Assembly: GCA_964016885.1 (NCBI GenBank)
Contig: OZ024740.1
Coordinates: 190,712,001 to 190,776,000 of the forward strand
DNA from: Eledone cirrhosa
Lineage: Eukaryota
Length of the DNA: 64,000 bases
Direction of reading: 5' to 3'
Shown here: piece by piece, positions 1-64,000 of the stretch
Layout: each line of letters begins with the position of its first letter
Position numbering within the stretch: position 1 is the stretch's first letter
Position numbers and translations under genes: made by a program
The notes under the pieces: model-generated
Databases searched by the model: none
The model's input: the letters and a program-made list of their open reading frames with translations, nothing else
Told to the model about the DNA's origin: nothing

Positions 1-772
1 TTTACTTACAATTACAGTCTGGCATAAATGAGACATGTGTTTACACTGTTTATACATAGGTGTTTCATGCTTCATTCCGTATAATGATTATTAATACTCA
101 CATTGATCTGGGTATAAAATAAAAGATAATAATTCCCTAATACTCTTAGTAGGTTATGAATCTTAGAAAATACGTAGCCAACGATATTATTTTTTAGAAG
201 TAAATGTATTACAGGCGTTTTCGCTTCGTAATATGTTACTTTGGCATATCAAATTTTGTTTCATGATTAGAAAATACTTTCCATTAGATTGCTCTCGTTA
301 AAAACAGCTAAACCTTTGTTGGAATAGCGATATATGGCATATCCATACTGGTATCCCATAGGATGTTAAACAATAGATGGGAAATAAATTCGGTGATATT
401 TCAAGCCAAAATAATGTGATGACCGTAAATTAAAACCGAAATTGATGTGCTTGAAATATGAAATGAGATGTATATTAATCTATATCCTGGGTACACGAGC
501 TTAGCTTCACTTCAACGCATCTATCATGCATTAATAGAATATTTACATTCCTCTTTTATATTGATCTGTAGCAGTACTTAACATGAACATGTGTGACGTC
601 TCAAAGATAGTATTTAAACATGAGGAATTTTAATATTTGTGTTTATTTAATATTGTCATAAATGCTGTATTCTTCATATATGCCCATGATGTAGGTGTCT
701 CTTGGAAGATTCATAAGTGTAAATTCAGTGTGCTTATCTGACACATATTACATATTGACAACTATTATTAAT

Positions 773-960
773 CGGTGGATTGGCAGTGTCGGTAGAAAGT
801 CGGACGCCATGCTTTGACGCATAGAGTTACGGCTCTTGTCAGTCTGTGTTCAAATCCCGCCGAGGTTAACTTTGCCTTTCATCCTTACGTAGTTGATAAA
901 ATAAAGTGCCAGTAATGCGCTAGGTAATTGCTGGCCTTGTGCCAAAAGTAGAAACAATTA
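773..960 (+). mobile_element. tRNA-like SINE, full-length copy (~190 bp)
   Basis: tRNA-like head (GGTGGATTGGCAG..GGTAG; B-box-like GTTCAAATCCC), conserved body CTTTGCCTTTCATCCTT..GATAAAATAAAGT.CCAG and tail GGCCTTGTGCCAAAAGTAGAAACAAT. At least 7 further homologous copies in the window. Confidence 0.85.
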
Positions 961-3900
961 TTATATTCTCTAATTATACTAACTGTAATAGCATACATAG
1001 TGCATTATCCTGATACAGTCACAATATAATTTATTCGAATATAAAAACAGTTTATCAATCCAATCAGTGACTTTCAAACTCAATACTTTCTCTGAATATC
1101 CGCAACGTATTTTATGATAGTTTGTATATTTCATAACTAATGTATTTGTTTTACATTCCACCTCATACACGATCTGATAGAACTACTACAATGGAAACTA
1201 TACCTGTATTCCATTTGCGTGTCTTACATCGATTTCAGCCACATCAACTCTTCTTTTAAATATTTAATTTTGTTCGAAGGAGGCTTGATCATTTCGATTG
1301 AATATGCAAATAAAATGAATAAAACAAAACAAGAATTACCTATGCATTTATACGACCTTTGCAGAATGAGAAAATCATAACACCAGCCTATTAAGTATAA
1401 GGTTGTATTAATCTGCTAGCTTCTTTTTCTTACTAATGGGATAATCTGTAGAATATATTAAGGCCTAATAATAATCCAATGAATGAATAACAAAAATGAG
1501 AAAACAACGGCTATTCAAACGGGATTACAACAGAATGAGGCTGTAATGATTAAATAATTTAAATACCATAGTGAGTAAATACCATCGTGTGCAAGTAAAT
1601 CATATATTTTTGTTGCAGGCACCATGACATATGGTCTTGGAAATATTCATTTATATATGATAACCCAATATTAATACTTTGCGTTACAGTTAGTGTAATT
1701 ATTAATTTTTGTAGTGCATTTAGTCTGAAGTGGCGTGTTTTTTGATTTTGTAATTACGCATTCATAAAAGGGCATACATACAGAGGTTTAGAATCAGACA
1801 GCATGTTTAATGGATTTAATCATGACTGTAATTGCATTAAAACGATAATGAAAAAATGATGATAGAATTCACCAGAAAACGTGTTAGAGTTTGCTGAAAA
1901 GTTACTCCCAATTTTAAAAGAAATATATATAGCGAACAAATAATTACAGGTAAAATAACAATTTAAAAATGCACTTTAAGTGAAAACTGTACAATACACA
2001 TTCATAAACGCACATAGGTATAAAAACATAGATATATCAATATATAATACATGTTTGTATAAATGTCTTTGGAAAAAACATGATCTAGACAAATATGCTT
2101 AGAGATAGCTGGATAAAAAATAAAGAAACAGTATATATGCTGTTGTTAAAATAAGTAATGCTGTTAACCGTAAAAAGCTAATTAAAAATGAATATGCCGT
2201 AAAGAAAATACAATGTTCGTCAATGACTAATGTTACTTTAATTATTTCTGCAGATACTGTTGAAAATGTCCTTCAAATTTGTGCTGTACATATAACAACC
2301 GTAGGATTATGCAGATTACAATATTGCAAAAATGTACCGTAGACAATTAACACTTTCAATCTCTGTGAGAGAGCCAGTCCAGAGTTTTGTTCGGAAATGA
2401 AGGATAGTTTGATTCATTCAAGACTTGATAGTTACAAAAAATATTTTTTTAAATCATACATTTAACGTAGAGAAAGGTAAACTTTAAGTGATGTCTTGAT
2501 TATTCTAATCATGCATTGTCCTCTATAAAGCAATTGAAATGATGTAATGCTGTTTGAATTTATTTAGAATGTGTCTAACATATCATTTCAGGTTGCGTTG
2601 TATTAGAATGTGAGATGAAAATTCTTAGTTTGTTTGCGAAATCTATAGTTCAACAACTATAAAGGTTTTGGTTCATCAATGCTATTTATAGTTCCATCCA
2701 ATCCTGAACGTATGCCAATTATATAGATAGCCATTGTTTAGTAAACATTTCCAGTAAAATCAGGCTATTAGATACCCGATCTAACCACCCCCCTCCTTAT
2801 TTCTTCCTGCACTCCAATGATTTCCTATAATTTTACCACAAAACATGCTCCAAAACTAATACCTAATAATATAAAGTTATTTCTGAAATCATCCTTAAAA
2901 ATTTGTGAGATTAAATGTTATATATATGGCAACAAAAATGCCGTATTTATATAAATACAACTGTTTGCTTGTAAATGAATGCATATTTGGTTTCGTTAGA
3001 GATAACTTATATTCACAGCGGTAAAATCTTGATAGTGTTTAATATTACTCATTTTCCTATGAAAGCACCCGAGCACAAATACACAATAATATGCAGGATT
3101 TCTATTAATATTCACCGGAATGTTTATGAAACAGTAACAACTAGTTTATTCGACAATATATGATCCCGTATCTCTTAGCTAAATATTCAAGTTAATTTGC
3201 TTTCGCCATGTGTACGTTCTTCGCATTCCGTTTCTCACATGGGTTTTTCTATGCATACATATATTTAGACCTATTAGACACACACATCCACAAACACGCA
3301 CACATATTCACACGCACACACATTAAAACGCACAGACGCCAATACAGAAGTCAATGATTACATGCAATGGATTATTATTATTATATTATGAGATCTAAGT
3401 TTTAATATGTATGAGCAGGAGTGTGTGTACATATATATATATATACGGTTACACGGTGTTTTAAAAACATGTTAGCTTGAATGTAACAGCTTCATGAAGT
3501 TATATAATCTAACACGTTTAGCATATCCCCTACTGACGTGAAACTTTAGGCCCACTGCTCGTGGGATCAGAACTACACCCGCAGTATGATGATGGCTGCC
3601 CATCAGTTCAACCAAAGAAGAGGTATAGAAACGTTTTGTTATGTTAAGCGTCATCATTTCGGCCAGTTTGTAAACAAATGAAGTTGTTCGAACCTTCATT
3701 CGGTTATCTTGAATCGTTCACACATTATAATTTCAGTTGAACTGTAATGTAGTTTTTGAAATATTAACAGCGTCGATATTGGTTTTTCACAACAATATAT
3801 AGATAAACTTTAAAATAAAATCAGAAAAAGGATAATAAGCTTTGGAGTAAAAGGTAGCACAGTCGTCGAATGATTTCGTGTTTTAGATAACCACGAGCAA

Positions 3901-5035
3901 CTGTTTCGGCTTTTCAGTATCTAGAGTTTCATATGCCCGACTTGTTACATTTCTTTTATACTCAAAACAGATTTACACACGCACACATACACATACAAAC
4001 ACACACACCAAACCCATATATATATATATATATATATAGCAATGATTGCCTCTTCAGCCGTAGCAACACTGTTTCGATTCATAAGAGCAATGTCTGAGAT
4101 ATAGCTAAATAACATGCATAGTGATGAGCAACACAGTAAATGCGTTTATACACCACGATTGTCTATACACTAAGGTGGACTAAATAACAGGAAGAATTAC
4201 AGTGTACGTTCCTGAATGTCAACAACATACATATAAGTTGCTGAAAAAAAAATATATGCGCTGGGACGTGTATATGTGACCATAGAAATTATCTCTAATA
4301 CAAGTGGAAAGCTAGAACATTAGATGTGTACATTTGTCGAGTGGGAAATCGCTGACTCAAGGCAAAATCTATGGGTCTTGAAACATCAAACTACGAAGAA
4401 GACGACTGGTAGAGGGGGAGCGTATCCTATTCCCCATTCGAAAACGAAGTCATTTAAAAATAATGCATGTTTTAATTTGACTCTCCATTAGTTAATGACA
4501 CTGCTTCACTCTATCGACCAACATTTGATGAGCATGCATATATTATACACCCCCAATATATAAAGGACTTTCTGGGGTCTGGGCGGGCATGGGTGAAAAA
4601 TACTATATTGCTACTTTTGGATGATGAAACTCCAAATCTTTACTAAATGTTGATATCGATCGTGCTTCAATGCGTTCAGGTTCCCCATGTTACACACCGC
4701 AATTACAGATTCACATTGCATACATGCACAATAATTTCACTTTTATAAGATTACGGCCGTCCCGAGAATATCCTGTTATATCACCATAAAAATGATAAGA
4801 AGTGGTAAGAAGTTCAGACTCCGAAAATAACTGCAATTGTGAGGGCTTCTGTTTATAAAGCAATATGATTCATGACAATGGGGACAATTCCATACGGATT
4901 ACAGACTCGGACCAGTGGAGAATGCGCTTTATGATCACGCATACATGCATATATATATACATATACACAAAACCGACAGACACAGGAGTTTTGTACTCAT
5001 ATATATCTCGATGTTGATATCTATAAATATATATA

Positions 5036-5520
5036 CATCTATATACGTAAATGGCAATTTCTGTCTGTTTGTTTGTGAACATAAAACTCAAAAACTACCA
5101 AACCGTTCTTGATGGAACTTGACACGTGTGGCGGGGGCTCATGCTCATTTGATTTCCTACGTATATTTCATTTTAATCAAAGGGTTCCCCGGGGGTTGAA
5201 ACCCCCGCTGAGAATCCCCGCTTAATTTTTCCCTTCGATTTATAGGAAATTTTAACCATAAGTCTATGACAAGAGTTGATGCCTATTCACAAAATGTCAA
5301 CAATGAAACCCACTAATGGAGGTTCTATTTCTTTCCCTATAGCAACTCTCAAATTCTCTGACAAATATTTTTTCGCCTGACCAATGCAATCAACAATATT
5401 TGTTTGTATTATTGTTTCGTAAATGAATGTCTTCGCTTTTGATTACCTGTCCTATATTTTGAATTTATTTTTTTGTCTGAGAGGCATTGGGCATACCCCC
5501 GTTTCATCGCAAAAGCTCAC
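5036..5520 (+). mobile_element. Degenerate non-autonomous Helitron-like element (relic)
   Basis: Start ATCTATATACGTAAATGGCAATTTCTGTCTGTTTGTTTGTG followed by AAACCGTTCTTGATGGAACTTGACAC resembles the 5' ends of the Helitrons at 54420 and 58250. 3' end not clearly seen. Confidence 0.35.
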
Positions 5521-5544
5521 ACATATATATTGTATTATAATAAT

Positions 5545-5746
5545 GATTTCTAGTATAAGCACAAAGCCAGTAGTTGTTTTTTTTTCAATCTACCCCAGTA
5601 GGTTAATGGTGCTTTATTTTATCGACCCCGCATGGCTGAAAGACAAAGATAACCTCGGCGGGATTTGAAATCAGACCGCAAATGGCCGCAACTCTAAGCT
5701 GCAAAGCATGGTGACCGATGCTCTACCGACACTGCTAATCCACCGA
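5545..5746 (-). mobile_element. tRNA-like SINE copy
   Basis: Reverse-complement homology to 773-960 (TTTATTTTATCGACCCC..AACCTCGGCGGGATTTGAA..CTCTACCGACACTGCTAATCCACCG). Confidence 0.85.
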
Positions 5747-8700
5747 TAATGAGATGTTATTTCCATCCACTTTAAAAATTATATATAGCAGATTATTTTA
5801 TTATGTAAATAGTTATATAGGGTCGCGTTTGCGAATTCCACGTACGAGATTGTATAGATGCTAATGTGAATACAGGCTGGGAATTCTCAATACTTTTCTT
5901 GAAGAAACATACAGCCTTTAAAGAATGTTATAGAAAAGTCCTATGTAAATACGTTGAAACTTGGACACAATTCGGAGTTACAAGACCATACATACTTACA
6001 CATATACATAGACACAATTAGTAAATGAAATCCTGGTAAATAGTTAGACGACATTACTTAACATACTTCGTAATCTGCTGTCAATTGTGACAATTCTGAA
6101 ATCAAAATTATGAAGCTTTATTTAATAAATAAAGTACATTATGTCAAAATCTAAACAAAGGTTATCAAATATAATTGAGGAATAATCAACATGCCTCAAG
6201 ATTGATCGACTTACCTTTTTGATCTGCAGATATATTCTCCTCTTTATACAGAGAATATGATACCATGACAAGGTAGTATCATTACTTTATTTTACCTGTA
6301 TTTCCTCTTCTGTGACGAGAACATTTTCTAAATAATCTCATTATAATTTCCTTTCATTTCACACATTGCATTTAGCTTCACAAAAGAAAAAAAACATTAA
6401 AAAAGGCACAGAAATTGAAAAAAATGCGTATTATATGATGATTAAATGCAACACAAATAGTGAACAAACACAATTGAAAACACAGGAAAGATAGAATAAT
6501 ATTCTTATTCGGAAAAAAAACTGGACGAAATGGTGGGAAGTAGATTTATTTAATATTAAATTATACTTAATCTTATAATATCTAGCAAAAATATATAAAC
6601 GGTAGATTTTACAAATAAATGTTTATTTTTATTATTGCTTACAGAATATATAAGATAGTTTGAATAGATCTGAAACTGCCCTAAAAAATGTTACGTGAAT
6701 AAAACTTATAGATAAATGAAATTTAGAAGCTTATGAAAATGTGTGGACAATCCCAAATAATGCAAATTTCCTGGACTATATCGAAACTATAAACTATTCT
6801 ATAAATCACCAAAATAAAATGTAATTTAATGATTTAAAACATTTGTGACTCTACTTAAATGATTTCTTTCTGTTAAGCTTTTTTATATATGAATACAAAT
6901 TCAATATTCCTTTGAACTTGTAGTTACTACGCGCGTGTTTATGTGTAAATATTTGCGGTGTGGAAGATTAAAATGAAATCAATATCAATAAAAGAAAATT
7001 TGATTATATGTTCCAATGGCTCCAGTTCTATTCACCCATAAATAGTAATGTTGTCCAAATTTACTTTTGTGTACAGTTAAATCACACTAGACTATCAATG
7101 ATGCCTAATGCCTAGCTAAAGTTATTTCTCTTTATGAAGCCTCACAACGAGGATTATACAAATATATATTTGTAAAGCAAACAACAACATATCAAATCTA
7201 CGCACACAAATGTACGCACAAAGACATACACACACACGCACACAAATACACGCATGAACCTCATATATAGACGCAGAGACATACGTACCCCATATATATT
7301 AATATATATATATATATGTGTGTGTGTGTATGTGTATGTGAATCTGTGTGTGTGTGTGTACGTATGTGCGTGCGTGTATGTGTGTGTGCGTGTGTCTGTT
7401 TGTAAGTGGATACGAAAAGAAAATGTATATTTTGTATATTATAAGTTTAAAATCATAGAAGATTAATCGAATAAACACAATATTCAGAATTATTTGTAAT
7501 TAAAAAGAAAATCCTACATATTAGAATATATAGGGCTGCATGTAACTGTCTACTTTGTATGTGGAAGTGAGGGTATAGGTGTTGTGTGTAAAAGAAAGCA
7601 CGAGCGAATGAGAAAGATTTGTTAAGCAGAAAAGAAAGATGACATTTTTACTTTCTCATAACACAGCTGAATAAAATTTGCAGTTGATTATCGCATATTC
7701 AAATCTTTTCACAGTATTCTGAAATGTTATGTATTTCATCCACGTTCGTACATTCTGTATAGAATCTGAAAATATTTTCTGCCGAATTTACTATGATACA
7801 TGCTGTTTCAGCATGGAGGTTTCTATAAAGCTCAACGTGCCATTGAAAAATGTAAAAGGATTATAATAACAAGTGTTTAGTTTTTATACCATTCGATTTA
7901 ATAAGTGAAAATAAACAGACACGTTGAATAAATGGATAATTTCCTAACTTTTGATATATATATATATACACACACACATATATATATGGATATGTTTAGA
8001 TGAATGTCAGAATGGAGAATTTTAGGAAAAATATGGGGACCTTCTGTTTCAGATTTTCAGTATTCGCAGATACATTTTACAGTTAACAATTCTAGGACCA
8101 ATTACTAACATTAAGAAAGAGATTATATTTTATCGTTCCGTGAACAGCATTATCATATAAGGAATATGGTTCGAGGGATTTGATTGAGAATATTAAAATG
8201 AATATTATTTTATAAGTGCATGTATCGATGACTAGTTACAGATATCTATTAACAAGGTGAACTACTATTCGATTAAACATTACATTAAAGATTTAGTGCA
8301 TGCACGACTGAAATATATACTGTAACTACAGCGTGGATTGTTGGTTGAAGTCAAGTGAATCATGTGATTGCTTTGATGCACCTAACGTACTGAAGTAGAA
8401 TGTTAGTGGAAACCAGATGTATTTTACGACGTTACATAACGTCGTGACTAAGGGTTAAGTTTGTTGTCATATTCATCAGCAGGACTGTCGAAATGTATTT
8501 CATGTTTATACTTTAACAATTAGAATGACAGTGAGAGATATGTTCCTGTCACAGCCAAACACAGAAGATATATATGTATTTCATATAGAAATGATTTCTA
8601 CAGGACTAGAACTGTCTCATTAAAAAATGAAGGATGGTTTCATAAGAACTATACAATTCTATTCCTGAGTAAGTCATATATATATATATTTGCGTGAAAT

Positions 8701-8855
8701 TGTACTCATCGCTCCAAATAACGGCGTAATTATCCTCGCTTTTCTTTCCGTTCATTGCCATGGAACGTCTTCAAACCAAATATCGTCTTCCTGTTTTCCT
8801 TCGGTTGCAACATTTTTCGAAATATTTATTTATGCGTCCACAGAATGTTTTTTTT

Positions 8856-9014
8856 AGCTTCAGAAGATCCCGTTAAGGGTGAAAGCAGTGATTATTTGCT
8901 TAAACTTTACTCTGATGGTTTAATAAATATTTGATCTACGGTTTTTATATATATTTACATATATATTATCCTTACCGAGCCATCTTCGGATTTAGTTTTC
9001 ACAATTATTATTAT

Positions 9015-9018
<4 letters not shown>
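8856..9018 (+). mobile_element. Pseudo-LTR-like short element with variant hammerhead-like motif (family also at 15609-15845 and 31631-31830)
   Basis: CAGAAGA-TCCCGTTAAGGGT-GAAA-GCA..TGC-TT-AAAC. Homologous to two fold-back copies elsewhere and ends in (TA)n. Confidence 0.6.
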
Positions 9019-9087
<69 letters not shown>

Positions 9088-9258
9088 AGTGTGTGCGTGT
9101 GTGCGTGTATGAGTATGCGTGTGTGTGTGCGCGTGGGTGCGTACGTTTATGCGCGCGTGTCTCTGTATGGTTATATTGTCTGTGTATGTATTCGTCTATA
9201 TACAAATAGTGCTGAATACATTATTACTTTACATATAATCAGGCATTATCATTGGCTA

Positions 9259-9313
9259 TACCAGTAATGCACTGTGATAAATGGTGGCCTTGTGCCGAAA
9301 GTCGAAACAATTA
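9259..9313 (+). mobile_element. SINE 3' fragment
   Basis: TACCAGTAATGCACTG..GGCCTTGTGCCGAAAGTCGAAACAATTA matches the SINE tail at 905-960. Confidence 0.7.
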
Positions 9314-10402
9314 GTATGTATACCCAATTATTTATGTATGTTTATACCTAAACATATTTAATAGTTTATATTTATTCGCAATTATCTTGTATAAAAAAAG
9401 AACCTTTCTATCGTTGAACCTTCCCTTTCAACATCTATGTATTAAGAGGTGGCTTGAAATTCATGTTTGTTTAGGACCCTTTTGGGAATCCCTTTAAAAT
9501 TCTCCAGGAGTTTTCTTATAAAGTTCGCACTTCGTAGGTGAAGTTCTCCGATGTCTCTGGAAGTATGCGTACCATTTGTAAAGATTGAATGACTTAAAAT
9601 ATTCTGATACTAAATATACCCCCTCCTTCTTAATATCATCACCTTATGTTATGAGGTTCATCAGTTCTTGATTGACCCTCCTCACAAGCACTTAAGTTAG
9701 ATTTCTTCTTGTTTGATTGTTACTCTTTTATATGTTTACTTTCTGTTTGCCGGTTGTGGGATGTTTTTTTTTTTAAATGGTAGTGGCGATGTTTATGTTG
9801 GAAAAGTTGATTTTTGTATGGGTGTCTATATTTGAGACGTGTGTGTTCACTGTTTTCTGGTGTATGTGTCCGTATAGTGTAAGATACGTAATTCTCGATC
9901 TCTTTTGTTGTTGCTTCCATCTTTAGGCCGGTGTTGGGAACTCTAAATCCGATATGGGTGGAAGTGCGTCTGTGTGTGTGAATGTGAGTATGTGTGACTG
10001 TTGGGAAAAAATCGGAGTGATGAGCAGTAGTGAGAATCCCTCTAAGTGATTTTATTTATAGTTTTTTTTTCTGTTGTTTGTCTGGTTGACAGCTGCTGCT
10101 GTTGTCTCGACTGATTTTGTTGTTGCAGCTGATGATTTTCTTCGTTTTACAACTGATGGTAATGTTGGTTTTAGAGCTGCTGGTATATTTGTTTGTGTTG
10201 AGGTTGTGATCTCCGCTGTTGCATATGTGCCTCTCTGTCGATGAAGTTGTTATTGTAGACTGCGTGGTGTTGTCCCAGCGTACATGTTATCTTCAAAGGT
10301 GAAGACTACGAAGAAGAAAACATTCCGTGTTTCCCTGTCGCACTGGCTTTGAGACCATTCGCAGTTTTTGTTTTCCAAGAATAAAACATTTTGTTTTTAT
10401 GC

Positions 10403-10580
10403 TAATAATTGTTTCTATACCAGCAAATACCCAGTGCATTACTGGTACTTTATTTTATCGACCCCGTAAGGATGAAAGGCAAAGTCAACCTCGGCGGGAT
10501 TTGAACTCAGATCGTAAAGGGACGTAACTATGCTGGAAAGCATGGCGTCCGACCCTCTACCGATACTGCCAATCCACGCT
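10403..10580 (-). mobile_element. tRNA-like SINE copy
   Basis: Reverse-complement homology to 773-960, including GGATGAAAGGCAAAGTCAACCTCGGCGGGATTTGAACTC. Confidence 0.85.
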
Positions 10581-11169
10581 AATAATGTTCGATAAAGTTT
10601 CTGTGTTATACTTGTTGCAATATTTCACTGGATGTGTTGACGTTGATTTTTTGATTTTGTCTCCGCTGTTGTGATGTTCATTTTGGTAGCAGTGCTGCTT
10701 TTGTTGTTGAAAGTGTTAATGTTATATGTGTCAATAAGCTTTTTATGTGGTGGGGAAGTCATCTTTTCTAGAGGCGGTGACTCTGGTAGTTGTGTTGGTA
10801 CAATTATTGTTTGTGGTTTTCCATGTGTTAGTTTTGTTGTTGTTGTTGTGGTGACGATAGCTGCTATGTTGACATTGGCGGGAAATCCATCAAAGTTTAA
10901 ATGTTTTGCCGAGTCTATGTGGTTGTTGTCGTTTTTGCTTCTGTTGATTGTACAGCTGAATTCTGAAATGATTGACTTCTTGCTTTTCAATTTTCTGGAT
11001 AGCCGGCTGTTCTTTTCAGCGAACAAATGTATCATATACGGATACATATGGTGTTAAACCAGCCAACTCCCTAAGAAGTTGGCTTGTTTAGCCAAACAAC
11101 ATTATATACATCTCTCACAAAAATGACATTAAAGCATGTAAACAACAATAAACGTGTTCTTATTAATGC

Positions 11170-11254
11170 AGTAGTAGTAGTTGTAGTAGTAGTAGTAGTA
11201 TTAGTAGTGGTGGTGGTGGTGGTGGCGGTGGTGGTAGTAGTAGTAGTAGTAGTG

Positions 11255-11323
<69 letters not shown>
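11170..11323. repeat. (GTA)n/(GTG)n trinucleotide microsatellite
   Basis: Read directly; gives rise to the poly-Val/poly-Leu pseudo-ORFs. Confidence 0.95.
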
Positions 11324-12129
11324 TCAACAGCAAAACTGTTGGTATTATTAAAGTATGCATATGCATTTAAAATGAAGTTCTTTAAACATATATGAGAGGG
11401 AGTTTCATCATAGATTCAAAATATATTCTAACAGGAGACACTTCTGGGTCAATTATGTCCACTAGTTTAACTCATTGTATTTAAATACTCAACGATATTG
11501 TGTCATATCCCCTAAACGGAATACACAAATACATTTTTTTTTTGCGAATCTTTTCGTAAATGTTATTCACGCCTACATACTTGAATTTACACAACACACA
11601 TATTAGCAACTATAGACGCCGTCATGGATGTTCGCAAATATAAAGATGTAATATTCGACATTTTTCTTTACAGATGTACAATGACAACATGCATGTATTT
11701 ACTTGTGTTAGTTTACAATATTTTGAGACAATACATTGCCTGAATGTAGTTTGTCTTAATAGGCGGTTGTGATGGAGTGTCCATCTATAAATCGATAAAT
11801 CATGAATTCATGCCAGGTCATAAATTCTTAACAGACTAACAATTAAATTACAAACATCTACATATCTACATACACATTTAAATATACTAAATAGGTGCTG
11901 GAATGCAAAAGACCAGAAGAAGTTTGAAAACTGATTGCTTAAAGACATGACATAAAAAACGACATCGAAAAAGTGGGACGTTGGTAAATAAATGACTAAC
12001 AATGTTGATCAAGAAACGAGTGGAATGTTTTTATCTATGTAGCATTCTATCTATCTATCTATCTATATATTTATTCTATTTATTTATCTATCTATTATTT
12101 TATCTTGACATACAAAGACACACACATAT

Positions 12130-12203
<74 letters not shown>

Positions 12204-12205
<2 letters not shown>

Positions 12206-12373
12206 CGAAGGAAATGTGGTAAGGAACCAGGTGGACCATAACGCACCAAAGTACTCAATACTTAGGGTAGTAGAGTCGGTAATAGGAACGAGTAGTACCC
12301 CGACGGCTGAGCTCAAGCCGTTTCAACGGCTAATTCGAAACGGCCTGAGCTGAGCCGTCGGGGTACTACTCGT
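12204..12373 (-). mobile_element. Short fold-back remnant of the 19591-21513 Penelope-like family, in (TA)n
   Basis: Same terminus AACGAAGGAAATGTGGTAAGGAACCAGGTGG as 19591 and 57198; inverted arm GAAACGGC..GCCGTCGGGGT (3' half of the hammerhead). Confidence 0.8.
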
Positions 12374-12635
12374 ATATATATATATATATATATATAGATA
12401 GATAAATCTACCAAAATGTACGGTCGTGTCCAATCCGTATGAAGAACTCAATGTAATCCAAATGTCATGAAAAGAGAAGATGTATTCAAAATGTTTTTTC
12501 GATGAAAAACACACGAAAACAGAGTCAAGATGAATTAATAAAAATAATGTATAAAAACAAAGGAACAGTTCCTTATATTAAAACAATTGTAATATAAGGA
12601 ACTGTTTCTTTGTTTTTTATTTATTATTTTTATTA

Positions 12636-12676
<41 letters not shown>

Positions 12677-12712
12677 TACATTTATTATATACATATATAT
12701 ATATATATATAT

Positions 12713-13328
12713 ATAATTGGATATATGAGAGGGATGAACACATATCAAATTATACATGTGTTCCAATTGCAAATGACCAAGTTACAAGTTAGCTAGGTTG
12801 AAGAAATACTAATTTAAAACAATATGGTTTGCCTGACTCGATTTAAAGTAATAAATCAATAAAAATAACAAACGTATATCGGGCAATAGCCTTTGAGACC
12901 CAGACAGGCCAAAATCTATTTCGCAAGAATTATTAAGTGAAAGCCAGAATTCCTGTGCACATCTGCGGTTATCCAGGAACATTCGTACCTTTCACTTCAA
13001 AGGATCTAAATCCAGCTGCTATATTTAGCGGCATGAGTATGAAACGCGCTAGGCGTTTATAACTGCATTTCGTTCAGTCTTCTTAGATCCTTTGAAGCTA
13101 AAGGCACGAATGTTCATGGATACCCGCATATGAGCACAGGGATTCTGGATTTCAAAGGCTATTGCCCGATATAGGTTTGTTATTTTTATTGATTTATTAC
13201 TTTAAATCGAGTCAGGCAAACCATTTTATTTTAAATTAGTATTTTTTCAACCTAGCTAACTTGGCCATTGGCAATTGGAACACCTGTATACTTATAAGTG
13301 TGTTCATCCCTCTCATATATCCGATTAT
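12713..13328. repeat. ~600-bp imperfect fold-back (inverted repeat) element flanked by (TA)n
   Basis: 12713-13010 is the reverse complement of ~13083-13328 with scattered substitutions and a ~45-bp indel. Confidence 0.9.
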
Positions 13329-13406
13329 ATTACACAGCTCGGAAAGATTCCCTTCTTTGAGCTACTCAATTGTAAAATAGTATTTTGTGTTTATAACTCA
13401 ATCTAT

Positions 13407-13490
<84 letters not shown>

Positions 13491-13952
13491 CACGTATATA
13501 GGTATGTGTATGTATATGTGTGTTCATGCCTGCGTATGTCTGTGCATTATGACAGCATAACTCGTATATTGGCAGATCGTTGGGTTGAACGGTTTGTGGT
13601 TAAAATCCTTGTGAATAAAATTCCTCTCAGTATTTCAAAATGTGTAGACAGTGAAGTCAGAGTAAGCTCATTTTAATTGTAAATTCCGAAATCGTGTTGC
13701 TTTCCGACATTAAGCTCTGCTTACTATAAATAGAGTATGCATGTCAAGAGATGTGTCTATCGCTAAAAGGCTTTCGGTGCCACAAACGTGATTTCAAATG
13801 GGTGAAACATCCGAGCCGTGTTAAAGTAAAACAAAAGAAAGAACCATGCACTGCAGTGCTATAAGCATTAGAATATAAGACTTGTCACACGTTTCTCCCA
13901 ATCATAATGTTATAGTGACATTCCACTGGGTGTTGATCGTATCATTATATAA

Positions 13953-14278
13953 ACTAGCAGAAAAATCACCCTTCGGGTGGTTTTCTGCTAGCATGTGTAG
14001 TGTGTATATTAATAATATTAATATTATACGCAAGTATATATACATGTAGATATGATACATCAAATAAAATCGTAATTGACAATATAAACAGAAATTGAAC
14101 GAAGGCGTTGTCACACTGTCTTATGTAATCAGTAACGTAATCCATGATACATTAAAAAGAGACGATATTTTATATAAACTGCATTAAGAGAAAATTAGTG
14201 ACAGGAAATTAGTATGTCTAATTACGTGTTCACCACTGGAGGTGGGGACATCACACACTCTCTCTTTCTATATATATA
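13953..14278 (-). mobile_element. Short non-autonomous Helitron-like element
   Basis: CTAG plus hairpin CTAGCAGAAAAATCACCCTTCGGGTGGTTTTTCTGCTAG at the left end; TATATAGAAAGAGAGAGTGTGTG (minus strand) at the right end. Confidence 0.4.
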
Positions 14279-15466
14279 TTAGTTGAAGTGGTGGTGGCAA
14301 CGATATACCGGAAGTGCAACTTTGAAAAAAAGTCAATTTACATTTTTCTTTTTTTTACGAAATTATTTTTGTTTACGAAATTTAGTAGATAAATAATGTA
14401 ATATTCATTCATTATTTATTCAAAGTAATCGAAACTCATTTTACTAACGGGATAACAAAAAATGAACCGTACGCAGTCCCGCAGACCTTCCTTTATTATC
14501 GTTTAGATACCTTTTCCAAGAATCTTCTAATTTATTTATTTCGTAATTTTATCATTTACACACTCTTAATCGAAGAAAGAAATTATGAGTCAACTTAATA
14601 TATCATGTAATATTTAGGGAGTTGTCCTGACATAAACAATTGTAAATCGGGAACAATATGTGTTCAAATATAAAGTCTGATAATAAATATGGTTTGCACA
14701 AGTCATAAAATGACTCTATATTGATGCTGATGAATTTGGCCAGTACGTGTTTTTCATTTAGAATTATCACATCTAATTCATACAAATCGTAGTTAAAAGT
14801 TTCAACCAAAAATGGCGTAGAAAATAATGAAATATAGAAACAAAAATAATAGTTTGACATTTTCTTACGTGCTTTTGTTTTGAAAATTCTGGACAACCAC
14901 ATAATTATTCTAAATATCGTTTCATTTCAAACAAAACATGATTCCATATATCGGGTTACGTGCTGTTGTTTGTCTGGTGGTGCTCCATTCAAATGAAATC
15001 TCTCGACATATTTCCATGAAACTTAGAGCCAAAAAATATTTGAATAAATGTATATATAAAAATATCCTAAGCTTAATAATATACTACTTGTCACACGACT
15101 CTCCCATTCATAATTTCCTAGGCCCTCTCAAACGAAATGTCAATAATAATAGTTTAATGGTATAGAATCGAAAGTGATTATACGCGCTGAATACGATGGA
15201 ATGATGAGGGCAGTTTTTGGTTCTATCAAGATGATATGTATTCTTTTAAAATGCATGTGAATTACATAGATTTGTGAAAATCTATGTAATTCACATGTAT
15301 TCTAAGAGAAAGGAAAATGCAATTTGTATGATTTTTAATTAGGCAAAACGTGAAGAACATGTCACTTAATCGATATTGAAGCTATATTCATTGTTAAGTA
15401 CATTTCGATTTTTCACTTTTCATACCTACAATTCGGAATCGTTTTAGTTAGTATATTTCCCAATTA

Positions 15467-15586
<120 letters not shown>

Positions 15587-15608
15587 CACACGTATATATA
15601 TATATATA

Positions 15609-15845
15609 GTAATAATAATAAAGTTGAAGACTAAAATGCAAAGAGGGCTCGATAAGGATAAATATATATCAAATATATAAGAACCGTAGATCAAATATTT
15701 ATTAAAATAACAGATTAAAGTTTAAGCAAAGAATCGCTGCTTTCACCCTTAACGGGATCTTCTGAAACTCCCGTTTCACAAGATCCCGTTAAGGGTGAAA
15801 GCACCGATTCTTTGCTTAAACTTTAATCTGTTATTTTAATAAATA
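15609..15845. mobile_element. Fold-back pseudo-LTR-like element with two inverted variant hammerhead-like motifs
   Basis: Arms 15695-15768 and 15773-15845 are reverse complements; homologous to 8856-9018 and 31631-31830; flanked by (TA)n. Confidence 0.75.
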
Positions 15846-15861
15846 TATATATATATAAATT

Positions 15862-16594
15862 ATCGAGAATCGCATTTCGGCCCACGTAAAAACGAAAAAC
15901 AACAGCCGAGAGGTGTGGCAAGTGCTCAATGATTCAGATGAACCAGAGCTATAACAAACGTTAAAGGCCAATCACACTGAGACGATGGTTAAACAATCAT
16001 TCGCATAGCAAAAAAAAGTAATTCGGGTCAAAAGAAATAAAAAATATCTGTGATTGAAAATTTACCCGGACCCCTGGAAGGTTGGTAAAATCCAGCATTT
16101 GGGTTTCTGCGGCTCCTAAATCAAATACTCTCCGTTTACATAAATAATGTTAGGCTTCTCATAAGAGGATTGAACAAGGAAACCACTTTCTGAACAGGTT
16201 TTAGTTCAATGTTAATACAAGGACTGACTATTACTGACCCCACGTGGGGATCGGCAGGGAGGCAACCCCTATATCAGGCGAATGAATTCAGTTGTGTATG
16301 TTATTGCAAGAATGCAAAAACATCACAAATCGAATAGAGTTCTCAACAGAAGGGTTAACATTAACATAAGCTATTCATCAGTCAATAGAATCAACTAAAA
16401 AATCAAGAAAATTAACTGGTCAATATCTAGAGTCGGGAGATTAATATAAATATAAATGATCGAGAATCACATTTCGCCCCACGAAAAAACGAAAAACAAC
16501 CTCCGAGATGTGTGGCAAGTGCTCAATGATTCAGATGAACCAGAGCTATAACGAACGTTAAAGGCCACCTGGTTCCTTACCAGATTTCCTTCGT

Positions 16595-16595
<1 letters not shown>
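15862..16595 (+). mobile_element. Non-coding element with ~110-bp terminal direct repeats (period ~597) and a Penelope-family tail
   Basis: 15862-15970 repeats at 16459-16567; ends CCACCTGGTTCCTTACCAGATTTCCTTCGTT + (TA)n. Diverged relative at 56697-56995. Confidence 0.7.
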
Positions 16596-16659
<64 letters not shown>

Positions 16660-16781
16660 GGAGAGAGAGAGAGAGAGAGAGAGAAAAAATTGAGGTTGGC
16701 ACATGGAATATATAAGAAACAGAAAATTTTTTTGTGAAAAAACATATAATTTTATAAGGTAAGAAAAGAATAAAGGGTATA

Positions 16782-16831
16782 AAAAATGACCGGTTTCGAT
16801 GGGTCTGAAAAAGCCATCTTTTCAAATGTTG
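16782..16831 (-). ncRNA. Minimal hammerhead ribozyme, U3-A8 core variant
   Basis: Minus strand: CAACAT-TTGAAAA-GATGG(11 nt)CCATC-GAAA-CCGG-TC-ATTTT. Palindromic stem III ACCGGT; one mismatch in stem I. Lies in an inverted segment just upstream of the Penelope ORF. Confidence 0.65.
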
Positions 16832-17154
16832 ATTAATATTAAGAAAAATTAATAATAAGAAGAGTTAAAATTTGAGATTTGAAAATTCAAGTATAAAATT
16901 CAGTGTGGGATTTCATAGTAGTTTTCATCTTGGTAGCAGCAAGTTGACTGCTGAGTGCCTTTCTGGTAGTGAATGAGGAGTTATTTGTGGGGAATGTTTT
17001 TTTTATAAATGTCAGATTTAGCAATGGCCAGATGGCCAGCTGCTGGTCAGTGAGGGGGTGGAAGCAATATACATACATATATCTCCCTGTGGTCGGTAGG
17101 AGAGGGGAAAGTGATAGAAATGGATTTAGTGCACTTACACCTATATACACACAC

Positions 17155-18965
17155 ATTTAACATTTTAGAAAACAACACATACTATGAAAAAACAGAAAAC
17201 TACAAACACACCAAAACAATGGGGAACCTTTTGACCGTACTGAATAAATACCGCAACAGCTTAACCATAAAAGAGTGTAACTATATAAGCCACTTCAAAT
17301 GCAATACAATCTCTTTTTACGGCTTACCTAAACTCCACAAATGTAAACTCATAAATGATGCATGTGACACCTCAACCAACAATTACATTGAACTAACACC
17401 ACCAGAAGACCTAAAACTCAGGCCAATTATAGCAGGCCCTACATGTGAAACCCACAGACTTAGCAACTTTCTGGACATCCTACTGAAACCCTTTCTACAA
17501 CATATACAGAGCTACATACGAGATGACCTTGACATGCTGAAACACCTCCCTAAAACAGTAAGTGCAAATACAATTCTTGTCTCCTTTGACGTAATAAACC
17601 TTTACACAAACATACCCCACAACTATGGAATAACAGCAGTCCAATACTGGCTTAACACACACCCATCAGAAATACCGACACGCATCAATAAAGATTTTAT
17701 CACTGACGGACTCCGCTTTATCCTACAAAATAACTACTTCACATTCAATGGTTCAACATACAGACAAGTATCAGGTACTGCAATGGGAAGGAAAGTAGCA
17801 CCCACATATGCCAACTGGTCATGGGATTCCATGAACAACAATTATACAGTCAGTCCCTTCTCTTATTTGGAGACTCTTTCCACACACACCTCAAAGCCAA
17901 TTGGAAAAGATATCTAGACGACTGCTTTATCCTATGGCAAGAAGACATGAACTAACTTACTATGTTTAAAAACATGATAAACGACATAGATAATAACATA
18001 CAATTCACAATGGAATCCAATCCCAAGGAATTAGCCTTCTTGGATATTCTCATCTCTGTAATAGACGGGACATTAGATACAGATATATTCTATAAACCCA
18101 CAGATTCCAAGCAATACCTCTTTTTCACATCAAGTCACCCAAAACATACAAAACTTAACATTCCTTACAATTTGGCCAAACGTATATGTACCATAGTATC
18201 AGTAAACGGGAGCAAAGACTAAAGGAACTAAAAGACACCCTTATCTTAAGAGCTTTTCCACTTGAAATAATCAACAATGGAATAGACAGGGCAAAACACC
18301 TAAATCCCCATCAACTTAACAATCCAAAACAGAAAACCACACTCAACACCCTGCCATATGTATCCACTTTCAACCCCAGAAATACCGAAATGTTTGATCA
18401 TCTACACACAAACCTCCCCATCCTACTTAAAGATGTAACAATGAAGTCTATTCTTGAAACACACAAGATCCTTAAAAGTAAAAGACAACCCAAATCACTA
18501 AAACGCATTCTCTCTGGACCAAATATACCCAAACCAATCCTCAACCATACAGTTACCAAATGTGGTAGAACAAACTGTGTAACGTGCCTCTACCTCACTG
18601 AAGGACAGAAATTTACATTTAAAGATGGCCAAACATTTACAGTAAAAAACAATTCCACCTGCAAATCGGAGAACTTGATTTACGCAATAACTTGCGGTGG
18701 GTGCAAACACAACTACATAGGACAGACGGGCACCTCATTGCGCAAAAGAATGACCATCCACCGCCAACAAATCCGGGACGCTAACACAAGAAAAATCCCC
18801 TTGAGCAGCCATATTGCGAACTGCGCAGGAATGACACTACCCAACTTTAAAATCTTCCCCTTCTACAAGTGCTCAGATTCGTTCAGACATCAACAAAAAA
18901 TAAACAAAGAAAATCTATTCCTTAACAAATTTAAACCAAAACTAAACGGGTTATCACCCCAATAG
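17155..18965 (+). pseudogene. Penelope-like retroelement ORF: reverse transcriptase + GIY-YIG endonuclease; 5'-truncated, about 2 frameshifts
   Basis: FYGLPKLHK, RPII, LVSFDVINLYTNIP, GTAMG..APTYAN, WKRYLDDCF (~17902-17928), FLDI..FYKPTDSKQYL..SSHP, C-x4-C-x2-C linker, NLIYAITC..C...YIGQTG..LRKRM..H. Confidence 0.95.
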
Positions 18966-19410
18966 AATTGTCATAAAATATAAACACACATACGCACGGA
19001 ATCACTACTATTAAAGACCAGAGACTAATTCTGTAGAATCAGGTTTATTCGTTGACAGACCATGCCTTTGTGTGACCAACACATCCATGTTAAACCCTGC
19101 ACGTGCACACACATATATCTATATATATATGCGCACAAAGAATTCACCACTGTCGGTTGCGGGGCCCAATCTACATGAAGAACTCAATGTGATCAGAATG
19201 ACTTGTATTTTAATTTCACTGTCCCAACTTCTTATATTATGGAAAAATATATGTGTATGTATGTGTATATATATATATATATCTGGAGGCCATTTCTCTG
19301 TGTGTGGGTGTATGTATGTGTATATGTGTGTGTGTGTGTGTATGTGTGTGCATGTGGATGTATGTATTCAATTTTCTCCCTAACCTTCGTTTTATGTAGA
19401 AACTTACCCT

Positions 19411-19473
<63 letters not shown>

Positions 19474-19496
19474 TATATAAATATATATATATATAT

Positions 19497-19592
<96 letters not shown>

Positions 19593-19683
19593 CGAAGGAA
19601 ATGTGGTAAGGAAACAGGTGGACGTTAACGCACCAAAGTACTCAATACTTAGTGTAGTAGAGTTTTTAATAGGAACGAGTAGG

Positions 19684-19786
19684 ACCCCGACGGCTGAGCT
19701 CAAGCCGTTTCGACGGCTAATTCTGGACTAAATGAACATTTTTATCCTGGTATGTGAATAGCCGAGCTTCTCAAGGGGTAATTCCA
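19684..19786 (-). ncRNA. Hammerhead ribozyme variant (U3-A8 core, extended stem II, stable stem III)
   Basis: ACCCC-TTGAGAA-GCTCGGCTA(~40 nt)TAGCCGTC-GAAA-CGGC-TTGAGCTCA-GCCG-TC-GGGGT. The inverted copy at 21401-21502 has a damaged core (CTGCGAA, GGA). Confidence 0.6.
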
Positions 19787-20924
19787 TATATGGTAAAAGT
19801 GACTGTCAAAAGAATTGGTCAAAAGTTTGTGGTTGAGACACACAATTCTCTCATGCAATTTGTGGAAGGAAGGGGTAGCTGAACCTGCCAGTAGAAGAAA
19901 GAGGGAGAGGGAGTGGAGGAAACCCAGTCGTGCGTTGATAGTGCCAACTACAGCCGGGCAGGAGGTCAAACAAGTATACTAGGGAGGGGGAGGGGAGGAA
20001 GTCGAAAGAATAAGTAAATCATTATGGAGTAAATATAGAGAAGAATACCAAGAATGTTAAAAATATAAAAACACAATTTGTGGATACTATTCCCTAACGA
20101 CAGTCATCAAGTCTCTCACTGGTACTGCTAAATAATAGAAAAGTTTACTAGGTGGGATGGAATTGTAATCAAACCATTTTAAGTGTTAGTAGTAATCAAC
20201 CGAGTATATCTTACGGTGATAGGTCAACAAGTGGGGGGCCACAATACTAAAGAAACTACCGCGAAATAATAATTCAGAGTCCCGAAACTAATACGAAATA
20301 AATGTTTCCACCCTAGGCACAAGGCTAGCAACCACCCAGTGCAAAAAATTAAACTAATACGAAATAATAATTCAGAATCCCGAAAATGAATACTAATACT
20401 ATCTCTAAGGTTGCCGCTGCGATACAAAAATTCTAGTGCAAACTACATAAATGCTGGTACGAGGTATATGAAAAATTTGATACGGAAAATTAATTCAGAA
20501 TCCCCCCCCCCCAAAAAAAAATACTGATATACGAGAAATTAAAGCAGAGATACCACTAAGAAATGTAGAAAGCACGGAAATGGGGCAGCCATCGGATAAG
20601 AAAGCAAGTATCTGGGGTCAATCCCATCTGCTATAATAAGCGGAGTCGGCCAATTCTATCATATAATAGGGGATGGGGTGGGGGTACTGAGGCTACAAAG
20701 GACCGAGGGGCTGCCTCGGGTGGTCGAGAAAATGAAAAGGACGACGACAAAGAAGGAGGACTGGGGAGGAAGGACTAGGAAGGGATGGGGGAATAAGGAA
20801 ATATAGAGGAAACGATAAAAATATATAAAAGAAGATCTTACGTCTACCCTTGCAAGCAGGGGTTACACATTACAAAGTCGGAAACTGGGGTGTTACAGCC
20901 CTTGTCTAACGCCCGGGTCATTAT

Positions 20925-21235
20925 GGGGTTTGAGGGCGAAGTAAGTCATACACAATCTGTGTTTGCATGCAGTTAGCAGTTCGTCTTTCTTGTATAAGAG
21001 TTGGTCCGTCGAAAACAGCATTTGTAAAGTTTCCTCCGAGCATAAATTGCACGGACGGCGTCCTACCGTGTAAGAGTTGGCTCTGGACAGTAAGCTCCAA
21101 GTAAGATCCTAAGTAATATTGGTATCTTTGAGGTCCCAGATATGGCCCGAAATTGTGGTGGCGTGAAGCCGGGCCGGGTTTCGCAAGGTATGTCTGTGTT
21201 GGTATAGCCGGGTCTAGAAGTCACATGCGGTTCAT
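20925..21235 (-). pseudogene. GIY-YIG endonuclease C-terminal fragment of a Penelope-like element
   Basis: Manual minus-strand translation: DF*TRLYQHRHTLRNPARLHATTISGHIWDLKDTNIT*DLTWSLLSRANSYTVGRRPCNLCSEETLQML...LLYKKDELLTACKHR. Matches the PLE pattern ..HIW.LK...W.....Y....C.LC..E....EL...C.H. Confidence 0.75.
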
Positions 21236-21511
21236 CCTATATAAGCAAACGCACGACTGGGTTTACTCCATTCCCTCTCCCTATTTCTTCTACTAGCAGG
21301 TTCCCTCTACCCCTTCCTTCCACAAGTTGCCATGATATAATTATGTGTCTCAACAACACACTTTTGACCAATCCTTGTGACAATTACTTTTACCATATAT
21401 GGAATTACCCCCTGCGAAGATCGGCTATTCAAATACCATGATAAACATTTTCATTTAGTCCATAATTAGCCGTCGGACGGCTTGAGCTCAGCTGTCGGGG
21501 TCTTACTCGTT

Positions 21512-21629
<118 letters not shown>

Positions 21630-21728
21630 AGTATATATATATATTTATATATTTATATATTTTTATATATATATATCTGGAAAGAATTAGATATTCAGAC
21701 AGCTAATTCCGTACTGTATATATATATA

Positions 21729-21781
<53 letters not shown>

Positions 21782-21943
21782 TACGGAATTAGCTGTCTGT
21801 ATACCTAATTCTTTCCATTGGGAATTCTCTGAATTTCAAATCTCCTGATTAGTGAAACCGTCGGTAACGGCAATAGAACACGTGAATATTTAAAACGTAT
21901 TTTAATTTATTTAAAAGATTGTTTGATGATACTTGTGGCGCTG

Positions 21944-22022
<79 letters not shown>

Positions 22023-22046
22023 AATAAGCGCAACATGTATCATCAA

Positions 22047-22094
<48 letters not shown>

Positions 22095-22133
22095 AGCGCA
22101 ACATGTATCATCAAATATATCTATCTATATCTA

Positions 22134-22535
22134 AGGCGGGTAAAATTCCCGAGATCCATGGACGAGTTCTCTCCAGCGGTCTCTGTCCCTCATTATCGCT
22201 GCCATATCCTGGATCTCCAACAGACCAGTGTCTGTCCTTAGGGCATCAACATATGTTAACCTTGGTCTTCCTCTTCTAGTGTGTCCATGTAGGGGCTCCT
22301 AAAGGAGCACTGAGTGCAATGTCAACTCTGGATGTCGGTAAGCATGTCCAGCCAACCTCAGTCTTCTCGGTGTCACTTTTGAGCTGACTTTCGGGATGCT
22401 CCCATACAGCTCTGAGTTTTTCATCCTCAGTGTATATTGATTAATGTTCAGAGCCATCCTCACCATTCTCGTGTAGCACCCATCCACCATCTGAGTGAGT
22501 CTTTTGGTCAGTGTCCAAGTCTCAGAGCCATACAT
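22134..22535 (-). mobile_element. RTE-clade LINE 3' fragment
   Basis: YGSETWTLTKR..DGCYTRMVRMALNI..RLRLAGHAYRH; near-identical to 46690-47085, with the same 3' end GGAATTTTACCCGCC. Confidence 0.88.
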
Positions 22536-22575
<40 letters not shown>

Positions 22576-23289
22576 TAAAAAGGAAAGGAAAATGTTGACA
22601 AATGTTTCCCGCTGAGAAATAGTTTAATTAGGAATATGTATAAATTAGTTTTGACTACAAGATACATTTTTTTGACTACAATAATTTTTGCAACCCGAAT
22701 TGGCGCGAAATGTATAGTGCTTATTCACGTGATATTCAAAAACTAATCAGATCTTAAAACCTCATAAGCCACTTTCTTCACATAAAACAGGAAGAATTTC
22801 CAAAACTAATAAGATTAGAGCAAAAATCACGAGCACTCTATTTCAAAAGCACAAGAAATGCGCAATCGGTAAAAACTTAAAACTAAAACTGAATATTAAC
22901 TAATACTTATTACTAATTTATAATTATTCCTAATTAAACTAACTTTCCCTTTCACTAATATATCACCAATTCGTGTGTCACACCTCTATTTTTTTAAATA
23001 TGTATATATATATATATATATCATAAAACATGTCTATAGAATCACAAGATAACATATATACTATTTGCTCTCCCAATTAGCATAATTAACTATATAAAAA
23101 ATCGAATAGACCAAGCTATACGAATGAGGCTTCTATGAAGGAATCTCCGACAAATAACCGAAACTAGCGCTTCCTGTCGGCCGTAGTGGAATATTTATCG
23201 TATATTTCGACAGCGTAATCGCCTAGATATAGTCAACTAAACAGAATTAGGTTTAAAATAAACTAGGAGAAAATAGAATACATTTAAAT

Positions 23290-23377
23290 ACCTCTACCAT
23301 GGTTTCGTCCGTATTTTGAGTTTTCCAATAATTATGTAATAATTATATAAACTCGATCGCCGGATTCTTCAGGAAGC
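23290..23377 (-). ncRNA. Hammerhead ribozyme (unit 1)
   Basis: GCTTC-CTGAAGA-ATCCG(long loop containing a GAGTTT/AAACTC stem)CGGAC-GAAA-CCATGG-TA-GAGGT; palindromic stem III ACCATGGT; GUA site. Confidence 0.8.
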
Positions 23378-23948
23378 TCGCTCATATCTAGACATTACTT
23401 TTTCCAAAGCGATCGCGCCAAGAATTCCTTTCAAAATGGCTGAAAATCGTGACGTAGTCGCGGTCAAGTTGGAAGGGTGTGGTAGTTGCTTACGACTGGT
23501 GGCATGTTTGCTAGAAAGCACAGCACAATACAGCCAAATTTGTATCTCTACCTAGTGGGAGATTATTATATATAAAAGTTTACATATATATATACATACA
23601 CATACATATACGTGTTTTGCAACTGGTCACTTTGTGGCTCAATGAAAAATTAATAAATTAAACAATCAGAGCTATATATCATAAAACATGTCTATAGAAT
23701 CACAAGATAACATATATACTATTTCCTCTCCCAATTAGCATAATTATCTATATAAAACAATCGAATAGACCAGGCTATACGAATGAGGCTTCTATGAAGG
23801 AATCTCCGACAAATAACCGAAACTAGCGCTTCGCGTCGGCCGTAATGGAATATTTATCGTATATTTCGACAGCGTAATCGCCTAGATATAGTCAACTAAA
23901 CAGAATTAGGTTTAAAATAAACTAGGAGAAAATAGAATACATGTAAAT

Positions 23949-24036
23949 ACCTCTACCATGGTTTCGTCCGTGTTTTGAGTTTTCCAATAATTATGTAATA
24001 ATTATATAAACTCGATCGCCGGATTCTTCAGGAAGC
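23949..24036 (-). ncRNA. Hammerhead ribozyme (unit 2)
   Basis: Same fold and intact core as 23290-23377. Confidence 0.8.
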
Positions 24037-24593
24037 TCGCTCATATCTAGACATTACTTTTTCCAAAGCGATCGCGCCAAGAATTCCTTTCAAAATGGCT
24101 GAAAATCGTGACGTAGTCGCGGTCAAGTTGGAAGGGTGTGGTAGTTGCTTACGAATGGTGGCATGTTTGCTTGAAAGCACAGCACAATGCAGCCAAATTT
24201 GTATCTCAACCTAGTGGGAGATTATTATATATAAAAGTTTACATATATATATACATACACATACATATACGTGTTTTGCAACTGGTCACTTTGTGGCTCA
24301 ATGAAAAATGAATAAATTAAACAATCAGAGCTATATATCATAAAACATGTCTATAGAATCACAAGATAACATATATACTATTTCCTCTCCCAATTAGCAT
24401 AATTATATATATAAAACAATCGAATAGACCAGGCTATACGAATGAGGCTTCTATGAAGGAATCTCCGACAAATAACCGAAACTAGCGCTTCGCGTCGGCC
24501 GTAGTGGAATATGTATCGTATATTTCGAGAGCGTAATCGCCTAAACAGAATTAGGTTTAAAATAAACTAGGAGAAAATAGAATACATTTAAAT

Positions 24594-24681
24594 ACCTCTA
24601 CCATGGTTTCGTCCGTGTTTTGAGATTTCCAATAATTATGTAATAATTATATAAACTCGAGCGCCGGATTCTTCAGGAAGC
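24594..24681 (-). ncRNA. Hammerhead ribozyme (unit 3)
   Basis: Same fold and intact core as 23290-23377. Confidence 0.8.
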
Positions 24682-25680
24682 TCGCTCATATCTATACATT
24701 AAATTTTCCAAAGCGATCGCGCCAAGAATTCATTTCAGAATGGCTAAAAATCGTGGTCTATTCGATTTTTTATATAGTTAATTATAATTGGGAGAGGAAA
24801 TAGTATATATTTTATCTTGTGATTCTATAGACATGTTTTATGATATATAGCTCTGATTGTTTAATTTATTATTTTTTCATTCAGCCACAAAGTGACCAGT
24901 TGTAAAACACGTATATGTATGTGTATGTATATATATATGTACACTTTTATATATATATATATATATATGTATTCATATATGTATGTATGTGCGTGTGCTT
25001 TTGGCTGCAGATGTATATATACGCACATATATAATTGATATTCAGGCAAACATTCCAATAATGTAACTTGCATTCAATCAAAATTAATATTTTTAACAAA
25101 TAAATCGATATTTTACATGCTTTATATGAAAGTAGAAGCGATTAAGAGAAAGCATTGAAAAAATCTTTATTCTTTGTAATATTGGAAATTGTGATAAATC
25201 TGTATATACAATAAATAGTTTTTTCTTCTTTCACTTCCAGTTTCATCTAATGTTACAATTAAATCTTGTGCTGATCTCTTCTTAAACTTTGATATTAAAT
25301 TTGAAATGCTTGCCAGGAATACTTTTACTGCATTATATATCTTCTATTCTTTTCGGTTTTACATAAACTAAATTACAAAACAATATCACAGATGAAATTT
25401 TACGATTGAGTAAACCCTACAGTATTTGTGTCTGTGAATCAATAATCTAAACTATCATTCACCAAACAGTTTTCCGTTCTTATTTCCTTTTGTAATTTGC
25501 AATCGTGCCTTGTGAAATGCTATTGATTCGTTTTAGTCGTTCTTTTTTATACATTACATCACTTCGTATTTGAAGTCATTCAGGCGTACATATTTCATAC
25601 ACACGCGAAGACATAAAAGCATATATATATATATCAAATTTTAACATACAAGCACACACACACACACACACACACACATA

Positions 25681-25796
<116 letters not shown>

Positions 25797-26417
25797 GCTG
25801 ACTATAAAATGGTATTTTATGGTGAAATGCAATATGGCTGCACGTTTTTCAGTGGATACTAAAATTTCTAATTATACAGTTAGAAGCAACTTAAAATACA
25901 GTGCGATGGTGAAACGCTTAATACTAAAAAAACTACCTTTTATAGATTATGTGAGCAACTTTCATTGAATTGTTCGATTCAATTATTTGTATATATATGT
26001 TTATTCCCGCAAAGTAGTTTCGTTTCACACATCTGATAAATTTTACATGATGTCATATGTCGATTGTACAAAAGAAATGCTCAGCTGTTATGAAATAGTA
26101 GTTTATGAGCGTAACACTAGTTTCATTAATGAAGATGGAATTAAACCCGCGAGAGTATTTTCAATATACGGATTATGTCATATTTCCGCAAATTCGTAAC
26201 AAATGTGTCTTTATATAGCTGATAAATTTCTTATAATGCTAACGTACATTGTATAACTCACTTTTAAGAATTCAATTTTCTCATTAAATATAGCGATGTG
26301 TTTACTTAGAGGAAACATGTGAATCTTTAATTTGAACATATATATATATTATACAGGTATTACAAACGAATTTCATCTTTTGTCTTTTTATTATAATTCA
26401 GAGGGCTAGAAGTAAAC

Positions 26418-26418
<1 letters not shown>

Positions 26419-26448
<30 letters not shown>

Positions 26449-26525
26449 CTTCTTCTTCTTCTTCTTCTTCTTCTTCTTCTTCTTCTTCTTCTTCTTCTTC
26501 TTCTTCTTCTTCTTCTTCTTCTTCT
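26419..26525. repeat. (CTT)n microsatellite, probably the (GAA)n tail of a minus-strand LINE
   Basis: Read directly; adjacent minus-strand sequence encodes GHVVRMSEE, typical of a LINE C-terminus. Confidence 0.85.
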
Positions 26526-26959
26526 TTGTCCGCTTATTCCTGAGAGATTCTTCGAGGGGATAAAGTCCCCAAACACCCCTTTCAGCAGGTCCTCTCAGAA
26601 GCAACCATCTCCAACTTATCCAGCGAATATTTCCTCAGACATTCTAACAACATGCCCCATTACCCATAGTATCGGTGTTGTGATTTCCCCATTCAGCGAA
26701 ATGACCATATGTAAATTTTAATACGAATACCGAAATGACGATAGCGAGTTTGGCATTTACACCTGCCTACTTTCTTCCGATTATCGAATCTTAAAGCTGG
26801 TGCATTATCACACCAGCTCATGGAATCAATGCACTTAATGAGGCCTCCTGATTTCTATCAGTGGCGGATGGACAGTGTGGGATCCGCCCCGGACGCAGCA
26901 CAGCGGAACGAATATTCATAATGCAGCAGGTCTTCGAGAAATCCTGGGTATATATATGT

Positions 26960-27460
26960 TTGTTTTATAGAAAATGGATATGACCACGTTCCTCGGTATA
27001 TGCTCTAGGGTGTTATAGGAGTACGGGATCGATGCTAAGCTACCTGCTATCCTGATCTCTCTATTCGAATTCCGGATAAATGGTGTTAATTCCTGATAAA
27101 TGGTGCTAATTGGAAACCATTGAATGTGGTTTCCGGACTCCGATATGGGATTGTACTGTCTCCTATCCTTTTCGATATTTTCCAGAACACGATGACATGA
27201 AACACGAGGTTGAAAGCACTGTCATAACTGACGTGTGTAAAATCAGTCGGTTAGAATGTTCAGACATCAGGATTTTACTTACCTTTAAATAATTTGATCT
27301 CCGTCTTGCATTTGATTAGTTTGATCACGAGGGTATCATGGCTGGAATGAAATTAGTCCTGCGAAACCTGTGAAACTAATCCTCTCAAAGAAGCCCGGGC
27401 AGTGCATTCTACATATGAATGGAGCTCCACTGAAATAGGTGGAGATGTTCAAGGGGAAAT
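26960..27460 (+). mobile_element. Degraded RTE-like LINE RT fragment
   Basis: Interrupted translation YDHVPR..EYGID..RING..KPLNVVSGLRYGIVLSPILF resembles RT subdomains 3-4. Confidence 0.55.
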
Positions 27461-29273
27461 CACAAAATATAAAATGCCCGACATTCAAGGAATATTTGAT
27501 GCAATAACTATAATTTCGCTTCATATAGGTTATATATTAATTATAGTGTCGTACACATAATTCCAAATACCCTGTGCAGAATAGTTGATTATTATAGATG
27601 TAGTAGATAACAGATTGATACATTAGTTCATAGTATTATCATTATATTTCGCAGTAGTTTTGATTTATTAATAGAGTGATAAACTGGCCTGTGCATTTAT
27701 ATATTACAGAAACCCATTAGTGATAACATTTGACAATGCACACAATATTATATTGAGAACATTACCGTTTACATTGTCATTTCCTTTCAAACAGTCAGGG
27801 ATTTACATGTTCCTTGATATTTTCCGGTTAATATCTCTAGTTAAGTATTGCTTTCCTCTGTATCTCCTTTGTTTACAACCTTGAGTTATCTGATGTAATT
27901 TATTTATAATGTGAAACAAATCCTACTGGCCACATGTATCTCTTAAGTAATGATGATTATAGACACCAATGTATAAGTATATGCTCCCTGGACATAGTTT
28001 GCTAACATTAATTGTTAAAATATATAGTCTTGCATTATTGAGCCTAGTACTTGCTACACATATACGCATACTTATGTTGGTGGCTGGTGTAGCACTGTGT
28101 GGAGCAATAAGTTAGTGTTTGTGGAATCATTGGACACGCAATTATTACACTAAATAAATAAATATTTCCGTTACTAGAGAACCAGGGGCTGACCTGATGT
28201 AGAGTGTCTGTGAGTGTGCATGTGTGTGTGTAAGGGTGTGTGTAAATATTTGTGATGTAAGACAAAATAATACGATAAAATACATTTAGTATACGGCTCA
28301 AATAGATATTTTATATTTCCATAGAATATACAATGTATGTAACGTATTTTAGCATATTTTAATAAAACAAAACTAATAGCACTATCCTATTATCAGTCAA
28401 CAGTATTTCCCCTATATCATTTTTATTTTTTAATTGGGCGCTTATGCAATTAATGCGTAAAACAATAACCTAGTTTTAATAAATTATATGAAATCCTTCT
28501 TTAAAACATGCATCTTAAAATCACCATCTATTCGACTATAGTCATCCATTAATTTTCGGAACTATTAAATAAATTAAAACCGCCAGCATTTATATTTAAT
28601 AGGATTGGATATGATAAAAGCCAACTCAAAAGTTACACATGATACAATGGTAAATCATTCGTTGTCATGGGTTCCTGTTAATTTCGCTGACTCAGTTAAT
28701 TTCACTGACTCTGATAGGGTTTAGTAATATACATAAATCAATTAAACCTTTTCTATAATGCAGGTGACTTTGATATAAAGATAAACAATCAAAATTGTGT
28801 ATCGCAATTCCCATGTAAAAGAAAAATGTTCAGTCGAACGATGTGGAAAATAATGATGTAATCCTTAGGCACACTTCTAAACCGAATTTCATAAGCATAT
28901 CGAAAAACGATAAAAGCTTTTGTGATATTAAATGTAAGGAAAAACGATGTCACTCCCCACCGATAAAAAAAACAAAAACATATTTCATTTAAATAATCCT
29001 AAATAATATTTTCTGAGAAAATCAATTGAAGTGTCTGCATGCACCATGATGTTTTCATAATATTGAGTCATGAATTTTGAAACATATACATGAGGCAATA
29101 TTATAAGAACGGAAATGTGATTAAGTGACATTAACGTATTGAAGCAAAGCTAGAAATTCTTAGAAAAAACACAGTAGACGGGATGCATATTGGGATTAGG
29201 TAGAAACTCCTTTTATACATTTAAGTATTTCATTTTATGTGGAAAAGACCCACACTGACAAATATGTTTTTGT

Positions 29274-29316
<43 letters not shown>

Positions 29317-30513
29317 TCTTTTATTTATCTTTTGTCCTACAGATTTCATTCTTTGACGTTCTGTCACTGTCGGGAGCCAACTTCCATGGATTTATTTGAT
29401 CACATCGACCACAATATTCGTTCATAAATCTCTCTTTGTTGATCTGTTAAATGATATTAATAAACAACAGCTTTACATGTGAAATCAAATGGAAGAGTAA
29501 TAAAAACTACATATGCAAACTCATACACCTAACTATGCGATGGACTTCCTCAATGCTTCCATCAAATTTCATATAAAGATCAATGGTCATCTCGCGGCTG
29601 TACTTTAATTTCGCTTGACATAGCTGCCACGGGAGACCTAACCAGAAAACACTTATATGCCAAAATAAACAACACATTCTCTGCCGCTTTTCTGGGCTTT
29701 TCCGTGTCCAATATGTTAAGATGGGACATTTGATAATACTTAAGATTGCAATATCAGTTTTTTTCAAATGCAGGCAATTCACTCTACCATTATTAAATAC
29801 CAGAAAATGAATAGAACATTTAGCTTCTGCCTTTTGAACTCACTTTCGTAAGACTAAGCCAATGCTGAACAACCCTGAATTTGTGAATAGAGTATGTTTC
29901 CTCGCCGATGAAATATGAGTAATTAATTCTCCTTTTAAAATTTCGTGCAAGGAATTTGAGCAGAGTGTTCTCCAATTTCTACTTGCTGACAATTAGGTAT
30001 TAAGAATGAAAATATGTAAAATTATAACGCTTGAGTTTTGATATTACGTATAACGGAAAACTATACAATATCTGTTATTGAAAACAATAGAATCATAAAT
30101 CTTATATTGTGAATGAGAACTGAAAATAAGCCTGTGGAGATATTTATCAATGGAGCGTATTTAGTTTTCTGCTATATACATCTCACTCCGATCACGTTTA
30201 CAGCACATATAATCAGTATGTACAATAACAGGGTAGTTGAAATATCAATACAAGCGTCAATATCGTTACCTGGATTATTATCCTGTGGTGCTTCTTCCTT
30301 CTACTAAGCTTCTATTTATTTTCTATTTACAATTTATTTTCTAGGTTACTTCGACATTCCAAATTACACAGATATGATATTTGTAACTATATCATTTTAA
30401 AAAATTGGAATAAGTCTGGCGGTACACGCTCTTTTCAGAAGCCTTCCACATAGTGTATGCATACACATAGATGCACAAACATACATACGCACACACTCAT
30501 ATGCATATATACT

Positions 30514-30557
<44 letters not shown>

Positions 30558-31470
30558 TGTGTGTGAGCAAAAATAGATTTTTATCTGCATTGAAATTTAC
30601 GAACTTGTGCATCTGCTGTGGTGTCAAACACAAACGCACGCGACCGCACATATGAGCAATGGACTATGCCACGTGGGTTGAACTTGCAAGTGAATTGAAG
30701 GATGTGTAACTCTGATATACAGATTATTTATTATTAAGATGTATAAAATTGACATAACTATTATCATCTTATATTCTCTCAACTAATCACATTTGATTAT
30801 ATTTCTCTATCCCGTTTTCTCACCCCATATTCATAATATTTTTACTTGACAAAATCGGTTTTTTTACATTGTGTTTTTCCCTTCTAATACTTGCTTATAT
30901 TTTTTCATATATTCTCTATATATTTTTTATATATATATTTTTTTTATCTTTATTCTTATTTTCACTCTTATCCTCCTTTATATTTTACCTTATTCTTACT
31001 TTTATACCTTATTATAGTGTAATCTTCCCCTTGCCTTATACATTATTAATTATAGATTATTATTATTAATCTTATTTCATTTCTAATTACCTCATGTACT
31101 TTATCCTCCGTTATATATATATTGTATGCCCTTTGTGTGTGTGTAGCCTCTGCAACCCTCTGCACCCTACTATCGACGCCACCCCATCTATGGCTCCACT
31201 AACCACTCGACTCCCGGGAATAAATATGACCACAGCTAGTAAACAACGACCCACACCCCACCCTCCCGCACCAAAATTAGACTTATCGTCCCCTGCTTTT
31301 GCTCTTTACTCTCTTTACTCTTTGTTCTTGAATGTTTGGTTGGTAGAGTCCATAACACCAATCAAACCACGTTTATAACTCTGAACAACTATACGGTTAC
31401 GTAAGGAAGAAACATTGTAAGCCAATAAAAATATTTTGATGTTGTAGACGCTTTTGTGTTCTTTATCATT

Positions 31471-31521
<51 letters not shown>

Positions 31522-31630
31522 GTAGAACACTGAGGATCCGCAAAGGGGAAACAATTATTCTCGGTACGGTGAACTAACTGCTATGTAACCACTTGTACAT
31601 ATATACACACACAGACACACACATATATAT

Positions 31631-31830
31631 GTTAAAATAACAGGTTAAAGTTTAAGCAAAGGATCGCTGCTTTTACCCTTAACGTTAAGGGTGAAAGCAC
31701 CGATTCTATGCTTACAATTTAATCTGTTATTTTAATAAATATTTGCTCTCCGGTTCTTATATATATGATATATATTTATCCTTATCAATCCCTCTTTGGA
31801 TTTTAGTCTTCAACTTTATTATTATTACTA
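31631..31830. mobile_element. Fold-back copy of the 8856/15609 family
   Basis: Palindrome centred on CCCTTAACGTTAAGGG; homologous to 8856-9018. Confidence 0.75.
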
Positions 31831-31869
31831 TGTATATATATATATACATATATATATATGAATATAAGT

Positions 31870-32390
31870 ATTTATACGTACATACACATATGCATACAGA
31901 CGTACAGTAGTATGTATATATATACATACATACACACTTATATATATATATATGTACGTATGGATTCACCGAACATTTATTATAATACTCGGTGTGTTTG
32001 TAAACAAACATCCCGAATTAAGCCGTACAGTGTCTAGCAACGATTGTTGCCCATTTGTTCAACACTGACAAAGGAGCGCTGTACTAATTTCTAGATTATT
32101 AGCTATCGCCAGCAACGTATACATTCCTGCCAGATGACTGAACGTCTTAAAGTATATACTTTCATTATGCATATTAACGGCTGAGCAGCCTAATTTGCAT
32201 ACCGAGTGAGTTAATCGGCCGGGCGCGCCGAAAACAATAAACGGAAAAAATGAAACGACATTTCATTTCTCACTCTTAGTACGGCTGTTACTTAAATATA
32301 AGTATGTATACGTACATACATATATGTATACAGACGTATAAATAACAGTGGTACTAAGAGTGAGAAATGAACTTTCGTTTCATTTTGTCC
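31870..32390 (-). mobile_element. Diverged copy of the 54.4-56.2 kb hammerhead-bearing family
   Basis: Reverse-complement homology (GTTCAACACTGAC, GCAGCCTAATTTGCATA, CATTTCTCACTCTTAGTAC); hammerhead remnant ~32076-32120 degenerate; short inverted arm ~32350-32390. Confidence 0.75.
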
Positions 32391-34589
32391 ATATGCATAT
32401 ATATATATATATAGTCAGAGAGAGGGAGAGGAGAGAGAGAGAAGAAATGAGAGAGAGAGGGTGTGGTAGAAAAACGGGAAAGGTGGCATAATTAGCCCCA
32501 ATCTACTACTTCGTGTTAAGCCGCCTGTAAATGGTAAGCAGACCTTCAAGGAAAATGAAAAGCGCTAGGTCTCAGAATATGGTGTCGCTGGACATATTAC
32601 GCTAGAGCAGGAATGTTGTCATAGTCAGGGCTGGTTTATTGGCTCATTGCAACATAGAATGAGGTTTTAGCGGCAAACGTTAATGCTGGTATAGCGGATG
32701 GTGTAATAGTGGTTGGACACCAACGGTGAAAGAATGTTGTCGATATATTTATGTATGAACTAATTGTGAACGCTCAGGTAAATTGAAGAGGTGTCTTGTT
32801 CATTATCAAGCTTCCAGTAAAGAGCCCACACTCCTATGTTAGCATGTTCTTGATAGCCTTTGCAATATTTGGTAGACATGGCTCATGATAAAATAGTATT
32901 AGATGATGTGGGTAGCGTGGCTTGCAGGTATATGGACATATATTTGGCCCCAAATATCTTGATGTCCGTTAGCGCCCAGAAATTCTTGGAAAGGTATGAT
33001 ATGAAAGACGCCCAGATGATGAAGATGCTGGGCTTAAGAAGGATTCGATTAGGTTTAACAATAGCATGTGGATTAAAGAGCCTGAACTAGTATAATCATT
33101 ACGTTCGTATATATGCAACAGGTATTGTACATTTATATAGCTTTTTGAAATATCGAATATGTACAACTAAGTTTGTCAGAATGTGGTACACGTTGCGGAT
33201 TATTCTACTGTTCCCACTCTTGTTCTTTCTCAATTTGGTTCACCTGCTTATTTTCAAGCAACATTAAGTAGTGAAAAACCAATTAAATTTACCAATTACG
33301 TTCAAAATATCAATGCAGAAATTTCGATGAGCCATCAATGTGGAATTCTACAATCATTTATTTTCCAGAGAAATATATTCCATTATAGATCTTGTTGCGT
33401 ATATTATCTCATATTATAGCTGCAAAAGCAACGTTTCATGGTCTGCAAAACTCGTTCAAAAATGTCTGCCCAGGTTAGTTAATATTTTAAAGAAGTTTCT
33501 TCGTGAATTTCAATATTTTAATAATTGTATAGATTAATTATAAAACCACAATTGTTTTATAATTCTGCATATTTAATAAATCCTAATGATATTGGGATAT
33601 ATTACAAATAAATGATATTATTACTAACAAATTACTGGTAGGCACTGGTTGTAACACATTGGCATTTCTTTGGTTCTGTACGTAGGCGTCGTTGTGGTAG
33701 TGTGATTGATGAATATTTATATTCTTTAGAGATAATGGGATGATATAATATGTCAGTGGCCCCCTATTTATACAAGATGTTTTGAGTTATTTGAATGTTA
33801 TATTTGTCATGCCACGTTACATTTGGGGAGCTTCCTGAAACAGAAAAATGAACCCGTATTTGATCATTCATGTGTTGGAAGCATGAATAGACATATCTTT
33901 ATTAAAATATTTCGTTTATTCCAAAGCAGTACCGATTTAAATGATACGCCAATGATTAAAATAGAGTGGAATATTGACTAATAGATCTGCAATGTTTAAA
34001 TTGGGTGACTAGTAAAAAGAAAACCATTATAGCAATCAAACATTACATAAAACATGTAATTTGTTAAAACATGTTCACAAAAAAGTTTTAAAATATATGT
34101 TTCCTCAGCTCAACATCAAAAAAAATTATTATAGATTATTAATAACTTCGAACTTGCAATAAACATTTAAACTATGTTTTGTAGTTGTGGGAACAAAAAT
34201 AACAAAGAAAAAATGTACCACCTTTCTCAGCCGTTCCAAAATGTCATGCACGTGATAGAGGCGTCGATCATATACGAGAACGTAGCAAGGAATTATTTCA
34301 GCATCAATCGCATTTCATTTCAAATTGGATTGAACGGTTCTTATAAAAAAAACTATTGCACGAAACCGAGAAAAAAAGAGCATAATGTAAGATATGGGTA
34401 ATTGTGGGCTGACTTTTTCTATTCTAGTAAACCAACATATATTGCTCTTGAAAAGCATCAATTTTGCATGTGTGTGTTAAATATTTCAACACAATTTCGT
34501 GACATCATTAAATGAGGCATCCTTTTATAACAGGTATTGCTGAAATGTAGTAACAATGCATTAAACATGTCTGTAGGCATTTTAGAATT

Positions 34590-34803
34590 AGTATTGGTTT
34601 AGCATTTGGGGACAATGCCAATTACATTGCGGAAGGGAAGAGTCGATTAAATCGACCCCTGTGCATTACTTGTACCTTATTTTACCGATCCTGTAAGGAT
34701 GAAAGGCAAAGCTAGACTCGGCATAATTTGAATTCAGAAATTAAAGTGCCTAAACTATATGCCATATTGTCAGATGACCCAGCGTTACTGCCAATTCACC
34801 GCC
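34590..34803 (-). mobile_element. Diverged SINE copy
   Basis: AAGGATGAAAGGCAAAG..CTCGGC..ATTTGAA..ACTGCCAATTCACCGCC. Confidence 0.7.
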
Positions 34804-34917
34804 CTAATTTAAAAAAAAATGTTTGTTATGGCAACATACAGAGAATCAGGTTTTGGTTGCGTGAATAATTCCATCTCTATATAAATATTAGTTTCAACAC
34901 TGATTTATATAGAAATA

Positions 34918-35100
34918 AAATTGTTTCTTCTTTTGGAACAAGGTCAGCAATTACCCAAGTGCATTGCTGGTGATTTATTTTATCGACCCCTTAGGGGCAA
35001 AGTTAGCACCGGTGGGATTTGAACTCAGCGCGTACAGGGCCATAACTCTCTGTTGCAAAGCATGGTGGGTCTGACCCTCTACCGATACTGTCACTCCTAC
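34918..35100 (-). mobile_element. SINE copy
   Basis: TTTATTTTATCGACCCC..GGGATTTGAACTCAG..CCCTCTACCGATACTG. Confidence 0.75.
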
Positions 35101-35699
35101 GCCACACACACACATATACACACAAACACACACACGCGCACAAACACACACACACAGACACGCACACAAATATATACGATTTCTCGAAGTTTTGCAACAA
35201 AGTGAGTATTCGGTCGGATTTTCTACGTACTGTGCGAACATTCTACTGTTCGTCAGCTAACTTGAACCCGACATCGCTTTCCCACACATTTAGCATAGCT
35301 TTTGCTGGGAAGAATTAACAAAAAGGTGTTTCGCCTTAAATTACAGCGAACTCTCTTGGTAATGTATATGTGAATTTAGATTATCATTCCAAGTACTATT
35401 GTGTTCGAGTCGTTCCTGAAATTCAGGAAACTGATCTACACGAATCAACTAGATTATAACTTTATTCAAGGCTTTTCACATCACGGGCCAAATTCCATCA
35501 TTCCCAGAGGCTTGGGAACATTTGAGCTCTTTACTTGACGTGTAGAACGCAACCAACGGGAGTTTAGTTGTCGGATTTAGGATATTAATAAATAATTTTC
35601 TTCAACATACTCGGATGTACATATTTTGAGTGAAAAGAATCCGTGACGAGTTCCTATTAGGAAGAAGTGCATAAAAACCTCTTAATGAGAAGACATGTG

Positions 35700-36700
35700 A
35701 AAGGATTGTATTGGCTAATATAAATTTGCATTCCATATTAAATCTAAAGTAATCCGATAGGGTACTTAGATATCTGTAATTTCTATGCTGTGAGGTTACG
35801 TGCCATATAGTACAGCATGAAAGAAGAAAGCCACCTTTACAAATAAAGCTTCTCAAATATCCAATGTCGCTTGAATGCCAAATGTAACTTTTTAATGTAA
35901 CCAGGTGATCATCCTTCCTCCAAACGCCACATCCAGCCGCTTTCCCACACCCTATTTAACAGATTTAGAAAAACAAAGGCTGAGCTGATCTTTCTCTACT
36001 GTGTTATAATGATGTCTAAAATTGACAGCAGTAGTATCTGCATACAAGATCCTTAAATCTTATGAGCTATCGCTTCCCACTTCATTCTGTATGTTGAACT
36101 GGGCATGCGTGTTTTGTGGGTTGTCTTGGGTTACGCTAATTTAGCGTTGTACATAACAAGGTGGTTATTAGTTGTCAACTTATCTCCTTTCTCATCGGGG
36201 ACACCTAGCAAATAATCGATGTGATCTGAGAAAATATAAAATGAACTACTGACCTCAATGTTTAGTTCCCCTTATTTTATAAATGGCTATCATAACCACG
36301 CTGTTCATATTTAATTGGGGTCACACTTTCCACCAATCACTCGATAATTGTCATTAAGTACATGGACATCTTGCATTATGATATATGATTGGACCCTAAG
36401 AGTATTTAGCGTTGCGCGACTTCATGTAAGACGGATCTGCATCCGAACTATCTGTTTGCTGCAATAAAGTTTACCATTCACCGAAGCCCAACTTTCAGTC
36501 TAAACCTCAAAAGACAAATACGCCCTCCCAATTGAATCCATTCATAACATATCCCGATTGTACAGTCCTCCTCTCATCCTGTATCTGGGTATTTCAATTT
36601 CCATCCTCCATTCAAAATTACGATAAAGGATAACGAAACTTTGTTTAGAAAACACTGAGAATATCTCACTTGAAACATCTACCATTTTCTGTTAATCCTT
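35700..36700 (-). mobile_element. Highly degraded LINE RT remnant
   Basis: Minus-strand GVP (~36200) and ILYADT (~36040) in the expected RT order; no open frame. Confidence 0.3.
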
Positions 36701-37819
36701 GCACCTTACATGGAAGTGTTGCAACGTCTCTGTCTCAATTTGGTAACGTTTAATCTGCTTGGAGCCCTTTTTGGTACTACGGGAAACATAACATTTGAAC
36801 GGCCATCTCACGTATCTCAGAATATTTGTGTAGCGTCACACGTAAAAATCGATTTGCTATAAGTAACACAAGATTCTACGAAATTCTTATGGATATTATT
36901 AAATCGTACAGGAGGATAGGGTAGTCTTGCTTGGGGCGAATTTCCGATAGTATCAGCCCACTACTATGTTAAACTTTATGAAATTCATCTGGCAACTTTG
37001 CAAAAAACGTGTGTAGGCAAATATTGGTGCTGTTTATCTTACTGACAGTATATTGAGAAAAATGCTACAGTTTTCTGTCAATCTGTACATCGTGATAAAT
37101 GACGTAATACCTTTAACACCGCAATATTCAATTAAGAAATGTTTGAATGTTATGTCAAGCATGACCTATGATCCCCAAAATAAATGTGATCACTTCGAAC
37201 CACCAGGATATAATTCAATCAGGAACCAAGGTTTAAACATATTTTAACAACTATTATAGCAATATATTAAATGAGAGCTATATACATAATTACGGTAGGA
37301 TATATAAATATATTTTTTGTGTGTGCAATACGTGATACATTACATTTTCATATATTTAATTCATAGATAATATTAATTACCAAGCATTGTAATTATTCAT
37401 AACGTGAAACATATCATATACCAATGAGAAATATGAACAAGGAATGTCGTTCGAACAGAGTGATTAATATCTTTGAATTTATGTTCTGGAGTAAACCGGT
37501 TTTTTCTCGTATTAATAGATAATCCAAATAAATTTCAAGTCAGAATATACTGAATTTAATTAGGTTTCCTCTCCAACATTATTTTCACCCAACGTCAGTC
37601 GACAAAACTTAAATTATTCAACAATACCATCAAGGCCACCACCAGTACTGCCAGCAACAATATAACTGCCATCCAAACCACCATCCCTACATCCATCAAC
37701 ACCCCATCTCTAGCATCATCACCACCTCTGGAGACAGAAAAATGACCACAAACAACGATCATAACCTGCATGAACATTGGCAGCATCACCACGATAACCC
37801 TTCTTTTTCTCATCCTCCA

Positions 37820-37915
37820 ATATCTACATCCTCATCATCACCGTAATCATAATCATTTTCATCATCAACAAACTCATCATCACCATCATCATCATCTTCA
37901 TCATCATCATTAGCA
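37820..37915. repeat. (CAT)n low-complexity microsatellite
   Basis: Read directly. Confidence 0.85.
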
Positions 37916-38555
37916 TGAGCAGCAGCAGTAACACCAGCACAAACATAATATATTTTAAACAATACAAATTACCTAAATTCATATTTGTATTTTAAAATGC
38001 CTAAACTGTATTCTTGAAAACATAAATTGCAAAAAGATATAACAACACCGCTACAAAATCGTGTGTTGTCATTTAATCAATTTAGAGATTTATGTACCTA
38101 CGAACTGTAAAATAAGCATTTTCATTTCTTTCTGTAACGTTGTATATTTGTTTATTTAATTTTTTCACGTAGAAACACATCAATAAATCTTGGAGAGTTT
38201 GCATGAAATTAAAATTGAATCAGGCAACAGGTTTACACTTTCAACATAATTTTGGTTTTTGTTACGATTTACAACTAAGCTACAAATATATGGTGCTTAA
38301 ATAATAACCGTCAATCCTCAGTGAACAAAATATCTCTATATATACATAGGGACGCAACCACGCATATATATGTATGGGGGTATGTAATGTGTTATGTTTG
38401 TACACGTCGAATAAAAGAAGCATATTTAACAAGCAGGATATTATGATATACCGATATACACACAAAAACACACCCATACGTAGTATACACATATATAGCA
38501 AGTTTTGACACTCGCTTACTTGTGAAAGTTTCTCCTAATATCTTTACACACGCAC

Positions 38556-38621
<66 letters not shown>

Positions 38622-40796
38622 ATGTGCGTGTGTGTGTGTACAATGCTATTAAGTTACTATATATTTATACAGACATTTTAATCTATAGATTCAATATACA
38701 TTTATTTGATTAATGAGGAGGCACATAAATGAGAAAACCATATGTAGTTATATTTATAAACTTGTCAAATTGCAAAACAACATAATTTAAATCATTTTAA
38801 CTCACCACAGATATACAAGAAAAATAATCAAATGTGTCTATGTTAGCTGAAATTCTGTCTGAATATATATACTGTGCTTTTATTTATGTGCTCAACATCA
38901 TAGTTTTAATACGAAATCAAGAAAATATAATACGCGAATCGTGTTTACATTTCGAATGTGTACACGAAAGCTTCATTCACAGCTTCAACGGATTAAATCG
39001 GAACAAGCATTTGCTCCTAGCCATACATTCATGTTATGCTTCACAGATTGTACAGTCTATATTTCATTCTAGAACTTAAATATTCTAAGTGGCAAATATT
39101 AGGTTGCAGTAAAGACATTTACAATTGTTTATTAAATCTAATTCTAATGTTTACAGACTAAAACCATATAAGTCGTGTGGAATGCACGCATTCTTCTTTT
39201 ATAAGCTTATGTATGTATGTAAGTATGTAATCTGTAATACAGGAATTGTGAATAAAATTACATGAAAATGAGATGTTTTCAAAGATTATATAAAATGTAA
39301 ATTCGGCATAATTCCAACAACTATGTAATGCGTATGCAATTGCTATTATAGCGTCATACGCGATTAGACATATTTTCACTATTGTACCTTTGTTGAAGTA
39401 GGTATATCATTCGAATGAAGAAAGGAGAGTCCTTGATATATTTCTCTGAATATGAAAACTGAAAACTAACAAGCTTAGTTAATTTTTTGAATAATGGCAT
39501 TCTCAAATCGAATGGCTATAATATAGTTGCTTCGTGACTGTAATATAAGCCCAGGGCGTGTTCGCTTTCAAACCAACTCCATCTATACTAAGGAATGTAA
39601 TATTTCTGGGTATAAAAAGAAGAATTGTCGACAATGAGAGTTTAATAAATGCATATTTCGATATTTGCATATCAGCAGTATCAACCATTTACCACAACAT
39701 TCTCTCAAGGATTTAAACATTTTAATGCGCTCTCCTTGATTCTATGATCTCGTAGATTGGTAATGGCTGAGATTCTACAAAATGTAAGGTTTGGCATATG
39801 GTGGAAATATCGCAATAAAGATGTTTTGTATAAAGATTTGAGAGACTAATCTAATTAGTTTCAAATTAAAATTTCACTGAGACCTATATTTATATTGAAA
39901 ATAATAAATATATTACGTATCAGTTGGATGAGTATATGATACCTGATATAAGACACACAAAAATGTTAACCTGATATTGGACATCAGCATTTATTTATTA
40001 TTTAATCAATTTAAAATTCCGTATAGAGCTAGTAAACCAGGGTAGACTCGAGAATTATCGAGTAATTCTTACAGTTGATAATCAAACATAGCTAGTTAGA
40101 GAACAATAATATGAAATCACTAAAAAAACGGAAAACACTTAAATAACAAAACGATGTGCACTGTCGGATTACATTTATACCTCAAACCCCGGTGAGTTAC
40201 ATATATTTTCTGCAACATAAAAGAAACCATATATTTGAATAGATTTGCATATGCCTACATGTTACATGTGACAGGAAATAACTAATCCTAGTTGTCTTCA
40301 TAAACATTTGAATCTTACACGATTTCTATATCTCCAGAATTCAAGAATTTCAATTGGGCTCTCAATTGAGAAACTACCAATACTTCAAGGGATTATACTA
40401 AATCGAATCAGTGGACCTTACCACTGTTGCTGGGACAAACCCACCCTGTTTGACCTAAACCACATTCTCTTTGACCTCAACCACGTTCTGTTTGGATTTG
40501 AAAATGCCAGATGTATACCCTTAGTCACTACGCTTGTACATTCAGGGTTGGTGGCGCTATTTAACCCATATTTAACCTGTAGTTGGGTAGATGGTCGTTG
40601 ACTGATAAATTAATCCACCCTATGAATGGATCATGTTTTTGTGCTGCTGAGGTTCCACTTACCCTCCTCGCTACATCAGCGTGTGATGGAAAAGCCGGTT
40701 TATTGTCAGACTACTCAAACATGAATCAACTAGATTACATGGTACGACTAGCACGTAGAAGCCTAACATAACCAAAGGGTTTATATATATATATAT

Positions 40797-41934
40797 AAAG
40801 AATTAGTATATCTAGTAACATATATATACACAGATGCATACTTATGCTAGCAAATATATAGGTTTTGTCTTAGTAACTTTGTGGTTCAATGCATGGGGAT
40901 GCAGAACAATAATATGAGAGACGTAAAATAAGAAAATTATAAAATTAACTTACTTACTAAAATTTCACCCCAACTAATTAGTTTCTGAAAGGGAATAAAC
41001 ATAGTTTCCGAAGAAACGTACGCAGAAGCCCTTCGTCATCAGGGAAGTCTATTCTCAGTTAAGTTTCTAGGCAATACGTGGACACAGGGAACTTATACAA
41101 ACATAATTCAGTGGATGGAAAAAAGCAAAGCGTGGACTAAATTCCAAGCCATTGAAAAAATCACTGCCTACTGCGTCGGTGGCAAATTCAAAAGAATCAG
41201 TCACGTGATTTCGAGGTCAATCAGTGAAGAGTGGTGTGTTAAGAAGACAGCGGCCGGACCGTTACTATAGTAGCAGTTTTGGCCAATTTTTGCTCGACAA
41301 AATAAATTTGGAGATAATTATAAAGAATTAGTATATCTAGTAACATATATATATATACACAGATGCATACTTATGCTAGCAAATATATAGGTTTTGTCTT
41401 AGTAACTTTGTGGTTCAATGCATGGGGATGCAGAACAATAATATGAGAGACGTAAAATAAGAAAATTATAAAATTAACTTACTTGAACCACAAAGTTACT
41501 AAGACAAAACCTATATATTTGCTAGCATAAGTATGCATCTGTGTATATATATGTTACTAGATATACTAATTCTTTATAATTATCTCCAAATCTATTTTGT
41601 CGAGCAGAAATTGGCCAAAACTGCTACTATAGTAACGGTCCGGCCTCGATGTCACGTGACTGATTCTTTTGAATTTGCCACCGACGCAGCAGGCAGTGAT
41701 TTTTTCAATGGCTTGGAATTTAGTCCACGCTTTACTTTTTTCCATCCACTGAATTATTTTTGTATAAGTTCCCTGTGTCCACGTATTGCCTGGAAACTTA
41801 ACTGAGAATAGACTTCCCTGATAATGAAGGGCTTCTCCGTTTCTTCGGAAACTATGTTTATTCCCTTTCAGAAAGTAATTAGTTGGAGGGGAATTTTAGT
41901 AAGTAAGTTAATTTTATAATTTTCTTATTTTACG

Positions 41935-41942
<8 letters not shown>
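40797..41942 (-). mobile_element. ~525-bp non-coding unit: 1.3 direct copies plus ~460-bp inverted copy; hammerhead-bearing
   Basis: AAAGAATTAGTATATCTAG at 40797 and 41322; 41484-41942 is inverted; (TA)n flanks. Confidence 0.85.
40967..41047 (-). ncRNA. Hammerhead ribozyme with extended stem III and GUU site
   Basis: CTTCC-CTGATGA-CGAAG(17 nt)CTTCG-GAAA-CTA(~25 nt)TAG-TT-GGGG. The inverted copy 41813-41889 has stem I CTTCC/GGAGG but core CTGATAA. Confidence 0.6.
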
Positions 41943-42011
<69 letters not shown>

Positions 42012-42965
42012 AAGACAAACATAGAATATTCGAAAACATTCTGTATGTTTATAATAAACATTCTGAAGACCTAATCGCTATAGAATAGAATACGTCACGT
42101 ATCACAATTTGAGATTCTCGATAAAAGCAAGGGAAGTAACCCACGCGTTTCATTCTTATTTGAAATCATCAGGATTACATATCCAATGCTTTTATCGAGA
42201 ATGACACAGCTAGAGACTTATAGAATACTTAGCTGTGTACAGGAACTGGTTTGAAAGAGCGGTTGCCGGTCCGGCAGAAATTAGAATTTGGATTTATATA
42301 TATGGAATATGTTTTCCCTTTATTGCAATTAATCGAAACTAATACCTATTTTATGGTATTGTTGTATGAGTTTGTATGGTTTTCGTCAATAATATCAATT
42401 TCCATGCCACCAATATAATCGTAATACGTATGATATTTTCAGCTCTTTCTATTAAATACATGTCTAATTCTAATTAAATTGAAGTAATCAATGCAAGTAC
42501 TAACATAATCTATAGATCTACCAAGGACATTTCTCATGTGTAGGTCTTAATTACACACTATTATTATTATTTTATATTACTTAAATAATTTTAACAAATG
42601 AAAGCATTGCTGGGACAATTTTTCTTGAGAGCGTAGCAGCCACAGAGTGAGAGAGACAGTGCAAGAGAGGAAGACAGAGTAGGTGATTAGCTGAGATTCT
42701 GTAAATTTATCTGAATAAAAATATTTTCGGAAACATATCAGTATACATATAGTATACTTGTAAATTAATAACTGAATTGAGTTTCGTTCGCATTTTTTAA
42801 TATATGGTTGTGGAGTTACTTCATAGTACATCAACTCTTCCTACTCCACATTTTAAAGATACTCAGTAGAGGATTATCATTAAAATGTGATAAAAAACGG
42901 AACTAAGAAAAACACACGGACACTTAATTTGATCACACACACATATATATATATATATCTTCACA

Positions 42966-44049
<1,084 letters not shown>

Positions 44050-44669
44050 GCGTGTGTGTGAGTGCGTTGGCGTGTGTGCGTGCCTGAACTGTTATCCAGT
44101 AAAGATTGAAATTATTTCTAGGAAATTGAATGTACTTTCTCAAAATTCGTGCCAAATATCGAAATATTTCTTGGCAACAGATACATGCAAAATCACTATT
44201 AAATACATAAATAAAAAAAAAGAAAATAGTAACACCAATAATGGTGCTCGTCGTCATGACGGTAGACCTAGTTGTTGTAATTGTTAATTTCTTTTGCAAA
44301 CGGTGGACACAGTAATGGCAGCAACTCGGCTTTTTTCATCTAATTTAATGTATATTGCCATAGGTATTTATACGCATTAGTTCGTATACTTATTTTTGAA
44401 ATAGGACATGTGAATATATACTTCTGGTAATACTAGTTCAATTGGACTGAAATATAAATAAACATAACTCATTTTGGACTTGATGAATTTCACTTGATAG
44501 GTTTCATGCCATGTGCTGCATGACTGGGGTGAATATCAGTGCTACGTAACCTGAGACAATTCACCTTTCAATGGACCCTGCGCTATGGACTCTACAAGTG
44601 AAAAGAGTTCCAATGAAACACATGGGGATGTTTGAGTTTATTGTCGCCAGGTTCTCGAATATTGGAAAG

Positions 44670-44825
44670 TAGGAGGCGGAATGTAAAGAGTTAATGCTGT
44701 AATCTGCCAGCTTCAGCACTCAGCAACCAGAAGAAACTGGTATGTTTAAAAGCCAAACCCGCAATCTTCAATTCATTATACGTGCCAACCTTTATTTATG
44801 GTCATGAAACTTGGGAAATGACTGT
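44670..44825 (+). mobile_element. RTE-like LINE fragment
   Basis: KAKPAIFNSLYVPTFIYGHETW resembles the RTE post-RT motif PxLxYGxETW. Confidence 0.55.
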
Positions 44826-45060
44826 AGTGATGACTGCATAGAGTAGATGACTACATAGTGATGACTGCATACAGTAGAGTTATACAAGGCCAGTAACATA
44901 CTGTACATATGATTGCATAACTGTACATATGTTTGTTCGATGATGTGATGAAGTCACATGCCTAAACATATAACAGAGATATATATCACACAATCAACAA
45001 TTATGGTGAAATAAATCCAGTTTTAATTATTATTATGTGATATGTATATGTATGTATATA

Positions 45061-46266
45061 TATGCGTGTATAAATAATACATGCATATATTTATTATTTT
45101 AAAAATCTAATTGAGTTCTTCACACGCAAGGTTAAAATTGTTGAACAAATTAATTGACCTTGTGTTTCGCGATTACCTCCCCTTTCCACTTGAAGACAGT
45201 GTGAGACTCCTCACTCTGAGACTGCTGGAATTTCAAATTTGGCGGTCATTCTGATATGGAGAGAGACTACTGCTGACATGGGATTAAAACATCGGTAAGA
45301 ACATTTTTTTTTATATCGATGTTTGACGGGCAACCACTGATGATTTATAAGTGCCCACCTGCATATATTCCTATGGAATGTTGTGAAGGCTTCTACATAA
45401 CCCGGACACATTCTCCCAACCTGTAGAAAACTTATAATGAAACAATTGTTTGGAAAAGGAGATATATTTTAATTATGTATCATATAAAATAATACTACTG
45501 GCCTGCCGCAAAATACATATAGTTAGCACCCCAAACGTAAAATTGGGATTATACTAAGGTATATCCTAATGTTTGTTGAGTGAGATGGAAGCCAGTCAGA
45601 GTATAGCTTAAGGCTTTCTCTGTTAATGTATTGAATATTATACTCTTGATTTGGCCTGAGATAAATACTTCCATATACGTTTTAAGCGTAAATTTCGAGT
45701 ATTTATTATTGATTGTTATTCTGGTATCATATCTCTGTTTTTAGCCTAAGAAAAAAACCTGTATGCGTGTATAAATAATACATGCATATATTTATTTTTA
45801 AACAAATCTAATTGAGTTCCCTCACACGCAAGGTTAAAATTGTTGAAAAAATTAATTGACCCACGTGTATATTATTTTAAAGCCTTGTGTTTCGCGATTA
45901 CCTCCCCTTTCCGCTTGAAGACAGTGTGAGACTCCTCACTCTGGGACTGCTGGAATTTCAAATTTGGCGGTCATTCTGATATGGAGAGAGACTACTGCTG
46001 ACATGGGATTAAAACATCGGTAAGAATTTTTTTTTTTTATATCGATGTTTGACGAGAAACCACTGATGATTTATAAGTGCCCACCTGCATATATTCCTAC
46101 GGAATGTTGTGAAGGCTTCTACATAACACGGACACATTCTCCCAACTTGTAGAAAACTTATAATGAAACAATTGTTTGGAAAAGGAGATATATCTTAATT
46201 ATGTCTCATATAAAATAATACTACAGTCAGAGTATAGCTTAAGGCTTTCTCTGTTAATGTGTTGAA
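45061..46266. repeat. Direct tandem duplication, period ~700 bp
   Basis: TATGCGTGTATAAATAATACATGC at 45061 and 45762; highly similar apart from indels. Confidence 0.88.
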
Positions 46267-46281
46267 TATATATATATGTAG

Positions 46282-47082
46282 CACCGGCTCAGAACAGGAG
46301 GGTTGGGGCGAAAAAGGTATCGGATGCTGAATTTGCCGACGATATAATTTTGGTGACAAATACAGTGAAGGAGGCAGAGGATTTGATGCGGGAGGTTGAG
46401 ATTGTGTCGATGAGTGTGGGACTGAGAATAAATGAGACTAAAACAAAATATCTGGTAGAGAATGTTGAGAAGCCAGAGGGGATCACTAATGTAGGCGGGA
46501 AGCCGCTGGAATTGGTTGAGGACTTCCTGTATTTGGGAGCAAAGATTGGGAATACGGAAGATGATGTGGTTGAGAGGAAGAGCAAGGCCTGGGCGGCGTG
46601 TCACAGCTTGAGATCGGTGTGGAAGTCGGACCTTCGTAGAGACCTGAAAATACGCCTCTTCATTGCTGTAGTGGAGTCTGTGCTGCCGTATGGTTTGAGA
46701 CTTGGACACTGACCAAGAGACTCACTCAGATGGTGGATGGGTGTTACACGAGAATGCTGAGGAAGGCTCTGAACATTAATCACTATACACTGAGGATGAA
46801 AAACTAAGAGCTGTATGGGAGCATCCCAAAAGTCAGCTCAAAAGTGACACAGAGGAGACAGAGGTTGGCTGGACATGCTCACCGACATCCAGAGTTGACA
46901 TTGCACTCAGTGCTCCTTTGGGAGTCCCTACATGGACACACTAGAAGAGGAAGACCAAGGTTAACATATGTTGATGCCCTAAGGACAGACACTGGTCTGT
47001 TTGAGATGCAGGATATGGCAGCGATAATGAGGGACAGAGACCGCTGGAGAGAACTCGTCCATGGATCTCGGGAATTTTACCC

Positions 47083-47085
<3 letters not shown>
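46282..47085 (+). mobile_element. RTE-clade LINE, 5'-truncated (RT FADD motif to 3' end)
   Basis: EFADDIIL..GLRINETKTKY..VEDFLYLG..KIRLFIAVVESVLPYG..TWTLT..RLAGH..RRGRPRLTY..DRDRWR; inserted in (TA)n. Confidence 0.92.
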
Positions 47086-47132
<47 letters not shown>

Positions 47133-47133
47133 C

Positions 47134-47190
<57 letters not shown>

Positions 47191-47212
47191 TGGAGAGAGA
47201 GAGAGAGAGAGA

Positions 47213-47260
<48 letters not shown>

Positions 47261-47461
47261 GAGAGAGCGAGAGAGAGAGAGATGTGTGAGTATGGGTTGT
47301 GTATATGTGTGTGTGTGACAACTGATTATACATTTGATATCGAATACTTGCTAACGTATGATTACGCAAGCAGCGATACATAGGTATACCGTCTGTTACA
47401 GAAACATATGTCAATACCTAATAAATTCCTTTATAAAAGCACTTTCATTTGTATTCATCTT

Positions 47462-47504
<43 letters not shown>

Positions 47505-47792
47505 CAAATAACGAAACGAAATTAAATTTCGTTTCGCTTCTAACTCACTTTTGTATGACTGACGCTTAAACAATTAAGTTAAAGTATACATCTACATATG
47601 TATACTGAAGTACTAGTATGCACATAAATACACACATGTATACATATGTACATGTACCGAGTTTTTCACTAGACACTTTACAGTGAGTGTCCAGCTAGTC
47701 TGTATGTAAACAAACAGACGAACCGGGTTTTAAAGTCATACGAGTTTTCAAGGAAACACACTTCCTCTATTCTCCAGAGAGCCAGACAGGAA

Positions 47793-47833
47793 TATTGGAC
47801 TAGTTTCGATGTTATTACATTTCATCAGCAATA
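47793..47833 (-). ncRNA. Minimal hammerhead ribozyme (41 nt)
   Basis: TATTG-CTGATGA-AATGT-AATA-ACATC-GAAA-CTAG-TC-CAATA: perfect 5-bp stem I, palindromic ACTAGT stem III, GUC site. Confidence 0.8.
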
Positions 47834-47939
47834 ATTACCCATCAACCGGCTTCTCTCGAGAATTGTAAAAGCACATATCGTTATATGCTTTTTCTATGAA
47901 AATTAGTAGTGGGCAGACTAATTTGCATAGAATTTTATA

Positions 47940-48038
<99 letters not shown>

Positions 48039-48089
48039 CAACACGCATGTATACACACATACACACGCACACATATATATAAATATATA

Positions 48090-51000
48090 CTAGAATTAAA
48101 GCCCGGCGTTGCTCGGTGTCAGTAAGTTACCAAAGTTAGGTTGCACCACCCATTTTATTAACACCACTATTTTGTCTGCCAGGCACTGGTTGAATGAATT
48201 GCAAACCATCACTGCCGAAGCAGGAGCTGCGCCAGCAGTGACAATTGTAGTTTTGCCTATTGATATTATCTCTGTGCAAAGACGTATTCAAATTTATTGT
48301 TTCACAGTACTTGCGCAACACGCGCGTAGACGATTCCAGCCGAACAACAGAGCTGCGATGGAGTTGTTCTGCATGACATGTTTTAACGGGGGAGGGAGTG
48401 GATTGAAGGAACCGCAAACAGGGGCCTGAAAACATTGTCGAATTATGACAACCAAAACAGAGGAAGAGGGGTAATTGTATGGTTGGTGCATCATGTATGT
48501 CGGACGTAGAAGATGAGCCTGCTGCTGTGCCGACAGAGGGAGGGAAATAGAGCTGAGCGGAGGCCAGGTGTTGGTGAACTGTGAAGTAATTGCAGGGAAC
48601 CGCCTAAAAATGTATATCCCGTCATTAAAGCATTGTTCACGCTTTCAGAGTCACACGGAGGTTAAATACTAACCTGTCCACGGTCATCCGAGGCACACCA
48701 AACGGGGTTTGGTGAGGAGCAACAGCTGATATTTGGGTAGGGTCGGAGTTGCAATGAAGCTTTGTAACGCCGCGAGAATCAGCCTTTGCACGGCAGATGG
48801 TGGGGAGTGTCCAGTACATTGCAGTGAAGGTTAACCTACTTAGAAAGTACTCACGAAAAGGCAAAACATAACAAAAATAAAAAAATAATAAAATTAGGAA
48901 TCGAGGTAGTCCTATAAAACCTCCTTGTACAGAATGTATTTTGTTTTTCCTTGCGGAATGAAAGCTAAATCATCACTCTTGCTGCAGAGACGCGAGTAGC
49001 CAACGTAAAGCTGACCATGAGAGAAACACGTCTCCCTCAAATGTATTACCGCGACAGACTAGTGTTTGCCCCTGCGCTTTGTTAATTGACATTGCGAAGC
49101 ATGGCCTGACCGGGAATTGGGACCTCCGAAATGTGATAGGCAGGTCTGCTCCTGATGTGAAAAAATGGATCTTTGGTATGAGCACAACCTTGCCCCGACC
49201 GCACCCAGTGATTATCGTGGCCTCAATCAGATTGGCAGCTAAGGACTTAACGACCAAACGTGTGCCATTGCATTATTTCGTCGGACCCAAATTTCGAATG
49301 AGCATTATAGGGTACCAACTTTAAGTTTCAAAATGTGTGGAGTTAACCCGGGGGCCTCAAAGGATTTTAGTATCTCTATTGAATAGTTGATGACGTCTGG
49401 AGTTCTATCGATCGACCTATACACGTAGCCATCTCCAAGAATTAGTTTTAGCATTTGATCATTAATATGGTTAACAGTTTTATTCCTCGGGGCCAGAATC
49501 CCCATTGGGCAAGCCATCCCATATTCTGATAATTTGCTTGGAGATCTGGGAACACTGCATCCCTGAGATCAGAAGGCGTACTAACAACGGTACAAAGTGA
49601 GTCGATGGCAATATTACCCTTTTCATCCCCGGGCGCTTTGCCTTCGCCAAGTGCGAGGAGGGTGTGAGCAAATGCGGTCGATGCGATATCACCTCGCATA
49701 TGAACACGCATGTTAGTGTGAAGTTTCAGAGTCTTCACTAGAGGCCACAATGCGTATGACTTAAGACACGCCCGTACTGCATCAGGTTTAGTCCCCTTGC
49801 GAATAACGGGAAGCGTTTGCCTGAAGTCCCCTGAAAGAAGAAGTGTTATGCCTCCCATGGGAGCCATAGAGTCTTTCATGTCTCTCAGAGTTCTATCTAG
49901 CGCCTCAAGAGCACCTCTGTGGGCCATCGTGCATTCGTCACAAACGATAAGCTTGCATCGTCTGAACATTTCTGCCTGATCGGAGTTCTTACTGATGTTG
50001 CAAGTGGGTGTCTCAGTCTTCGCTAAGTCAAGCGGGAGCTTGAAATAGGAGTGAGCTGTCCTGCCGCCCGGCAACAAAGTAGCCGCAATTCCAGATGATG
50101 CCACAGCTAAGGCAATGTCTTCTGTTCGCCTAATCTCAGCTAATATTAATTTGGTACAAAAGATTTCCCAGTCCCCCCAGGAGCGTCCAGGAGAAAAATT
50201 CCCCCAGCTTTGCCCCAGACAGAATTAACAGAGGAGTTGTAAGCGAATTTCTGTTCTGGAAGGAGCTTTGGCTCCTTCTCCGCTATGTACTGGGCAAGAT
50301 CGTCAACATTATAAGATGTCTCACGCAGCAAATCCGAAGACATAGTGGTTGTGCCTTCCCGGTTTGTTGAAGGTAGGCGATACACCGCCAACGCACGACC
50401 GCCCATATCGAGAACAGTATCTTCGATTTCAAGCAGCGCCCTGTTGTAAATGAGGTCACTGTACCCGACCTCTATCGATGGGTTTCGCAAGTGAGCGTGA
50501 CGCACATATAATCTTTGTAGCTAAGCCATAAAGAGGCCGGATCACCCAAGTCGCACCATAGGAGTAGAATAGCGAAAAGCGATCTTAGTCTTTTAGGAGA
50601 TTTCAACAAAAAGCTCTCTGCCATAGTGGTGCCCCATTGTGAATTATCCTCCAAAAGGCCACCCCTAAAGCAGGCTTCTCGGAAAGTATCACATAATTCA
50701 CAGGCAACAGTTCTTATGTCTCGAAAGCTTAGTGGGCCAAAATCCTCATGAAGGAGAATGCGCAGGTGAAAACACTCATGCTGGTTGGGAGGTACAGTGT
50801 ACACTCTTCCTAGACAACTGTCAAACTTGACACTAGGATGTCCTTCAACATCCTGACCTGACATCCTACGCACCCATGTGTTGTTTGACCACACGTAGTA
50901 GGACGGGACCTGAGGATATGAAAGTGTTTTTTGCAAATGTGTCAAGTTGGCAAAGCGTAAACAAACAGTCAAAGTTGTTTCTTTGGGATTGGCCGCCAAA

Positions 51001-54000
51001 TGAGCAGCAGTCTGTTTTGTAAAGTAAGCCCGCTGGCCGTTTTCCAAATGAACCGCTAGTATGATGGCGGGGTGACTTTGCTGAAGTGGAAACCCGAATA
51101 TCCGCGAAAAAGCTTCACCGCTGCTGATATATCGACGTGCCAAGTACTCCGCGACCTCGTCCCTGCTATTGTCGTTTTAAAGGCCGAACATGGCAATGTC
51201 GGATCCCTGTTAACTTATTTACATATGTACTTTATCGACTTCACTGAATGACAGAACTCCACATCTATAGAGTGTTGAAAGTTTTCATCAGAAATGGACA
51301 GTACGGGACCACCCACCTATTATCAACTTGATGACCCCGTAACGTCATAGTGAATGCAGCGTTCTCAGGCCGCCTTCGTCTGTGCAGTGGGTATCCGTCG
51401 TCGCTGGTCTGGGTCTTCTCAACAAACCTCTTTGGGTTCCGTTTAGTGCAGACATGGTCCTTGTGGCATGAAGAGAACTCTTGAAAACCGGGACCGCACG
51501 GACAGACCACCATGTGTGCCTTCACAATGTCATCTATAACTGTAGGGTCTATTTTGGTGACCAACCAAACCAAAATGTGCGCGTGTGGCAACCCTCTCTT
51601 GTGCCACTCAACAGTATACATGTGGCACCTAACAGGCACGAAAACCGTCCCTTTTTTTTATTAATTCAATTAGCTTAGCCAGCTTCTGCCTGAAAACCCT
51701 GGCAATAATATCATGCCGATGGCAGTGCTGCTGCCCTGGGATAAGTTCCCGTGTAACCTCAACCCACTTGGGGTTACACGTAAATGTGATGAATAAATAG
51801 GGGCGCCCATAATGCTGAACGAACGTCATAGCGTCCTGTGTTCGCTCTTACATGTACCCCCCCCCCCGTATAGGTTGAGGGGAGAATTCACATTTTGCCG
51901 ATGTTCCGGGGGTCAGTGTCATTCCTGATGCTGTCACGCAAATGGATGCAGGAGTCTGAGCGCAGCTGCTTCTGATTCAATTTTATGAAGCACACTCTCT
52001 CCGACTCCATCTTTGCAGCCATGTCAACTGCAAACTGGTAAAACAGTTCCCGTGACCTGTGCAGGGTGCTAAAATCGTTAGGCCTCGTCATGAAGCGGTA
52101 TGAGTATAAAGCCATGCAGGAAACAGTTTTAGATGTCGTAGCAGTGGGCTCGTTTAGTTTGCACCGAGGAATGCCGAAATGGTACCCTTCTTCTCCGTAT
52201 GCAAAAATAAGGGGATACTTCAGGGCGTCGTATGAACGACGCGTCTCATTAATGCGTCGAAGACCACTGTCCCGACTTTAAAGAACTATGTCTCGCTTTT
52301 TGTGCTGTTCGCCATGGATAACTACGGCCTCTTCATTGCACGAAGGAGCATTATAACGGCGTGCGTGTTCCCAAGAAGGTCTTTTGTCAGCATCGATGAC
52401 AATGGTGAAGTTTGGTGAAGGATGTGTTTCCAATGCGTATTTGAAACTGCGAATAAAACTGTTGTGCTCATGAAGCATGTTTTGAAGACCGAGCAGCACG
52501 TCCCTTTCAAAAGTGTCAGCGTCAGAGTTTGCAGGTGTTGGAATAACGCCGAACCACGCATCAACTTGCCTACTGTAGTTAGAAATGAAGTAAATTTAAA
52601 GGAGCGAAGGCTTGCAATTTTATAATGGCTGGAGAGTCCCAATAAGATGGTGCACCTGCCCCTGGACCTTGAAAGTAGGCATCCAACCACTTTCTCTGAC
52701 AACGTTAGATCCGAAAGAAGTCATTTGAAACGCACAATTGTACTTCCTGGTGAGTTGAAGGAATTTGGATGATCTTGAGGTAGAAACAGTAAGTAGTTCC
52801 TGGTGGTTCCTCAAGAGGGGGCAAGCTGACCTTACCCTTTAAGCAGCACATTGTAGGTGGCTCCCCAGCCCACTTTTTAGCATTGCATAATTTGCAATTG
52901 TAGCTCATTTCCCCTATATTTATGTCGGCACGCATCGAGTAGTTAACGTTGTGCTCATACTTGAAAGCCAGTGGGTGCCAGTATGGGCTGTTGGGGCTCG
53001 TCACACCGCGGGAAGCTTCTTGTCGTCGACTGTTCCGCTCCAACGTAGGATGTTGCTCCTGTGGGTCGTGGGAAGCTCTCGCAGCAGTAGCAATCCTAAT
53101 GGAGCGCTCGTCTGCATCTTCAGAAACCATGGAATTAGTCATAGCCGAAGCGTTCCTAGCAAGGCGATTCGTCCGCTGTTCCAAACCTTCCAAAGTCCTG
53201 GACGCAGAAGTAGCCGCAGCGTTTCTAGTCAGTCGAGCCGCCCTTTGTTCCGGGCCCTCTGAATCCCTGGAAGCAGCAGTAGCAGCAGCGTTTGTATTCA
53301 GGCGAGTCGTCCTTTGTTCCGGGCCCTGTGAAGCCCTGGAAGTAGCAGTAGAAGCGTTTTTTTTTTAATGACGTATCGCCCGCTCTGAATCGCACATCTC
53401 AGCACGTCGCGAGGTGTCGTATGAAGCCATCTTGGTTAGGCGTGCGGTGCGTTGTTGAAAACTTTCAGCAGCTCTGCATTTCGCTGAACGTAAGGCGCTC
53501 TAGGAAAGTCTTAAATCAGTTTCCTCGGGGGACACGTTTGCTGTAATCGCCCTCTGCGCCGCCGCTGACGCGGTATGGCGACCCAGTCGACTTCTCTTTT
53601 TAGGTGGCATTTTATGTGAAAAAGAAAGGGTGAAAGTTACTTTTACAGCAAAATTAACTTGGAAAGTATAAGGCTGAAAAATGTCTGCGTTCCGCAGGGG
53701 GAAATGGGAGAACGACCGACAAATAAATAACTCACAGTTTGTTGAAAGCGCGCTTCTGTCAGCAATTTGAAGCTGTTGGGCCAAAAATCCCTATGTGTTT
53801 TTTTGTTTCACTCAATACACGTGTAAATTTGTTATACACAAAATGTAATTGTGTGTGAGTTGAATGATAGATGTTTTAAAAAAAGATGTTAAGCGTATAT
53901 AAGAGATTGTTGATTAAATATAACTGTTGGTTTCGAATAATTGTAGTTTGGTATAAAATGTAAGCCACATGTATTTAACGTTTGTCTCTGTCTCTCACTC

Positions 54001-54420
54001 TCTAGCTCACTCCTTTATTTTTTCCTCTCTCTCTAAAGGAAATTATTAAGGAGTGCGTTTATAAGCGTCATGTATTTAGCTTTTGTCTCTGTCTCACTCC
54101 TTTATTTTTTCTCTTTCTCTCTCTAAAAGAAATTAGTAAGGAGTGGGTAGGTTGCAGCATGTATTTTTTCTTCTTCTATTTTTAAGGGGAGTTATGGAGA
54201 GTAAATCGGAAGTTATTAGTGGGGATAAAGCGTCATGTATTTAGTATTATCGATTATATCCGAAATTGTGGGTGAATTTAAATGAAATAAATAGCGTTGA
54301 CTTAAGTTAGGACATACAATATTCTTACAGAGGTAGAGTCGAATCGGTTTGAAATTGTGCAAATGTATAGACATGGAACATGCACACACACAACAACAAT
54401 CTCCCTTTTATAGAAAGTGA
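48090..54420 (-). mobile_element. Helitron, full-length (~6.3 kb), decayed
   Basis: Minus-strand 5' TC at 54420 preceded by A; 3' hairpin CCGAGCAACGCCGG then CTAG at 48090 followed by T; RepHel coding relic inside. Confidence 0.92.
48912..53610 (-). pseudogene. Helitron RepHel (HUH Rep + Pif1-family helicase), many frameshifts and stops
   Basis: MPPKKR start; GRPYLFITFTCNPKW; YTVEWHKRGLPHAHIL; VKSIKYICK; DAPGGTGKSF; ASSGIAATLLPGGRTAHS; DECTM; GDFRQTLPV; RRSQFPVRPCFAMSINKAQGQTL; ends YKEVL*. Confidence 0.95.
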
Positions 54421-54484
54421 TATATATATATGTAAGCATGTATGTATACGTACATACATATATGTATACAGACGTACAGTAGCA

Positions 54485-54582
<98 letters not shown>

Positions 54583-54647
54583 CATGTACACATACATATA
54601 TGCACGTATCAGTTTAGTGGACGCTCAACTATCTGGCAGAAAGGTAT

Positions 54648-54690
54648 ACGGTGCTGATGATAGCTAACAAGCTTGAAACTAGTACATCGT
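54648..54690 (+). ncRNA. Minimal hammerhead ribozyme (copy 1)
   Basis: ACGGTG-CTGATGA-T-AGCT-AACA-AGCT-T-GAAA-CTAG-TA-CATCGT: 6-bp stem I, palindromic ACTAGT stem III, GUA site. Confidence 0.88.
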
Positions 54691-54843
54691 TCCTGTGTCA
54701 GTGTTGAACAAAAAGGTAACGTTGCTGCCTTAACACCGTACGGCATAAATTCAGGCTGTTCAGTTTGTTTACAAACGAACAAAAAGGTCGTTATAATAAG
54801 CGTCCGCTAAACTGATACGTGCATATATGTATGTGTACCTGTA

Positions 54844-54915
<72 letters not shown>

Positions 54916-55153
54916 CATGCTACTGTACGTCTGTATACATATATGTATGTACGTATACATACATACTTACATTTAAGTATGTGCCGTACTAAGAGTGAGA
55001 AATGAAATTTCGTTTTCATTTTATTACAACTTAATGTTTTCGGTACGCCTGACCGACTTAACTCACTCGATATGCAAATTAGGCTGCTCGGCCGTTAATT
55101 TTCATAATGAGAGTATATACTTTCTAACGTTCAACTATCTGGCAGAAGGGTAT

Positions 55154-55196
55154 ACGGTGCTGATGATAGCTAACAAGCTTGAAACTAGTACATAGT
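55154..55196 (+). ncRNA. Minimal hammerhead ribozyme (copy 2)
   Basis: Same core and stems; one stem I mismatch (CATAGT). Confidence 0.85.
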
Positions 55197-55346
55197 TCCT
55201 TGTCAGTGTTGAACAAAAAGGTGACGTGGTTGCCTTAACACCGTACGGCATAAATTCAGGCTGTTCAGTTTGTTTACAAACGAACAAAGCGGGCTTTATA
55301 ATAAGCGTCCGCTAAACTGATACGTGCATATATGTATGTGTACCTG

Positions 55347-55490
<144 letters not shown>

Positions 55491-55729
55491 CATGCTACTG
55501 TACGTCTGTATACATATATGTATGTACGTATACATACATACTTACATTTAAGTAAGTGCCGTACTAAGAGTGAGAAATGAAATTTCGTTTTAATTTTTAT
55601 TACAACTTAACGTTTTCGTTACGCCTGACCGACTTAACTCACTCAATATGCAAAGTAGGCTGCTCGGCTGTTAATTTTCATCAGGAAAGTATATACTTTC
55701 GAACGTTCAACTATCTGGCAGAAGGGTAT

Positions 55730-55772
55730 ACGGTGCTGATGATAGCTAACAAGCTTGAAACTAGTATATCGT
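55730..55772 (+). ncRNA. Minimal hammerhead ribozyme (copy 3)
   Basis: Same core and stems; first stem I pair is G-U (TATCGT). Confidence 0.85.
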
Positions 55773-55923
55773 TCCTGTGTCAGTGTTGAACAAAAAGGTG
55801 ATGTAGTTGCCTTAACACCGTACGGCATAAATTCTGGCTGTTCAGTTTGTTTACAAACGAACAAAGCGGGCGTTATAATAAGCGTCCGCTAAACTGATAC
55901 GTGCATATATGTATGTGTACATG

Positions 55924-56005
<82 letters not shown>

Positions 56006-56217
56006 CATGTACACATACATATATGCACGTATCAGTTTAGCGGACGCTTATTATAACGCCCGCTTTGTTCGTTTGTAAACAAACTGAACAGCCAGAATTT
56101 ATGCCGTACGGTGTTAAGGCAACTACATCACATGTAAGTAAGTGCCGTACTAAGAGTGAGAAATGAAATATCGTTTTCATTTTATTACAACGATATATAT
56201 ATATATATATATATATA

Positions 56218-56407
56218 CTTGTTTCTACTTTTGGCACAAAGACAGCAATAACCCAGTACCTTACTGGTACTTTATTTTATCGACCCCTTAAGGATGAAAG
56301 GCAAAGTTAACCTCGGCGGGATTTGAACTCAGGATGGCAAGGGCCGTAAATATATGCGTCAAAGCATGGCCTCCGACCCTCTACCGTTACTGCGAATCCA
56401 TCGCCAT
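56218..56407 (-). mobile_element. tRNA-like SINE copy
   Basis: Full-length reverse-complement homology to 773-960. Confidence 0.88.
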
Positions 56408-56411
56408 TATG

Positions 56412-56444
<33 letters not shown>

Positions 56445-56445
56445 G

Positions 56446-56489
<44 letters not shown>

Positions 56490-56515
56490 TATATATATAT
56501 ATATATATATAGATA

Positions 56516-56547
<32 letters not shown>

Positions 56548-56558
56548 CATATATATAT

Positions 56559-56664
<106 letters not shown>

Positions 56665-56696
56665 TTTATATATATATATATATATATATATTAGAA

Positions 56697-57187
<491 letters not shown>

Positions 57188-57197
57188 ATATATATAT

Positions 57198-57386
57198 AAC
57201 GAAGGAAATGTGGTAAGGAACCAGGTGGACCATAACGCACCAAAGTACTCAATACTTAGGGTAGTAGAGTGGGTAATAGGAACAAGTAAGACCCCGACGT
57301 CTGAGCTCAAGCCGTTTCGACGGCTAATTGAGTACAGAATTAGCCGTCGAGATGGCTTGAGCTCAGCCGTCGGGGTCTTACTTGTT

Positions 57387-57388
<2 letters not shown>
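57198..57388 (-). mobile_element. Short fold-back remnant of the 19591-21513 Penelope-like family
   Basis: Same left terminus (AACGAAGGAAATGTGG) and same right terminus (..GTTCCTA) as 19591-21513. Confidence 0.82.
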
Positions 57389-57449
<61 letters not shown>

Positions 57450-57482
57450 ATATATATATATATAGATAGGTAGATATATAAA

Positions 57483-58252
57483 CTAGCAGAGGTATCCGGC
57501 GATGTTCGGTTATTAAATAGCTGTCATGTACAGCATTCATGTCAATACTACAGTGTTTTTCCCGTAGGAGTTTCATGGCCCCAGAGGCCCCGTACTCAAT
57601 ATGTTCCAATTCTGAATTTTCAAATACATAAGTAGAAGATACGTAGCACATGTGTCAAGTTTCGTGAAAATGGTTGCGAACTCCAGAAGTCATTACGTTT
57701 TGTTGCATGAAATTGCAGTCCGTCAGTCGACTCCAAGGAATCGGTTAAAGGTCGTTATCTTCCCCGGGGATATCTGGAAAAGCTAAAGTGCCCATGATCA
57801 TCCCGAGTACATAAGTAACCTATGAATTAAATACAACGCTACTCGTAATTCTCTAACTCTCTTGCAGTATCTTTACGTTCAGCAACTTGCAATGGTCTAA
57901 TATCAGCCTCCATTGACGATTCATTTGCTGTTCTTATTTTCCCTCTCTCAGCTTTTGTCGTTTTTCGACCAGTGGCTGATTTCTTACTTGGAGGCATTAT
58001 CTAAGGAAAGTGGACGTTACACTCTAAGATGAGTAAAATGTTAACCAGCAATTATTTAAGTTTCGCACATGTAACGGTGATCCAGTGACACCCTTCGTCA
58101 ACCTAGACGAAAACTTGAAGATTTCATGAGGCCAGAACGCTTCTGGGAAGATAACGCATGTTTTTCCAAATTTGAAGAAAATCGGTTGCAAACTGTAGAC
58201 GATGTGTGGGTATGGACATACACAAACAGACATCCTGAGTTTTATATATATA
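57483..58252 (-). mobile_element. Non-autonomous Helitron (internal deletion derivative)
   Basis: 3' hairpin CCGAACATCGCCGG..CTAG-T; 5' TATATAAAACTCAGGATGTCTGTTTGTGTATG; retains MPPSKKSATGRK (~57998), resembling the RepHel start MPPKKRSRLGR. Confidence 0.7.
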
Positions 58253-58258
58253 TATATC

Positions 58259-59031
<773 letters not shown>

Positions 59032-59378
59032 GAGAGAGAGGCAGAGATCCGTGTTTGTGTGTGTGTGCAGACATTGTAACTTCCAAGGACACACACAACA
59101 CATAATCGCCCACACAATCACGGAACGGCTGTTTTAACACTTCACTGTTCTCAAGTGTTTTTTAAGCCTCATATCATGTCTCCATATTTTATCTGATGAG
59201 AACGCAAATATCATCCCATGATGATAATTGTTTTTGAAATGCTCATAATAAAATACATGGAACTCTCTTAACCATCTTTTGATCTTATATTATTTATACT
59301 CCAGTCCTATAATCTGTGGTGTGCTACTTATCCGATATAATTGCATTGCTTTATTGTGCTACAATAAAACTCACCTCC

Positions 59379-59478
<100 letters not shown>

Positions 59479-62214
59479 TTTGATTTTACATACAATTTTG
59501 TAGCTTCAAATGTTAGTTTAATGAGAGCCAAGTGACCTATCATAAATTATATTAATTTCAGTTAATTGAAACTAGTGAGAATATATTTGATTCATTGCAG
59601 CTACCTAATCTGAAATTTCTCTTGACTGGCACTTAATAATTTGGTAATGTGTATATGTATCAATAAATATGTAGGTCACCTTAAGGTGGATGCAAAATTA
59701 GTGCATTGTCTTTAATCTTGACATTAAAACCTAATTTGCATTAAAGAGACAAAAACTTAGTCATTTCAACTCTTGTACCTGATATAGCGTTTATCAATTG
59801 TAGTTTATCATAAATAGTATCCTAACGTAAAACAAAAGAAAAGCAAATTATTTTAAAATAGAGGTTATTCATGTAAACTACTGTATATGCACACATAGTT
59901 TACTATTCCTCTAGTCTCAAGGCAATATTATACTTAGGCGCAAATTTAAATACTTTAATGAAGGGTTAATCAGCATGTAATGCCGTTATGAGTTAATATA
60001 TATCATTAATCTTATTTCCCTTTAGGAAATTATACTCTACCTAACTAATTATTTCCGGATATTTTGAACGAAGAGTACTAACCCGTGGCATCTGTTAAGG
60101 GCATGATACACCTGTATCATTCGTTATCCATACATTTCATACACACATTTATCAAAGTAATATATGATATCATTTAGTTTGTTAAAGGATGTTTAAAAGT
60201 TGATCGTTTAATATTATAGAGCGTCCAAGGAAAACTGATTCACAAGCAATTGTATAATGATGACTTATGTTAATAATTTAAAACATGTATTAAAATTCAA
60301 GGTTCAAACGTCCACTAGAATCGTACTATATTTAGTTGAAAGTAAGTCGTTCTATAGAATGTAAAACTTTTAACGAAATGCGACACGTCAATTTTAACTG
60401 GTGGTAAGGAAAATGACATCATGCCTTATAATATAGATAGATCTCTATACAAAAGAGTAAACACAATAAATAGCGAATATATCCTAGAAAAAGCATATTA
60501 GGCTAAGGTGTGATTCGTAGATTCTTTATTTATCTATTTAAAATATAGTCATTTACTTGTAAACGCAACATCTATTATAATGCACGGCCTTATCCAACAT
60601 GCGACATGCGCTATAGAACATTGTTCAGACTAATGTACTAAAATCAAAGATCATTTGTCCAGGTACTACATTGCAGTCTACAAGAAACATTAACTCAACA
60701 CAATATGCAGCGATAAAATCGCCATATATATTTGACGATATATTCGAATTATTTTCAGTACATAATATTTAAATCGAGTTTAGTTTAAGTTAAACAATAT
60801 AAAAATAGAAATAGTATATATGTATGGATATATATTCAAATTAAATTGCGCCAAGTAACTGATGGCTTTCTTATAGTCAATCAACTACAACCATGCTTAA
60901 AGAATTAGTCAAATTGTTAAATGGATTTGTGTAGTAATGTCACTATATACACAATAAAGGCAACAATATAAAAAGGCAATTCTGAATGTTGGTAATAACA
61001 TTCCCCGATCGTACTTACAATCTATCAAAATCCTTAAGACGAATAAGAAAATTATATAGCAATGTTTATTTGGATATAATATGCTGTACCACACTGTCAA
61101 ATATGAGCTTCAAATAAATATACTTTGAGACATAGCAGCGCAGAGGAAATTGCTCCATGGGTTTCAAGTTGTGTCTTACTAAATATATGTTTCTCGGATA
61201 GCATTTAGTTACAATGGAAATGCGACACACTGACGCCTTGTAATTTCAGGTTCGTTGGGGAAATCATAAAAAAAATGTAACGTAGTGTATCATTTCTCCT
61301 TGGAAAACTGTCAATAGTTATTCATACAAATGTAATAAAAATACCAAATGTATTGGTTAGCAGGCATTCTAACGTGTCTCCTGTTTGTATATTAAAATTA
61401 TTATGACACAAACTATGTTCATTATCCCATTTCAATCCCCCAAATATTTTATGGAAAATCACCGATAATATATTCCATATTGTCTCACAATAGGTCGCTA
61501 TTCATCCTGCCGTTAAAAATTCAAAGATGATACATACTTGATGGTTTCTATTTGCTTAAGAGCTTTCATGAATTCAGGGTTAGTTATTTTTGAATACTTT
61601 GATTCTTTGATTTGTTTTTTACTGATAGTGTGCCGACGAATGTTACGCATCGCTGAATTGTACAGCATAAGTCATGTACGCCATTCAATACGTCACCATT
61701 TTGCTTTTAATATTATTTTAGCTATATTGATATAACATAAAATGGTTGATTCCAGCTTTGAACATTGTGTTTTATTGTATTCTATAGACAGCAATGTAAA
61801 GTTTAACGATCTTCACAAGTGACAGTATGAGTGATATTTGGTGTAATTAGTAACTATTTTTAACCTATTAAATGACACATGATTTCTGTTGTTGACACAT
61901 CTCCATTTCTAAAACATATCTATGATTCGGTGGGACTCAATAGTTACATTTGATAATTTATTTAATAATTAGGTAAATTCAGTTTGCCATAATATATCAA
62001 ACGTGGCACTCAGTTTAAATGAACAGCATGAATTATTCTTTCACATTCTTTCTGTCCCATGCGTCTCCATCTCTCTCGATATTTGTCACAACCTCGTCTA
62101 AACAATCCACTTTTATTTTAAATTATGCAATTATGATGATTGATAGAGATATTCACATATGAATATTACACGAACAAACACATCCACACACACACACACT
62201 CTCATATATATATA

Positions 62215-62314
<100 letters not shown>

Positions 62315-62788
62315 CATTCATCCATATAAGAGAGAGTGAGTAAGGAATAAGGGTAGTGTGAGTGACTGGTATTTTATATTTATTGGTAATGTCATATTTC
62401 TCTTATTATCGGATAGAAGTTTCTTGATAGATATAGCTTTATTTCACCATACATACATCTACGTGTATATATTTTATCATTTTCCTTGTAATGATATCCA
62501 AAATCATTTATGAAGTTGTTATAAATTCCTAATAAATCCCTCTATATTTAAGAGTGGCGCTTCTGTTCATGAATGGACATTATAACTGTACGTATATGTA
62601 ATGTGCTATTTCTCTTTTACTGCTGAAGAGATGGCATAGGCCTGCCTCACAGTGAAGGTTGTTTCACCGCTGTTCTCGCTTCTATTTTTCTTACGATTTA
62701 TTGGTGAAAATTACTTTAAAGCAAAATGGCAAAATTGAAACATAAATGACAGATGTTATGTATACATATAAATCTTATATAACTATTG

Positions 62789-62869
<81 letters not shown>

Positions 62870-63579
62870 CATATATGTATATACAGTATATATATATATG
62901 CATATTTATGTGTGCGTGTGTGTGTATGTGTGTGTATGTGTGTGTGTGTATGTGTGTGTGCATGCGATATGATGGACAGAATTATGAAAACAGAGAGGTG
63001 GAGCTAACGTGCATAATAACGTAACAAATGATCAGGGTGTCAGAGAGAATTGTTTGCATTACTTTGCCCGGCTATATGTGCTCCGTGTTCACATTAAATA
63101 TACATTAATAAGTAACTACTTGTATATCATAAATATCCGTGTTTCATTCTATTTAAATGGATCTGCCTAAAGTGATTTCAACGTAAACGGAAATTATTAC
63201 TTTCAAACCACTGATGTAAAGAACAAACCAAGGGAAACTTGCATACAATCTAACTTTGAGAAACAAAGTTAAAAAGACCCTCACACGCCATTAATAAACA
63301 TATTCTTGTTGGTATGTATTACGTCTTAATATGGTTTCATATCAAGTAGCTTATATGGGATATGTTATAAAGACAACTTTGGTTGTCATGGCAGTATAAT
63401 TTAAATTGCCCCTTATGTAGTTCAAGGATGGCAATTTCGGTTGGAAATGTTTATAGATGTAAATATGTGTTATTTTACGTAATGCAAATAGCCTAGTCAT
63501 CGATACATATATACATACATAATGGCTGAAAATTTCTGCTAAGAGTATTGCAATGGCTTGTCAGATTACAAAAACTTGT

Positions 63580-63900
63580 GTACTTTTAGGCTACGTCCAG
63601 GCACACGAGCCTGCAATATAACCTGAGCAAGCAATACCTTTGGATTGAAGCTATTTTAAAGTGGGGAAAGGCCTTGTACACCACCAATCCCACTCTGTCA
63701 TCATCAAAATCACTACCCGAAAAGTAGAACGGGGCAACATTATCGGATGCTTCCGTATTCGCCTTATTTTTGAGAATTTCCCTCTCTTAGAAAGGTGTTG
63801 TGACAACAACTGAGGGCCTTTTTCTCCCCACCCCAAAGTACTATTTGGTTGGCCGTTGACTCTGCTGAGTTCCTCCGCCCTTTGCCGGTTCTTGTATTTC
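63580..63900 (-). mobile_element. Possible degraded LTR-retrotransposon integrase remnant
   Basis: GPQLLSQ..IR....MLPRS.. followed by PKVLLA..GRS loosely follows the integrase pattern GPQF.S / P.SNG / LP.VL.A. Confidence 0.25.
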
Positions 63901-64000
63901 ATACTGCAGGGTGTCCAAATATCACCCTTCTCACGTGCAAGGTTGTTTGTTTTGCCGGTCTAGTCGCCGACTACCCGACCATAAGACAGGTTGTACTGGA

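Follow-up and report, generated by a model that had tools for sequence, protein, structure and literature searches.

Two adjacent truncated Penelope-like elements (PLEs) in the 64,000-nucleotide stretch of Eledone cirrhosa DNA analysed here (the window) each carry a predicted hammerhead ribozyme characteristic of its family, and the two motifs have probably acquired similar cores in different ways. In the Neptune-type element, U3-A8 is inherited and the motif is likely a weak, dimer-dependent ribozyme, whereas in the Hydra-type element the inherited core is probably C3.A8 and the U3 of the copy in the window is likely private to it. The original prediction had held that C3 and G8 were replaced jointly by U and A at both sites; the copies of each family show that this holds for the first family (family 1, Neptune-type), in which U3-A8 is fixed, and fails for the second (family 2, Hydra-type), in which C3/A8 copies outnumber U3/A8 copies.

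Two adjacent truncated PLEs and their hammerhead motifs

The Neptune-type element begins with an inverted 3' (pseudo-LTR) fragment (16682..17156, minus strand), which matches the natural copy L094 in its 3' region at ~90% identity and sits at the 5' end of a truncated direct copy in the orientation opposite to the ORF. The ORF (17147..18965, plus strand), 5'-truncated and frameshifted, encodes RT, a CX4CXXC linker and GIY-YIG; it matches the L094 protein at 89-95% in three pieces (tblastn) and contains a Pfam GIY-YIG match (E 5e-6). The start of a microsatellite-rich 3' UTR follows (18966..19590, plus strand) and ends in (TA)n. In four longer natural copies the units are tandem, measure ~4.7-4.9 kb and carry the motif in sense on the downstream side of the ORF; the sense-strand hammerhead located after the 3' UTR in full copies is absent within the 64-kb window. 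RT, a CX2-5CxxC linker (CGRTNCGTC), a C-terminal GIY-YIG domain with two internal cysteines, and tandem and inverted pseudo-LTR insertions with a tail at one end are shared with the Neptune clade as described by Craig et al. (2021, PMC8557442). Nematis also has the linker Zn-finger (PMC8557442), and the names Neptune and Hydra rest here on motifs rather than on an RT tree with reference elements.

A type I hammerhead motif lies on the minus strand of the inverted fragment (16783..16830), reading AACAT TTGAAAA GATGG...CCATC GAAA CCGG TC ATTTT. Its core, TTGAAAA, places U3 at 16825(-) and A8 at 16820(-), followed by a perfect 5-bp stem II (GATGG/CCATC), GAAA at 16797, a short palindromic stem III (ACCGGT) and a GUC triplet with the predicted cut after the C at 16788(-). 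U4, G5, A6, A9, G12, A13, A14, the A15.1-U16.1 pair and H17 are all present, and 15/15 core positions fit. Stem I is weak (AACAU/AUUUU), with pairs at four of five positions and only two of them contiguous.

The second element (19591..21246, minus strand) is a 5'-truncated Hydra-type PLE inserted in the (TA)n of the Neptune element's 3' UTR. It comprises the terminal part of the endonuclease-coding sequence (21246-20968(-); tblastn match of 87% to the L099 protein), a 3' UTR, the hammerhead and a tail. The (TA)n target, together with the KT motif, CxCX5C linker, and CxxC and CxH in the endonuclease of longer copies (translations of L095-L100), identifies a Hydra-type PLE; the KT at the DKG motif (NKT in L096), the linker, the CxxC and CxH around the endonuclease end and the (TA)n insertion are likewise described for the Hydra clade (PMC8557442). 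The two host proteins share 22% identity over 321 aa, so that calling the elements unrelated, as the original prediction did, is fair, and its association of both motifs with Penelope elements is borne out by the hosts found here.

The Hydra-type element carries a type I motif at 19684..19779 on the minus strand, with U3 at 19774 and A8 at 19769, reading ACCCC TTGAGAA G...C GAAA CGGCT...AGCCG TC GGGGT. Stem I is ACCCC/GGGGT, GAAA lies at 19711, stem III has 5-6 bp and the triplet is GUC; the same invariant core positions as at the first site are present, together with three helices. The inverted partner of the insertion (21248..21516, plus strand; 89% identity to 19936-19669) contains a decayed hammerhead with core CTGCGAA at 21412(+), C3/A8 and a lost or damaged GAAA. 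The readings of all three motifs thus agree with those originally given.

Several further observations concern the Hydra-type sequences. In the aligned region, the inverted arm (21248-21516) has 21 private changes and the direct arm 10; 12 of the 21 are G>T, C>A or A>C, and the CTGCGAAGATC reading of the inverted arm is seen again in L102, in one of its arms. Short end fragments of family 2 in back-to-back arrangement also lie in (TA)n at two other places, 12192-12410 and 57186-57480; both are cut inside stem II or III and lack the 5' half of the core. A direct duplicate of ~124 nt is present at 15847-15970 and 16444-16607, the latter ending in a 50-nt tail that is 92% like the family 2 tail and lies beside (TA)n.

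U3-A8 is fixed in the Neptune-type family

Family 1 gave 2,135 genomic matches to a pattern in which seven core bases were left free, and 100/100 of the first matches listed carried U3/A8, 98 of them with the core TTGAAAA. A genome-wide pattern for C3 versions recovered a single copy, C3.A8, and no C3-G8 copy. U3-A8, a Watson-Crick pair, is the fixed, inherited state of this family, and because it is fixed, AT-biased decay, raised originally as a caveat, is ruled out as its source at this site. Among three Neptune-type relative loci (L201-L203), the motif was found only in the distant L203, as C3-G8; these three sequences lie in contigs filed as bacterial genomes and are probably host contamination.

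It is possible, though we consider it rather less probable than a weak ribozyme, that this motif is silent as well, U3-A8 having been fixed by drift in an AT-rich UTR while the RNA forms another hairpin. Folding of the monomer is consistent with such silence: a hairpin in which the A-rich core pairs with the U-rich 3' strand is predicted at -10.5 kcal/mol and the monomer hammerhead at +7.2 kcal/mol, and stem I contains a C.U mismatch in 30/30 best copies. The fit of every core position argues against silence, as does the change of positions 3 and 8 together into a pair, and the palindromic stem III resembles that of dimer-acting PLE hammerheads. The monomer energies, moreover, are no test of a dimer, and three stable helices, which the monomer lacks, are not expected in monomers of dimer-type PLE motifs. 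Monomer folding z-scores of the motifs were unremarkable (-0.4 to -1.9). If the motif is a ribozyme, the 4-nt palindrome of stem III and the weak stem I mean that cleavage would require a dimer and be slow.

The Hydra-type family has a C3.A8 majority core and an inherited U3 subfamily

The free-core pattern for family 2 gave 1,361 genomic matches: 987 C3/A8, 342 U3/A8 and 32 other. Both arms of each insertion are counted, and because exact flanks were required the counts are lower bounds that favour young copies. A looser G8 pattern for relatives of the family gave 50 matches (40 U3, 9 C3, 1 A3). A8 is therefore family-wide and C3 the majority state, with no joint replacement of C3 and G8; the family state is a C3.A8 mismatch, and a Watson-Crick 3-8 pair is confined to the window copy and the U3 subfamily. 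A shifted register (CUGA-GA), in which position 7 is missing and one additional base precedes G10.1, would make the majority C3-G8; it was rejected because the core of relatives has seven bases, with any of the four at position 7 and G at position 8.

U3 is nevertheless an inherited subfamily trait in this family, as indicated by the inverted pairs in the first 254 Mb of C1, of which 28/30 agree at position 3 where ~12 disagreements would be expected if the arms were independent. A core-masked tree, built from the 64 of 91 rows with >=250 aligned bases, contains an 18-row U3 clade (support 99/91); the U3 rows L033, L042 and L055 also fall outside it, and A8 copies enclose G8 copies at more than one point. 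The trees, drawn from the midpoint, do not settle in which order the four 3-8 states described below arose.

Conservation of the Hydra-type scaffold

Family 2 and its sisters were divided by tree and core state into six groups (73-94% identity), two of them small, with 8/91 rows ungrouped. Among these groups, 0/10 invariant core columns and 4/34 stem columns differ, giving 4/44 for core and stems vs 33/81 for loop, bulge and flank (Fisher p 1.7e-4, columns not being independent). Positions 3, 7 and 8 all differ; that the remaining core bases are conserved speaks against a motif that is entirely dead. Four pyrimidine-purine states, C-G, U-A, U.G and C.A, occur at 3-8 in the lineage, each in multiple copies.

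Distant Hydra-type relatives (~40% protein identity) yielded 11 motifs, about five of them distinct, in 10/78 loci, and all are C3-G8; in the other 68, mostly short contigs, no motif was found. The antisense control, which covered all 81 scanned loci, produced 7 mixed matches. C3-G8 in all 11 motifs suggests that this state is likely ancestral and that this lineage has relaxed the 3-8 pair while keeping the fold.

A bolder and more doubtful proposal is that the scaffold is under selection in this lineage while the 3-8 pair has passed through four states, the largest burst (~1,000 counted copies) being C3.A8. If so, either cleavage by this scaffold does not need a Watson-Crick pair at 3-8, or the fold is retained for some role other than catalysis or as a means of keeping cleavage slow. 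Four natural states in one scaffold, at very unequal copy numbers, would form a series for relating cleavage rate to transposition success and would make the role of PLE hammerheads directly testable.

A single change at position 3 or 8 sharply reduces hammerhead cleavage and a double change rescues it, and C3.A8 in particular strongly impairs cleavage. The majority core of family 2 would thus be attenuated and would likely cut poorly. We consider it unlikely that the Hydra-type hammerhead still cleaves, with any pyrimidine-purine pair tolerated at 3-8 and firm stems I and III helping. The excess of changes in loops and flanks over core and stems would fit such tolerance, as would the multi-copy occurrence of all four states and a hammerhead-constrained fold predicted at only 1.7-2.4 kcal/mol off the minimum (for instance -24.0 vs -25.7 kcal/mol). 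Against it stand the loss of activity in single mutants at either position and the uniform C3-G8 of the distant relatives. Perreault (2011, PMC3088659), moreover, describes U3-A8 as compensatory and reports that disruptive changes to the core leave little or no activity. Attenuation is the preferred reading of the majority core, and a tolerant but still active core its main rival.

Origin of U3 in the window copy

The U3 of the window copy is most likely a private C-to-T change on an inherited A8, as judged from its relationships. The copy carries 0/6 markers linked to U3 (linkage established among 21 U3 and 48 C3 copies), and its five nearest rows on the 64-row core-masked tree are C3.A8; on a tree from a shorter alignment (53 rows) its place is unsupported. 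It belongs to one of the two inverted pairs of 30 that are discordant at position 3, its partner having C3. Among private changes in the family, C>T is the most frequent (20 per 1,000 C). The base could also have come from a U3 copy by recombination or gene conversion over a short tract, since L033, L042 and L055 show U3 outside the U3 clade. Three contig runs, from one sample and perhaps not independent of the assembly, so that they carry little weight, show C>T at position 3 at about half of the depth and, with the threshold set to 1%, no variant row at position 8.

These relationships bear on the interpretation given originally, that both sites are independent compensatory variants of functional ribozymes, which now appears quite improbable. 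Both sites do read U3/A8, family 1 is fixed for it and 342 family 2 copies share it. Family 2, however, is mostly C3.A8, the window copy has neither the U3 markers nor a U3 partner, and G8 relatives are mostly U3 (40/50), the reverse of covariation. A C3.A8 majority with a probably private U3 at site 2 is the very outcome that the original prediction named as contradicting it. The U3-A8 reading instead holds for a quarter of family 2, the 342-copy inherited subfamily, though not for the window copy, whose U3 is most likely private decay. Tabulating positions 3 and 8 across the matched copies, as proposed originally, upheld U3-A8 in family 1 and contradicted joint replacement in family 2 (C3/A8 in 987/1,361).

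That A-to-I editing makes A8 an inosine in the RNA, so that the majority subfamily regains a pair as C3-I8, is very improbable. In its favour, the inverted arms would form long double-stranded RNA, and G8 copies sit within A8 copies at more than one place in the trees. Against it, edited templates should yield C3-G8, whereas C3 occurs in only 9/50 G8 matches beside 987 C3/A8, and private changes show no excess of A>G (7.5 per 1,000 vs 9.3 for T>C).

Consequences for the elements and relation to known hammerheads

Copies of the two families end mostly 17 or 97 nt (39/91, 34/91) and 148 or 107 nt (15/37, 8/37) past the predicted cut, with overlapping loci counting some inserts twice. Inserted copies therefore cross the predicted cut, and their templates were either uncut there or re-joined. 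Family 2 probably spread despite attenuation because fast cleavage at the 3' pseudo-LTR would be unneeded. Slow cleavage would cost such an element little, which fits the remark of Craig et al. (2021, PMC8557442) that hammerhead function in endonuclease-bearing PLEs is unclear. The same paper reports that Naiads spread without canonical hammerheads, and PLE hammerheads have been found to cut poorly even as dimers (PMC4209133).

U3-A8 itself has precedents. Perreault (2011, PMC3088659) described natural U3-A8 hammerheads as compensatory and cited earlier in vitro activity; they share the C3-G8 to U3-A8 change, and neither PLEs nor amplified C3.A8 or U3.G8 families are treated in the portion of that text used here. 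Cervera and de la Pena (2014, PMC4209133) found U3-A8 in Cercyon PLEs of Schistosoma mansoni, outside their first descriptor, and obtained ~1,300 matches in Schistosoma with a new one. It is thus true, and already published, that searches for CUGANGA miss such motifs. With this precedent and three other U3-A8 types in a 600-kb sample of the genome (below), the observation as originally stated matters little; the four-state series of family 2 is of more use.

The metazoan PLE hammerheads in that study, minimal or with a small palindromic helix III, resemble those in the window in several respects: they are type I, lie in the pseudo-LTR as opposite-strand pairs close together, and include palindromic helix III, G10.1-C11.1 and the U3-A8 core. 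In contrast to them (PMC4209133), the Neptune-type motif lacks the extra base between A9 and G10.1. In the Hydra-type motif, stem III is longer, loop II is long and most of the family shows the C3.A8 mismatch, of which the portion of that study used here gives no description. The C3.A8 majority likewise differs from the canonical hammerheads reported throughout Hydra (PMC8557442). Within a limited literature library, a search for G8A or C3.A8 hammerhead data returned nothing relevant, although Lunse 2017 and the supplementary alignments of Cervera 2014 and Craig 2021 (file S2) may contain mismatched cores; a search there combining hammerhead, Penelope and cephalopod returned only Craig 2021 as relevant.

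Hammerheads elsewhere in the genome and other features of the window

Background occurrence in the 3.0-Gb genome, which is rich in (TA)n, was estimated with a relaxed hammerhead descriptor from 60 evenly spaced 10-kb stretches (600 kb). The sample gave 32 matches of ~12 motif types and 0 in a reversed-sequence control, indicating that the motifs are not due to chance. There were 24 C3-G8, 5 U3-A8, 1 U3.G8, 1 C3.A8 and 1 A3/G8 matches, the five U3-A8 matches representing three further motif types (L215, L226 and L227), two of which occur as opposite-strand pairs with identical motifs. The U3.G8 match (L234) has one exact genomic match, itself, and the C3.A8 match (L251) comes from a family in which 16/22 have G8. 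In the window, a third hammerhead-like family forms an inverted pair (41818, plus strand; 41042, minus strand) with CTGATGA in one arm and CTGATAA in the other; G8 occurs in 10/11 genomic matches of this family and 41818 is the sole A8, so that the A8 arm reflects private decay. AT-biased decay does explain these isolated A8 copies (41818, L251). An Rfam search at E<=5 gave no hammerhead family among the 150 rows listed of 195. L254 (G000:C3:190000001-190010000) consists of ~310-nt tandem units, each with a C3-G8 hammerhead (11 matches), like a non-LTR retrozyme.

Other repeats lie in the window as well. Reading frames at 43085-43940(-) have the look of what we take to be a mariner-type transposase remnant, and a Pfam scan of one of these frames gave no match. 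A near-perfect palindrome of ~155 nt occupies 15692-15846, with partial matches at 8856-9076 and 31622-31961. A decayed element at 49448-53364(-), presumably Helitron-like, contains a PIF1 helicase (E 1.7e-51) and STPR repeats (E 3e-9).

Follow-up and report, generated by a model that had tools for sequence, protein, structure and literature searches.

A 660-nt tandem hammerhead family with a long stem II and a PLE-type insertion signature in Eledone cirrhosa

Introduction

How a short array of hammerhead-bearing units came to be assembled head to tail, with an inverted copy attached at one side, is the question raised by a locus of Eledone cirrhosa (assembly GCA_964016885.1; 3.0 Gb in 1,796 contigs). 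It lies in a 64,000-nt stretch of contig OZ024740.1 (positions 190,712,001 to 190,776,000), hereafter the window, to which all coordinates refer. A sequence-only reading of the window had proposed about 2.6 similar direct units with an inverted arm at the 5' side, produced by rolling reverse transcription around a circular or multimeric RNA of about 660 nt and carrying a hammerhead whose long stem II would escape length-limited motif searches.

Architecture of the locus

Self-BLAST bears out the proposed layout, as 23015-24110 matches 23673-24755 with 96.3% identity over 1,097 nt and 24754-24955 (202 nt) is an inverted copy at the 5' side, 95% identical over 206 columns. With unit numbering started from the predicted hammerhead cut, the main arm (23015..24755, minus strand) contains 2.66 head-to-tail units about 96% alike, comprising unit 503-659, 1-659, 1-659 with 14 nt deleted, and 1-281, and its 3' end is the 'short' one of two fixed ends. 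The inverted 5' arm (24754..24955, plus strand; unit 182-387) meets it in a head-to-head junction with a 2-nt overlap and terminates at the other, 'long' fixed end. The two fixed 3' ends are separated by a 106-nt tail (24850..24955, plus strand; unit 282-387), which would correspond to the segment between two reverse-transcription start sites. The element, first placed at 23021..24950, is present with the limits 23015-24955. It sits in a TA tract terminating an older remnant of a Penelope-like element (PLE; ~22540-23002), so that the left (TA)n target tract (23003..23014) is found at the end of this remnant and the right one at 24956..24968. Two full minus-strand units sharing locus-private variants are included, unit A of 659 nt (23295..23953) and unit B of 645 nt (23954..24598), and a 14-nt deletion near 24540 shortens the second of the two cut-to-cut spacings (659 and 645 nt).

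Type I hammerhead motifs occupy 23288..23379, 23947..24038 and 24592..24683 on the minus strand, with cuts predicted after the A at 23295, after 23954 and after 24599, the three GUA positions originally named. In the first copy, the stem II domain spans 23307-23365 and the palindromic stem III ACCATGGT spans 23296-23303, both on the minus strand. Two conserved words, AGCCATTTT and GGCGCGAT, precede the ribozyme core by 40-70 nt (23412..23441, minus strand), with further minus-strand copies at 24071-24100 and 24716-24745. These words precede the first ribozyme, a layout that makes the locus itself a possible source. In keeping with the supposed unrelatedness of this family to the other hammerhead family of the window, BLAST detected no similarity to the latter at 54427-56131.

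Copy number and coding content of the family

A simple duplication confined to one locus had been named as the finding that would undo the first interpretation; instead, a ribozyme 19-mer has 1,172 exact matches in the genome and a 17-mer near the 3' end has 2,739, which are motif counts rather than loci, with 0 matches for each reversed control. Copies are spread across many contigs, and some loci carry at least two ribozymes. Natural cut-to-cut monomers (n=19) measure 626-723 nt, have a GC content of 0.32-0.36, are 70-98% identical and align end to end. At least two subfamilies, about 30% apart (the second being 69.5% identical), are young, with divergences from column majorities of 2.0% and 1.4%. 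No open frame of the doubled unit is longer than 70 codons, and an RT plus GIY-YIG ORF is absent from the unit. In other collections, viral contigs yielded 0 matches and metagenomes 4, all of which lack the 5' core.

The hammerhead and its long stem II

Each motif combines stem I (GCUUC/GAGGU), CUGAAGA, a 59-nt stem II domain, GAAA, the palindrome ACCAUGGU and GUA, corresponding to the minus-strand pattern GCTTC-CTGAAGA-ATCCG..CGGAC-GAAA-CCATGG-TA-GAGGT at the A of GUA at 23295, 23954 and 24599. The core CUGANGA..GAAA..UH, in type I order with stems I, II and III, is present in all three copies, and the same motif scan of shuffled loci gave 0 matches. The insert from ATCCG to CGGAC is 49 nt, not about 47 nt as first estimated, and 59 nt separate the two core boxes. 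The sequence-only reading also held that core and palindrome are unchanged and that substitutions fall elsewhere; the core is indeed intact, and three substitutions among the window's three copies lie inside the stem II extension, that is, within the motif. An unchanged core in three copies that are 2-6% apart is weak evidence alone, and the case for ribozyme conservation is therefore built on the family as a whole rather than on these copies. Across 26 arms picked by the 3' 17-mer alone, with the ribozyme ignored (one of the 26 rows is empty over the ribozyme), conservation reaches 96.9% in the core, 97.2% in the palindrome and 95.8% in basal stem II, compared with 85.5% in the stem II extension and 90.1% in the 5' flank. 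Over the same arms, AGCCATTTT is conserved at 99.1% and GGCGCGAT at 97.5%. These words are putative promoter elements, presumably reminiscent of YY1 and E2F sites.

Under a pattern admitting a stem II domain of 40-66 nt, 125 motifs were recovered with domains of 45-65 nt, mostly 59 nt (62 motifs) or 49 nt (37). A stem II of 47-59 nt is retained, with compensatory changes, across all subfamilies (70-98% identical), and the 59-nt form appears, from the alignment, to derive from a short ATAATTATT duplication in the distal loop. The domain folds into a basal helix of 4-5 bp, an internal loop ending AAAAU/C-purine and a distal hairpin; the internal loop stands at what we take to be the position of canonical loop 2. 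In 17 of 25 rows the domain reaches z<=-2 against mononucleotide shuffles. Stem covariation among collected genomic copies, the comparison originally proposed, gave 89.1% of cells paired over 25 rows and 21 cells changed on both sides (0/500 shuffles as high), the rows being related and the shuffle control for that reason lenient; the number of pairs with a two-sided change (6/19) is not significant (37/500 shuffles). The G10.1-C11.1 pair closing stem II is A-C in the window's subfamily, G-C in 14/25 rows and unpaired in 10/25. Beyond the stem II domain, neither the whole hammerhead motif (z 0.05) nor the linear monomer (z -0.38) folds better than shuffles. The result for the whole motif and the A-C pair of the window's subfamily both speak against activity. 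The monomer is about 60% paired, and circular folds fall within 1 sd of 8 shuffles in four of six cases and nearly 2 sd below them in two, so that the family does not show the high self-pairing of non-LTR retrozyme monomers.

The prediction that motif searches would miss such a stem held, since the Rfam hammerhead gave no match at gathering score in the window, nor any at E<=10 in 22900-25100; the E-value matches from Rfam were discarded as microRNA models lying on TA repeats. A long stem II is not exclusive to the 660-nt family, as motifs with other palindromes in the retrieved DNA show stem II lengths of 25-31, 34-36, 49-51 and 53 nt (shuffled DNA, 0). Length-limited descriptors are likely to undercount hammerheads because several families here have a stem II of 25-59 nt. 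A pattern with a stem II of 8-16 nt gave 6 matches (control 1), one of them a family member, L204. This copy was considered as a short-stem ancestor and rejected, since the short form occurs once in the genome and its sisters have 49 nt in 26/28 motifs; it thus represents a derived deletion that did not spread, and this non-spread (n=1) is weak evidence that the stem II extension is needed.

Insertion signature

Segment ends were counted in 82 position-ordered loci: 51 lie at unit 281, 51 at unit 387 and 23 at other positions. (TA)n adjoins 46/51, 44/51 and 2/23 of these ends, respectively, or 90/102 fixed ends in total. A short AUAU run marks each fixed site, but the unit's longest stretch of TA (~360-370) does not serve as an end, which suggests that pairing alone does not determine the site. 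Head-to-head pairs (n=54) have both ends fixed in 38 cases, of which 31 are mixed, 6 long-long and 1 short-short; the remaining 16 have an end at a non-fixed site and were excluded. The second subfamily ends at 302 and 397, leaving a tail of 95 nt, and its clean pairs are mixed in 12/12 cases (14 seen). In the combined subfamilies, 43/50 two-armed insertions are mixed (p=2e-7 vs 50%), and the insertion in the window obeys the same one-end-each pattern, its main arm having the short end and its inverted arm the long end. Partial tandems, variable 5' truncation and inverted 5' arms recur among the copies.

These features parallel published accounts of PLEs. Partial tandems, an inverted 5'-truncated copy and a (TA)n bias are described in PMC8557442, together with a tail of 30-40 bp that is often present at one end only; in PMC11167929, the tail was mapped between two reverse-transcription start sites, and both strands were cut and extended. 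Coding PLEs of the Eledone genome likewise have two ends at TATA runs, with 39, about 40 and 67 nt between them, compared with the 95-106 nt tail of the family. The family therefore bears the insertion signature of PLE machinery.

Helper elements and the origin of the copies

PLE ORFs are abundant in the genome, with 24,361 first-look candidates and many open frames of 777 codons. Coding PLE ORFs have a cysteine linker before GIY-YIG, an arrangement given for Neptune and Nematis in PMC8557442. A hammerhead was detectable in 18/39 coding PLE regions, with a U3-A8 core, as reported for PLE hammerheads in PMC4209133, and a stem II of 10-21 nt. Several coding PLEs carry words similar to AGCCATTTT and GGCGCGAT upstream of the ribozyme position. 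Sequence kinship to the unit was found in none of 30 family-A and 30 GIY-YIG loci, nor in 39 extended regions downstream and 56 loci examined over 4.5 kb of upstream sequence, these being a partial sample of the PLE families (150 of 10,596 GIY-YIG candidates were scored).

The family is very probably a non-autonomous PLE, or non-LTR retrozyme, for which a coding PLE supplies the reverse transcriptase-endonuclease, because its unit encodes no protein and its copies bear the PLE insertion signature. Counting against this reading are the missing kinship with the sampled coding PLEs, their different hammerhead core and shorter stem II, the A-C pair and the lack of a folding signal in motif and monomer, as well as the published results on retrozyme dimers and ribozyme mutants and the shorter tail and homology-free priming of PMC11167929, all given below. 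The family could also be imagined as a satellite that recombination at the DNA level has dispersed and whose hammerhead-like motif is fortuitous or dead, and the lack of an Rfam match and of a folding signal for the whole motif would agree with this. Such a satellite is, however, hardly tenable, as copies on many contigs are truncated at the 5' side, stop at fixed 3' positions and carry inverted arms, so that the end mapping already contradicts it, and the motif shows 89.1% paired cells, 21 two-sided changes at a level reached by none of the 500 shuffles, and 0 matches in shuffled DNA. An improbable origin, though less so, is that the units are pseudo-LTR fragments of an unsampled coding PLE, with the tandems representing its 5'-truncated partial copies. 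The pseudo-LTR architecture known from PLEs (PMC8557442; PMC4209133) matches, and the sampling covered only a minor fraction of the PLE families in the genome; against this, all 19 cut-to-cut stretches are ORF-free and align end to end at 626-723 nt, single arms extend around the unit without a break over as much as 1,999 nt, and no PLE ORF continuous with an arm was found in the loci checked.

Transcription, cleavage, circle formation and the contribution of a helper would, on the non-autonomous PLE reading, be connected as follows. Transcription of a locus with at least two hammerheads would start at the conserved words ahead of its first ribozyme, and the hammerheads, probably as dimers via the ACCATGGT palindrome, would release unit-length RNA that closes into a circle; alternatively, the multimer would be used without cutting. 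The PLE enzyme would nick both strands of a (TA)n tract, and each 3' end would pair with the AUAU run at one of two sites 106 nt apart and prime cDNA, whose synthesis would pass the cut site and proceed for up to about two units. The cDNA 3' ends might then be joined by microhomology, giving the inverted arm, or be joined to (TA)n, giving a single arm. The insertion in the window would likely have comprised 1.66 units plus the inverted arm, with one unit later duplicated in place.

Template and local history of the tandem

In 59 loci, subfamily markers agree between the two arms at 76/77 sites (53.7 expected) and between direct repeats at 268/276 (190 expected). Direct repeats differ at 154/8,571 sites (1.80%) and arms at 108/5,919 (1.82%; p=0.90), the window locus and L030 being left out of this comparison, and the repeats were therefore as alike at birth as the arms. 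Both arms of an insertion come from one source, and a circle or a template jump is the best account of the uniform repeats. The cut site is crossed by 49/77 fixed-end arms, and only 2/77 stop within 10 nt of it. Arms exceed one unit in 33/86 cases and two units in 1/86. Cut linear monomers were therefore not the template, as arms cross the cut and 5' ends do not pile up there. Reverse transcription through the cut site and past one unit is thus upheld for the family; for the tandem in the window, rolling reverse transcription as first proposed is not supported, given its private variants. Units A and B have 10 rare variants in common. Seven of them are missing from the rest of the insertion (5' partial, 3' partial and inverted arm) wherever these parts cover the site, one is covered nowhere else and two (94 and 243) also occur in the 3' partial unit. 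A 31-mer with three of the rare variants has 2 matches in the genome, both at this locus, and no daughters carrying the three variants were found in the genome. Since seven variants are confined to A and B and the 31-mer is unique to the locus, the third unit likely reflects a local DNA duplication or conversion that postdates the insertion.

For the family, we lean modestly towards a circular template. The competing proposal, to which we assign an appreciable though lesser probability, is a PLE-driven element copied from an uncut linear multimer transcript, whose hammerhead rarely cuts or only trims precursors and whose array length is restored by DNA-level duplications such as that in the window. 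It would explain the lack of a pile-up of 5' ends at the cut site, the greater frequency of stops past one unit (as expected from a finite source), the A-C pair at the base of stem II and the local duplication observed here, and unprocessed RNA was the main in vitro substrate in PMC11167929. Two variants each cut against a single circular molecule: that at position 243 is present in the main arm and absent from the inverted arm of the window locus, and one in locus L286 occurs in both terminal copies and is missing from the inner copy. A linear multimer is harder to reconcile with direct repeats that are as similar as the arms, with identical subfamily markers in the repeats of subfamilies 25-30% apart, which requires regeneration from one monomer, with a core conserved above its flanks, and with the circular forms described for related retrozymes of coral, mussel and axolotl in PMC7229834. 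At the window locus, the simplest history is fairly probable, namely a 1.66-unit insertion with its inverted arm, followed by mutation and in-place duplication of one unit; the alternatives to that duplication are gene conversion and a duplication in the assembly. Contigs from three sequencing runs of one sample contain only short pieces over the repeat, which do not bridge the array. That all 2.66 units instead arose by a single rolling reverse transcription is rather unlikely. Arms 2.1 to 2.3 units long occur at other loci (L281, L283 and L029), variants 94 and 243 occur in the 3' partial unit as well as in A and B, and gene conversion following a three-pass insertion would give the same variant pattern; the seven variants confined to the full units are nonetheless missing from the covering parts of the same insertion, and three of them in combination occur nowhere else in the genome.

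Comparison with known elements

The kind of element is already known, and the stem II length and the tail of 95-106 nt are distinctive. Like metazoan non-LTR retrozymes, as described in PMC7229834 and the preprint 10.64898/2026.07.22.740005 (further sources being PMC6765202 and PMC6155905), the family consists of non-coding head-to-tail units below 45% GC with one type I hammerhead per unit, mostly monomers to dimers, and co-occurs with PLEs, by which retrozyme movement has been proposed. It works like a non-LTR retrozyme and fits most of the features tested. Its unit length is within the 51-972 bp retrozyme range of the preprint, in which 1/9 tested retrozyme dimers cleaved, and exceeds the 170-400 nt circles of invertebrates; unlike the retrozymes of these accounts, the family is not strongly self-paired and has a stem II of 47-59 nt. 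Two fixed ends and inverted arms are absent from the retrozyme descriptions consulted in PMC7229834 and the preprint. The family does not match the plant-type LTR retrozyme, which carries a type III hammerhead in its LTRs, has PBS/PPT and makes a 4-bp target duplication; it has type I order and tandem units, and (TA)n hides target duplications.

With EN+ Neptune-type PLEs and their pseudo-LTRs (PMC4209133; PMC8557442), the family shares partial tandems, an inverted 5'-truncated arm, a tail at one end, the (TA)n target, a short palindromic stem III and a hammerhead near the 3' end, but it lacks an RT or GIY-YIG ORF. Its tail of 95-106 nt contrasts with 30-40 nt in published PLEs and 39-67 nt in the coding PLEs here, and its C3-G8 core with a long stem II contrasts with the U3-A8 core and short stem II of the sampled coding PLEs. 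Poseidon PAc of the green anole (PMC11167929) likewise has two internal start sites bounding a tail (of 30-40 nt), cuts both strands in AT-rich DNA, has a predicted dimeric enzyme and carries its ribozyme upstream of the start sites. In that system, priming requires no homology, ribozyme mutants had no effect on insertion in vitro, and the start sites lie within the ORF and are not homologous to the target, whereas those of the family are AUAU runs that can pair with a (TA)n primer. Chlamys elements such as MRC1 (PMC8557442) are also non-coding and derived from PLEs, have pseudo-LTRs and insert as several copies head to tail; most of them, as described there, have no canonical hammerhead and a 3' end resembling that of the helper, whereas no such helper was found for the family. 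Eight Naiad cases with core halves 35-50 nt apart are mentioned in PMC8557442, with no fold given for them. In the literature searched, no description of the 660-nt family or of the one-end-each count was encountered, nor of a conserved 47-59-nt stem II, which may exist in print or supplements outside the search.

Implications

A broader proposal, tentative and on balance doubtful, is that one 660-nt circle is primed twice by a single PLE dimer at the two AUAU sites and that the stem II extension of 47-59 nt forms an indispensable module, acting as a protein handle or cleavage brake and marking a large ribozyme class. If this were true, every two-armed insertion would record both primings, and a large class of PLE-parasite ribozymes would be invisible to current hammerhead searches. 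The family bears on the way in which tandem and inverted PLE insertions with a tail on one side arise, on the role of the PLE hammerhead and on the movement of animal retrozymes by PLEs. It is short, non-coding, young and many-copied, and the two start sites are readily told apart thanks to the length of its tail. It offers insertion-signature evidence for a retrozyme moved by PLE machinery as well as a compact substrate for work in vitro.

Coding Penelope-like elements

A coding Penelope-like element (PLE) with its own inverted arm occupies window 16684-19415, and within it a reverse transcriptase (RT), broken across two frames, and a GIY-YIG domain with a cysteine linker span 17054-18965. 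The main arm carries the long end of its family, one of two fixed 3' ends, and the short one lies on the inverted arm. A search for CUGANGA misses this element's hammerhead, in which the core is U3-A8. The same family is represented by a tandem copy with a period of 4,855 nt at L239, another locus fetched from this genome (L239:1850-5357), where an apparent upstream ORF lies in a different frame from the 777-codon RT frame. The junction of the two is marked by a TTTTTTAGGG run, which is a possible frameshift site.

Nesting in TA tracts and other probable transposon remains

The 660-nt probable retrozyme, a protein-free repeat carrying a predicted hammerhead with a long stem II (window 23015-24955), is inserted in the terminal TA tract of a remnant at 22540-23002, which comprises the 3' end of another PLE family together with a short inverted arm. 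Throughout the window and the fetched loci, the same (TA)n tracts hold many nested unrelated elements, frequently as near-perfect inverted pairs, such as those at window 12711-13330, 15695-15846, 21678-21817, and 55798-56131. Elsewhere, broken ORFs on the minus strand at 49448-53364, including a PIF1-like helicase match (E 1.7e-51) and a coding tandem repeat of 69 nt, are likely a Helitron remnant. The ORF pieces at 43085-43940 (minus) resemble a mariner-type transposase; a Pfam search with part of them (43085-43588) returned no match.

Other hammerhead motifs and a short-stem copy

A second hammerhead tandem family with an inverted arm (window 54427-56131; units of ~506-576 nt) has an ACTAGT palindrome and a 14-nt stem II, is present as six consecutive copies at the fetched locus L254, and is unrelated to the 660-nt retrozyme by BLAST. 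An inverted repeat at 40794-41944 contains a hammerhead-like motif (41042, minus) with a ACTAATTAGT palindrome and a 50-nt stem II, and 10 akin motifs of 49-51 nt occur in the fetched loci. Hammerhead-like motifs of other families lie at 47828 (minus; stem II of 14 nt) and 59193 (plus; 36 nt).

At the fetched locus L204, a single copy of the 660-nt retrozyme (L204:1490-1550; G000:C4:180645165) has the stem II extension deleted, leaving a stem of canonical size with an AAAUA loop, and provides a natural control for cleavage assays.
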